This document shows, one piece after another, positions 1 through 64,000 of a DNA stretch of 64,000 nt. This stretch comes from Chiloscyllium plagiosum (lineage: Eukaryota). Location: positions 101,843,060 through 101,907,059 of the forward strand of contig NC_057717.1 in NCBI RefSeq assembly GCF_004010195.1. The letters are read 5' to 3'. A program made the position numbers and the translations under genes. A model generated the notes under the pieces. The model ran no database searches, had not been told where the DNA came from, and saw only the letters and a list, made by a program, of their open reading frames with translations. The number at the start of each line of letters is the position of its first letter. Position 1 is the stretch's first letter.

Positions 1-774
1 AATAACCCTGTCAAGCCACCTCAGAATCCTTTACATTTTAGTGTGATTAGCCTTCATTCTTCTAAGCTCTAAAGAACGAAATCCCGTTTAGCCGATCTTA
101 AGTCAACCTCTCCATCTCAGGAATAAACCGAACTAATCTCCAGTAGCAATACATCCGGTCTTAAATGCAGGAACCAAAACTATACACAGCACTCCTTGTG
201 CAGATTCACCAACCCAGTACAGTTGTAACAGGACTTCCCTATTTTTAAACTTCACCCCCTAGCAATGAAGGCCAAAATTCTATTTGCTTTCTTAATTACT
301 TGCTGCATATCAAAGAATCGAATCAAAGAATCATACGGTAGAGAAGAGGCTCTTCAGCCCATCAACTCTGTACTGCAAAAATATGCTACCACCTACATTG
401 GAACCACTCTTCCACACTAGACACAGTCTTGAATGTTATGAAACTTCAAGTATTCATTCATGTACTTTTCAAACACCAAAATTAGTACGGAAGCACAAAG
501 AACACCTCGGTCCATCCGTGCTACACTTTGTTCCTGGGAGTCTCTTCCTCCATTTTGAAAAAGTCTCCTGTTTCATTATCCCCGCTAATGTGCACAACTG
601 CACACTTTCCTACCTCAAAGACCATCTACCCAGTTTCTGTCCGTTCACCTGACCCATCTAAATCCCTTTACTCCTTTGTCCCCATAACAATATGGCCGCT
701 GACCTATTTTTGTATCGTCAGCAAAATCAGATACATTGCAATCAACCTATCCAAGTTATTATTATAGATAAACG

Positions 775-1185
775 GATATTTTTCCCTGGAGCACTGGAGG
801 CTGAGGGCCGACCTTTTAAAGGTTTATAAATTCATGAAGGGGTATGGATAGGGTGAAGAGATAAGATCTTTTTCCCTGGGGTGGCGGGAGTCCAGAACTA
901 GAGGGGATAGGTTTAAGGTGAGAGGGGAAAGATTTAAAAGGGGCCTCAGGGGCAACTCTTTCACATAGAGGGTGGTGAGTGTACGGAATGAGCTGCCAGA
1001 GGAAGTGGCGGAGGTTGATGCAATGATAACGTTTAAGGGGCATCTGGATGGGTATATGAATAGGAAGGGTTTAGAGGGATATGGGCCAAATGCTGGCAAA
1101 TGGGACTAGATAATTTAAAAGATATCTGGTCGGCATGGTCAGACGAGAGGGTTTGTTTCCGTGTTGTATAGCTCCATGACTCTAA
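775..1185 (+). mobile_element. CR1 LINE 3' fragment
   Basis: Typical shark CR1 3' end (ctggag...ggctgagggg..gacct..aggtttataaa..catga; agaactagaggg..taggtttaaggtgagagggg; tail ...ctccatgactcta). Boundaries approximate. Confidence 0.85.
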
Positions 1186-1312
1186 ATCAACTGAGGCCCT
1201 AGGACTGATTGTTGTGGCACTATTAGCCTTGCCAACCTGAAAGAGACCAATTAATCCTAACTCTCTGCCTTCTGTGTGTTAACCACTCCTGAATCCACAC
1301 TAATACATTACA

Positions 1313-1592
1313 AGGTTTGTGAAGGTTAGTAGTTCAGGTTGAGGTTTAGGGTGTAGGTTTGATATCCAGACGTTTCATTACCTGACTAGGTGACATCATC
1401 AGTGGCGACCTCCAAGTGAAGCGAAGCTGTTTTCTTCTGCATTCAGAAGATCCAGGAGAAAGATATAAATAGAAAGCAGGAGACAACAGCTTCGCTTCAC
1501 TTGGAGGTCGCCACTGATGATGTTACCTAGCCAGGTAATGAAACGTCTGGATATCAAACCTACAGCTCAGCGAGCAAACCTACACCCTAAAC
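1313..1592. mobile_element. Palindromic Penelope-type non-autonomous element (family C) with two hammerhead-like motifs
   Basis: Left arm (ggtttagggtgtaggttt...gatatccagacgtttcattacct...catcatcagtggcgacctccaagtgaagcgaagctgt) is the reverse complement of the right arm (acagcttcgcttcacttggaggtcgccactgatgatg...aaacgtctggatatcaaacctaca...ctacaccctaaac). A related single arm is at ~30576-30700. Penelope assignment is inferred from the inverted structure and the hammerhead cores. Confidence 0.65.
1511..1550 (+). ncRNA. Minimal type I hammerhead-ribozyme-like motif
   Basis: CCA-CTGATGA-T-GTTACCT(AGCC)AGGTAAT-GAAA-C-GTC-TGG: stem I CCA/TGG, core CUGAUGA plus one extra nt, 7-bp stem II, GAAA, loop-less palindromic stem III (ACGT), GUC cleavage triplet. 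Mirror copy on the minus strand at 1366-1405. Confidence 0.65.
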
Positions 1593-2454
1593 TCATACAT
1601 TAACTCCAAGGGAAGATAATTCCACTTACGGAGGAGAACAGAATTAACAGCCTTAAATACTAGGCAATAATTAATAAATCCAATCGGGAATTCGGGAGAA
1701 ACATCTTATTGGTGACAATGTGGAACTCGTGATCGTGAGGATTATTGGAGGTGGATGTGTAAATGCACTAACAGGAAGTGGATAAACACACAAGGAGCAG
1801 ACAGATATGACAAAATGGACAGAAATGGGAGTAAACGCATGTGGAGCAGGTGAACCAGTTGGACTGAATGGCCCGTTTCTGAGCTGTAAGTACTTCATCT
1901 TTGCAAATTCCGCCCTAATTTCAGTGCGATTTTGGACTTCTGCAGTTTTAAAGGACTCCAACCCCGACATCAAAGAACAATCAAAGCTTCTTGGCCAACA
2001 CCCATGCCCATAAAAACAGAAGAATGTTCTCCTTTCACGTCCTTGTAAGGCTTCCAGGAGAGAACGATTAGTGAATCATACGTGGGTGGGAAGGTGAAAC
2101 AAAGAGTTACAGATCTCCAGCATTGCCTTCCGTTTCATCATCGGGTTATATCCATTTGAAAAAGGAGCTAAAGAGAAAAGCTCGGAAGCTTACTGCAATA
2201 ATCTTGGATGCTTCCTGAAACGTGGACAGATGGAAGGCTCCAGTTTGTGAATGCATCCAAGCCTGGCAATGTACTTGGCTAAAATCAGTCATGATCTGAT
2301 TGAATGGTAGAACAGGTTCTGGGAACAGGATGGCCTCCTTCCCCATTCTTACATAAACCCTAGTGTGTGCTAATCATGTTTTCAGTGGCAGAATGGTGGT
2401 CGGCATTTCTACAACAGCATTGAGTAGTCTAGAGACTGGAAAAGCGGAAAAAGG

Positions 2455-2700
2455 ATTTGAGCTATCGGGAGAGGCTGAACAGAATGGGGCTTTTTTCCCT
2501 GGAGCGTCGGAGGCTGAGGGGTGGACCTTATAGAGGTTTACAAAATTATAAGGGGCATAGATAGAGTAAGTAGACAAAGTCTTTTCCCTGGGGTCGGGGA
2601 GTCCAGAACTAGAGGGCATAGGTTTAGGGCGAGAGGGGAAAGAGCATGGAAGGGTTGGACTGAAGGGTCTGTTTCCATGCTGTACATCTCTATGACTACA
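2455..2700 (+). mobile_element. CR1 LINE 3' fragment (internally deleted)
   Basis: ORF 2521-2817 DLIEVYKIIRGIDRV...GESRTRGHRFR is the canonical CR1 ORF2 C-terminus; ends with tail ctctatgact. Confidence 0.85.
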
Positions 2701-3245
2701 ATCACAGTCGGACAACTGCTACATATGAAGCCGTTGGATGAGGCAAAGAGTGGGCAATATTTTCTAAGTCCTAAACATCCTGCTCAGAATCACTTTGTGG
2801 ACCCACAGGAACAATGATGTATTGAATGGGGCCCTGGATGACACACGTCATTTACAGCCATTCCCCAATGTCCACTGGCCAATATTGCTGACTTCCAATT
2901 GAGGCTTTCACTCTTGGGCTCATGGCACAGTCGTAGTGCACCTACCTCTGAACCAAGAGGCCAGTACCACTTGCTTCGAAGATATGCTGGACAGCTTGAT
3001 TCATGAATTTAATAATAAAAAAAAAAGAGTTGAGGAACCGAAATAACAAACTAAATCCTGCAAATGTCATCTGCATGTTGCGTCATGGCCAGAAGTCAAG
3101 AAGAAAATTCCCAAAGAAAAAGCTAGTCTTTGTGCATTTAAATTTGGTCCCTTCGAAAAACTGACATTTTCCTGGGCTCAGAAAATGGCCAAGGCCAATC
3201 ATATTTCCAACAGCATCTGAACCCCTATATTTTACAGACATTAAT

Positions 3246-3550
3246 GGCAGCATGGTGGCTCAGTGGTTAGTACTGCTGTCTCACAGTGCCAGGGACCCGG
3301 GTTCGATTCTAGCCTCGGGCGACTGTGTGTGTGGAGTTTGCACGGGTTTCCTTTGGGTGCTCCAGTTTTCTCCCACAATCCAAAGATAGGCGAATTGGCC
3401 ATGCTAAATTGCCCATAGCATTCAGGGATGTGTAGGTTAGGTGCATTAGTCTGGAGTAAATGTAGAGTAGTAGGGTAATGGGTGTCGGTGTGGTCTTGTT
3501 GGGCCGAAGGGCGTGTTTCCATACTGTAGGGATTCTATGAATTTCTATGA
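3246..3550 (+). mobile_element. HE1-type tRNA-derived (V-)SINE
   Basis: ggcagcatggtggctcagtggttag (A box)...gggttcgattc (B box)...gtggagtttgcac...attggccatgctaaattgccc; tail gggattctatga. Confidence 0.85.
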
Positions 3551-4609
3551 AAGCTGAAAGGACTTAGAGGTGAGCTATCTGCTTCCAGCCAGCTTGAGAC
3601 AAAGGAAAACATCAAGACCAACGATGTTAAAATGAGCACTAATGCTTTAAATGAACTCGTCACCTTGCATTGCAGATTGTAATGGGGGGGGCCTGTTGGC
3701 TTTATGACCTTCCAAGTAACTCACTGAGATGGACCATCTGCACCTGAAATGCCTGTCCTTGTCACATGACTGAAATCAGAGCTGGTTGAATCTGGGATTC
3801 TAAGTCAGTTGTGGCTTGACCTCGAGAAAGAGAGACTGAGACAGACAGACAGACAGGACTCCAGGCTGAGTTGGCCTCCTGCCTCGGACTCTATCTCTAC
3901 CTATAAGTTGCTGGCTGGAAAGAAACTCATATTTGGCTGCAAGGAGGAAGCCGATCACTGAGGAATTTACTGAAGTCGCAGCTCATGTGGACGGATCTGT
4001 AAAACCTCTGAATTAACCAAACGCTTTAATTTATAAAATATCTCCTGTCCTGCTTCTCCCCCCGTAATTTCCTGAGAATGGAGTAACAAAGCAACTCCCC
4101 TAGTGCTTTGTAAATTTTGCTAATAATTAATTTTGTTAAATTTGTCGATTTCACCTTGAAAAGGGTTTCTGCCGTATGTTTATTTCAGAAATTGGAATGC
4201 AAAAACTAAGTTTTCAGGAACACTCTTTGGCCTATCTTAGTCAGTGAAAAGAATAAATAAATCAAATAATACATCACTGTTTTAGGATTAAGAGGGGCAA
4301 AGCAGTCATAATTTAAATTCACCCCATTTTCCCTATGTCTAGGCACTTTCTTCAGAACTGTTGGGACTCATACTGGACTCAAAACATTAACTGTTTTTCT
4401 CTCAGCAGATGGTGACTGATGTGATTTTCCAGTGCTTCCTGCACTTAAGACATTAAAAGGAGCATCAAGCTAGTGGTAGCCCAGGACAGACTCTCCCTGT
4501 GAGAAACCTAGGTTCTGCACTTGTCCTCAACCTATGTGTCAGTCTTGCCCCATGGCAGCGTCCTCACCTCCAAACCTACCGCACATAATCTAGGCTGATA
4601 CTCTTCCAA

Positions 4610-4860
4610 TGCTATGCTATGGTAGTGTAATGCTGCAAGAAGTGTGATCTTTCAGGCGAGTTATTAAACTGAAGTCCACTTAACTTGCAACAAAGCTCAG
4701 AGGTCCTCTGCAGTTCGCCCAGGGCATCTGCCATCATTCATCCCTCAAACACCACCAAAACAAGATTATCCAATTATTTACAACATCTCACTGTTGCTAG
4801 TGGGATCTTGCTGTGTTCAGACCGTAGGATGAGTACTTGCCTGTGACATTACTTTCAGGG
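4610..4860 (+). mobile_element. Degenerate DeuSINE/SacSINE-like element
   Basis: ctttcaggcgagttattaaactga...catccctcaa..cacc..aaacaagattatc...gtgggatcttgctgtg resembles the Deu domain. Related fragments at ~6280-6480, 27880-28110, 39780-39960, 44500-44800 and 54935-55250. Confidence 0.55.
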
Positions 4861-4865
4861 CAGTT

Positions 4866-5245
4866 ATAGAGTCATACAGATGTACAGCACAGAAACAGAC
4901 CCTTCAGACAAACTCGTCCATGCCGACTAGCTATCCTAAATTAATCCCATCCCATTTGCCAGCACCCGGCCCATATCTCTCTAAACCCTTTCTATTCATA
5001 TACCCATCCAGATGCCTTTTAAATGTTTAATTGTATTAGCCTCCACCACTTCCTCTGGCAGTTCATTCCATACGCGTACCACCCTCTGCATGCAATCACT
5101 GCCCCTTAGGTTCCTTTTATATCTTTCCCTTCTCACCCTAAACCTATACCCTCTCGCCCTGGACTCCCCAATCCTAGGGGAAAAAAAACTTTTCTATTTA
5201 TGTCCCTCATGATTTTATAAATAGCCCTAGCCTATTCAACCTCCA
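4866..5245 (-). mobile_element. CR1 LINE 3' fragment
   Basis: Reverse complement of the CR1 3' end seen at 775-1185. Confidence 0.85.
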
Positions 5246-5956
5246 ATCGAGTCATTCCAAAGACATTAAGCTTGCTATATAAATGAACATTCTTTCTTTT
5301 GCATATTTTTCACAGTAAATTTATTAAAACACTGGACTCCACATTTAATGGACTCAAAAATCTCAAAACTGCTTACAACGGAGAAAATGAGGACTGCAGA
5401 TCCTGGAGATTAGAGTCAACAATGTGGCACTGGAAAAGCACAGGTCAGGCAGCATCCAAAGAGCAGGAGAATCGATGTTTCGGGCCTAAACTCTCCAGGA
5501 GGCCCAAAATGTCGATTCTCCTGCACTTCGGATGCTGCCTGACACTCTCAACTCTTACACTGAACAATACCGGGCACAAAATCATATAAAGTAAGACTAC
5601 AGAAAATTAATCGTTTATGAGAAGTGCCCAACACATCAGCAAAAACATCTTTCTTAAGTTTTTTAATCATTTACGTTCACATGGAGTTAGCTGCAAGACC
5701 CCAGTTGACACTTCAAGCCTGGTCTGCCAGATGAAATCTGATCTGCATCACAACTCAATTGACTCATCCTTGCTGTGAAGCAATTGGTACCCTCATCAAC
5801 AAAAGACCTGCTGATCTCAGTCTCAGAAAGCAGACTTTTGAAATTGATCCATTGATAAGAGGGTCTGTGAAACTCAACAAAGGCACTCTTTTGATTCAAG
5901 GCCCCTCACCAATCTGTTACCAAAATCATTTAGTTTCTCAAGCTGCTGGAAAAGCT

Positions 5957-6316
5957 CTGACGCTCCAGGGAAAACAGCCCCAACCCATTCAACCTCTCCT
6001 TGTAGCTCAAATCCTCCAACCCTGGCAACATACTTGTAAATCTTTTCTGAACCTTTTCAAGTTTCACAACATCTTTCCGATAGGAAGGAGACCAGAATTG
6101 CACACTATATTCCAACAGTGGTTATCATTCAATTTCTTTTTGTTTATATGCTTGCATTTGTGTTTTTCATCTTTTTAACCAATCTCTGCACCGACTCCAG
6201 CCTGCCCTCCCTCTCCTTTCCTGAACACGCTGACTCCGAGGTGCTCTATTCTAGTCTCCAGTGTTTTATCAGTGTGATTATTCTGCCTGGTCAACCTTCA
6301 TCCTCAACCAACATCA
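5957..6316 (-). repeat. Left arm of ~360-bp inverted local duplication (partner 8170-8530)
   Basis: ORFs 6118(+) and 8370(-) translate almost identically; the arm contains a CR1 piece, ~170 bp of non-CR1 sequence and the start of a DeuSINE. Confidence 0.85.
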
Positions 6317-6954
6317 CGAGAGTAAACAATCCGGCCATAACCGTAGTACTGTACGTGGGAGGTTATGGTGTGCAGATTGACTGCCGTGTTTCCTATGTCG
6401 TAACAGCGACTCCACTCCTAAAGTACTTCCTCTGCTGTGAAGCAGCCATGGTTATAAATGGCGCTACATCAATGCAAGTTGTTTCCGACAGTTTGTAGAT
6501 TCCCCACCCATACAGGTCATCCCCGAATCACACCCAACCTACTAGATTTCAGGGTGTTATATAACAAGGAGAGAAAGCTCCCAGTCAGGTTTCCCCTCCC
6601 TAACTCACAGCACACAATTCTATTGAGACAAAAAGATGTGAAACTTAACAAACAAGATCACTGAGGAATATACTGTTGTCCAATGATCTGAAGAAGTCAC
6701 AGCTCATGTGGATGAATCTGTAAAACCTCTGATTAACCAAATGCTTTAATTTATAAACCTATCTCTTGTCCTGCTCCTCCACCCCCCCCATTCCCCCAAT
6801 TTCCTGTGAATGGAATAACAAAGCAACTCCCCAGGGGCATGGATAAATAGACAAGGTCTTTCCCCTGTGGTCGGGGAGTCTAGAACTAGAGGGCATAGAT
6901 TTAGGGCGAGAGGGGAAAGATATAAAAGAGACCTAATGGACAATTTTTTCATTA

Positions 6955-7130
6955 CATCATCACACTGTAAACTTTTGCTATAAATTCTGTGCCTTACAAT
7001 CTTATTCTCCATAACCACCTGATGAAGGAGCAGTGCTCCGAAATCTAGTGCTTCCAAATAAACCTGTTGGACTATAACCTGGTGTTGTGTGATTTGTACA
7101 TCCCAGTCCAACACCGGCACCTCCACATCA
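6955..7130 (+). mobile_element. Penelope-type short element (family A) with hammerhead-like core
   Basis: accac-CTGATGA-A-GGAGC(AGT)GCTCC-GAAA-tcta-gtg followed by aaacctgttggactataacctggtgttgtg. Related copies at 7540-7720 (palindromic), 9930-10025, 16730-16805 and 19195-19385 (palindromic). Confidence 0.65.
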
Positions 7131-8369
7131 TTATTAAACCAGATGGACTTTAGTACAATAAACAATGGTTTCACATTGTTTGCCTTTTAAAACAAAATTG
7201 AATTCAAATTCTGCTATGTGCCATGGGATTTGAACATAGGAATTACACAAAATCAGAGGGATTAAGAGCGGGAGTAGGGAATTCCGCCCTACAAGTCTGC
7301 TCTGCCATTTAACATGATCATGACTGACCTTATCCTGGTCTCACCTCTACTCTCCTACCTGCCCTCCATAGATCTTAATACAGCTTGTCATCAGCAACAT
7401 TATCTATTCTTTTCTTGAATGTGTTGATTGATTCTGTCTCCATTTTGGAGCAGCGAGTTCCACAGATTCACCACCCTCTGAAAGAAGTAATTTCTCCCCA
7501 GCTCAGTTTTGAACCCACCTCCTCCCACTCTATATCTACACCATGGTTTGGAGGAGCCGGTGTTGGACTGGGGTGTCCAAAGTTAAAAAGAAAAATCACA
7601 CAACACCAGGTTATAGTGCAACAGGTTTATTTGGAAGCAATTGCTTTGAGCAGCGCTCCGAAAGCTAGTGCTTCCAAATAAACCTGTTGCACTATAACCT
7701 GGTGTTGTGTGATTTTTTAACTATTGAGACAGGTCTGCTGTCACATCGGAAGAGTGTTCCACACCCACTGACAAATCAAAGCGAGAACATTCCTGGGCCT
7801 CAGTCACTGGCTTTTGCCCTCAATGTCAATTTTCCTGCTCCTCAGATGTGGCCTGACCTGCTGTGCTTTTCCAGCCCCACTCTGATCTAAACACTTCAAA
7901 TTATATGAATAAAACAGGTGTTTCTCTATTTCCAGTTATTCTGGTTCAGCACCACAGTCGCCAGGATGTTTAACTGAGAGAGAAGGAATAGAGGGATACG
8001 GGTACTAGGGAGAGGGGAAACTCACATGGACTATAAAGATTAATGTGGACCATTTGAATCTTCAAGGCTTATTTATTCTTCTTTAAGTTATCCTGTGGAC
8101 TTTCTCAAGGGAACTCAAACACCTTTCCCAATCCTATGTACAAGAACACACATTCAGATTGTCTGTTTTAGTGATGTTGGTTGAGGATGAAGATTGACCA
8201 GGCAGAATAATCACACTGATAAAACACTGGAGACTAGAATAGAGCACCCCGGAGTCAGTGCGTTCAGGAGAGGAGAGGGAGGGCAGGCTGGAGTCGGTGC
8301 AGAGATTGGTTAAAAAGATGAAAAACACAAATGCAAACATATAACCAAAAAGAAATTGATTGAAAACCA

Positions 8370-8920
8370 CTGTTGGAATATAGTGTGCAATTCTGGTCTC
8401 CTTCCTATCGGAAAGATGTTGTGAAGTTTGAAAAGGTTCAAAAAAGATTTACAAGGATGTTGCCAGGGTTGGAGGATTTGAGCTACAGGGAGAGGCTGAA
8501 TAGGCTGGAGCTGTTTTCCCTGGAGCGTCGGATGCTGAGGAATGACCTTACAGAGGTTTATAAAATCATGAGGGGCATAGATAGGGTAAATAGACAAGGG
8601 TTTTTCCCCCTGGGGCGGGGGAGTCCATAACTAGAGGGCACAGGTTTAGGGTGAGAGGGGAAAGATATGAGAGCGACCTAAGGGGCAATTCTTTCATGCA
8701 GATGGTTGCTCGTGTATAAAATGAGCTGCCAGAGGAAGTGGTGGAGGCTAGTACAATTACAACATGTAAAAGGCATCTGGATGGGGATACGAATAGGAAG
8801 CGTTTGGAGGGATATGGGCCAGGTGCTGGCAGGTGGGACTAGATTGGGTTGGGATTTCTGGTTGGCCTAGACGAGTTGGACCAAAGGGTCTGTTTCTGTG
8901 CTATACAGCTCTCTAACTCT
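8370..8920 (+). mobile_element. CR1 LINE 3' fragment
   Basis: ORF 8373-8630 LEYSVQFWSPSYRKDVVKFEKVQKRFTRMLPGLEDLSYRERLNRLELFSLERR is canonical CR1 ORF2. Confidence 0.9.
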
Positions 8921-10199
8921 ATTTACCTGACTTCAGTGATAACCATCACAGGCGGAAATTTGTGGCCATCATCACTCCCGCCCCTTCCCCCACAACACTC
9001 ATTAATCCTTTCTCTTTACAACTGTTCCTCATCTTGTTGTGACAACATGTATTGTGAGGCAACGGGTAACGGGGCAGGCCCACAGGTAGTTACTCAGCCA
9101 CTGGCAAAAGATGGGAAGTAGCATTCCGTAAGGATTGATCCTCGGAACAGCGATTACGATTCTGGTACGCAATTTCAAAATTTGCAGGTGTAACCGAAAT
9201 TGAAGGGAATAGTTAATGTGGAGGACTACAAGATAACACAAACACATTCACAAACTTGCAGAATGTGCCTGTAATGGCAAATACATTCTAACATGATGCA
9301 AGATTAAACACTTTGGTAGGAAGAATAAGCATTTAAATAGGAAACGGAAGGATCTCGGGCTGTAGAGAAAGAAGTCACTAAAGTTAGAAACAGGTTGAAT
9401 TGAAAGCAGAGTATTGCATTAAAGTTGAGTTAGACAAACTCAGGATTGCGAACTGTCCTGGTCCTCAGATTATAAATAGGATACAGGGACACTGGATATA
9501 TGCAAAAAATGGTCACAACAATTGAGAGTCTGTCAGGAAAGAGTGAACGGTTCATTTATCTGTAAAACAGACAATGGAGGGGCAAGTGTCAAAATGACAA
9601 ATCGGCTTTGATAGGATTGACAAAGAGTGGATATTTCCCCTTGCTGGGCAGACCAGATCTAAATGAGATCATCACTAATAATGGGAATTCAGGTAAAACG
9701 TCTTTACACAGAGTAGTGAGAAAATGGAACTCCCTCTCACAGGAAGTAGTTGGGAGAAATAACATTTGAAGAGAAACTAGAAAAACCACATGGAGGAGAC
9801 AAGAACATTCGGCGTAACTGATAGGGTGGGATCAAAAGGGTGGGAGGAACTCACATGGAGCAGAAATACCAACATTGAACAGTTAGTGCTTGTATGTGGT
9901 AAAACCTGGATTACTCTGAGCACTGGACAAACCACCTGATGAAGGAGCGTCACTCCGAAAGCGAGTGTGCTTCCAATTAAACCTGTTGGACTATAACCTG
10001 GTGTCGTGTGATTTTTAATTTTGGACAAATAACATTTGTGTCACACAAGTTCCTGGCAACTATTACCTAAAACAGTGGTTCAAAGCAACCCACCATTATT
10101 TCCAATGAGGGATGGACAATTCATACATCCATATCCCATGGAACAAATGATCAAAGAGATAACTGACCATCTCCCCTTGACACCCAATGATATTACCAT

Positions 10200-11180
10200 C
10201 ACTTATTCCGGACTAATCAACAACCTCAGAATCATTATGGACCTGAAACAGAACTGGACCATTAATTTAAATACTGCAGCAAGAGCAGGTCAGAGACTAG
10301 AAACTGTGTGAAGAGTCTCCTGATTCCTCTCTCCTCAGAGCTGATGAGGCACAAGTCAGGAGTGTGATGGAACACTCCCAACATACCTGGATGGGTGCTG
10401 CTTCAACAACACTCGTGAAGCTCAACACCATCCAGGACAAGGCAAAACAATGATTGCAGATGCTGGAAACCAGTTTCTAGATTAGAGTGGTGCTGGAAAA
10501 GCACAGCAGTTCAGGCAGCATCTGACGTTTCGGGCAAAAGCCCTTCATCAGGAATAGAGGCAGAGTGCCTGCAGGGTGGAGAGATAACTGAGAGGAGGGT
10601 CGGGGTGGGGAGAAAGTAGCATAGAGTACAATAGGTGAGTGGGGGTGGGGATGGAGGTGATAGGTCAGAGAGGAGGGTGGAGTGGATAGGTGGAAAGGAA
10701 GATTGGCCGGTAGGACCGGTCATGTCCCCGTGGATGCTGCCTGAACTGCTGTGCTTTTCCAGCACCACTCTAAATCTACCATCCAGGACAAAGCAGCCCA
10801 CCTAATTGGCACCGCACCCACAGAATCCCAACCCTCCACCACTGACACTCAGCAGCAGCATGTACCATTTACAAGATGCATGGCAGAAATTTACCAAGGC
10901 TCCCTCGACAGAACAATCTCAAGCATAATCCCCACTCCCTCGAAGGACAATTGCAGTAAATTAACAGGAACACCAGCACCAGTTCTTCTCCAAGTCACAG
11001 ACTACCCTGACTTGGAACTATAATTGCTGCTCTGTCACTGTTACTGGGTTAAAGTCCTGAAACATCACCCCAAACAGTAGTAAAAGGTACACCTAACACC
11101 ACATGGATTGTAGCTGTTCAAGCTTGCCTCCACCAACTTCAGGCCTATTAGGGATAGGCTGGTCATGCCAGCAATGCTTC
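10200..11180 (+). mobile_element. Degenerate LINE 3' fragment (CR1/L2-type) interrupted by a Penelope-type element
   Basis: caagagcaggtcagag, ggcacaagtcaggagtgtgatggaa, caccatccaggacaaagcagccc motifs. Same family at ~42290-43000. Confidence 0.6.
10441..10777. mobile_element. Penelope-type element (family B) with 14-bp target-site duplication
   Basis: Flanked by accatccaggacaa at 10427-10440 and 10778-10791; inverted termini (gagtggtgctggaaaagcacagcag / ctgctgtgcttttccagcaccactc); minus-strand hammerhead-like core at 10524-10551. Confidence 0.75.
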
Positions 11181-12416
11181 ATAAACAAGTAAAAGGAAGT
11201 TGGGCCAAATGGCCTGTATCATGCCCCAAATACAATGTACTACCTACAAATACCTACTGAAATTGTAGCCCACTTGTCTTGTTCATCTGTCTGAAGACAT
11301 TGCCAACACACAGAGACATGATTAACCTCCTTAAAGTCTGACGTACAGATATTTGACAACAACAAGACTAGTACAAATGCCAGTGAATTCCTCTGCTGAG
11401 GATTTGGTCCTGCGATTTCTCAAGTGAGGCTCTGGGGAAAAGAGCTGCCTCGTCAGATTAAACGAGCTTGTACAGGCAACGACGGGCCGAAAGGGCTCCC
11501 TTTGTGCTGTGATTGTAAGAAAGCAACTGCATGGATCTGCGGTTCAGCGGATACACCCGAAAAACTGAGCTCCCAAAACCCCCAAACACGCTCAGTTAAA
11601 AGCCTTGATAAATGGCTCTGAATAAAAACAGGGCTGGTCAAGGTGAATCTCAATAAAGATTCATCTGTCAGCGAAAAGGTAACGCAGCTCCAGTGAACAG
11701 GCTCTCGGTTTCCTCACAAAAGGTCTGCAGGAGAGACTGGGCAAGGGTAGAATCGCAAGGACTAAGGTTCCCCAGACAGAGGCGTCGAAATCTCGCATAT
11801 GTACAGCCCCCATTCAAACCAGTGAACTGGGAAGCGCTAGTCTATCACAGAGGGGGCTTTAAAATAAAAGCCAAGTCGTTTCTTTTTGTTTAAGTGAAAA
11901 AGAAATTGCAAAATGCGACTGTGGTTTCCTCACGTTGGTTAACAGCAAACACAACTGGACTGGGCAGGAGGGTGGCGAGAGGATCGAGGAGCATTCCCCC
12001 CCCCCAAAAAAAAACATGCACTTGGGGGAAGTTGGGAACTCGATCACTCCCAACTTAAAAAAAGAGCTAAAATCTGAAACAACAGCACAGAGAGATAGAG
12101 ATAGATAGAGAGAGAGAGAGAGAGCGAGCCAACCCTTTCCATCCTAACGAGTAAAGACTAAAACACTCTCTCCTACAACAAACGCGCCAGCAGACATTAG
12201 AGAACAGGGAAGAAACAACTTTTGTCATTACAACTTTTAAAGAAGATAATTGGGACCCAATTGAAAAAAAAACTTTCCCAACTCGTTTCTGGATGGGAGT
12301 GAATTGTAAATGCTCCCTTTCTCAATCTTCCCAAATCCAATACACCTCCCCAAAAACCTCACCATCAACATCCCCAGGGTTTCTCATTATACATTTAAAA
12401 AAAAAGTAATACTCAC

Positions 12417-12440
12417 CCAAAGCTCCGAACCCCACTCCAT
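12417..12440 (-). CDS. TRIP10: First coding exon of an F-BAR/CIP4-family gene (MEWGSELW), most likely Cdc42-interacting protein 4
   Basis: Minus strand aaacatc ATG GAG TGG GGT TCG GAG CTT TGG|gtgagt: good Kozak context, 24-nt exon, canonical donor. Matches the M-[DS]-W-G-T-E-L-W start of TRIP10/FNBP1/FNBP1L. TRIP10 chosen from the acidic residue 2 and synteny with GPR108. No further exons found in the window. Confidence 0.75.
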
Positions 12441-12800
12441 GATGTTTTAACTTTGCCTTTAATTCAGGCTGGGAAGAGAGAGGATTGATCAGCAGTCTCT
12501 TTGTTAATTTCCTTTTTGTTTCTCCACTCACTTGGTCCGGTCTCTTGTTCTATGTTTGAATTTGATTACAGAAACTGCTCTCTATATGAATGGTGTGCCT
12601 GGCATCCTTTAAACTGTAAACATTTCTCCAGTCCCCTGGTTAATTCCAAACTGCGATTTACCCTGCGCTGCGCAATCCCGCGTCACCGACACCAGTCCGC
12701 CTCAGAGACAGCTCAACTGCGCCTCACTGCAGTATCACACTAACACAGCAAGCGCCCTGTCTGCAATCAGTCTGCAGCAAGGTGTACACGGCTGGTGTTG
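12441..12800 (-). promoter_or_regulatory. 5' UTR / proximal promoter of the TRIP10-like gene
   Basis: Repeat-free stretch upstream of the ATG with a local CpG cluster (ctgcgctgcgcaatcccgcgtcaccgac, 12663-12720). TSS not determined. Confidence 0.45.
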
Positions 12801-13859
12801 TTAAAGGGACACCCTCACACTAACACACTTGGGCCTCCTGGCTCAGAGGTAAGGCACTGCCACTGTCAAATGAGCCCACGCCACATAAAAGACAAATATT
12901 CACAAACATCACCTGCATCATGAAATCTTCTGAATTAATACTGACAGCAAGGTCAGAGAGGAATTCTCCCTGAGTATATTTTTCCCTCATCCCCCACAAT
13001 GGGGTTTGGGTGTACCCCTGTTTTGACTTGCTATTCCCAGGAAATTGCTTGGCTGTGGGTGGGGGAAGACATAACAGACTGTCTGGTCTCAGTGTTAGTT
13101 AGTCCTTTCTACCTTGTTAATTTTCAATTTTCTTACTCAGTTCTGCTGTGCTAAATGGAAACCAAACTGTGGAAGTTGCAGAAATCTGAAATAGCCTTCT
13201 CACTTTCAGTAGAATCAGTATCTTTCGATCATCTCTGTGAAAACCTTTCCAGATTTTAGACATCTCTCTTCAATCCCTCTAACCTTCGCCTCTCCAAGGA
13301 GATCAAATCTAATGTCTGCTGAAAGGTCATTGACCTGAACAGTTTCTGTCTCCACAGGTATTTTCTGAGTTGCTGATTATTTCGAGCATTTTCTGTTTTT
13401 ATTCCAATTAAAAATCTCTGCAGACAACCAAAAGCTTTCGTTGCTTGTTAAATCTCTGCTGCACTCTCTCCAAAGACTTAACATCCTTTTTAAAGTGCAC
13501 GGGTGCAAGGGAAAGTGACAGCTCATGAATTCTCCCATCATTGATGGGCTTTCGTTTCTGTTCACAATCCCGGCAGTCCACCTCAGTGTGGATTATACAC
13601 AACATCCCAACAGTGTCAGGAATGCAAGTGACACTCTGTGGTTGTTATACCTGCCTAGCTGTCATGATAATCTACATACTTTCCTTAATTATAACTCAGA
13701 AGAAGTGGAAAGTAGCTTATAAGTTGCCTATATGTTGCAGATACAGTAGGATAGACTGTAGACTTGATTATGGTCTAACATTGCCACAAAGAACAACATC
13801 AAAACAGTGTACAGAGTAATTTCTCACAATGCATAGACAAGTAAACTTTAATATAAATA

Positions 13860-14110
13860 GTCACAAGATGTTGAAAGGACGTCCAATTTGGTAGGGGTGT
13901 GCAGAACAGACTTACCAAGATGGTTCCAGGGATAAGGGATTTTAGTTACAAGGTTAGGTTGGAGAAGCTTGGTTTGTTTTTTTCGAACAAAGGGAGACCT
14001 GATAGAGGTGTACAAGATTGTGATAAGCTGAGAAAGGGTGGACAAAGACACAAATTTCCCATCAATCGAAGGTACAATGACTCGGCACCACAGATTTAAA
14101 TTTTTGGGTG
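13860..14110 (+). mobile_element. Old CR1 LINE fragment
   Basis: ORF 13899 QNRLTKMVPGIRDFSYKVRLEKLGLF is CR1 ORF2-like. Confidence 0.7.
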
Positions 14111-16575
14111 AAGATATGTTTGAGGTGGAGAAATATGTGAGAGAGATAGAGACAATTGATAATTGGTAATTGCATAAATGTTGAGTCAAGATAAACAGGT
14201 GAAAAGAATTCAATATTTGAACAAATATAGTTCTTTGAGGAAGAATTAACCAACCTTTTCAGATATGGAGTAGGTGGGATTTGAATCTGGACCCTCTGGT
14301 CCAGAGGTCAGGACACTACCACTGCACCAGAAAATCACTTTTGAGCAAACAGGAAGAGATATTGACTGACAGTGGAATTGAAAGAAAGATTGGGAGCTAT
14401 ATAAATCGAAACTGAGCAAAGATTGACTTTGCTTCCTCTCCTTCACCGAATGGTTGTTACAAGATTAACAGTAATGACGAGGAAATCAATTCCACAGTCT
14501 CATATTCTGGAGCTGTGTTGCAAAAGGAAATGCCATGGGTGTTTGAGGGAAATAAACCCACAGGTCTATGGATATACAGTTGGAGATTAGGACTGATTGG
14601 ATCAGTCTACAGACAGCCATCATGGATTTGACGCAGTTATGACCCTGCGACATTACACAGGGAATCCAGAAGGAACTTTTAACTACCGCGTGGTAAGAAT
14701 GTCAGCAATTGGATAAAAAGAATTGCAGTTCGTAGGAATACATTAGAAGAGACTAGTGTGAAGACTGGAACAAGTCAGTAAGTCGTCTATTTTGAACAAA
14801 TGATAACAGAAGGTAATAGATGTAATCCTGAAGACAGAGGATGGCTGAGGTTCAAGTCCTGCTACAGGAGATGGTGGAATTTGAACTCAATAAAAAATCT
14901 GAAACTAAGAGTCTAGTGATGATCATAAATCCACTGCCAATTGTCAGGAAAATCCATCTGGTTCACTAATGTCCTTGAGGGAAGGAAACTGTTATCCTTA
15001 CCTGGTGTGGCCTACATACCATTCCAGACTACATCGGATGCTACCTGAGGCAGGAAAACCTCACAATCTGTAGAATTGGTTGGGTGGGCATTTGAAATGT
15101 CATAGCATTCAAGGTTATAGGACAAATGTTGGAAAGTGGGATGAGTGTACATAGGTCAGCATAGATACAATGGACTGAAGGGTCTCTTCTGTGTTGTATG
15201 ACTCCATGGTTGCAGAAGAGCCATGCTGGCTGTGTGAGCATAAGTTGTAGGAGTGGACGTAGGTCATTCAGCCCATTGAATTTTCTCCAATATTCACTGA
15301 GATTGTGGCTTAGGATGGCACAAAACAAACAAATGTGACATTTCATTACAGCAAGGGTTTTTGTGGCACATTGGTACCTCTGAACCAGGAGGTCTAGGTT
15401 CAAGTCCTGCATGCTCTAGAAATGTGTCATAACATCTCTGAATAGGTTGATGAGAAGGTAACTATTTCTTGGTCAGTACAGTTACAAGCAGCAGCCACAG
15501 GTGAGAATGGGAAGTATGTAAAATGTTCGATGGTATAATTTCTATGTCAGCAGATCAATAATCCCTTAGCTTTATACTAATGAATCAGCAATGAGTTCAA
15601 ATAGGGAGCAGCTGGGGAATTTAACTTCAATTAATTAAATCAATCTGGAATAACAAAAGTCATATTAGACATGATGGCCATGAAACTATCACATCTTTGT
15701 CAAAAAACAAACCCACCTAACCAACATTTTGGGGGGGGGGGGGCAAGAAGATCTAAATCCTAGCATGGTTGGTGTAATGCACATCTGAAATTAACCTCAA
15801 TAGGCATTGCACAGTTATTTGGCTGCATTGCGGGTAACAGCTCATTACAGATTAGCGTAAGATTTGTTTTGGGTTCCCCAGCAAGTAAATGCAACAAAAC
15901 CATTTAGTCCAGCACAAGGACAGTTTCAGGTGGTGAGGAGCTGGCTGAGATTACAGGGCTAGTATAATCATTGGCTTGTAGTCCTTAGGCAAAAGGGAGG
16001 AGGTTTTACCATCTCTGACTGTTAATGCTGGAATGTACACGTGTATGAATTTTCATTGTTGTCCCAAAAGCAAAATAGTCTGCCTGGCCTCTCACACACA
16101 CAATATAAAGAGTTGGTATATCATAAACAGCATTTTTGAGCTATGATGTACAATAATTAGTACTTCCACAGATATGCTTGGAATTTATTGTAAGTATCAT
16201 TCAGTATTTCATGCACAGAATATAATCAGTTTAATATGTGCTGATTGCTGCACGCCATCCAGCATTGATTGTTCAACATATGTTTAAATAAACCCAGAAA
16301 ACTATGAGGATGTATTCAAAAGGAACTTCACAGTCTGTATACCTAATGCCATCTAATGGTGTGCAGTTATAGTGCACTCATTCACGAGAATCCAGTTCCT
16401 TCAGACATACAACTTCCAGATCTTTCTCACAGCACACATTTGGTTTAATTTATAAATATTCCTATCGCCCTCTATGGCCAGATTCATATACAATAGGTAC
16501 CCATGATCCTCGGGGAGAGGTCATTGCTTGCATAAGCCTGGGCAGTAAGCATAAGTAGACTTGTTGACTACAAAG

Positions 16576-17310
16576 TGAAATAACTCCAGAGAGGCTGGTA
16601 TCTCCAAGTCACCCTTTGCTTACACGTGGATATTGTTATTGGGAGGATAACCCTTTACTTCCTTGACACTGAGAGTTGGCTCTGAGGGAGCTGTATCAGA
16701 GTGAACAGGTCCTCTGATACTCCTGTTTGTAATAAACCTGTTGGACTATAACCTGGTGTTGTTGATTTTTAACTTCATGTACCCCAGTCCGGGCACTTCC
16801 AAATCCTGTTTTTTTCTGAGAAGATTCTAAATCTCCTATTTTTAAAAAAATATTTTAACCCCCACACTACTGCCTAACTGTAGTAGTGCTTATATTTTCC
16901 CTAGAACCCATGTTGTGTGTGTGCAGATATAGGATACAATGAGAAACAACACAAATACAAATCTTTATTCAATTTCCACCACCAGGAAGAAAGGAAACAC
17001 CCAAGTGGCCAGTGACAAGCAGTGCCCTTCTCAGAGGGCAATGCTCCAAATCCTGTTTATTTTTTTCGTGTAGGTGTGAGACACAGTGAAAGACACAAGG
17101 TGCATGAATCTTTATTCAAATTTCCACCACCAGGAAGAAAGGAAACACCCAAGTCGCCTGTGACAAGCACTGCCCATCTCAGAGGGCAATGCTCCAAATC
17201 CTGTTTATATCTGTCAGCCAAGGCTCCCTGATTGGGGCTGTTTACCTGGTTCAATCGGGGAACTCATATTCTATGAGTTCCACCTGGCTGGCCTCGTTAC
17301 AATCACTATA
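16576..17310 (-). mobile_element. 3' LTR of a Gypsy element, expanded by nested insertions
   Basis: On the minus strand a polypurine tract (ggaggaggga, 17311-17320) precedes TATAGTGATTGTAACG...; the LTR ends ...ggagttatttCA at 16576. Collinear with the solo LTR at 59666-59889 once the inserts at ~16730-17205 are removed. Confidence 0.7.
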
Positions 17311-19700
17311 TCCCTCCTCCTCTGAGTCCAAGGACATAGGCCGGTTCTTTGTTTTGTAATTCAGCCTGGGGCATTCCAGCACCAGGTCAGGTTCCTCTGA
17401 CCTTGCCTCTGATATGGGCAGCGTGTAACACACAGGAGCTCACCTCTTGCACCTGGAGAGTCTTGGAAAAAACTCACTCTTTTTCAGGTGGCAAAGAGGT
17501 TGAGGCAGCAACACCCACTGTGTCTATCTCAGATATTGAGGTAACTTCAACGCTCAACCCCACGGGTTTTGGAACAGTCAGAAAGATTTTTGAGGAGTTG
17601 GGCACATTTTGCTCCCACTCCATTTGCACCTTTCACATGGACCACCTGCTTGCTCAGGACTATCGCAGCTACCCTAAACTTTACATGTCACTGGATCTGA
17701 TCTTGGGTCAACCACACCTCTTTCCCATTCCTTGGTTCCTACACCAAACTTCGTACACTGAAGTAAACCGTCTCCCTCACTTAGCAGAGTTGTGTGCTTG
17801 GCGTTGGCGTTTCTAATGCAGTTTCATCCTCCTCAGGTCCAGGAAAATCAGATTTAACTTGGTGCGGAGTCTTCACCCCATTAGCAACTCTGCTGGAGCT
17901 CTCCCTGTAGTTGCATGAGGAGTGGTCCTATAATCAAAAAGGAACCAGGACAGTTTGGTATGTTGTGAGGGTGTAGGCTGTTTCTTTAAACCTGCCTTTG
18001 GACTGCTCTTTCTGCCAGGCCATTGGATGATGATGTTACGGAGCTATCCTTACATGTCAAACCCATACGACCAGTAAACGATGGCCCATTATCTGTGACC
18101 CACACTTCTGGGAGTCAGTGTTTTACACAAGATGCACATAGGTTTTCTATCGCCATCCCTGTGTTTGAAAATGAACTCTACACACATCCTATCACTTTGA
18201 GTGAGCATCCACAATGACTAAGAACATTGACCCCATGAAAGAACTTGCATAGTTGGTGGTACCGAGTCCAGGGTTTAGCTGGCCATTGCCACTAATGTGG
18301 GGGAGCTGCTGGCAGTAATTTTTGTCCTGGTTGGCGCTCTGGGCACTGCCCCTCCAATCCAGCTACATCTGCATCCAATCCTGGCCACCAGGCATACCTT
18401 CTCGCCAACAGCTTCATTTCAGAAGTCCCGGGTTGATGCTGGCGGAGTTCAACCAATATCTGGCAGCAACCTTTGCTCGAGACAGTCATTCCTCCTCCTG
18501 ATAACAATATCCATCCTCTACTCTGATCTGGTCTTGCCAGGTCCACAAAGGTTTCAGTTTTTGTTGTGATGGCCCTTTGGTTTCCCCCATCCACCACCAG
18601 CTGTTTCAGTTTTGCCAGAAGTGGACCTTTCTGTATCCAAAGTCGATATCATCAGCTCTAACCCGAAGTGTGCGCAGAAAATCTAAAACATCATGGACTC
18701 TTCCAGTGGCAGTACCACTGGTGGGGCATCTGCGTTTGCTACATGTACTCCTGGATGGTGTTCCAACTTATAATTCTACACACTTTATGTTACAGCTTAC
18801 TGCTAAATGCGGCCTGAAGCTATGGGTGGCACTGCCTTGTCCTCTTTAAGTAAATCTAGCAGGGGTACGTGGCCTGTTATTACAAATTTACTTCCACTAA
18901 AGGTATGGGTGGAACTTCCTGATTACAAACCAAACCCTCCATCTCTATTTGGGTGCACTTATGGTCTGCATTAGCCAAAGTCCTGTATGCATACATTATT
19001 GGGCGTTCCTCTCCATTGGGCCACTCATGAGCTAATACTACCCCAGTGGAGTACAGGGGAACCTCGCATGTCAATACCACAATCTCACTTGGGATTGTAG
19101 CTTGCCAACACCTTCGAGGATGATAACTGTTTCTTCATATCCTTGAAAGTGATGGCTTGACCACACAACCAATTCCAAGGCTTGATTTAGAGATGCTGGC
19201 ATTTGACTGGGGTGTACAAAGTTAAAAATCACACAACACCAGGTTATAGTCCAACAGGTTTAATTGGGAGCACTAGCTTTCAGAGCACTGCTCACAACCA
19301 CCTGATGAAGAAGCGACACTCCAAAAGCTAGTGGTTGCAATTAAATCTGTTGGACTAAACCTGATGTTGTGTGATTTTTAACTTATTGCTAAGGCTAACC
19401 CTCTTTTGAATTGATGCAAAGATGCCAGGATAGAGGCCAGATTGTGCATGAACTCTCTGTAATAATTAACCAGCTCAAGGAGAGACCTAAGCTCTGGTAC
19501 AGATGTGGGAGCGAGGGCACCTTTGATCACCATCACTTTATCTTCCAATAGGTGTAACCCTGTCTTGTTGACTCTGTAGCCCAAGTAGGTCACATGAAGT
19601 GGCTGGAACACACATTGTTCTCTTCGAAGGCATATGCCTACCTGGGAGAAATATCTAAGGACTGTGTCCAAGCTCATTAAGTGCTCCTTATTGATCTTCC
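17311..19700 (-). pseudogene. Decayed Gypsy/Ty3 pol (RT - RNase H - integrase), 5'-truncated
   Basis: Frameshifted fragments: RT VLRYFSQVGICLRREQCVF..VTYLGY..APTSVPELRSLLELVNYY (19378-19677); RNase H GVVLAH..GEERPIMYAYRTL..TQIEMEGL (18880-19080); integrase zinc-finger region HPGTSEMKLLARRYAWWPGLDADV-like (18292-18597). RT-RH-IN order indicates Gypsy. Confidence 0.85.
19195..19385. mobile_element. Palindromic Penelope-type element (family A) inserted in the Gypsy pol
   Basis: aaaatcacacaacaccaggttatagtccaacaggttta ... taaatctgttggactaaacctgatgttgtgtgattttt inverted arms; hammerhead-like core at 19295-19337. Confidence 0.65.
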
Positions 19701-20821
19701 CTGTTCCAAGCGGAGTAGTTGGTGGCTTGAAGGGAAACTTGCATGTGGTGGTGGCGTTCTCTCATGTCCTCCTCAGGGGTAGAGGCTATCAATTGGAGCC
19801 TTACGCTCTCCATACTCCTCACTTGTGGCGCTCATTGCACTATGTGTTGGCTGATCAGAGCGAAAAGGTTGGAATGCAAGAAACTCCCTGGCACCTACAG
19901 GGGCAGGGATACTCCGAAAGCAAGAGTAAACTCTCAATAGCTGTCTTGAGAAATCAGTAAACTCAGCACTAGGGATTCCAACTGGAAACTGTCTGGTCAG
20001 CACAGCAGGGCTAAATGTTGCTCTTAGCAGCTGAGATTTAGGAGCTACCTGCTGCTTATAATGAAAAACCAAAAGAAAAATAAAATCGGCTCCCCTGTAA
20101 TTTCTGTAAACTTAGATGGAAATTAAAACATTGACAAGGATTAATTATAGCCTTCCGGTTAATTCCCATTGCTTACTGAAACATTCAATGATTTAGAAGT
20201 CAATTAAAAGGCATAAAAACAATTTGAAATGGAATTATAGTTTTGACATGACGTTTAAAATAGCTAGTTTCCTCTGCTGTACTTCAGTGGAACTTAAAAG
20301 CAGGTTGTACCAGCTACAAAATAAGTCTTTTCCTCTGGGTGTTTGAGTTCCGCTTAATGAGGGGTAAAGACTGCTTAACATTTTTAATTTCCACCACTAT
20401 CATTATCCTTCCGATATCAAGGGTGCAGTGTTACAAGTGAGACTGTCGACAGGTACTGTCCCACCCACAGATACAGGTACTGTTCTCCCTTGGTTACAGG
20501 TAGCCTTGAATGCTGCCTAATTAGCACAAAATGTAGACCTAGTCTCCTTCAGGGAAGGGAGCCTTCACAACTCTTAATGGGCCCAGCAAACCATAATGTT
20601 TTCTGAAAGAAATCCAGCATCCCCCATCAACCCAACAAAGGAAATGCAAACCTTGCCAGCAATGCTCCCCTTCAGATAGCAAATTAAGGACAAGCATGAC
20701 TCAGCATCACAAGAAACAATTCAGAAATGCTCTTGTTACAAAAGGAAAGATAGAATGTAATTAAACACTAATGAAAAGCTGCAAAAATGTGTTACAGACA
20801 CAAAAGAATGTCTACTTCACT

Positions 20822-20827
20822 TTTATT
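20822..20827 (-). promoter_or_regulatory. Candidate polyadenylation signal (AATAAA) of DR1
   Basis: tttatt on the plus strand, ~400 nt downstream of the DR1 stop, in repeat-free AT-rich sequence. Confidence 0.45.
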
Positions 20828-21230
20828 TTTCATTACTGTAAACAAGGCAACTTCATCTTCAATTACCTAACACATTAATGAAACCCACAAAATACATGTT
20901 CAACAGGAACATTTATCTGTTTAATACATCACTCCAATTAACCAAAAGCTCACATGTATAAAAATCCATGTTATGGCCTGAAGATCCTGATTGTATATTG
21001 TCCATCTCAGACCATGTCACTTTTTAAATCCAGCAAGTCTGAAGTCCAAAGAGAGAAACCATGTTATTTTTCCTCCCATTTTAGGCTGGTCTATTAAAAT
21101 TCCACAGCTGGCACTTCAGTCTCCAGTTGTGGACATGAGCAGATGTCCACTGATGACCATCTACGCTGCCACTGTGAACATGGCAGGACACGGGTAGATG
21201 GAAGGGGAATGAGACATCCTGAATTGTGTT

Positions 21231-21368
21231 CTAGGTGTCCTCCTCCTCTTCCTCGTCCTGCGAGGAGCCAGCCTTGTTGGCGGTTGCTGCTGCGAGCTGT
21301 GCCTGCTGAGCAGCTTGTTGCATCTGTAACCATTCTTGCTGTGCCAGTTCTGCCTGCTGCTGGCGAGC
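21231..21368 (-). CDS. DR1: DR1 (NC2-beta) last coding exon
   Basis: tttcccctcag|GCT CGC CAG...: ARQQQAELAQQEWLQMQQAAQQAQLAAATANKAGSSQDEEEEEDT*, matching the QA-rich and acidic C-terminus of DR1; phase 0 fits the upstream exon. Confidence 0.95.
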   Translation of the reverse strand, partial: ARQQQAELAQQEWLQMQQAAQQAQLAAATANKAGSSQDEEEEEDT

Positions 21369-22539
21369 CTGAGGGGAAATGGAGAAAGTCAGGCTGGGGT
21401 TCAAAGCAAATCTCCCTAGTGGGTGGGACAGGAATCTTGTTTGGGTGTTGGGGGGGGGGGGGCGGGAGAAGAGTGAGAGAGATTTTGCTCCATATTTAAC
21501 TCAACCCTCCTTGACACAAATAACATTGACGAGAAACCTATTGAAATTGCCACTCTAGCATGCATCCAGTTTGGTTGTGATGTGTACTTTAGGGACTTAA
21601 GTGATTTATTACACAGACAGAGTATGCAGTCTACAAGGAGGCAATACTTTCCAGATAGAACTTACAAAGCAGCCTCCATCTTCACCTTAGGGACAACTCT
21701 AAATTTGAGTATTCCTCTCAATTCCTTGTCACTGTTCTCATTCAATTAACTTGTGTTAAGATGAAATTTCACTAGTGCCGTATCTTCAAGTTGTCAGCCA
21801 TGGGTCAGTGTGAAGCACTCTCTCTTGCCTCAGTTACAGGTGAGGGTATCAAATCCCAATCGCGGATGGACATCTGCAAATGCTGGATGAGCACGCAGAC
21901 TGAAATTCTTTCATAACAGTGACAGCTCACTTTCACAATTCAGAATACCAGAGAAGCTCAACCTGTTCAACAGGTACAAATCTGTGACAGTGAGAGGGGC
22001 AGATTGATTTTGGGGCTCCTTATTTTGGTTACAGTGAGTAACTTCAACATGGGGGGGGGGGGGGGGGGAGGGGGCAGGAAACGACACATATCAGTAATGT
22101 CTCAAGTTGAAACCTTGGTCTGTGGCATGTTTTCCAATTCCAGCACGATTGGTAGTTGGGGCACAACTGATTCTCTCAGCACGTTTACCCAGTAGCTCCT
22201 CATCACTGCTAATGTCCTCCTGGGAAGTGTTAACTATGTGAGCTGAACTATGTGCTGGCAATCACTTTCTACTTTGTGCTATTATTACCTTCAGCCTTAC
22301 CATCAAAATACTCTTCTTGCTAGTTTTTAAAAGTAATATTCTGTCAAAATGCCATGACTCAAGCTTTGTTCTTGCCTTTGAAATGATTCCATGATTTTCT
22401 TGACCCCAAGAAACTAATTACAAAATTCCAACCAACTCCCTTCATGATTTCACTCAAGCCTACCACATCCATCTTCCTCAACTTTAAATCTTTGTTAAAC
22501 CCTCTGCTACTTTGACATCATTCACTTCTTGGCAGAGGT

Positions 22540-22705
22540 GGGTACTGCAGATGCTGGAGATTAGAGTGGTGCTGGAAATGCACAGCAGGTAAGACATCAT
22601 TCGAGGAGCAGGAAAATCAACTTTTCGGGCAAAAGTCCTTTATCAGGATTTTCATGCTCCTTGGATGCTGCCTGACCTACGGTGCATTTCCAGCACCACT
22701 CTAAT
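22540..22705. mobile_element. Palindromic Penelope-type element (family B)
   Basis: tgcagatgctggagattagagtggtgctggaaatgcac ... gtgcatttccagcaccactctaatc inverted arms. Confidence 0.65.
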
Positions 22706-25700
22706 CATGGCAGCCCCCCACCATCCACTTCTTGCCTGTTCTAAATCCTGGATTAAACACTTTTGAAGGGAAGCTAGATAGGTACCTGCAAACGGAAGAA
22801 AATGCTGACACAATGACCGAGAGGAGTTAAGGATGGGAGGGCACTTACATACAACATGAATACCAATATGGACCAGCTGTGCCAAATGGCCTACATCTGT
22901 ACAGCACGTTCTTTTTAAACCCTATAATCTGGGAGTTTCTTCCAAACTTTACCTGCCTGATAGTTTTGTTTTGTTTTCGAACCCTCCATTTGTTTTGATC
23001 AAGCCATTGGCTTCCCGTGGCCCCAATCATTTTTCTGATTTCTCCTCCTCGCTCACTCAGCATCCAGCCTTCTGTAATGTTTGGACGTTGTTTCAAGGAA
23101 CTGACAGTCAACCGAGGAAGAAGTCAACAGCTAGGGGTGCAAAGCGTTGTGCTGTAAGTTGCTCAACATGGCTGGACCAAACCAGCTGGAAGGTGTGGAG
23201 TTGGAGGAAGCAAGGCTGGAAAATGCAGTGAGTAGTCAGCCCTCACACCTACCTCCCAACAACTAACGACAATAAGCTGCCTTGCACATAGGAACCTTAT
23301 CTGGGAAATGGTGTGTAGCATATCAATCTAAATTCGGTAAGGAAACAAGTTAATTAAATTTGTTTTGCAACTTTTTTTTTTAAAAGCTGCAAAATCATTT
23401 AGAAAAGTGTTTGACCTGATTTCCAGCACCATGGATCACAGCTGACACTACTATTGTGATTTAAAACACACTGTTGTCTTACCCTATAGATATATGGTCA
23501 TCTAAATAATATGGAAGCAAGAAACAGTTTGCCGCATTGATAACGGCTTGTGGACTCCAGAGAGTCTGGCTGCTAAGTAAAAAATAGAGTTAAAAGGAAA
23601 CTGTAGACAGATAATGGCCATAATCAGAATCTAGAATACCACTGTTTGGGTGCACTTCAGAGCTTGCTGCAGTGTTTAAAGTTTGATAATTTTGTATTTC
23701 ACGTTTTGAGAAGAAATAATCTTTGCTTAATTTTTACTTGATTATCTGACATTCAATCCTGGATGGGTAGAAATATCCTCTGGCTAAATACTAGAGACCA
23801 AAGGAATGAACTTTGATTCAAGTTCCGGCTCTTGTTCCGTATACACAGCCTCTCACCTGCTCCCTGTCACTGTGACTGAACCAGACCATTTACAGCCTGG
23901 CCCTATTTGACTCCAAGATAGACTTCTGACGGCAAATTCATTCCATCAAAATTAATTTCTTTCACTTCCAATATCTTAACCAAATGCATCCCCTGCTTTA
24001 ATTCATCTACGTCATTGCTGTTAAACTGGACTAATCCAGGAGGTGATAGATAGGTTCTTGATTGTCAAGGGGATCAAGGGTTAGGGGGAAAAAGCAGGAG
24101 AATGGAGTTGAGGAACGTGTCAACCATGGTTAAATGGCGGAGCAGACTTGATGGGCTGAATGGCCTAATTTCTGCTCCTATGTCTTATAGTCGCACTGAA
24201 TATCTTGTACCCATAATTGTATGAAATTGTTCTGCTTCATCAAGTCAAAGCCCTACTGCTGATATTCCAACTTGACTATTCACCTATCACCCCTTGCCTT
24301 GCTCATCTATGTTGACCTGAAAATCTTGCACCATTCAGTTCACTGTCGTTCTCTGATCAAGAGAAAGCTGGCAGAGACTGCTGGTCCACACTAGGCGATG
24401 CTTAATACAGTTAACCACCACAACGCAAACCATTGCCTTACAAAACAGAAAGCAGGTGAGTAAGCAGTCATTTAAAATGTTTCACTCCATTGCAATTCTG
24501 AAACGCCTCCAGTCTCACAACTCTCCAATAGCTTTGTGCTCCTCCAATTCTGGTCTTCTCTACATCCAACTTCATTGCCCAACTGGTGGCCTTCAGCTGC
24601 CCCAGTCCCAAACACAGAAAATCACGTTGACTGACAAAAAAAACTCACATATTGGTTGCAATCACCCCTCCAGCACCTCATTTATCCACTCCATGATGGC
24701 CTGTTCAATCCAGCAACTGCCCAACTTCCATCTCAGCGCTCAATTTGAAGCAACCTTCTTGAGCAAGATCTAACAGCAAATATCCTTAGCATCGAGAAAT
24801 GGGAAACATCAGAGGTCAATACGAAGTTGCTTGTGATAAATCCAATCTGTCAGTGGCAGGTTATGAACTATCATGGCAAGAGTGGCTCATGCTAAACAGT
24901 TGAGGGTAAGAAAGCTAAGTCTACCATTGGGGCCCCAGTACAATCACCTTATCCACATGTGGAGAGACACAAACAATACTATGCATTACTGAGGAGTGTT
25001 CCTGCTAAAGATTGAGAGGTGGTCTAATCACCTTAAACTCAACAAATGAGGCTATTGTTCGGCTTCAGGGATTTGCACCTCATATCTAAACAAATATCTC
25101 TCTATTCAACTCTTTTAAGATGTTTCTTGGCTAAGTTTTTGGTCACTTTATCCTCATGTGGCTGGATGTCAAATTTTCTTTAAACACTCCACTAAAATGC
25201 TTCAATATGTTATATTAGCTAACGTAGCTGTATAATGCAGATTCTTGGTGAGTAACTTTCTTCCCAATAAAATCCCTGACACTTGTGTAGAGGAGCTCAA
25301 ACAAAATGAGGAATTTTGGATGTTTTGAAGGATTGGGAACTGGCATTGTTCTCCAGGAATCAGAGAAGAATCACAAAGTTCTAATGCTCAACTTTATGAG
25401 AAGATTTATTTGAGTAATTCCTGAGAAACTGTTGGCACTCGGAGGGAGGTCACCAACCAGAGAACACAGAGTTAAATTAATAAACAAAGAACCAGAGGTG
25501 ATGGAAGATATTTTCTTCTTAAAAGGCACTGAGTTTCGATTTGGAATGCAGAGACTGAAATGGTACTGGAAGCAGATTCTTTGGTAACTTTCAAAGGGAA
25601 TTAGATAAACACTCAAAAACAGAAACTTGTGGGGCTGTACGATAAGAGCAGAAGAGTAGGACTAAATTATTTCAATGAGCCAGCCCAGGCATGATGAGCT

Positions 25701-26177
25701 AAATTCCTGTGATGTGTAATTGTATTAAGTACTTCTCTTTCACCATGTCAAAATGAATCCAGCCAGGACAATCCATTCAGTTGTCCCAGTAGTTTCAAAA
25801 AAATGAGACAACAGTCATGATGGAGTTGAGAGAGACACACACACACACACACAGCCTCTCCACAAAATGGGGCATTTCAAGTCATCATATTTCCTCAAAA
25901 GTCTCTTAATGATGGACTTTGCCTTCAGTGATAATCAAGGCAAGAAGTCTAGATGAATTCTGTATAATGCCTCTTGTATCAATTTTGGTTACGAGGCAGG
26001 TGAAATAAAGAACAATTGATTAACAGTCAAACTCAGATTTTACAGTCTACCTATAAGGTGAACGCAAGTGGGGCTGAGTGTGGTATAGTTGGTTATAAGC
26101 TCCAATTTTGAAAAACTGGGGGCAACTTACTTGAAAAGTAGTGACACATGTCAAAAATATTGAGCAAGTTTCCTTAC

Positions 26178-26341
26178 TTTTGCAAACAACTCTTGTTGCT
26201 GGCGTAGCAGTTCCTCCTCTGGTATGCCAAGGTTCTCTAAGCGAGCGTTTGCCTTTCTCCTTTCTAAGGCAACTGTCTTGCATTCCCGCAGAACTTCCTT
26301 TACTTCTGTTATGTACGATCCAAAACCTAGACTTTCCAAGG
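26178..26341 (-). CDS. DR1: DR1 (NC2-beta) middle coding exon
   Basis: gtgcaacag|CC TTG GAA AGT ... TTT GCA AAA|gtaagg; 164 nt, phase 1 to phase 0; ALESLGFGSYITEVKEVLRECKTVALERRKANARLENLGIPEEELLRQQQELFAK is near-identical to vertebrate DR1. Confidence 0.95.
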
Positions 26342-28113
26342 CTGTTGCACAAGGTAACAGAAAGCATGTTGTAACATTCCCCTGGCTCTGCAAAAGATCT
26401 CTGCTGCATATTAATTTAGACCTGACAAATCCAATATCAAAATCTTTGTATTTACAGACGGGTTTATGATTTAATTCTACACTTTTGTTGGGTATTGATT
26501 TAAACTCAACAGTTGGATATCAAAATCTATTCATATTCATGTAGAGAACCAGCTGTGTTCAGTTTTATTTCAAATTCATTTCATTCACTTTCTCTTGGCA
26601 TTTTGCCTTTCCAAAACACTTCAGCTGTGGTCATTCCAAGTGTATAAGCTATCTTCAGTATCTTGCCCAAGTGACCATTATGAGAACTTATGACAGTGCC
26701 AACAAAGCTTTTTGAGGGCAGTAGAGCCAGGTTAGATCCCATCCTCGTTCGATTTCCACACTGTCAACGGAGTCACCAGATTACAACTTGAATTGAGAAC
26801 ACAAGCTGATCTTTCTAGCTCCTTAGTCTAAGGAAGGAAACCCACTCAGAAACGGGGAGAATGTACATACTATCCATAATCATCCGAGGTTAGTATTAAC
26901 CCCAAATGTTTGCAAGAATAACTTTGCAGGGACAACAGGACTTTTTTGTGATCATTCTTATGCCTTAGCACAATTGCACTGCCTTCCCCACCTGGTTCCA
27001 TGAGAATTCATGGGATTTGGAGTCAGGTTTTGAGGACTCCAAGGGCAACTCCCTGTAGACTGTGCACCACAGCCATCAGCCTTCCTGGGTCTGTCCTGCC
27101 CCTGGGAAAGGAATGGATGTCAACAGTGTTGTCAGGGACTTTGTAAGGTATGATTCCGAGAGTATGATGTCAGGCTGCTGCTTGACCAATCTGAGAGATT
27201 ACTCTCCCAATTTTAGTACTAACCCCAGACGGTAGAAAGGAGGACTTTGCAGGGACACCAGGCTTTATTGTGATCATTTCTGAGCCTTAGGCGATTCCAG
27301 ATGGTCTGTGTCTGTCCAGTTTCATTTATTTTTTGAGACTGGTTGAATTCTAGTAAATGGCTTTCTTGTCCATTTCAGAGTCAATGACATTGCTGGCGTT
27401 GAATGGCAGTTTCCTTTTCTAAAGGACATTAGTGAACCATATGGTTTTAGGATTTAACTGTAACTGAATTCAAATTTGTGGTCGGATTTGAACCTGGTTC
27501 CCAGAACTCAATCACTGGATTTTCAGTCTAGCAACAATACCACTAAGTCATTGCTGCCCCTATGGCATTAAGTTTATCAACGTGGCATACTTCAATAGTC
27601 TTCTACACCTTACTGTGCAGCTGTACAGAGGGGAAAAAAATTCTGGTTATAGACTGCACTGCATGGCCTCTCAACCTAACAGCTATTGAAACTGTTTGGA
27701 CTTATCACTGGACTGTTAATCTAGAGACCCACGTAATGTTCGGGGGACCTGGGTTCACACCCCACCATGGAAGATGGTGACATTTGAATCCTGGGCAATG
27801 AGGAATGGGAAATAAATGTTACCCAGCCTTTGGCACCCTCATCCCATGAATGAATTTTAAAACAAAACTTTTGAGATGTAGTCATTGCTGCAACATAGGA
27901 AATATAGTAATACATTGGGCAGCAAGCTCCCACAAACTGGAATGAATCAGATCAGCTGTCATTCATCAGGCACTGGTTGCAGGATAAACACTGACCAGGA
28001 CGCAAGGGAGGTCTGTTCAATGAATGGAAACTACAAGACCTTTCACACCCACGCAACAGGGGTACAGGGACCTTAACCTTAATGTTTACTTTGATGTGTG
28101 GCATCTTCAAGAG

Positions 28114-28613
28114 NNNNNNNNNNNNNNNNNNNNNNNNNNNNNNNNNNNNNNNNNNNNNNNNNNNNNNNNNNNNNNNNNNNNNNNNNNNNNNNNNNNNNNN
28201 NNNNNNNNNNNNNNNNNNNNNNNNNNNNNNNNNNNNNNNNNNNNNNNNNNNNNNNNNNNNNNNNNNNNNNNNNNNNNNNNNNNNNNNNNNNNNNNNNNNN
28301 NNNNNNNNNNNNNNNNNNNNNNNNNNNNNNNNNNNNNNNNNNNNNNNNNNNNNNNNNNNNNNNNNNNNNNNNNNNNNNNNNNNNNNNNNNNNNNNNNNNN
28401 NNNNNNNNNNNNNNNNNNNNNNNNNNNNNNNNNNNNNNNNNNNNNNNNNNNNNNNNNNNNNNNNNNNNNNNNNNNNNNNNNNNNNNNNNNNNNNNNNNNN
28501 NNNNNNNNNNNNNNNNNNNNNNNNNNNNNNNNNNNNNNNNNNNNNNNNNNNNNNNNNNNNNNNNNNNNNNNNNNNNNNNNNNNNNNNNNNNNNNNNNNNN
28601 NNNNNNNNNNNNN
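28114..28613. other. Assembly gap (500 N); expected to hold DR1 coding exon 1
   Basis: Run of N. The DR1 N-terminal histone fold is not found elsewhere between exon 2 and the promoter. Confidence 0.9.
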
Positions 28614-28934
28614 AGGGAGAAGTGAGACGGCGGTCATAAGAAAGAAGGAGATTGACCCGACACAGAGCTGCCTCCCACCACCTTTGCCCCGTCCCCCTGC
28701 CTGCCGCCACCTTTACCATCTTCACCTTCTCTCACTCCACAGACCCCCCGCCATCTCCACCGGAAGTCTCCGCCAGCACTGCTTCCGTTTCCCAGGGCAA
28801 CCGGTTTTTAAAAAAACGGCCTTTTGCCTCTTTCAAGTTTAGATTCCTTTTTTCTCCTCATTTGCTCCTTTTAGTAATCTACTGAATTTATTAAAAGTCA
28901 CAAATATAGAAAACACCTTGTTACATGCTGCACG

Positions 28935-28950
28935 CTGGGAGTTGTAGTTT
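28935..28950 (-). promoter_or_regulatory. ZNF143/Staf (SBS, ACTACA-N-TCCCAG) site 1
   Basis: Minus strand AAACTACAACTCCCAG followed by CGTGCA. Confidence 0.75.
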
Positions 28951-29087
28951 ATCAGTGTTTAATCGGAGATAAAAATCAGAATGTTAAGAAGTACTTTGCT
29001 GAAAGGTCATCTTTTGTAACTGAAACTGGTTTGATTGTGTAATTGGAATTTTAAAAAGCTTCTTGCGGAATTGGCGAGCAAAGATGT

Positions 29088-29103
29088 CTGGGAATTGTAG
29101 TTT
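29088..29103 (-). promoter_or_regulatory. ZNF143/Staf (SBS) site 2
   Basis: Minus strand AAACTACAATTCCCAG, a match to the canonical motif. Confidence 0.75.
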
Positions 29104-29804
29104 ATCTCAATTTAATGTTATTTACTCCACTGTAAATTGGATTTCGCAAGTTAATATCTTTGTCTTTATATTTGTGTTGTAAAATATAATAAAATTAACT
29201 TTTGCTTATTTATTTACTATCTTCTTAAACCGTTTATTTTTTCTTCAAGGACGACTCGACCACAGGTCCCACCCTTTTAGGGCCGGTCCAGACTGAAATG
29301 CAGCCTTTCGGTTGGTTGTTGCCGTCGATTGTGTACAAAGTGTCAAGCCACGGTTGGTCAGTCCGTCAAGGAAAGGCGGAACATCAGTGACAAAAAGGGG
29401 CTTTTAATCACAGTGTCTGATCTGCGGTTGGTCGATCCGACTCTCATTATGGCACTATGGTATCGCCCATTGGTGCGCACAGCTGTCTATCATAGAGCCG
29501 AATCTGCGGTTGGTTGTTTGCCCTTTTAATCAAGGGATGTGGCATCCTCCATTGGTGCGCCCCACTGCCTATCAAAAGCCGTGTCCTGCGGCTGGTCGAC
29601 GTCCGTCAATAAAGAAGACGGCCCGCCGCCTATTGGTGCATCGAACCGTCAATCATGAAACGCGTGAGGTGGTGGGTTGATCGTGAGGGGAAGTGAAGCT
29701 GCTGATTGGCCCGTCCAGCCATCAGTTTTGCGCGGAGAGTGTGGGCGGTGCTTGTCTGATGGCGGACCCGCCTCCCCCCCCTCACCACTGCTTCCGGTTG
29801 TGTG

Positions 29805-29894
29805 ATGATGGCAGGGAGAGGTCCTCGGGCCGTGCCGCTGTTCGTCTTGTTCCTCGCCGGGGCGACCGCGCGGATCCACCACCTCACCCTCCGG
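29805..29894 (+). CDS. GPR108: GPR108 exon 1 (signal peptide)
   Basis: MMAGRGPRAVPLFVLFLAGATARIHHLTLR|gtaagg; hydrophobic signal peptide then RIHHL, as in GPR107/108. Confidence 0.88.
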
Positions 29895-29992
29895 GTAAGG
29901 GAGTGGTGCTCGTCGCGGGTGGCCGGGTTGTCAGTGCGGTTGGAAAACTCCCCTGTCTCTCTCCTCCTCCCCCCCTCCCCCTCCCCATGACA

Positions 29993-30140
29993 CCTGGAGG
30001 CCTCCTCTCCTCCCTTGGTCCTCTGAGGTGTTCACCTTATCCCCGCCCCCGGCCCCAGTTCCCTGGTGAAAATGACCCCCTGTCTTCAGTGGTGGAGGGT
30101 TGTCTGTCTGTCTGTCTGTGTGTTTGTGTGGAGGGATGTG
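29993..30140 (+). repeat. Arm of ~150-bp inverted duplication (partner ~31028-31165)
   Basis: ctggaggcctcc..cctctgaggtgttc..gtgaaaat..ctgtcttca..tggagggt(gt)n recurs as its reverse complement ~0.9 kb downstream. Confidence 0.75.
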
Positions 30141-30199
30141 GGTGGGTGTGTGTTACTGTTGTTGTTGACCTGGCAGTATGGCCAGGCTGCAGGAAGGAC

Positions 30200-30447
30200 C
30201 CTGGTCATGAGGGCAACCTTTTTTCACACAGGGTGGTATGGGTATGGAATGAGCTGCCAGGGGCAGTGGAGGAGGCTGGTACAATTGTAACATTTTAAGA
30301 GGCATCTGGATGGGTATATAAGTAGGGAAGGGTTTGGAGGGATTTGGGCCGGGTGCTGGCAGGTGGGACTAGATTGGGTTGGGATATTTGGTCGGCATGG
30401 ATGGGTTGGACCGAAGGGTCTCGTTCCATGCTGTACATCTCTATGAT
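30200..30447 (+). mobile_element. CR1 LINE 3' end
   Basis: gagggcaaccttttt..tggaatgagctgccag..ggcatctggatgggtat..ctgtacatctctatga. Confidence 0.85.
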
Positions 30448-31033
30448 GCCAACATCTTTGCCATACTCACGTCACACAATCCCTACAGTGTGGAAGCAGG
30501 CCCTACAAGTCCACACCGACCCTCCGAAGAGTAGCCCACCCAGACCCATTTCCCCCTACACTACACTTACCCCAGAGTTTTGAGAAGATTTGTAGCTCGG
30601 GTAGAGGTTCTGGATGTAGGTTTGCCCGCTGAGCTGGAAGGTTCATTTCCAGACATTTTGTAGCCATACTAGGTAACGTCTTCAGTGAGCCTCAGGACAA
30701 AGCCATTTGATGAAGTGGAAAATCGTAAGGCCATTCGGTCCATCGAATCTGCTTCGCTGTTCAATGTTGGCTAATATGTTTCTCAACCCCATTTTCCTGC
30801 TGTCCCCCAGTAACTATTGATTTTCTTAATAATCAAGAACCTATCTATCTCTGTCTTAGACACCCAATGACTTAGACTCAACAGTCGTCTGCAGCAATGA
30901 GTTCCACAGGTGAACCTCCCTTTGGCTGAAGAAATTCCTAATCTCAGTTCTGAAGGGTCATCTCTTCACTCTGAGGCAGTGCCTCAGGTCCTGACTAATG
31001 CACCTCACTAACGTGTCCCTGAACAGACTCCTC

Positions 31034-31065
<32 letters not shown>

Positions 31066-31189
31066 CCATCAATGAAGACAGCTCAGGGGTATTTTCACTG
31101 GGGAGATGAAGATGGGGATGAGGCGAACACCTCAGAGGCCAAAGGGAAAAGTGGAGGCCTCCAGATCCTGAAGATGTTGTGACTAAATC

Positions 31190-31365
31190 ACCTGACGTAC
31201 ACATCTTTGGTTTGTGGGAGGAAACCGGTACACCTTGTGGAAACGCAGGCAGACGTGCAGGAGAATGTCTGAGGGAGTTTGCACGTCACCTGAGGCTGGA
31301 ATTGAATCTGGGTCCCTGGTGCTTTGAGGTGACAGTGTGAACCACTGAGCCACCATGCTGTCCCA
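31190..31365 (-). mobile_element. HE1-type SINE fragment
   Basis: Reverse complement of the tRNA head (aaccactgagccaccatgctg) and V-domain. Confidence 0.75.
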
Positions 31366-33430
31366 ATTGATTGTCAGACTAGTGATGCATGAAGATCCCT
31401 CCTTTTCAGTCTCTTCCCCTCACCTGACACAATGGCCACTCTCTTTAATGAGAGTGTTGTTCCCTGTGACATTGGTGACTTTTACCCATGTGTGATGACC
31501 AATATTGTCATTCTAACCAGCATTTTGCGGACTGTAGCAGTTCTGGCAAAAGCAGGTCCTTTGCTCATCCTCAGGCCTATACTCTCTGGAATTTAGAAGA
31601 ATGAAGGGAGATCAAATTGAGGTATTCAGGATGATATAAAATAGACGTGGAGTGGATGCTTCCTCTTGTGGGGCATTCTAGGACAAGAGGTCATCGTATT
31701 AGGATAAGGGGGTAGCAAATTACACAGATTCACAACCCTTTGGGAAAAGTAGTTTCTCCTCAACTGTTTTAAATTTGACGAGAAAATACTTTTCACAAAG
31801 GATTGTGAATCTGTGGAATTTGCAACCCCAAACTGCAATGGAGGCTGGACAGTGAGCAAATTTGATGAGTTAGAAAGATTTTCTCTTTGGTAATGGGGTG
31901 AAGGGTTTTGGGAAGAAGGCAGGAAAACGGGGATGAGGAGCATATCAGCCATGATCGAATGATGGAGCAGACTCGATGGGCTGAATGGTCTAATTCTGCC
32001 TTTATATCTTATGAACCTTTCACTCGATCTGCGAGTTGCTCACGGGAGCCTCTCATTTTGAATTTCAGCATCATTGTTTTCTTTTTCCTTCCTGGTCTAC
32101 ATGTTCTAATAATCCTTTTGCCTATTTCAGTAAAGTCTTAGTACTGTATATGGCTGATTCAACCTTATTGCCTGTTCTCGTTGATACTCATTTCCTCTTA
32201 GGATAGTGAAGAAGGAAAGATTGTTAGACCGTACGATGTAGGATCAGAAGTGCGTCATTTTAAAAAAATTCATTGACAGGACATGGATGTCACTGGCTTG
32301 CCAGAATTTATTGCCCATCCCTAATTACCCAAAGGACAGTTGAGTGTCAACCAACATTGCTGTGGATTTGGAATCACATGTAGGACAGACAGGGTAGGGA
32401 GGTCAGATTTACTTCCCAAAAGGGTATTAGTGAACCAGATTAGGACAGTCAACCATGGTTTCGTCATCATTAGACTCTGATTCCAGATTTCTTATTTATT
32501 GAATTCAATTTCCACCTTCTTCCATCGTGGGATGTGAACCTGGGTTCTCAGTACATTACCTTGGTCTTTAGATTAATAGTCAAGTGATGGTACCACAAGG
32601 CAATTGTCTCTCCTAATGTGACAGAGCAAACTCAATGGGCCAAATTGCACTCTTCCACTCCTTTATCTTATAGTCTTGTGGGCTAATGATCTTTCTTCCC
32701 TCCCCCTACTAAAGTGCTTAGTTGCTCATGTCCTTTCTCTGTGAGATGCTGTAGAACCACTTTCACAGTTTGTGTTTGTCTGTTTCTCTTTATGTCTGTG
32801 TTTAAACCCCATCCAATAACTATTGTTCTTAAATTTGTGATCGCTTGACGATATTAATCAAAGCGGTATAAGTGGGCACACAGATTGTAATTCAGCGTTG
32901 ACTGTTTTTGTGTTTCTTGCTGAGCAACTCGTGCTGCAGCACCTGTAGTGTTCTGTTCATTCCAGCTAATACTATATGGCTTGCTTTTAAATAGTCTGTA
33001 TAACATTATTTCAACATCCCTAAGCACTTGATGGGTGAGATTATAAAACATACTTTCATGCTGAGCCGCAGAAGGAATGATTTAAGGAAGGTGAACAAAA
33101 ACTTGGTCAAAAAAGTGGATTCTGAGGAAGTAAAGTAAGGCAAGAGGTTCAGGAAAGGAATTTGAGTTTCGGGCTCAGGGCACAGTTGCCAGTGATGCAG
33201 TAGTTAGAAAAGGGAAGGAAGGGTGGCAGAACTGAATGAGTGCAACATCTTGGCAATCATGGGGCTGGAGGAGACTGCAGAGTAGTGCCATGGAGGGTTT
33301 GAAACAAGGAAGAGAATTTTAAAATCAATGCAGGAATTACTCCACAGGTTAGGCAATACCTGTGGAGAGAGAAACAGGCTTTGCATTTCGGCTGATTACA
33401 TTTAATCAGTTTGATTACATGATAGTTTTA

Positions 33431-34400
33431 CCATTTGATGAAGTGGAAAATCATAAAGCCATTTGACCCATTGAATCTGCTTCGCTGTTCAATCTTGGCT
33501 AATATGTTTCTCAAGGAGAAAGTGAGGGCTGCAGATGCTGGAGATCAGAGCTGAAAATGTGTTGCTGGAAAAGCGCAGCAGGTCAGGCAGCATCCAAGGA
33601 ACAGGAGAATCGACGTTTCAGGCATAAGCCCTTCTTCAGGAATGAGGAAAGCGTTTCTCAACCCCATTTTCCTGCTGTCGCCGAGTAACACTTGATCGTC
33701 TTATTAATCAAGAGTCTATCTATCTATGTCTTAAAGATACCCAATGACTTGGACTCGACAGCCTTCTGTAGCAATGAGTTGCACAGATGAATCTCCCTTA
33801 GGTTGAAGAAATTCCTGACCTCAGTTCCCAAGGGTCATCTCTTCACTCTGAGGCTGTGCTGTCAGGTCCTAAAGTCTCTGACTGACGGAAGCAGCATCTC
33901 ACATTCACCTCTATCCAGCCCCCTCAATATTCTGGAATCTTCAAACTGGTTCCCATCATCCTTTAAAACTCTATCGAGTACAGACAGGGTCCTCAACTGC
34001 TTCTTCATCCTTGGGACCATTCTTGTAAACCTCCTCTGGACCCCCCCCCTCCAATGCCACATATTCTTCCTTCGATACAAGGCCCAAAACCTCCCTTAAC
34101 ATTTCAAATGCAGTCTGACCATAGCCTTATACAGCCTCAGCAATACATCTTTGCTCTCATATTCTAACCCTCTTGAAATTAATGCTAACATTGTATTTGC
34201 CTTCCTAACTGCTGGTTGGACCTGCATCTTAACCTTAGAGAATCCTAAACTAGGACTCCAGAGTTCATTTGTTCTTCAGATTTTCAAAGCCTTTCCCATT
34301 TAGAAAATCGTCTATGCCTCCCTCCTTCCTACCAAAGCATTATGTCACACTTTCCCACATTGTATTCGATCTCCCACTTCTTTGTCCACTCTCCTAGCCT
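33431..34400 (-). mobile_element. CR1 LINE fragment with a Penelope-type insertion (33515-33652, 9-bp TSD gtttctcaa)
   Basis: ORF 33862-34080(-) GVQRRFTRMVP is CR1-like; TSD copies at 33506-33514 and 33653-33661. Confidence 0.75.
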
Positions 34401-34404
34401 GTCC

Positions 34405-35300
34405 AAGTGATAGAGATGTACAGCATGGAATCAGACCCTTTGGTCCAACTTGTCCATGCCAACCAGGTATCCTATCTAGTTCCATTGCGAGCACTTGGCC
34501 CATACCCCTCTAAAGGAGAAAGTGAGGACTGCAGATGCTGGAGATCAGAATCGGGAGTGTGGTGCTGGAAAAACACAGCAGATGAAGAGCTTGTGCCCGA
34601 AATGTTGATTCTCCTGCTCCTCAGATGCTGTGTGATTGCTGTGCTTTTCCAGCACCACACTCTCGACCCCCATATTCCTCTAAACCCTTCCTAGTTGTAT
34701 ATCCATGCAGATGCCTTTGAAATGCTGTAAATGTACCAGCCTCCACCACTTCCTCTGGCAACTCATTCCATACACTCATTACCCTCTGTGTGAACACATT
34801 GCCTCTTAGCTCCCTTTTATATCTTTCCCCTCTCATCCTAAGCCTATGCCTCTAGTTCCTGATTCCTCCACCCTAGGGGAAAGACCTTGGCTATTTACTG
34901 ATCCATGCCACTCATGATTTTCTAAACCTCTACAACATCTTCCCTCAGTCTCCGACGTTCCAGGGAAAACAGCCTGGCCCCTCTCCCTATAGCTCACGCC
35001 CTCCAACCCCAGCAACATCCTTGTAAATCTTTTCTGAACCCTTTCAAGTTTCACAACATCCTTCATATAGCAGGGAGACCAGAATTGCACGCAATATTCC
35101 AAAAGAGGCCTAACCGATGTCCTGTACAGCCACAATATGACCTCCCAACTGCTATACTGATGATCTGACCAATAAAGGCAAGCGCACCAAACGCTGCCTT
35201 CACTATCCGATCTACCTGCGACTCTTCATTCAAGGAACTATGAACTTGCACACCAACACCTTTGTTCAGCAGCACTCCCTTGGACCTTACCATTAAGTGT
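34405..35300 (-). mobile_element. CR1 LINE 3' fragment with a family-B Penelope insert (~34515-34668)
   Basis: ORF 34833-35135(-) LYRTSVRPLLEYCVQFWSPCYMKDVVKLERVQKRFTRML. Confidence 0.85.
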
Positions 35301-35788
35301 ACCCCACAAACTGCTCCAAGAAAAACTTGTAGACATTCCATACGTTCCCATTCTTGAGATCCACACTCAACCTGATTTTCCCAGTCTGTGTGCATATTGA
35401 GGTCCGTGTGATTATTCTATTCATGCCGTCTTACATTCTTTTCTATTTCCTGATTTATTTTCTTCCTCACATCCTGACTCGTGCTGTACACAACTCCCAT
35501 CAGGGTCTTTTTCCCTTTACTGTTCCTCAACTCTACCCATGCAGCTTCTTTACCTTCCAACTCTATACCACTTCTTGCTATTGATTTAGTTTCTGTTCTT
35601 ACTGATAAGGCAACACAGACACATCTGCCCATCTGCTTGTCCTTTTGAGAAGATTCTTGGATATTTAGTCACCAGCCTTGATCCCCTTGCAGCCATGTCT
35701 CTGTGATGCCCACAACATCATACCTGCCAATTTCCATCGGCGCTACAAACCCATTTAACTTGTTTTGCATATTATATGCAATTAAGTT

Positions 35789-35992
35789 CAGTAGTCCCCC
35801 TGTACCCATGGGGGATACGTTCCAGGACCTACCTCCGGAGCGGACCCATTCAATTAAATGGGAAACTGACCTTCCCAGTAGCCTCCTGGTTGCTGGTTCC
35901 AGAACGTTGCCGACAATATGTTTCTGGCGGTGGTAAACTGGGGGTAACTGAAACCGTGGAAAATGATTCTGTGGATACGTGTGTCACCCTGT
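35789..35992. mobile_element. Degenerate Tigger/pogo-type MITE
   Basis: Begins cagtagtccccctgtacccatgggggatacgttccaggacc and ends gaaaccgtgga...gtggatacg..ccctgTA, resembling Tigger termini. Confidence 0.5.
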
Positions 35993-37920
35993 ACAAGGCC
36001 CTCGATCCTGTGTTGACTGCGCCTCTCCTCATAATTATCCCCTTATCTGCTGTGCTTAAAGTTAAGTTTCGTGACCCTTTCCGTCTTCTCTGTCCTATAG
36101 CTTTTCCTGGGAACTTTAATGACCTCTGCTGAGCACACCGCAACTTAACTGAACCCACCCCCTCAGTATTTTGTTTGAATCTCTCTCCTATATCGCACCT
36201 CATAAAAGGTCAATGCTAAACATTAACTGAGTTTGTATGCACTGACCTGCTCAGTTTTTTTCTGTCTTTTATGTTACATTTCCACTAATTGCAGTGTTCT
36301 GCTCTTTGTTTGAAATCGAGCCTTTTCTGAACCAGCTGCTAATGTAGCATATGAAGCAGGGTTTACAGCACATTTTGACATGATTGTGTAATTTTGAAAA
36401 CCTTAAGTTTGTAAAGAGTCAAACTAATCGATGAGTGTGTCTAGGAACAGTCAGGTCTTCAAACAGCAAGATGACATGAGATTTGTAGCAACAGTTGAGC
36501 TGTGGCAATGTTGGTGTTGGGTGATGTTGTGGAAGTGGACTTGGGTGCTTTTCATGGTGATGCATGTTTACAGGAATTTTATTGTGGTAACGCCACAAGG
36601 CCATTCCTAAACCTAGATGATGTGACAGCAGAGTACGAGTCTGGGGATCTTGTCACCAAGTCGAGTCCTGCTCTTCCTTAAGATCTGAATGCAAACCAAC
36701 AGCAGCAGTGGAAATCCCTTAGACTAGCCTGTTCTGGGGGGTGAGTGAAACATTTCTACCAAATACCATTCTCTCTCTCTGTTCTGACTTCCCCATGTAA
36801 ACTTGATCTCATCCGTATCTCACCTGCTAGTATCCTGACTGTGATCGAGTCCAGTTCACTTGTTACATCTGTCACTGTTGATTTCCATTAGCTCCTGATC
36901 TGATGCCTCTTCAGTTTTAAAATTCTCATTTCGGTTTGGAAGCCTTGACCTTCTTCCCTCCCTCTCTTCAACCTGTCATTTCTTGTACACGTCCAATTTT
37001 AATTTCTCGACCAGTGCCTTCAGCAGCTTAGACCTGATGTTCTGGAATTCTCTCCTAACCTTGCCACTACTCTACCCTTCTCTCTCTTTCAAGACGCTCC
37101 TTAAATTTATCTAAAGTAAAGCAAAGAACTGCGATTGCTGGAGAGTTTCAGCAGGTTTGGCAGCATTTGTGGAGAAAAATCAGTCAACATTTTGAAGGGT
37201 CACCGGGCTTGGAAATGCTAACTGTTTTCTCAGCACAGAGCCTGCCAGACCGGCTGGATTTCTCCAGCAATTTGTTTTTGTGTGTTCCTTTAAAGTTGTC
37301 AGTGGATTTACTGTCTGCAAACTTGAGATCCTTCAAAATTAGACAGATCTGGCACCTGATCCAGTGTGGTGACCTTGAAGGGTGACTGAACGTGACAAGG
37401 AATAGCAAGGTACGAGACTCCATCTGATTTGACAATCCTCACTGAGACATGCGGAATCCTAACGAGGTAGCACAAAGGAATGAAAAATAAATCTGATTGA
37501 AAATGGTGCACTTAAAAGGAACCACAGAGGTAGAGGGAAACTGAAATTTTCCAGATCAATTTTTTTTGTTCTGAGTCATAACATGAATTTTTAAGGAACC
37601 AGAGAGATTGTTCAATGTTATTTATCAGTTAAAATTAAAAAAAAAAAAGTGGCTTTCTCCTGACTAGCTTTCTCAGCCGATCCCTCTTGGAAGTGGAATT
37701 GAGTTTCTCGATTCTGTGACTGTCTGACCCTTATAGGCAATGAAATCCAGGTTAAAATGCTATGATCTACAGAGTCATACAGCACAGAAGAGATGTTTCA
37801 GCCATTTGACTGAATTTCACCAATTCCACTTCTCGGCATTTGGCCAACAGACTCGAAATATCATGCAATTCAAGGCTATAGTATGTCTCCCTGGGCTAAT
37901 CTCATTTTTGCTTGTTTCAG

Positions 37921-38037
37921 GATGACACCAGATCGAAAGTTCATTTGAACACCTTTGGCTTCAACACCAATGGGACTTTGGAGGTCAACCTCACGAATCT
38001 TCGATTAAAGACAGCTCTTGACTTGAGGAAGATCATA
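37921..38037 (+). CDS. GPR108: GPR108 exon 2
   Basis: ttgtttcag|DDTRSKVHLNTFGFNTNGTLEVNLTNLRLKTALDLRKII|gtgagt; 117 nt, phase 0-0. Confidence 0.92.
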
Positions 38038-38617
38038 GTGAGTTGTTTTGGTGAAATGCAATGTAGTTTAGAAATCCATCTCAACACTGTGCCACAATAA
38101 TAATGTCCTGACTTACTCGAATGTTCAAAGCTTAGTTTGAAATGACCTCCGTGCCCCTGCCCAAGTTTTCCTCTGCTGCTGGGCAGTCCTGTAAATGGCT
38201 AACAATCATCTTCTCCAGGGTTAATGGAGATTAGGTAACAACTGCTGATGCTGTACCCTCAAAGAATTAAAAAGTAAAATGCCTGACTTGGTTCATCCTG
38301 TTCAGGAGAAGAATGTTATGCGCCTGTACTTTGCCTAAACTAACCATTTTGAATTTATAGCCATAAAAGTAATTTGAAATATTGGATTTCCCCACACTGT
38401 TCTCATACAACATGATATGTAAAAGTGTGCATGGAAGTCCCTAAACAGTTGGGTTGGCAAGGAGAAGTGTCATTTAATATTTCCCCATTAGTTGTTAGAC
38501 GCTGGAGGAGTTCATAGCAGACTTGGAGCTAAATGTAGTCCATTTCTGATCACTGTACTCGGGTGTAACCAAGAGTTGATTCCCTATTTTAAGCTTGCAA
38601 AGCCGACTTGTTGAGGA

Positions 38618-38835
38618 AGTCGAGAGTGTGGTGCTGGAGAAGCACAGCAGGTCAGGCAGCATCCGAGGAGCAGGAGAATCGACGTTTCGGGCAAAAGCCC
38701 TTCGTCAGGAATTCCTGACAAAGGGCTTATGCCCGAAACATTGATTCTCCTACTCCTCAGGTGCTGCCCGACCTGCTGTCCTTCTCCAGCACCACACTCT
38801 CCACTCTGATCTCCAGCATCTGCTGTTCTCACTTC
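38618..38835. mobile_element. Near-perfect palindromic Penelope-type element (family B) with back-to-back hammerhead-like motifs
   Basis: gagtgtggtgctggagaag..cagcaggtc.ggcagca..gaggag.aggagaatc.. centred on aggaattcct and mirrored to ..ctccagcaccacactc. Confidence 0.8.
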
Positions 38836-41360
38836 TTGATGTATTGAGTCAAACATTACCACGGATTGGAGTGGTTGGTCATCCCAATTCAGGCCCTGGC
38901 TGAGACATTGGTTCCAACTGGTTTCTGTGGTTGGTACTGGAAGCAATCAAACTTTAATTTGGTCTTGCAATGTTACCTAGTTGTATCCCTAGAGCCCCAT
39001 ATGCCAGAGTTGCAATTGAAAATGAGCACGGAGGGTTGTATAAAAATAAAGCAATCTTTTCTATCTAATCCATACTCCCTCAAGCCACTGGAAGCTCGTG
39101 CTGTGTGAGAAAAGCGTATAGGCAATCCCTGGCTTGCGAATGGGCTCCATCCTGGACTCTGTTTGCAAGAGTACTTGTACCCGAGTTGTTGGGACATAAT
39201 GCAGGATAATGAAAGACAGCTGTTTATAAGTACAGGAAATGTTCGGATGTAGGGTCTTTGAAATTGCACCTCTTACAAGGGGTTGAATTTGTAAGTACAA
39301 GTGTCCATAAGTCAAATGTTCATAAATTTGACATGCACCCCTTGTATACTGAAAGCATGTTTCCCTGCTGCCCTGCAGGCTAGCTGGCCAGTAATTGTGG
39401 GTTCAATATGTGCTCAGGGAAGACTTTGGCCACCATTCTGTTGGGTGGTTTATTCAGACAGAAAATAGAATTGCTTGTTGCTAGCTCTCCAGTTCCACTT
39501 TGTTTGGAGAATGTGTACTTTGTTACTTCAGTTTAAATGCAATCCCCAACGTTTGTGTGCATGCACGCTTACCTGTTGGTCCATCTGAGCTGTATGGATA
39601 CAGGATGCTATAGAGTGCCCTGCCTCCAAGTGGTGAGTGCAGGTATGGGGATAAAGTTGACCAAAGGCTATAATAGCAAATGGTAGAAGGAAGCTTGGAA
39701 ATGTGTCAAATCTGAAATGTAGTCTGGAAGTGAGTAGTTGGAACAAAGGAAAATTTGCATTTTTGTAATATAGCAACTTTCAAAAATGTTCAAAGATCTT
39801 AACTAATTCAAGTGATTCCCTTCCAAAAAGTGCCATAGGAAGTGCAGCATCTATTTTGTGCACAGCAAACTCTCTCAAACAACAATGTGAAAATAACTAG
39901 AGATTCTGTTTTTGGTCATCTTGATTCAGAGATGACTTTGCCAAGGCACCAAGGAGAATTTGCTTAATTTTCTTTGAATTGCTCGCTCCTCGTCCTTAGC
40001 CCATTGTGGACGTTTGCTCTGTGTAAATTGCATGCTGTTTCCTACGTTACAGCTGTGGCAACACTTCAGGGATTTCTTTATCGGAGAGATTGGGCTGTTC
40101 GGTTTCTTCAAGGCTGAGAGATTTCTTTTTAAACCATCAATTCCATGACTGATTATGGCGAAAAGATAAGAAAGCAATGTTGAGACTGGGCCAAATGACC
40201 ACCTTCTGCTTGTACGTCTTAGTCATTTCCAACATAATTACAGTGAGGTTTCAGAGTAACTCCTTGTCTATAAAAACCTTTGAGATATCCGGTGAACATG
40301 AAAATCCCTATTTAAATGTAGGCTTTTAGAAATAGTACCATTTCAAAATGCAAACCCTCCGGGTGGCTGTGCAACCACTCGCCATGGGATCGTCAACATT
40401 CATCATCTGAGTGGGATGTGGCCTCTATATAGTATCTCCTCTGGAGAAGCAGCACTCTCATCAGCACTATGCTGAGGTGTCAGCCTTTTCGTTTTTGATC
40501 AGTGTCAAGCATGGGACTTGGTCCCACAGCCATCCAACCTGGGAAGAAAGAGGTCAGATCATCGCATGATCTTTCACTAGACTTCAACCTGGCAGGTAGT
40601 TGGTTGGGAAGCAGAGTTTGTGAATGTGTAACAAACTGCCCCAGAAGGAGAAGAGATTGTGTCAGTCTGGTCGTGACCTGGTAGCAGATGTTTCAGAAAT
40701 TGTTGTTACAAAAGTGTGTTTTAGTACTCGAAAGTCAACAAGTCATTATGATGGAGCAGTAGGAGATGGTTGGGGATGCAAATGGTGAGGCACAGAAACT
40801 AAAAAGATCCATGTTAGAAAGACAGAGGTAGGCCAGTCCGAATGGAAGGGCAAACATTCAAAGGTATTGCAAGTGAGAGAATCATGAAGGAAAGATCAGC
40901 AACAGCTCGGTTATAAAATTGCACAGCAGAATACAAAACCACTTGACCTATCAGGTCTGTCTTGACCGTCCTGGAGACAAACTTGCATAATTTTACTCCC
41001 TTTCATCACACCTCTGCATACTGCTTCTCCTCAGGGTTTCTCTATCCCTGCCCACCAGGTGACTCCCACTCCTTCCTTGAGCTTCCCACCCTTCTGTTGT
41101 TTAAGTTGGTAAATTGCAAGGTTAGACCGTAGCCCCACAGCTCTTGTCTCTCTGCGTCCTGCCTCGAGTAATATTATTACATGATGCAAATTCATAGTTT
41201 GGGGAGGCTGGGTCTGCTTTGGTTCATGTGGAAAATGCAGCAGGACCTTTGTGCTAAATATGATTTCTCGATCACTAGCGAGATGATCTCGTATCTGTTT
41301 TTGATTTTTTAAAAAAAAAATTATCTTGCTGATTGTTTTCTGACTCCTTTCATACACCAG

Positions 41361-41411
41361 ATGGGGTTTAGCCTTTCAAAAACGAAGACTGATGGTGTGG
41401 CTGCCTATACA
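41361..41411 (+). CDS. GPR108: GPR108 exon 3
   Basis: caccag|MGFSLSKTKTDGVAAYT|gtgagt; 51 nt; conserved GFSL motif. Confidence 0.9.
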
Positions 41412-41849
41412 GTGAGTATTGTTAAAGGAAGTTCTTATACACCACATTCTTTGTGACTTAGGGCGGTGGGTTGTGTTCCAACCTCTGAGTGCAACTTGAG
41501 TTCGTAGGCTTCTGACTTTAAGTGGGAGCTACCCACTGAACGACAGCTGGCGCTCTCTAAATTGTTGGCATTGCTTCACTAAAACAAGCCTTCGTTAAAA
41601 TTGATGCGACTGTCTCCTAAAGGGCAGTGAGGGTTTACAGAGTGCTGTACAACGTCATTTGTTGCTTCTGCCACTTCGTCCACTGCATGGGCTGCAGTTG
41701 TTTCAGGTGGACTCTCCGGACCGACAGTCCTACCTCCAACAGTAACCTTCCTTTCCGACAATGAAAAAATGCTTTGCAGGCCTGATGGCAATTTCAAATA
41801 CTTTTCTAACATGTCTGCCTTAAATAACAAGGTTATGTTTCTGATACAG

Positions 41850-41941
41850 GTAGATGAGTCTGATGCATGTTTGCTCGAGAAATACAACAGTTCTTCAGGG
41901 GATTCCCTCACCCTCTTCAAGTTTGATCTAACACAGAAAAA
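41850..41941 (+). CDS. GPR108: GPR108 exon 4
   Basis: gatacag|VDESDACLLEKYNSSSGDSLTLFKFDLTQK+AA|gtaagt; 92 nt, ends phase 2; conserved luminal Cys. Confidence 0.82.
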
Positions 41942-41990
41942 GTAAGTTTTGCCTCCTGCGAAAATTCTGTATTCCATGTGGAAGGGATTA

Positions 41991-42126
41991 CAGAGGAACC
42001 TTGATTATCCGGCATTCAAATTATCCGCACAAGGTCCCGATGCTTGGCTAAACTGTTATCCGAACGATCGGTTATCCAAACATAACACTCCCTGCCCGTG
42101 TCGTTCGGATAATCGAGGTTCCTCTG
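41991..42126. mobile_element. Tc1/mariner-pogo-type MITE
   Basis: TA|cagaggaaccttgattatccg ... cggataatcgaggttcctctg|TA: 21-bp TIRs with one mismatch and TA target duplication. Confidence 0.85.
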
Positions 42127-43664
42127 TATATTCTATACTCTGGACACTTTAGTCATGTCTTGTAAGTATTTTGACTTGATGTGGTGCTACATTTGACTTC
42201 TTGTGGAAAGAAGGCCTGTTCTCTGATTCCATCTTTTAAAACCTTGGGGCAACAAATAAGTCTGTTAGCCATACTAGAAAACCAAAGCAGCCTGCTTGAT
42301 TGGCATCACTCCTTACACTTTTACCGTTCACTCCTTTTATCACTGACACACCGTGACAGCAATGTGTGCTAGCTACAAGATGCACTGCTGCAACACATCA
42401 CTGCTCACTCAAGCACTGCTGAATCCATGATGTCTCCCTGCGCCATAGGGGCAGCAGATACATAAGAGCACAACCACCCCTCAAGTTTTCTGCCAAGCCA
42501 CGTGCCATGCTAACTTGGTACAACGTCACCATTTTTCATGGTCACATGATCAAAATTCTGGAAACATCACCACCCTCCCAAAAACCTGCTCCTCTAGCAG
42601 CTTGTCCAGAGTAATTCACCATGCAGCTCCTTCCACACCTACAACAATGACCGTTTTCGAAGGATAAGGGCAGCAGATACATGGGAACACCACCCCCTGC
42701 AGGTTTGTCTCCCAAGCAGCTTACCATCCCAACTTGAAAATATATAACCATTCCTTCAGCGTGGCTGGTTCAAAATCCTGGCCATCCTTCCCTAATGGCA
42801 TTGTGGGTCTACCTACAGCACATAGACTGCCGTGGTTCAAGAAGGCAGCTCACCACCACCTTCTCAGGGGCAACAGAGATGCTCATTAAACGTTGGCTGA
42901 GCCAGCGACACCAAAGTCTGCAGGTGAATAAATAAAGTTAGGATGGGCAATTGATGCTGGACTAGCCAGTGAAGTGCTCAAGCCGTGGAGAATAAACAAG
43001 GGCAAAATAGTTCTTTCATCTTTAAACTATTCCAGCAACCTCTCTGGCAACCACACCTCATTCTCTCCATGATCTAGACTTTGCCAGCATTATATTTTCA
43101 TCTCAGTCACGCCATACTTTAGTTATAATATGGAGACATAGAAAATAGGAGCAGGAATAGGCCATTAACCCCATGAACCTGCTCCACCAATTAATATGTC
43201 CAAGCCCAGTACCCCTAATCCCTTTAGCCACAAGAGCTATATCTACCTTATTCTTAAAAAAGCAAAATATTTTGGCCTCGACTAGTCTGTGTGGTACTGA
43301 ATTCCTCAGGCTCACCATTCTGGATGAAGAGATTTTTCCTCATCTTAGTCTTAACAGGTTTCCCCCCCCCACCTCCATCCTTAAACTATTGTTTTTCTCC
43401 CCCCCCCCCCCGCATTTTTACATTCCAAATTTATTAATTGAACTTAAATTCTGCCAGTTGCTTTAATTGGTTTTAAACCCTATTTTCAGAGCATTAGCTG
43501 GGTCTCTGGATTTCTGGATTCTCACTTCCATTGACATCACAACTGGATCACCATCTCCCTGAGTCTTATCCCCATGGCGAAAAAACATTGAAAGTCAGAA
43601 AGTGTTGTGTCAGAGTTGGTATTAATAATGCTGAAAGTCAAATGTTGAAATCCTATGTCAACAG

Positions 43665-43822
43665 AGTTTTCATGAAGAAACAAGGTGGACAGAAAAAGCT
43701 GTGGATAGTGGGACCGGATTATCAACAGAACTCTGAAACGAAAAATACACCGGATGCGAAGAAAGATGATAAACAGGCAAAGAGCCAGGAGACAAAAGGA
43801 ACAGACCAAAAAGACAAGAATG
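43665..43822 (+). CDS. GPR108: GPR108 exon 5
   Basis: gtcaacag|A VFMKKQGGQKKLWIVGPDYQQNSETKNTPDAKKDDKQAKSQETKGTDQKDKN G|gtaaat; 158 nt, phase 2 to 1; start resembles GPR108 VQVRKYGEQKTLFI. Confidence 0.75.
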
Positions 43823-45439
43823 GTAAATCTGGTCATCAGACTTATGATTTGGATTTTCCAAGAAAGAAAGTATACAGACAGGCTGTAATTTTTTTATTCC
43901 CCTCTCTGTTGCTGATGTATGCAGCGGTTTGTCTGAAGCAGTATTGATATATTTGGAGGAAACTTGAAATGTTTACTTAGCTTTGATCTGGGGGTGGAGT
44001 TTCTAAATCATGGCTGCATTGCAATTAAATCGAACATTTTAAAAAAGAAATACAATGACCTTGTGTGAAAACCACCACCAGTTGCCTCTTGGATTCTGGC
44101 AGTCTCTCTATCGACAGTGAGGAATAGCATGCAGTATTGTAAGTTTCAGATACTGCAATCTTCCCCAATGCATGAGGTGTAGCGTGGTTTCTGCATCCTG
44201 CTCCAGTGCTGTAATCAAGCAAAGAAGTGCTGGGGAATTCCGCAAGACATTAAATTCAGAGAGGTGCTAACTCTCCTTTGACTGTGGTAGTCTTTTGCCA
44301 TGACCCAGATTCACTACCAGTAATCCACTATTTTTGTCAATATTATAAAGAATGTCTAGCAGTTACTGCAGTCATGCAACTGTGTTAATGTGAATGGCTG
44401 ATCCTAATTTATGAGCAGAAAATACTGTCATTGCTGTTGTCCTTCAACAATAGTTCACTGGATAACATTTATTTCATAATAAGTGCAAAAGGGAAAAGAT
44501 AATTTGCATCTTTATTCATGCCTTTCATGTTCTCAGGATGTCTCGATATTTTCATAGGCAGTATGATACTTTTGACATGTGCGACTGCAGGGACATAGTG
44601 GCCAAATTGTACACTGGAAGTTCCTGCCTATAGCAAGGTGAATCAGTGACCACCTAATTCATTTTGGTAGTGTTGGCTAATATTTTGCCAAGATATCGAG
44701 AGACTGTCCCTTGTCCTCCTTGAACAGAGCGTGAATTCTCTCATGTCCCCCATAGGTGGGCCGCTATTGAATGTTTTGTAGAAGATGGTATCCAGACTGT
44801 GTCCCACAAGACTCTACTGAGGCATTTACCGTGGCTGCAAGAACCTATATAGCAAATTTAACATACCGATAGGTCTGAAGGTGCTCACAGGAGCATTGTA
44901 AAACAAACCTTGTGAGGAGATAAAGCTTGAGTAAGCAGTTTTTTGAGGAATGTTTAAAAGGAGGCAAATAAGGTGGGGATGGAGACGCGAAGGAAGGGAA
45001 TTCCAGGGCTTGGAGTCTAATCAGATGACATGACCACCAATGGTGGAACGATTTACATTCAGGGATGCACAACACCTCTGATTTAGAGGAATGATTATGT
45101 CGTGGAAGGTTATGGTGCTGGAGGAGATTAGGGAGGCACAAAACCACACAGGGATTTGAAAGCGAGGTTGAGAATTTTAAAATCAAGACTGGCACCCAGC
45201 AGCGATCGGGGACCAGTACTTAACTTGTACTAAGAAATAGGGGTCTCAACTCCAAAGGAATTGTTTTATCCGAAAGAACACAGTACACATGGCTATGGAG
45301 AGAAGGGAAGGGAGTGGTTCTAGGTATGGACAGGATGGACCGACTGGCCTGTTTCCACTCTTTTAGTAATTTTAGTAATTCTGAACACAGAGATTGATAC
45401 CTGAACCTAGCTAACACCTAACCTGAAGTACTGGAGGCC

Positions 45440-45715
45440 AGGGATGACCTCTATAGAGGTATATAAAATCATGAGGGGCATGGATAAGGTGAATAGTCAA
45501 GGTTGTTTTTGCAAGGCTGGGGAATCCAAAACTAGAGGGACAAGTTTTAAAGTGAGAGGAGAAAGAGTTAAAAGGGACTTAATGGCCAACCTACTTATGC
45601 AGATGGTGTGTGTGTATGGAATGAGCTGCCAGAGGAAGTGGTGGATACAATTACAACATTTAAAAGGCATCTGGATGGGTACATGGACAGGAAGGGTTGA
45701 GAGGGATATCGGCCA
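45440..45715 (+). mobile_element. CR1 LINE 3' fragment
   Basis: ORF 45444 IEVYKIMRGMDKV..GESKTRG. Confidence 0.8.
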
Positions 45716-45717
45716 AA

Positions 45718-48330
45718 TAGAACACGGAACATTACAGTGCAATACAGGCCCATCAGCCCTCAATGTTGTCAACTGTGGAACCAATCTGAAGCCCATCAAA
45801 CCTACGTTGTTCCATTATCATCTATATGTTTATCCAATGACCATTTAAATGCCCTTAAATTTGGTGAGGGAGAAAGTGAGGACTGCAGATCAGTCGAGTG
45901 TGTGGTGATGGAAAAGTCCAGCTGCTCAAGGAGGAGGAGAATCTGTTTCAAGCATCAGCTCTTCATCAGGAATGAGGAATTCCTGATGAAGAGCTTATGC
46001 TTGAAATGTCAATTCCCAAAGTTGTTACAGACCGGAGATTCCCTGCCCTTACTACTCTCTGAAGAACCTACCTCTGCCATCTGTCCTTTCTCTATCAGCC
46101 CTCCATTTAAAGCTATGTCCCCTCGTGATAGCTATCACCATCCAAGGAAAAAGGCACTTACTGTCCACCTGATCTAATCCTCTGATCATTTTCTATGTCT
46201 CAGTTAAGTCACCTCCAGTTCCTCAGCCTTTCCTCAAGATCTTCCCTCCATACCAGGCAACATCCTGGTAAATATCCTCTGCACCCTTACCAATGTTTCC
46301 GCATCCTTCCTATAATGAGGCGACCAGAACTGTATGCGATACTCCAAGTGCGGCCGTACCAGAGTTTTGTACAACTGCAACATGACCTCATGGCCCTGAA
46401 ACTTAATCCCTCTACCAATAAAAGCTAACACACTGTACGCTTTCTTAACAATCTTATCAACCAGATTGGCAACTTTCAGGCATCTATGCACATGGACACA
46501 GATCTCTCTGCTCATCCACACTACCAAGAATCCTATCATTAGCCTAGGACTCTTTATTCCTGTTACTACTTCCAAAGAGAAACACCTCCCTTTTTGGCAT
46601 TAAACTCCATTTGCCACCTCTCAGCCCAGCTGTGCAGCTTATCTATGTTTCTCTGTAACCTGTAACGTCCTTCCGCATTGTCCACCACTGCACCAATTTT
46701 GTCATCTGCAACGTACTAACCTATCTAAGTCCTCCTCTAGGTCATTTATAAACATGACAAATAGCAGTGGCCCCAAAACAGGTCCTTGCAGTACACAATG
46801 AGTAACTGAACTCCAGGGTGAACATTTCCTATCAACTACTACCCTCTGTATTCTTTCAGCTAGCCAATTTATGATCTTAACTGCGAAATTCTCCTCAATC
46901 CCATGACTCTGTATTTTTTGCAATATCCTACTGTGGAGAACCTTGTCAAACGCCTTACTGAAATCCATATACACCACATCAACCACTTTATCCTCATCCA
47001 CCTGTTTGGTCACCATCTAAAAGAACTTGAGGCAAGATCTACCCTTCACAAAACCATGTTGACTATCCCTAGTCAACTTATTCCTTTCTAGATGATGATA
47101 AATCCCCTCTCTCATAATCCTTTCCAACATTTTACCCACAACCGAAGTAAGATTCACTGGTCTATAATTACCAGGGTTGTCTCTACTCCCCTTCTTAAAC
47201 AAGGGACAACATTTGCTATTCTGCAGTCATCTGGTACCATTCCTGTAGTCAACCACAACATAAAGATCAAAGCCAAAGACTCTGCAATCTCCTCCCCAGC
47301 TTCCCAAAAAATCCTTTGATAAATCCTAGGGGACTGATCTAGTTTCATACTCTCCAGAATTGCTAACACCACCTCCTTATGAGCCTCAATTCTGTCTAGT
47401 CTAGTAGCCTGTATCTCAGTATTCTCCTCGGCATCATTGTCTTTTTCCTGTGTGAATACGGCAAAAAATATTCATTTACCGCCTCTCCTATCTCTAAGGA
47501 CTCCAAGCACAACTTCCCACTGCTGTCCTTGACTGGCCCTAATCTTAATCTAGTCATTCTTTTATTCCTGACATACCTATTCAAAGCTTTAGGATTTTCC
47601 ATGATCTTAGCTGCCAAAGATTTCTCATGTCCCCGTCTGGCTCCTCTTAGCACTCTCTCTTTTTCCTGGCTAACCTGTATCTTTCAAGTGGCCTAGCTGA
47701 GCCTTCACGCCTCTTTACATAAGCCGCCTCCTTCCTCCTGACAAGAGATTCAACTTCTTTAGTAAACCACAGCTCACTCGCTCGGCCTCTTCCTCTCTGT
47801 CTGACTTATCAAGGACACGCAGTAGCTGTTCCTTGAACAAGCTCCGCATTTCTTTTGTGCCCATCCCCTGGGTTTCCTTCCCCATCTTATGCATCCCAAA
47901 TCTTGCCTAATTTAAACATAATTATCTTTCCCTGCGTTATGTACCTATCCCTTTCCATCACTAAAGTAAACATAACTGAATTGTAGTGACTATCACCAAA
48001 GTGCTCACCTACAACCAAATCTAACACCTGGCCTGGTTCGTTGGATTTGGTACTGGGTAATGTGGCTACACCTATTTTTGGCTTGTCTACATACTGAGTC
48101 AGGAAACCCTCCTGCACACCTTGGACAAAAACTGACCCATCTAAAGTACTTTAACCGTAGCATTTCCAGTCCATATTTGGAAAGTTGGTCTTCTGTAACA
48201 GCTACCCTGTTTCTTTTATTCTTAACCAGAATCCTCTCCTCTCCATTTCTGGAACTGTTCAGAGGCCTATAGAAAACTCCCAACAAGGGGACCTTTATTT
48301 TCCTGTTTCTTACCTCAGTCAACGAGTTCT
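45718..48330 (-). mobile_element. Long decayed CR1 LINE (ORF2 endonuclease end + RT)
   Basis: Frameshifted fragments FKKGSRDNPGNYRPVNLTSVVGK..SQHGFVKGRSC; VDVVYMDFSKAFDKV..QGPVLGPLLFVMFINDL; LYKTLVRPHLEY..QFWSPHY. Contains a Penelope-type insert at ~45868-46015. Confidence 0.92.
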
Positions 48331-48586
48331 CATCAAATGCTGGTAAATGGGGCGAGATTAATGTAGGATATTTGTTTGGCATGGGCAAGTTGGAGCCAAA
48401 GGTCTGTTTCCATGCTGTCTCTGTGTACTTGGCGACCGAAGAAGCTGGAGGAGTTTGCTGGTTAGCTTCTCTATCACTTGCTAGTGTCCAGTTTTAAAGT
48501 TGCTGGTTAGGCCTGGCCTAGCTATTCTCCTTGTCAACTTGCTCATGTTTGAGGTATGGCATCATGCTGAAATTGTGTTTCACTAG

Positions 48587-48669
48587 GTTCAAAGACAAGA
48601 CGGAAAAGAGAAACCGATCAAAGCAAGACCAAAGAAGCGTCAAAAGGAAAAGTGCAGCCGATTAAAGAG
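48587..48669 (+). CDS. GPR108: GPR108 exon 6
   Basis: ttcactag|GT SKTRRKRETDQSKTKEASKGKVQPIKE|gttggt; 83 nt, phase 1 to 0, bridging the frames of exons 5 and 7. Confidence 0.7.
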
Positions 48670-50064
48670 GTTGGTCTCTGCAGTGTTATAATTCCATCAA
48701 ATGTTTAGGTTCAAATTCCACTTCAGAGAAAATGGTTGCTCTGAGTATCAGCATTGGCATGGTTACCTTCTATCTAACCAGAGAATGCAGCTGGACTCCC
48801 AACTAGTGACACTGACACCTGCCAGATTAGGGAGATAGCTTTTCTTAACCAACTGTTCATTGTGTCTGAGAATCTACTGCTCTGTCCTGTTGTAATGTAT
48901 AAAAAAGTTCTTGGGGTTCTGGATTTTGTGACTGAGTAAGTCAAATCAATGTTTCCATGAGGTCCTTGGTCAAATTTGATGGTTGTCTGCAGATTATAGA
49001 TGGGTGCTGTAATTGGAAGGGGCTGCCTGGGAATGGTGGCACTGACCAGATATTTAAAGTTACCATTTGAGGAAAATATGGTGGTGGGTGAGGATGGGGG
49101 AGCAGGGTTGTTCTGATGTGTCAGAGAAAAGCAGGAGAGGGGAGTCACAGAGACACTGTGTGGAATCACTAGTCTCGTTTTACTGCCTCCAGACTTGGAA
49201 ATGTTTTTGGTTGGTACGTCTCCTAGTCTGGCAGCGGAGCTGGGAATTGTCTCTGTGGATGAGTAGCTCCAAGCTGAAGGAAGTGAGCGGATCAGATTCA
49301 TTTGCACAGGCATAGCTGTTACTAGGTCCTCTAGTTATAAAAATGTACGGCACTGGAGGAGGCCTTTTGACCCACAAAGTGACAATAATTGAGTTGAGTA
49401 TGTATGCATTCATCTGGTTTGTGAAAGTGCTCCCTTGCTCTCTCCTTTACAATCTCATCCTCTCTCAGGATGTGGAGAGCTGGAGCCAGAGCAGAACAAG
49501 AAAGCTTTGAAGGGAGCAGCAGTGGAGCCTAATTAGCATTCTAGTAGGGAGTACAGATTGAAATTGTCAGTGCAGTTTTTTTTTATTAATACCAGGTTGA
49601 GCTTTATTGGTGTGGTGTAGGCGTAATGCATAACTCCTTTTAATTAATGAACCTGGGGGATCCTGAGCTGTAGAAACAAACTCCCCTCTTTCTTAACGTC
49701 AGACTTTTTTGAAATCTATGAAGTTTACTATAGTTCAATAAAATACTGTATGTCTTGAAATGCAATTGCTTCATAAGGCATAAGGCAAGATCCCAAAGGC
49801 AGCGCTGAGGTAAACAGTAGATCATCAGTTTTCTTGTTGATGCATATTGAATGTTAGTCTCTAAAGCTGGTGAAGTGGGTGACCTTTCTGTTCGAAGGGC
49901 TTGGCTAGGTTCAAGTTGGGTGTGTGGCAGTTGTCCATAGTGCAGGCACCCATTTGCTCCCTGATTATGTGCTTCAGTAACAAAGTTATGATGGTGGTTC
50001 TGTCAGTTTCTCTGCTTGGCTAAGTGTTTTGCAGTATCTTATATCAAATTTGTTTCTTCTGCAG

Positions 50065-50130
50065 AGCAAAGCTGAAAAGAACGAGGAAGTTTTTGAATTG
50101 CTCTATACAAATGCAAGCTACACCTTCAAT
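50065..50130 (+). CDS. GPR108: GPR108 exon 7
   Basis: ttctgcag|SKAEKNEEVFELLYTNASYTFN|gtaaga; resembles GPR108 LNNSYNFS. Confidence 0.85.
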
Positions 50131-50213
50131 GTAAGAATCTTTTCTTCACAAAATCTAATTGCTTCCTGTGATATGTATCGATCTTAGTACCATTTTGTAA
50201 TTCTTCCACACAG

Positions 50214-50324
50214 TTCTTTGTGAAGGTTCTAAGCCCAGCAGAGGAAGGTCTTTATACACTCAGCTTCCACAACTGTCATAAGATCCCTTCAGAGAAAAAA
50301 CATGCTGTTGCATTTGACATGACA
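50214..50324 (+). CDS. GPR108: GPR108 exon 8
   Basis: cacacag|FFVKVLSPAEEGLYTLSFHNCHKIPSEKKHAVAFDMT|gtaagt; conserved EEGxYxLxFHNC. Confidence 0.93.
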
Positions 50325-51338
50325 GTAAGTATGTTTGTTGAAGGACACTGGGAGGGGGAAACAGGAGATTGATTTCTCCTCAATTGCCTTTAAGTTTCTA
50401 GCTTTCCAACAAACTAATGAAGGTAGATAGAATTAAAATACGGATCAGTTCTGGTCAGGTTGAATGCAGGAGCAAGCTCAAGGGGGATTGAACAGCTGCC
50501 ATCTGTACCTATGATCCCACCATCGCTTCCTGTGTTCCATAAAACCTTTTGCTCAATTCCTAGTTAGTGTCTTTGCAGTTCATGCAAATTGGAATGTGCA
50601 TGTTAAATAAAACACGCTTAATTGGCTTCTCACTGCGACGGGTGCCAACATCGGGTAATCTTAGTTTTCCGAAGGTTGACTCTTAATTGTTGGTGCCAGC
50701 TACGCAAGGTTGTGTGGATAAGTGGGTAGTGCCCTTGAGCTTGAACCTTTTGGAGCTCAAGTCCCAGCCCAACCATGGTGGCCAAGGATGGGCCACATAT
50801 AACGTGCCGAACATGTTGAGTATCAATCTGCAAATTCCTCCAACTCACCAACAGCAGGTGTTAAGACCAGAGAGATTCCTGGTTATCCACGTTCTGGGGG
50901 CGGGGGTGGGGGGTGAGATAAAGGAACATTTTTAGATCTCTCCATACCCCAGGCTACATAATACATGTCAAATACAACAACTCTGACTCCCTGGGTGATC
51001 TGTAATGAAACTACACTCTAACTCTGAATGACCTATATAATCTTGTTTGAACATAACTTGTTATTTGTAGTTGTAACAGAAATACATCGGAGGTATTGGG
51101 GCTGAAAAACTAGTGAGTTGAGATGAGATGAAGTACTGTTGTGAGGATAGTGTGTCAAAGTCCAGTTGGCATGCTAATCAAAGTAACTTCCTGAAAAGCT
51201 CAAACCTACTATATTGGGTACACACTGGGCAGCACATAAGTGGAGCTCAGATAGTTCTTATTATTTGCTATTGTCATTCCTTTTTTTTTTCTTAACGTCT
51301 ACAGTCTGTACTTTAGCACTTCAGACTTTCCTTCACAG

Positions 51339-51472
51339 ATTGACATAACGGCGAGAAATCCGAGGACCTACCTTTCGGCTGGCGAGTTCCCCCTGCCTCT
51401 GCTGTATCTAGTGATGTCTGGTTTTTTCTTTGTGGCAGCCTTATTCTGGGTTTCCCTGCTCCTAAAACACAG
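51339..51472 (+). CDS. GPR108: GPR108 exon 9 (TM1)
   Basis: ttcacag|IDITARNPRTYLSAGEFPLPLLYLVMSGFFFVAALFWVSLLLKH+AG|gtaatg. Confidence 0.95.
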
Positions 51473-51949
51473 GTAATGCTCCTTCACTGTCCACTCTTCA
51501 AGCTATTTTTTCATTATGAAGTATGTGAGTGACTCGATACTTTGTAGAGTACCAGTGAGCTGTTTAACAACTGTTCTATGTTGATGAGGGTGAGCTGGGT
51601 AATCTATCTTATGGTGACAAACAATTTTAGTTTTATTCCTTTCAAAGATTTGACCTTTAAGCTGCCTAAGCTGTGAACCAACAAAAACGTAGGATTAGGG
51701 AAATTTGAGTTACCCTTAATCTAGCCAGTGTCTGCTGTTTTAGTCCTCTCAAACACTTTGTATATTTTAGAATAATTAATTTGCATGTTTTAATAATCGC
51801 ATTCTAGCTTCTTTCTGTCTTTACCAATTACATTTGAAATATTTTCCGTTTATCCTGTTGTCACTGCACTAACCAAAACTGAAAGGAAGGGGTGGTGTGA
51901 ATAGTTTGGAACGGGTGGCGTTGAGCTGTTAGGTGTGGTCTGCTGTTAG

Positions 51950-52325
51950 AATCCAAGAATCCCTATAGTGTGAAAGCAGGCCATTCAGCCCATAGATTCT
52001 ATACCATTCCTCCACAAAGCATCTCACAACCCCCCCCCCCCCCCCCCCCAAAAAAAGAACTCTCTCCCTGTAACCATACATACATTTCCCGTGGCTAATC
52101 CACCTAGCCAGCATATCCCTGAGCACGAGAGGGCAATTTAGCATGGCCAATCCACCTCACCTGCCTATCTTTGGACGATGGGAAGGAACCAGAACCCTGG
52201 AGAAAACCCGTATAGACACAGGGAGAACGTAAAACTCCACACAGACGGTTGCCCGAGGCCGGAATTGAATCCGGGTCCCTGGTGTTCTGAGGCAGCAATG
52301 CTAACCACTGAGCCACCATGTCGTC
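51950..52325 (-). mobile_element. HE1-type SINE
   Basis: Full reverse-complement copy: tail gaatccctatagtgtgaaa, gggcaatttagcatggccaatcc, head aaccactgagccaccatg. A second, older copy at ~52562-52866. Confidence 0.85.
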
Positions 52326-52352
52326 CCCAGATTTGTATGATTGCAGAAAGAG

Positions 52353-52546
52353 TTGAAAAATGTGGTGCTGGAAAAACGCAGCAGGCCAGGTAGCATCAGA
52401 GGAGCAGGAGAATCGACGTTTCGGGCATAAGCCCTTCTTCAGAAACATTGATTTTCCTGCTCCTCGGATGCTGCCTGGCCTGCTGTGTTTTCCAGCACCA
52501 CATTTTTCAACTCTGGTCTCCAGCATCTGCAGTCCTCACTTTCACC
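52353..52546. mobile_element. Palindromic Penelope-type element (family B) with ~15-bp TSD
   Basis: Flanked by tgattgcagaaagag at 52338-52352 and 52547-52561; intact minus-strand core CTGAAGA-A-GGGC(TTAT)GCCC-GAAAC-GTC. Confidence 0.75.
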
Positions 52547-53193
52547 TGATTGCAGAAAGAGGCCACTTGGCCCAATGAATTGTCCCTCTGAAGGGCATCC
52601 TGTCCAGATTCAGCTTATTCCCATCACCTTATATTTAGCATTGGCTCATCCACCTAGCTTGCATGTTCTTGTTTATAATGGGGCAATTTGGCATGGGCAA
52701 ACTACCTAACCTGGACCTCTTTGGGCTGTGCAAGGAAACCGAAGCACCCTGAGAAAAACCCATGCAGATACTGGAAGAATGTGCAAACCCTGCACAGTCA
52801 CCCAAGACTGCAGTTGAACCTGGGTACCTGGCACTGAGGCAGCAGTGCTAGCCACTGTGCTGCCCCAATGAAGAAAGTTCACTCATCAAGATCAATCCTC
52901 AGTGTTTCAGTGTAATGAGATGCAGATTAATGAGGATGGGAATGGATTTTATTTATTACTGCACTCCAAATAAGAAAGGAAAACTGAAACTGCACACACT
53001 TATCAAAAGTAAGTTTTCTGAAGATTGTAGCAGACACTAAACAGGCTGGTGTAAGGAAATGAGGGCGGTATTCCGCTCTGCTAGACAATAAGAAAGTGTT
53101 TCTTTGTGCCAATGCTATCTGACCTCCATTTCCGTGTTTATTTGATTTTGTTATCAGTTCCTACCACACCCTAATCGTACTTGTTTCTCCCAG

Positions 53194-53269
53194 GAGCAGT
53201 GTGTTTAAAATCCATTGGTTGATGGCTGCATTGGCATTCACCAAATCCATCTCCATACTGTTCCACGCT
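53194..53269 (+). CDS. GPR108: GPR108 exon 10 (TM2)
   Basis: ctcccag|G SSVFKIHWLMAALAFTKSISILFHA|gtaagt; AALAFTKSIS is GPR108-type (GPR107 has AALPFTKSLS). Confidence 0.96.
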
Positions 53270-53879
53270 GTAAGTATTATTCAACCACTGCAACTAGTGG
53301 CAAATCTTCAAAATCAGCAACTTGCTTTCAGTTCCCACTTTAAAGACAAAGCTGGTCTTTAAAGTTTCCTACTGCTCCCAGTCCCACCTTTTTTTTAAAA
53401 AAAGGATGCAATAAGAGCAGAATAAAAATAACTGTGTTCCAAAATAATGCACTAGACTACTCTGGGCAGTATCCAGCCTTTTCAAAAATTCTTTCATGGT
53501 TGGAAAACCCAGTATTTATTGTCCATTGCTGATTACCCTTTAAATGAGTAACCTGCTCAGCTATGAGGGCAGTAGGTCAGACCAGGAAACCTTGGCAGAT
53601 TTCCTCCCTAAAAGGTATTAGTGAACCAGATGTCTTTTATTTTGACATAATTTCAGGGTCACTGTTACTGAAACTAGCTTCTTACATTCTGGATTTATTA
53701 ACCGAATTTAACTTCTGGCTGCTTTGGTGGGATTTGAACCATGTCTTCAGGCCAATAAAACAAAGAACTGTGGACACTGGAAATCCAAAAAAAATGAGAA
53801 ATTGCTGGAGAAACGCAGCAGCATCTGTGGAGAGACAAAACAGAATTCATGTTTCGGGCTTTCTCTCCACAGATGGCCA

Positions 53880-54482
53880 TTGAGAATGGAGTTGGGAGGT
53901 CATGATGCAGCTGCACAGGCCACTGATTAGGCAACTTTTGGAAAACAGCATTCAGTTCTGATCTCCTTGCTGCGGGGAAGATGTTGTGAAACTTGAAAGG
54001 GTGCAGAAAAGATGTACAAGGATGTTACTGAGCTTGGAGGGTTTGATCTACAGGGAGAGGCTGAATAGGCTGATGATATTTCCCTAGAGTGTCAGGCTGA
54101 GGGGTGACCTTACAGAGGTTTATAAAATCGTGATGGACACAGATAGGATGAATAGACAAAGTCTCTTCCCTACGATGAGGGAGCCCAAATCTAGGAGGCA
54201 TAGGTTTAAGGTAAGAGGGGGAAGATTTAAAAGAAACCTAAGGGGCAACTTTTCCACGCAGAGGGTGGTGTGTGTATGGAATGAGCTGTCAGAGGAAGTG
54301 GTGGAGGCTGGCACAATTACCACATTTAGAAGGCATCTGGATGGGTATATGAATAGGAAGGGTTTAGAGGGATATGGGTGAAATGATGGCATTTGGGACT
54401 AGATTAGATTAGGATATCTGGTCGGCGTGGACTATTTGGACTGAGGGGTCTGTTTACATGCTGTACAGCTCATTGACTCTAG
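53880..54482 (+). mobile_element. CR1 LINE 3' fragment
   Basis: ORF 54130 ..RRHRFKVRGGRFKRNLRGNFSTQRVVCVWNELSEEVVEAGTITTFRRHLDGY. Confidence 0.88.
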
Positions 54483-54668
54483 ATGCTGCCAGACATAGGT
54501 TTCTCAGCAAATTCTGTCTTTGTCCCCAGAGCAACTTCCTTGGACTGAGTTACTGATCCAGTGACATTATCATTATGCCATGATGTACACTGGCTGTAAC
54601 TGTTTGAATTAATGTTTGTCTAATGTTCCAGTTCTATTTCCAATTCTTATTCATTTATTCTTTTCCAG

Positions 54669-54742
54669 ATAAACTACTATTTCATTGCTGTTAAAGGATC
54701 AGCGATTGAAGGTTGGGCTGTCATGTACTACATTACTCATCT
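54669..54742 (+). CDS. GPR108: GPR108 exon 11
   Basis: tttccag|INYYFIAVKGSAIEGWAVMYYITH+CT|gtaagt; INYYFI and VMYY are GPR108-type. Confidence 0.96.
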
Positions 54743-55316
54743 GTAAGTACTTGGATGTTTAAAGGAGAGGGTGTGGTTTGAACTGCAGAGGACTTCTGGG
54801 CTCCCACTCCAAGCTTCAGCTGACCATTGAACACTAACTCCTTTTGGTCTCTGTTCCTACCATAGTCTTGGTGTTTGTTGTGGCTCTTTGAGTTGCATTC
54901 TCCTCTGAGTCAGCAAGTCACAAGTGTAGGTCCTAAGGGAGTGCCACACTGTTGGAAGTGCAGTCTTTTTAAAGAGATATTAAACCAAAGCCCTGTCCGC
55001 ACAGGTGGGTAGACTTCAAAAATCCCAAGGCACTGTTTGGTGAAGGGCAGAGGAATTGTTGCCTTTACCAGTATTTACCATCTAAAGTATATGACCGAAA
55101 TGCATTACCTGATCGTTGCTGTGCGAGCTCACTTGTGTGCAGAAATTCTGCAGTGTTCCTTAACATTGCAACAGGGTAGAGAGTGGCTTGAGAGCTCACG
55201 AGATTGTGGAAGATGTAATGTACAAATGGAAATATTTTCTTTGAATCAAGTTTAAAAGCCATGTGCAAAATATTTTTGGCAAGGATGCTTCTTTTCAAGT
55301 GATGGTAACAATTTGA

Positions 55317-55502
<186 letters not shown>

Positions 55503-56339
55503 TAATGTGTAAGGATTTGAGAACTGCAGGGAGTTTTGCAGTACTAAGTAGATGATTTTAAAAGTAATTATGTCAGCAAATATTTTGATGCTTTAGTTTT
55601 TACAGTTCACAAAGAAACTGGCTTCCAGTTACATTGTGACTTTTCTGTTCCAACACTTCTTTTCTTCCCCTTATTTCCATTCTCCTGATTCCACAGTCAC
55701 TGGGCTATCTTGGAAGTTGTCAATTTGGCCTTTTGCTTAAGTTCCAACAAAGTATCAGTAGGACATCTCCCTGTGCGGAGGAGGGTGAAGTCATCCAAGA
55801 TGATACCAATCTTGTCCAGTCATCTTTTTTCAGAGGGGCTCATGGGTTAGACAGCAGCTGCAAGAGTTTAGGGTGCCTTATTTTTCCCCACCGCACAGTA
55901 CTTCTGCTTCTCATCTCTTAACCTGCCAAGAAGTCAGAAAAATTTCCTCAGCGTCTTTAAACCATTACTCTTCCTGAATCTAGTAATTCATTACATGGAA
56001 TTGAGCTGAGGCATTGCTGCTCTGTAACACTGTGTCCCATTATCTCAAGGTGCACTTCACCTTTTTAATGTCAACTATTAAACTTGATAGTGGTTTGAAC
56101 AAATTACGCAAGTTACGTATCACTAAAGCCATTTCAGGAGAACAATCCACTGGTGTCCAGGACTAAAAATGTTGCAAAGCCCCTTGATCCCTCTCTTGTT
56201 CCAAGTATAGTTGTAAAATACTTTAATTAATCAATTTAATATGTTTATGTAAAACACGAAGACCCACAGCAGAGGCCTAGGACTATGGAAATCAAGGAGC
56301 AGCCAACAGTGTTAAAATATAATTATTTGGACGTTTCAG

Positions 56340-57510
56340 TTCTTTGACAAGATGACTCGGAGTAGGTGAGGGTAGTGCTGTGGATGTTGTATATTTGGAC
56401 TTGCAGAAAGCATTTGATACAGTACCATGTACCAGGTTGGTGAGCAAATTGGAAATGTTTAGGATTGGTCCTAGGCAGCGTGGGTTAGGAAACACAGGGT
56501 AGGTATAGATGGGAAATTCTCAAACTGGAGACTACTTGAAAATGGTGTTCCCCTGGGACTGTTGTTAGAACCCTTGCCTTTTCTCATGTATACAAGTGAT
56601 TTGGAGATAGGAGTTGAGGGCAAGATTTCTAAATTTGCAGATGATACTGAGGGTGATGCTGAGCAAATTCAGAGGGGCATCGACAAGTTGGCCAAACAAG
56701 CAGACACCTGGCAAATGAAATTCCAAGCTGTGAAATGTGAGGCAATGCATCTTGGTAGAAGAAACATGGAGAGCCAAAACAGACTCAATGGTACAACTTT
56801 GAGGGGAGTACAGAGCAAAGGGAACTTGGGTTTCACATATGATTTTCTGAAGATGGCCAGGCAAGTTGAAACAATTAAGAAGGCTTGTTGGATCCTTGGG
56901 TTCAAAAATAGAGGCATAGAATACAAAAGCAAGGAAGTCATGCTACACCTCTACAGATCATTGGTCAGACTACATTTGGTGCATTGTGTTCAGTTCTGGG
57001 CACTTATTTAAGGAAAGGATATTAAAGTCCTGGAGAATTCAAAGGAGATTTACTAGAATGATACCAGGAGTGAGGGATTTTAGATATAATACAAGACTAT
57101 AGAGAGATTGGGCTTGTTCTCCTTGGAGCAGAGAAGATTAAGAGGTGACCTTACTGATGTGCTCAAAATTATGAACAATTTTGACAGGGTAGGGCAGCAT
57201 ATTCTATCCCCATTGGTTGGTGTGTCAGTAAATAGGGTGTGTCACTATTTCAAGATTATCAGTAAGAGAACTAGGAGTGGGATGAGGAGAAACTTCTTTA
57301 CTCAGTTGTTAGGATTTGGAATGAGCAGCCTGGGAGGTGGTGAAGATGGATTCCATAAGAGGGCTTAAAAGAGAGCTGGATATATATTTGAAAGGGATGA
57401 AGTTAGAGGGCCACAGAGATAGGGATGGAGAGTGCAACTAGCTGGGTGGCTCTTTTGGGAGCTGGTACAGACACTATGGGTTGATTGGCCTCCTTCTGTA
57501 CTGTAAAGTT
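56340..57510 (+). mobile_element. Decayed CR1 LINE (RT C-terminal half)
   Basis: VDVVYLDLQKAFD-like segment; ORF 56562 ..ISKFADDT..WQMKF..KCEAMHLGR..LYRSLVRLHLVHCVQFW. Confidence 0.9.
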
Positions 57511-57909
57511 ATAATTTTGACGCTGTGCAGTATATGACACGCTGGCCTGTTGACTATGCAGCAACAACATTGTCTGCTAGTGCTCATCAGTTGGACAGTT
57601 TGTACTTTGGAGGCAGTGGTGCGTGGGAAGACAAGATTGTGGACATGACCAATTTGTGGGCAGTCCTTCATAATCAGATACTCTCCCCTCCTTATACAGT
57701 TCAAATCTAAAGTTAGACTCATAACAAGCATGGCTAATATTCATGGTGGGATGTTAGATCATTGAAAATCCAGAGTTGAGAGGAATGTATTAAAATAGAC
57801 AGGTAGGATGAGGGTTGCTCTACTTTCAGAGTGGTTAGCAATTTTCCTCAAATGACATGTTTGCCAGTTTTGAGAAGTTTTTGACATGTTTCAGAAAGTG
57901 TACTCTTTT

Positions 57910-58432
57910 TGAGGCCTCTTCTGGAGTACTGCCTCTAGTCTGGTCACTGCTTTAGAGGAAGGATATTATTGAGCTGGAAAGGATTCAGCAAAGGTTTTTC
58001 AGGATGTTACCAGAATGGAGGGTCTGAGTTAAAGGAGAGGTTGAATCGGCTGGGATGTTTTTCACTGGAGTATCAGAGGTTGAGGGGTGACATTAGAGGT
58101 TTATAAAATAATGAGTATAGGTTGGCAGGTGTCTTTCCCTCGGATGGGGGATTTCAAGACTAGGGGGCAGATTTTTAAGATGAGGAGGAAGATTTTAAAA
58201 AGACATGAGGGACAAGTTTTTTAGTGGGTGGTGTGTAGAATGAACTTCCAGAGCAACTGGTGGATATGGGGCTACAGTTCCAACATTTCAAAGACATTTA
58301 AGTAAGTACATGAATAAGTGTTCGGGGAGGATATGGGCCAAGCACGGGCAGGTGGGACTAGTTTAGTTTGGGATTCTGCTCGGCATGAAGTGGTTGAACT
58401 AAAGGGTTGTTTCCATGCTGTGTGAATCTGAC
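57910..58432 (+). mobile_element. CR1 LINE 3' fragment
   Basis: gaggcctcttctggagtactg...aggttgaggggtgac...ttccatgctgtgtgaatctgact. Confidence 0.8.
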
Positions 58433-59249
58433 TACCAGTCCTGATTATCTCCAGGGAGTGGTGTTGAACCCAGAGTTGCTTAACCTTTCAGGTGAACTTT
58501 GAGAACCCTATGATATGACCACACCAAAGAAATTGGATGTATTTTTGTGTCCTGAACAATATTGTGACAGGTGTCCTCTGGTTCAGAATGATTGTCTAGC
58601 TTGCCTCCATAGTAACCATACGTGACAGCAATATATTGCCAAAATCAAACATTTTCACGTTGGTTTCCCCACTGCCTCGTCAATGGCAGACCAGACTTGA
58701 GGTAAATGTAAAAGTGGGTTGAAAGCATTTGATTAACAAAAAAGAAGCGAACAAATTGCTGGAGAAACTTGGCACATCAGGCAGAAGGATCGTTGAACTC
58801 AAGCATTAACTCAATTTGTCTGCAGATGCTACCAGACCTACAGAGTTTCTCCAGCAATTTCTGTTTTTCGTTGTTGTACATCACCAGCATCCACAAATTG
58901 TTTGTTTTATTTTAGAGATTTTAAAAATTACATAAGGCCTGCAGGAAATGGAATTTTTCTTGGACAGTATAATATGTTAGAATCCTGGCTTTGCAGACTA
59001 CATATGGCAGAGCACCATATTTGCTGATGATGGCAAAGGAAGTTGGGCAATTGAAGAAAAATTGCAATTATCTGGGAAGGATTTAATTCCTGAGTAACTG
59101 GGCCAGCAGATAGCGGGGGCAGCTCAATTCAGCAGTGCTTGGACTGCGTTTCTACAGTAATAGGATGAAGTAACAGGAAAGCCGACTGACTGTGTAAAGC
59201 CTATTTCAGACAAAGTGCTGTGCAACTATCAATTCTCTTTTTTTGTTAA

Positions 59250-59438
<189 letters not shown>

Positions 59439-59665
59439 TAAGTATTCTTTGCAAAGCTATGAAATGCATGTACGAAAAATGTCTTCTCCCTTGTGTTTCT
59501 ATTTTCATGTATTGCCATCCTTTGCTCTTTGCATGTTGAAGTGTTTCCTACTTTCAGTTCTGAAAGATCTGTCTTCACCTTATCGGTTATGTCATTTTAC
59601 TGCTAGACTCCCCAACCAGCAAAAATAATTTCGCTCAATCTTTCCTATCAGATCCTTTTTAATAT

Positions 59666-59889
59666 TGCAATAACTCTAGAGGCTGGTATCCTGTTACTGA
59701 GTCACCCTTTCTTTACAGTCCTTGACACTGATCCAGCTCAGTCAGAGGTAGCTCTCAAAACAGGAGTGTCAGGCGTCCTGTTTGCTATCTGTCAACCTGG
59801 GCTCCCTGATTGGGCCAGATTTAACAGCTCCAATCAGAGAACTCCTATTCTGTGACATTCACCTTGCTGACCTTGTTTTAATTACTGCG
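59666..59889 (-). mobile_element. Solo LTR of the same Gypsy family as 16576-17310
   Basis: Shares taactc..gaggctggtatc..gtcaccctt..cttgacactga..tatctgtca..ggctccctgattggg..caatc..gaactc with the 3' LTR; flanked by 5-bp TSD AATAT (59661-59665, 59890-59894). Confidence 0.8.
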
Positions 59890-61002
59890 AATATCTTAAA
59901 CTTTGACAAGAATTCCTTAGCCTTCTCTTTTCTAGCCACTAGACGCACCTGCCAATTAAAATTCCCACTCATTATTTGTAATATAAAAGCACTTCAGGAA
60001 ATGTTATCACCCAGACTGGGTGAAGTCCTGGTCTGGATGAAACATTACAAAACAGATCATTTGTGCAGCTGAAGTTGACTTTCATTTTCCCATCATGCTT
60101 ACACTACACTTGTGGACTCAGAGCTTCAAGTTTATAAGCTTTGAACTTAACCAAAATTAGGTGCAATTAAATATCAGTGAAGGTTTGTCTCTTGCAAGAG
60201 ACCGAGGTACAACTTCCTGGATGTCCTCAAGATTGAGAAGTTTGTTTGTTGGTAGATGTTGGAGAAGCTGTATTCGTTTGTGGGGAGAGTGCAAAACTAG
60301 CAGCTGCAAGGTAAATTCATAAAGAAGGTCAGGGAAACTTCTTTACAGAGAGTTGTGAGAATATGACTTGGTGAAGAGTGAATAGGTTTCCCCTTAGATT
60401 CTAAGTCGAAACCAAAGTACATTCTGATGACCAGGAGCAGGCTCTGGTGGAAGTTAAACAGTGACATGGATGTCTTGGTGCTGGCTGGTCTGAATCAACT
60501 TTTTCTTCTGTGGTATGAGAAGGGTAGTCAGGGTTGAATGTTATCTTGTCCCCTTGCTCCACTTGGTGGTAGAACATGGATAATGCAACACTGCAGTTCT
60601 CTGATACATTTTCATTGGTTTCTTCAGAAACTTCATTTTGTTATTTTCTCTGTCTGCTCTCCAATTCAGACCGGGCATCTGGGAAGTGTTCAAGGAGTTG
60701 CTCAGTGTACTTTGTGATGGGCCCATAAGTAAGGTTGTGTGGATCTGATGCATGCGCACAGCGTACTGTAGTTTACTTCAGTTCTGAAGAAAGGTCACTG
60801 GACCTTAAATGTTGTTTGTGCTTTCTCTCCACAGTTGCTGCCAGACCTACTGAGTTTCTCCAACAATTTTTGTTTTTGTTTCACATCTCCAGCATCCACA
60901 ATTTTTTTTTGTTTTTGACTGATTCAGATTGTTGACTTATTTTAAAATGATAGGAGGGAACATCATTAATTCAATTTGATTTCGATTTTTTGTATTTTTC
61001 AG

Positions 61003-61046
61003 GTCAATTAGGCACTTGCAGGAGGCTTCAAGCACAGATGGTAAGG
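61003..61046 (+). CDS. GPR108: GPR108 exon 14
   Basis: tttttcag|G SIRHLQEASSTDGK G|gtaagt; 44 nt. Confidence 0.95.
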
Positions 61047-61649
61047 GTAAGTTTGATAGCCTAACAGCTACGTGGAAGGCGACAGTAAGTTATTATTGAT
61101 CAGTTCAATTTGTTTTTAAAGCTCAATCGGAGTATACTCCATGAACTGTCAGATGCTGCAGTATTGTTAGCAACTTGCAGTTTGTCTGTAGGAGTAGGCC
61201 ATTGTGCCCCTTGTGCCTGCTGTGTGGGGTGTTCATTACAATCCTGGCTGATCTTCTACATCAATTTTGGTCAATTGCTGCATCCCCATGTCTCTGGTGT
61301 GTTTGACATGAATGTATGCAACAGCTGAACATCCACATCTCTCTGGACTCAGACCTAAGATCATAATTCTCCAAAGAGAAAAATGTCACCAGTCTTAAGC
61401 GGCTGACGCTTTGTCCAAAGGCTCTGACCCCCAAGTACTAGACTCTCCATCCAAGGGTAAATACCTCTTGCTATCTACTTCTACTCTCAATCTCCTTCAT
61501 GATAGTGACATTTTTGGTCCAATTATTTCTAACCCTAGCCAGAGGGCAGGGAAAATATCAGCCTGTGTTCTTGCTCTTGATTGAGATTTCTTAGCATGTT
61601 CCAAACAAACTCATCTCTAAACTCCAGAAGCTGAGACTCTTCTTTTCCC

Positions 61650-62342
61650 CCCACGCAACTGGATCTTGACTTCCTGACCAGACTGCAGCCAGTAAGGATA
61701 GGCAACAGCACCTTCTCCATTATGATCCTCGACATTGGTACCCCGGAGGGCTGCGTACTCAACCCCCTACTAAAACATCTTCTACACTCTCCGCTGTCTG
61801 GCCAAATTCTGCACCAGCTCCAGTTAGAAGTTTGCTGACAACACCATTGTTTGAGATTCGATCTACAATAATGGCAAGACGGCATATAAGGAGATCAAAT
61901 GCATAACTGGTGTAAAGACAACGTTGTCTTCAACATCAGGAAAATGAAGGACCTGGTCATTGACTTCAGGAAGCAGAGTGGAGGGCACGCCCTTGACTGT
62001 ATCGATGGTGCTGAGGTGGAAATGATCGAGAGCATCACATTCCTGGGAGTGACAATCACCAACAATCTGTCCGGGTCCACCCACATCAGTGCAACAGTCA
62101 AGAGATGATAGCAACATCTCTCCTTCCTCAGGAGGCTAATGAAATTTGGCATGTTCATAAGGCTCTCGAATTTTCATGTATGCACTGTAGAAACCATCTT
62201 GATGCATCACAGCATGGTGTGGCAATTTCTCTTCACAGGACAGTGAGAAACTACAGAGTTGTGAGTACAGCCCAGTCCATCTCACGAACCAGCCTGCCAT
62301 CCATTGACTCCAAGTATACTACCTGCTGCCTTGGAAAAGCAC
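61650..62342 (+). mobile_element. Decayed Rex1/Babar-like LINE RT fragment
   Basis: GTPEGCVLNPLL-, KFAD- and NWCKDN..FNIRKMKDLVIDFRK..VEMIESITFLGVTITNNLS-like motifs, typical of Rex1/L2-group RT. Confidence 0.75.
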
Positions 62343-62361
62343 ACAGACAGATCTTTGATTA

Positions 62362-62490
62362 GTCTGTGTGTCGGTCTGTGTGTCGGTCTGTGTGTCGGTC
62401 TGTGTGTCGGTCTGTGTGTCGGTCTGGTCGGTCTGTGTGTCGGTCTGTGTGTCGGTCTGTGTGTCGGTCTGTGTGTCGGTCTGTGTGGTC
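62362..62490. repeat. 12-bp minisatellite (GTCTGTGTGTCG)n
   Basis: About 10 near-perfect tandem copies with one truncated unit. Confidence 0.95.
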
Positions 62491-62842
62491 ACCCTGATGC
62501 ACTTTAATGATGTGCATGTAGAGCACATAGTACAACACTTCCCGTTGTACTTCTATATATGTGATAGTAGTAATAAATCAAAATCACTTATTCAAAGTGT
62601 GAGCATGTTGGTTTTGGGGTGGTTTGTGATGCCGAATGCTTGAATATTGGGCTACTACCCATAATATACACTGTGTACTACTCATGACAACGACTCCGAC
62701 TGCAGTTCCTTTGTCCTTGCAGGGAGAAACTGGTGAAAGGGAGAGAATATGGAATTTCGCGCAAATGAGAAAATGATCAAACTGGAAATTCAGTCCTGAT
62801 TTTCATCACTAATTCTACTTTCTTCCTGATTTTTATCTGCAG

Positions 62843-62892
62843 CTGCAATGAATCTGGCCAAATTGAAACTCTTCAGGCATTTTTATGTCATG
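62843..62892 (+). CDS. GPR108: GPR108 exon 15 (gene continues beyond the window)
   Basis: atctgcag|CT AMNLAKLKLFRHFYVM|gtgggt; 50 nt, phase 1 to 0. Confidence 0.95.
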
Positions 62893-64000
62893 GTGGGTAT
62901 ATGCGCACTGTTACTGTGTGAGGTGTAAATGTTTGTTTAACACGTGGCTTTTGTTTTTCTCCCCCCGGATCCCGCTTGGATCAGTGAGGAAGCTGCCTAA
63001 ACATTGCCGTGCGTGACAGTAGTGTTCAAATCCCTCACGGGCAGACTTTGGTTTTATAAAAAGTGAAGGGTTAGGCCAAGAATTGCCACAAACGTCAATC
63101 CAGCCTTTTGGAAAGCAGGTTTTGTGGTGCATTTTGAGATTGCTACAAATGGTGAGGCTAACCACATCAGGGATGGAGTGATCTACCTTACCAGTGAGAG
63201 GTTATAGAGTTAGTCATTCAGCACTGAAATTAACCCTGCAGTCCAACTCGTCTATGCCGAACATAATTCCAAGCTAAACTAGTCCCAGCTGTCTGTTCCT
63301 GGCCTATTTCCCTCCAAACCTTTAGGAACAAGACTTTTCCCGTTTTGTGGATGCTGTTCCTAGTGAAGTGTATAAAATTCTAAAGAGGGCTTGACAGGGT
63401 AGGTACCAAGAGCCTCTGTTCCATCACGAGGGAGCCTGAAACTAGGAATCTTGCAGTTTCAGGATGGGGAGTTTACCATTTTGAGACAGTTGAAAAAATT
63501 CTCCATTCTTTGAATCTTCGAAATCTGTACTTTCTTGGGTTGTTCAAGTCTGAGATTTATGGATTCCTGGATTTTAAAGCTATCATGGGATTGTGGCGAT
63601 AGTGCAGGTTAGGTGATGAGGTGGGCGATCAACTATGATCCAGTTCAGTGGTGGAGTAGGCTCGATTGGATTAAGTGGCCTAATGCTCCTATTTCCCATG
63701 GTCCCATGTATGTTTCATTAGAATGTATTCGAGTGAAATTGGCAGGTTTTGGACTGAGGAAATGTCAGGTTATGGAACTGGCAGAAAAGTGAAGATCAAC
63801 CATAATTTTGTTCAGTATTGGAGCAGAGCCCATGTTCTCGACACCTTTTCCTATTTCTGTTATGGTTTCCGAAGTAAATGGAATGTAACATTGGAGGACA
63901 GAGACCTGCTATGTTTATTACAAACTTAAATTTTATAAAAATCAGAGAATCATATAGTGCAGAAGAGGCCCTTTTGGTCCATGGTGTCTGCACTGACAAA

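Follow-up and report, generated by a model that had tools for sequence, protein, structure and literature searches.

DR1 (NC2-beta) is a core transcription regulator present in one copy in humans. In the shark Chiloscyllium plagiosum, a DR1 gene between TRIP10 and GPR108 raises the question of which copy this is and how it arose. The gene lies in a 64,000-nucleotide stretch of chromosome C8 (G000:C8:101843060-101907059), hereafter the window. An earlier note, written from the letters alone, proposed that it is a different whole-genome-duplication copy from mammalian DR1, and that sharks either have two NC2-beta subunits or have kept the reciprocal copy. Below, DR1b denotes the copy in the window and DR1a the copy on C11.

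The DR1b gene, its assembly gap and its putative promoter

The gene order described in the earlier note, with TRIP10 and DR1 on the minus strand and GPR108 on the plus strand, head-to-head with DR1, agrees with the exon coordinates and strands in the window. The first coding exon of TRIP10 (CIP4) lies at 12417..12440 (minus strand), and the rest of the gene is found outside the window at C8:101731317-101771875, with 13 more exons at C8:101.73-101.77 Mb. The first coding exon of GPR108 lies at 29805..29894 (plus strand), and that gene runs beyond the window end. Between TRIP10 and DR1b, positions 17300-19300 (minus strand) contain degraded remnants of an LTR-retrotransposon-like pol, interrupted by stops and frameshifts.

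The visible DR1b exons are intact and have GT/AG ends, as had been claimed. They are the middle coding exon (26178..26341, minus strand), in which E replaces K100, and the last coding exon (21231..21368, minus strand), which encodes the Q/A-rich region, the acidic tail and the stop. The 3' UTR (20807..21230, minus strand) features an AATAAA at about 20827; positions 20807 and 20810 are where contigs resembling transcripts stop. The ATG-bearing exon is missing from the window sequence; a histone-fold search of the genome located it on the unplaced scaffold C101836, where it encodes an H2B-like histone fold (PF00808, E 1.3e-19). This coding exon 1, assembled separately as C101836:181-609, falls in the N gap at 28114..28613 (minus strand). 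A non-coding 5' exon (28726..28755, minus strand, covered part only; donor 28725) is present in the sequence to the right of the gap, and precedes the ATG exon.

Contigs from several sequencing runs connect these pieces. A 712-base DNA contig from run X1 corresponds to C101836:1-439 (its letters 1-438) and to window 27840-28113 (its letters 439-712), the two placements being paired by length and depth. Because this contig joins both, C101836 begins where the gap begins. An 1180-base contig from X9 combines C101836:181-609 with window 20810-21367, window 26177-26343 and a 31-letter piece from window 28725, and a contig of 939 bases from X4 contains the three DR1b coding exons. Both contigs lack the 4809-base intron, which has CT..AC ends and which the DNA-like run X1 includes; the run records do not list X4 and X9 as RNA, and we class them so by their content. 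A single-cell poly(A) run (X21, about 2% sampled) placed a few reads on the DR1b 3' end at a mean depth of about 2. At C101836:321 the assembly has C and the reads have G in all four runs, which gives a conserved proline rather than an arginine, and the joined frame is open over 174 residues.

The first contig of C101836 (L003:1-1809) belongs in the gap of the window and is now placed on a chromosome; since it measures 1809 bases, the real gap is longer than the 500 N shown. The remainder of the scaffold is mostly repeats and N gaps. An assembly artefact, either a mis-join at the gap, which the earlier note had named as fatal to its reading, or a pseudogene without exon 1, as the missing ATG exon might suggest, is practically excluded, because the X1 contig bridges the scaffold to the left edge of the gap, the spliced X9 contig spans all four exons, and the frame is open. 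DR1b is a real, expressed and old paralog.

The GPR108 start and the non-coding first exon of DR1b are about 1 kb apart. The CpG-rich interval between the two genes (28756..29804, unstranded) is likely a shared bidirectional promoter and contains the only two ACTACANNTCCCA motifs in the window (minus strand, 28936-28948 and 29089-29101). The chance mean is 0.04, and two or more motifs occurred in 0 of 100 shuffles. We take the motif to be a ZNF143/THAP11-type site of bidirectional promoters. DR1b is likely transcribed from a promoter common to GPR108.

A second DR1 gene and the C8, C11 and C30 paralogon

A whole-protein search of the genome returned seven matches. C11 holds three of these exons, C8 two and C101836 one; the seventh is an NF-YB-like exon on C19. 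DR1a, on C11, is located upstream of FNBP1L on the same strand, as in mammals, and an SH2 exon comes next on the opposite strand. Upstream of DR1a lies an RDH8-like exon, an order also seen in a fused gene model of bichir. One C11 match that scored as a degenerate copy (42% with stops) proved on direct translation to be an intact exon. The second DR1 that the earlier note had wished to see checked for beside FNBP1L is thus present, and this shark has two intact NC2-beta genes, DR1a on C11 and DR1b on C8/C101836; the suggestion that sharks kept the reciprocal copy is refuted. No credible match for a third DR1 was found near GPR107 and FNBP1 in 320 kb of C30, nor genome-wide.

DR1a and DR1b are identical at 150 of 173 residues, with a dN of 0.075 and a saturated pS of 0.96, and GC3 of the first coding exon is 0.38 in DR1b versus 0.85 in DR1a. 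Both coding intron positions are common to the two genes, which lie on different chromosomes; DR1b is therefore neither a retrocopy nor a tandem copy.

The order on C8 is SH2 adaptor (plus), the F-BAR gene TRIP10 (minus), DR1b (minus), GPR108 (plus), and two C3-like genes (plus). We take the order at human 19p13.3 to be SH2D3A, TRIP10, GPR108 and C3, so that the C8 block equals the human order with DR1 added. The tandem C3-like genes are found downstream of GPR108 at G000:C8:102.04 and 102.18 Mb (L079 and L080), and one of them was checked against PDB. In a supplement of PMC10751288, C3 marks "MHCpara-19".

Phylogenies identify the flanking genes. In a 17-row F-BAR tree, the C8 protein joins CIP4/TRIP10 of platypus, newt, chimaera and teleosts with support of 100/99, whereas the C11 protein joins FNBP1L of tetrapods with support of 100/100. 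A constrained tree that places the shark TRIP10 group with FNBP1L is rejected (p-AU 9e-5). The F-BAR gene beside DR1b is TRIP10, as first read, and not FNBP1L. On C30, the F-BAR exon that was tested best matches FNBP1. Annotated GPR108 sequences are the relatives of the C8 GPR gene in the trees, both with group-specific templates (99/97) and with a neutral amphioxus template (95/92), and the C30 gene groups with GPR107; forcing the C8 gene with GPR107 gives a borderline p-AU of 0.054. No match to GPR107/108 was found in PDB, and an Atlas look-up of the GPR gene returned the GOST family only. The SH2 exons of C8, C11 and C30 resemble one another and presumably belong to SH2D3A, BCAR3 and SH2D3C, names given by position.

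C8, C11 and C30 carry paralogous neighbours whose orientations match. Several genes that flank DR1b, among them the F-BAR, SH2 adaptor, GPR107/108 and complement genes, are duplicated in parallel across these chromosomes, a pattern expected of a whole-genome-duplication ohnolog. The premise of a head-to-head arrangement holds for DR1b and GPR108 and fails for GPR107 in this assembly, where it lies on the same strand as FNBP1 rather than head-to-head as stated for human; the first exons of both are unlocated. The GPR107-FNBP1 region (G000:C30:36.63-36.92 Mb; L055-L074, L081-L092) may reflect a real inversion or a scaffolding error. A CpG-rich LINE-like insert occupies 36.916-36.922 Mb of C30.

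We propose that the ancestral block would have consisted of GPR107/108, DR1, an F-BAR gene and an SH2 adaptor. From this block, C11 would have retained DR1a-FNBP1L-SH2, C8 would have retained GPR108-DR1b-TRIP10-SH2, and C30 would have retained GPR107-FNBP1-SH2 without DR1. In such a scheme, it is DR1b that fixes the ancestral gene order of the paralogon.

Age and distribution of the duplication

Each of three trees unites DR1b with the coelacanth Dr1-like protein (96/92, 88 and 91/91; one DR1 tree used 27 of 43 rows). Their common features are an N-terminal insertion, an overlapping C-terminal deletion, and T25I, E62D and I72M. The window gene does not nest with the FNBP1L-linked shark copies, an outcome that would have told against a separate origin, and instead forms a separate clade together with the "Dr1-like" proteins of chimaera and coelacanth. 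The base of the jawed vertebrates is unsettled in the DR1 protein tree: neither a grouping of all DR1a together (p-AU 0.19) nor one of coelacanth Dr1-like with bony DR1a (p-AU 0.11) is rejected, and a chondrichthyan-only duplication is marginally rejected (p-AU 0.045). With this base unsettled and the AU values marginal, the case for an ohnolog comes chiefly from synteny and from the trees of the flanking genes. The proposal of a preserved GPR107/108-DR1-F-BAR block carrying the other genome-duplication copy is upheld by flanks and trees, except at the deepest split of the DR1 protein tree. A duplication that predates the split of cartilaginous and bony fish is favoured by the coelacanth clade, the shared indels and the flank trees.

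A chondrichthyan-specific duplication of DR1, with one copy later moved beside GPR108, is very improbable. Shark DR1a and the DR1b group come together in one tree, weakly (80/80), and the join is unsupported in a later tree. Such a copy must also have inserted exactly upstream of the FNBP1L paralog while keeping its introns and matching the orientation seen beside FNBP1L, and the coelacanth protein has the DR1b indels. The two copies group to the exclusion of cyclostome DR1 (98/94 in one tree, 89 in another), a placement that leans to the second (2R) duplication, the jawed-vertebrate genome duplication described in PMC7269912. DR1b is likely a leftover of early vertebrate genome doubling kept by sharks, rays and chimaeras; to judge from the protein, coelacanths probably kept it as well.

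The distribution of DR1b was drawn from the best 120 of 157 and the best 120 of 319 matches in protein searches, plus cluster members (large clusters in part). Among 245 retrieved members of the DR1 family that contain the first-exon motif, 27 are DR1b-type: 22 from named chondrichthyans, 3 from coelacanth, and 2 without a species name. At least 21 named chondrichthyan species have DR1b, counting one partial model, and one of the 21 may not be independent of this genome. Besides DR1b, a distinct DR1a record exists for chimaera, skates, rays and sharks. Dr1-like and CIP4 records lie on contigs of identical size in all nine comparable named species and are therefore taken as linked. No DR1b was found among the retrieved ray-finned and tetrapod proteins (best matches listed), and in one part of a lungfish chromosome table (supplement of PMC10751288) TRIP10 (minus) adjoins GPR108 (plus) with no gene annotated between them. 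From the best matches listed and this one table, DR1b is likely absent from bony fish, coelacanths apart, and from tetrapods.

Blenny proteins with E62D (clusters of P0011 and P0012) were considered as DR1b and are DR1a-type; blenny proteins P0294, P0296, P0011 and P0012 are unusually divergent for this type. Some database models fuse DR1 to FNBP1L (bird, crocodile, marmoset, hedgehog), RDH8 (bichir) or CCDC18 (rattlesnake); these (P0082, P0085-P0091, P0097, P0158, P0325) are read-through or annotation artefacts, useful as evidence of synteny. DR1b itself is already in databases under the automatic name "Dr1-like". A literature search, which missed subscription journals and bioRxiv supplements, found no paper on a DR1 paralog, and "dr1" does not occur in 8 supplementary files accompanying a paper on a catshark transcriptome; tables in shark genome papers may already include DR1b.

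Protein divergence, function and known systems

The best solved-structure match of a DR1b ortholog (P0127) is human NC2-beta, over its full length (1JFI chain B, E 8e-92), and at 308 bits versus about 60 for NF-YB the protein is closer to NC2-beta than to NF-YB. The C-terminal extension, with the TBP-anchoring helix and the Q/A-rich region, is present and conserved in sequence. In NC2, according to PMC4565979, the histone fold lies under the DNA, helix H5 anchors on TBP and H4 contacts downstream DNA; DR1 also pairs with YEATS2 in ATAC (PMC10591836). With its histone-fold and C-terminal regions kept, DR1b most likely acts as an alternative NC2-beta subunit, and its histone fold would pair with DRAP1 (NC2 on TBP-DNA) or YEATS2 (ATAC).

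Shark-ray distances are 0.052-0.139 for DR1b versus 0.011-0.028 for DR1a and are larger for DR1b in all four pairs; by this measure, DR1b evolves several times faster. Near-fixed differences are M21I (20/20), L38M (20/20), K100E (19/20, one ray having K) and Q92R (18/20), and the two consensus sequences are the same over residues 107-156. Position 100 is Q in coelacanth, and K or R in 38/38 DR1a, 5/5 cyclostome and 8/8 invertebrate proteins, hence basic in all 51. We take 100-KRRK-103 of DR1 to be an import signal located in H4; it is a conserved motif whose absence does not exclude membership in DR1. V71I and I72M of DR1b fall within the export signal at 66-80 (PMC3442415).

The loss of charge at K100 would weaken DNA contact or nuclear import. 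It could be extended to a specialised second NC2-beta in cartilaginous fish and coelacanth, in which altered DNA contact or import divides the NC2/DRAP1 and ATAC/YEATS2 jobs of human DR1 between paralogs or tissues, a reading that we consider rather unlikely. A serious possibility, though one we still regard as somewhat doubtful, is that DR1b is a true ohnolog serving as a mere dosage back-up, biochemically equal to DR1a and drifting under relaxed selection; it concerns function only and is compatible with an ohnolog origin. The overall identity of the two proteins, the unchanged consensus of residues 107-156 and the one ray with K at position 100 are consistent with a back-up, and since two or more bony lineages seem to have lost it, DR1b may be dispensable. 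Its intactness across sharks, rays and chimaera, with four near-fixed substitutions, argues against this account.

As a whole, we hold it highly probable that DR1b is a genome-duplication ohnolog of the C8/C11/C30 paralogon. Most likely it serves as an alternative NC2-beta; its promoter is probably shared with GPR108, and partitioned expression probably explains its retention. Relaxed constraint would likely have accompanied that retention. A second DR1 kept since before the chimaera/shark split indicates that a core transcription subunit can escape the return to single copy, and warns of hidden paralogy where DR1 is used as a single-copy marker. With few near-fixed substitutions, DR1b is also a natural variant useful for parting NC2 from ATAC functions.

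Like human DR1/NC2-beta, DR1b has the histone fold, Q/A-rich region and acidic tail. Unlike human DR1, it resides in the TRIP10/GPR108 paralogon, features a one-residue N-terminal insertion and a C-terminal deletion, and carries K100E, Q92R, and V71I/I72M in the export signal. The database "protein Dr1-like" models of chondrichthyans and Latimeria are by sequence the same gene, automatically named without an origin or function attached. Closest in pattern is Pdx2, as described by Mulley and Holland 2010 (PMC2944030). Unlike Pdx2, a homeobox gene of development, DR1b encodes a component of the general transcription machinery (NC2, ATAC); for Pdx2 the synteny in coelacanth has been demonstrated, whereas coelacanth DR1b was recognised from its protein. 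With DR1b, the Pdx2 pattern extends to a gene of housekeeping type.
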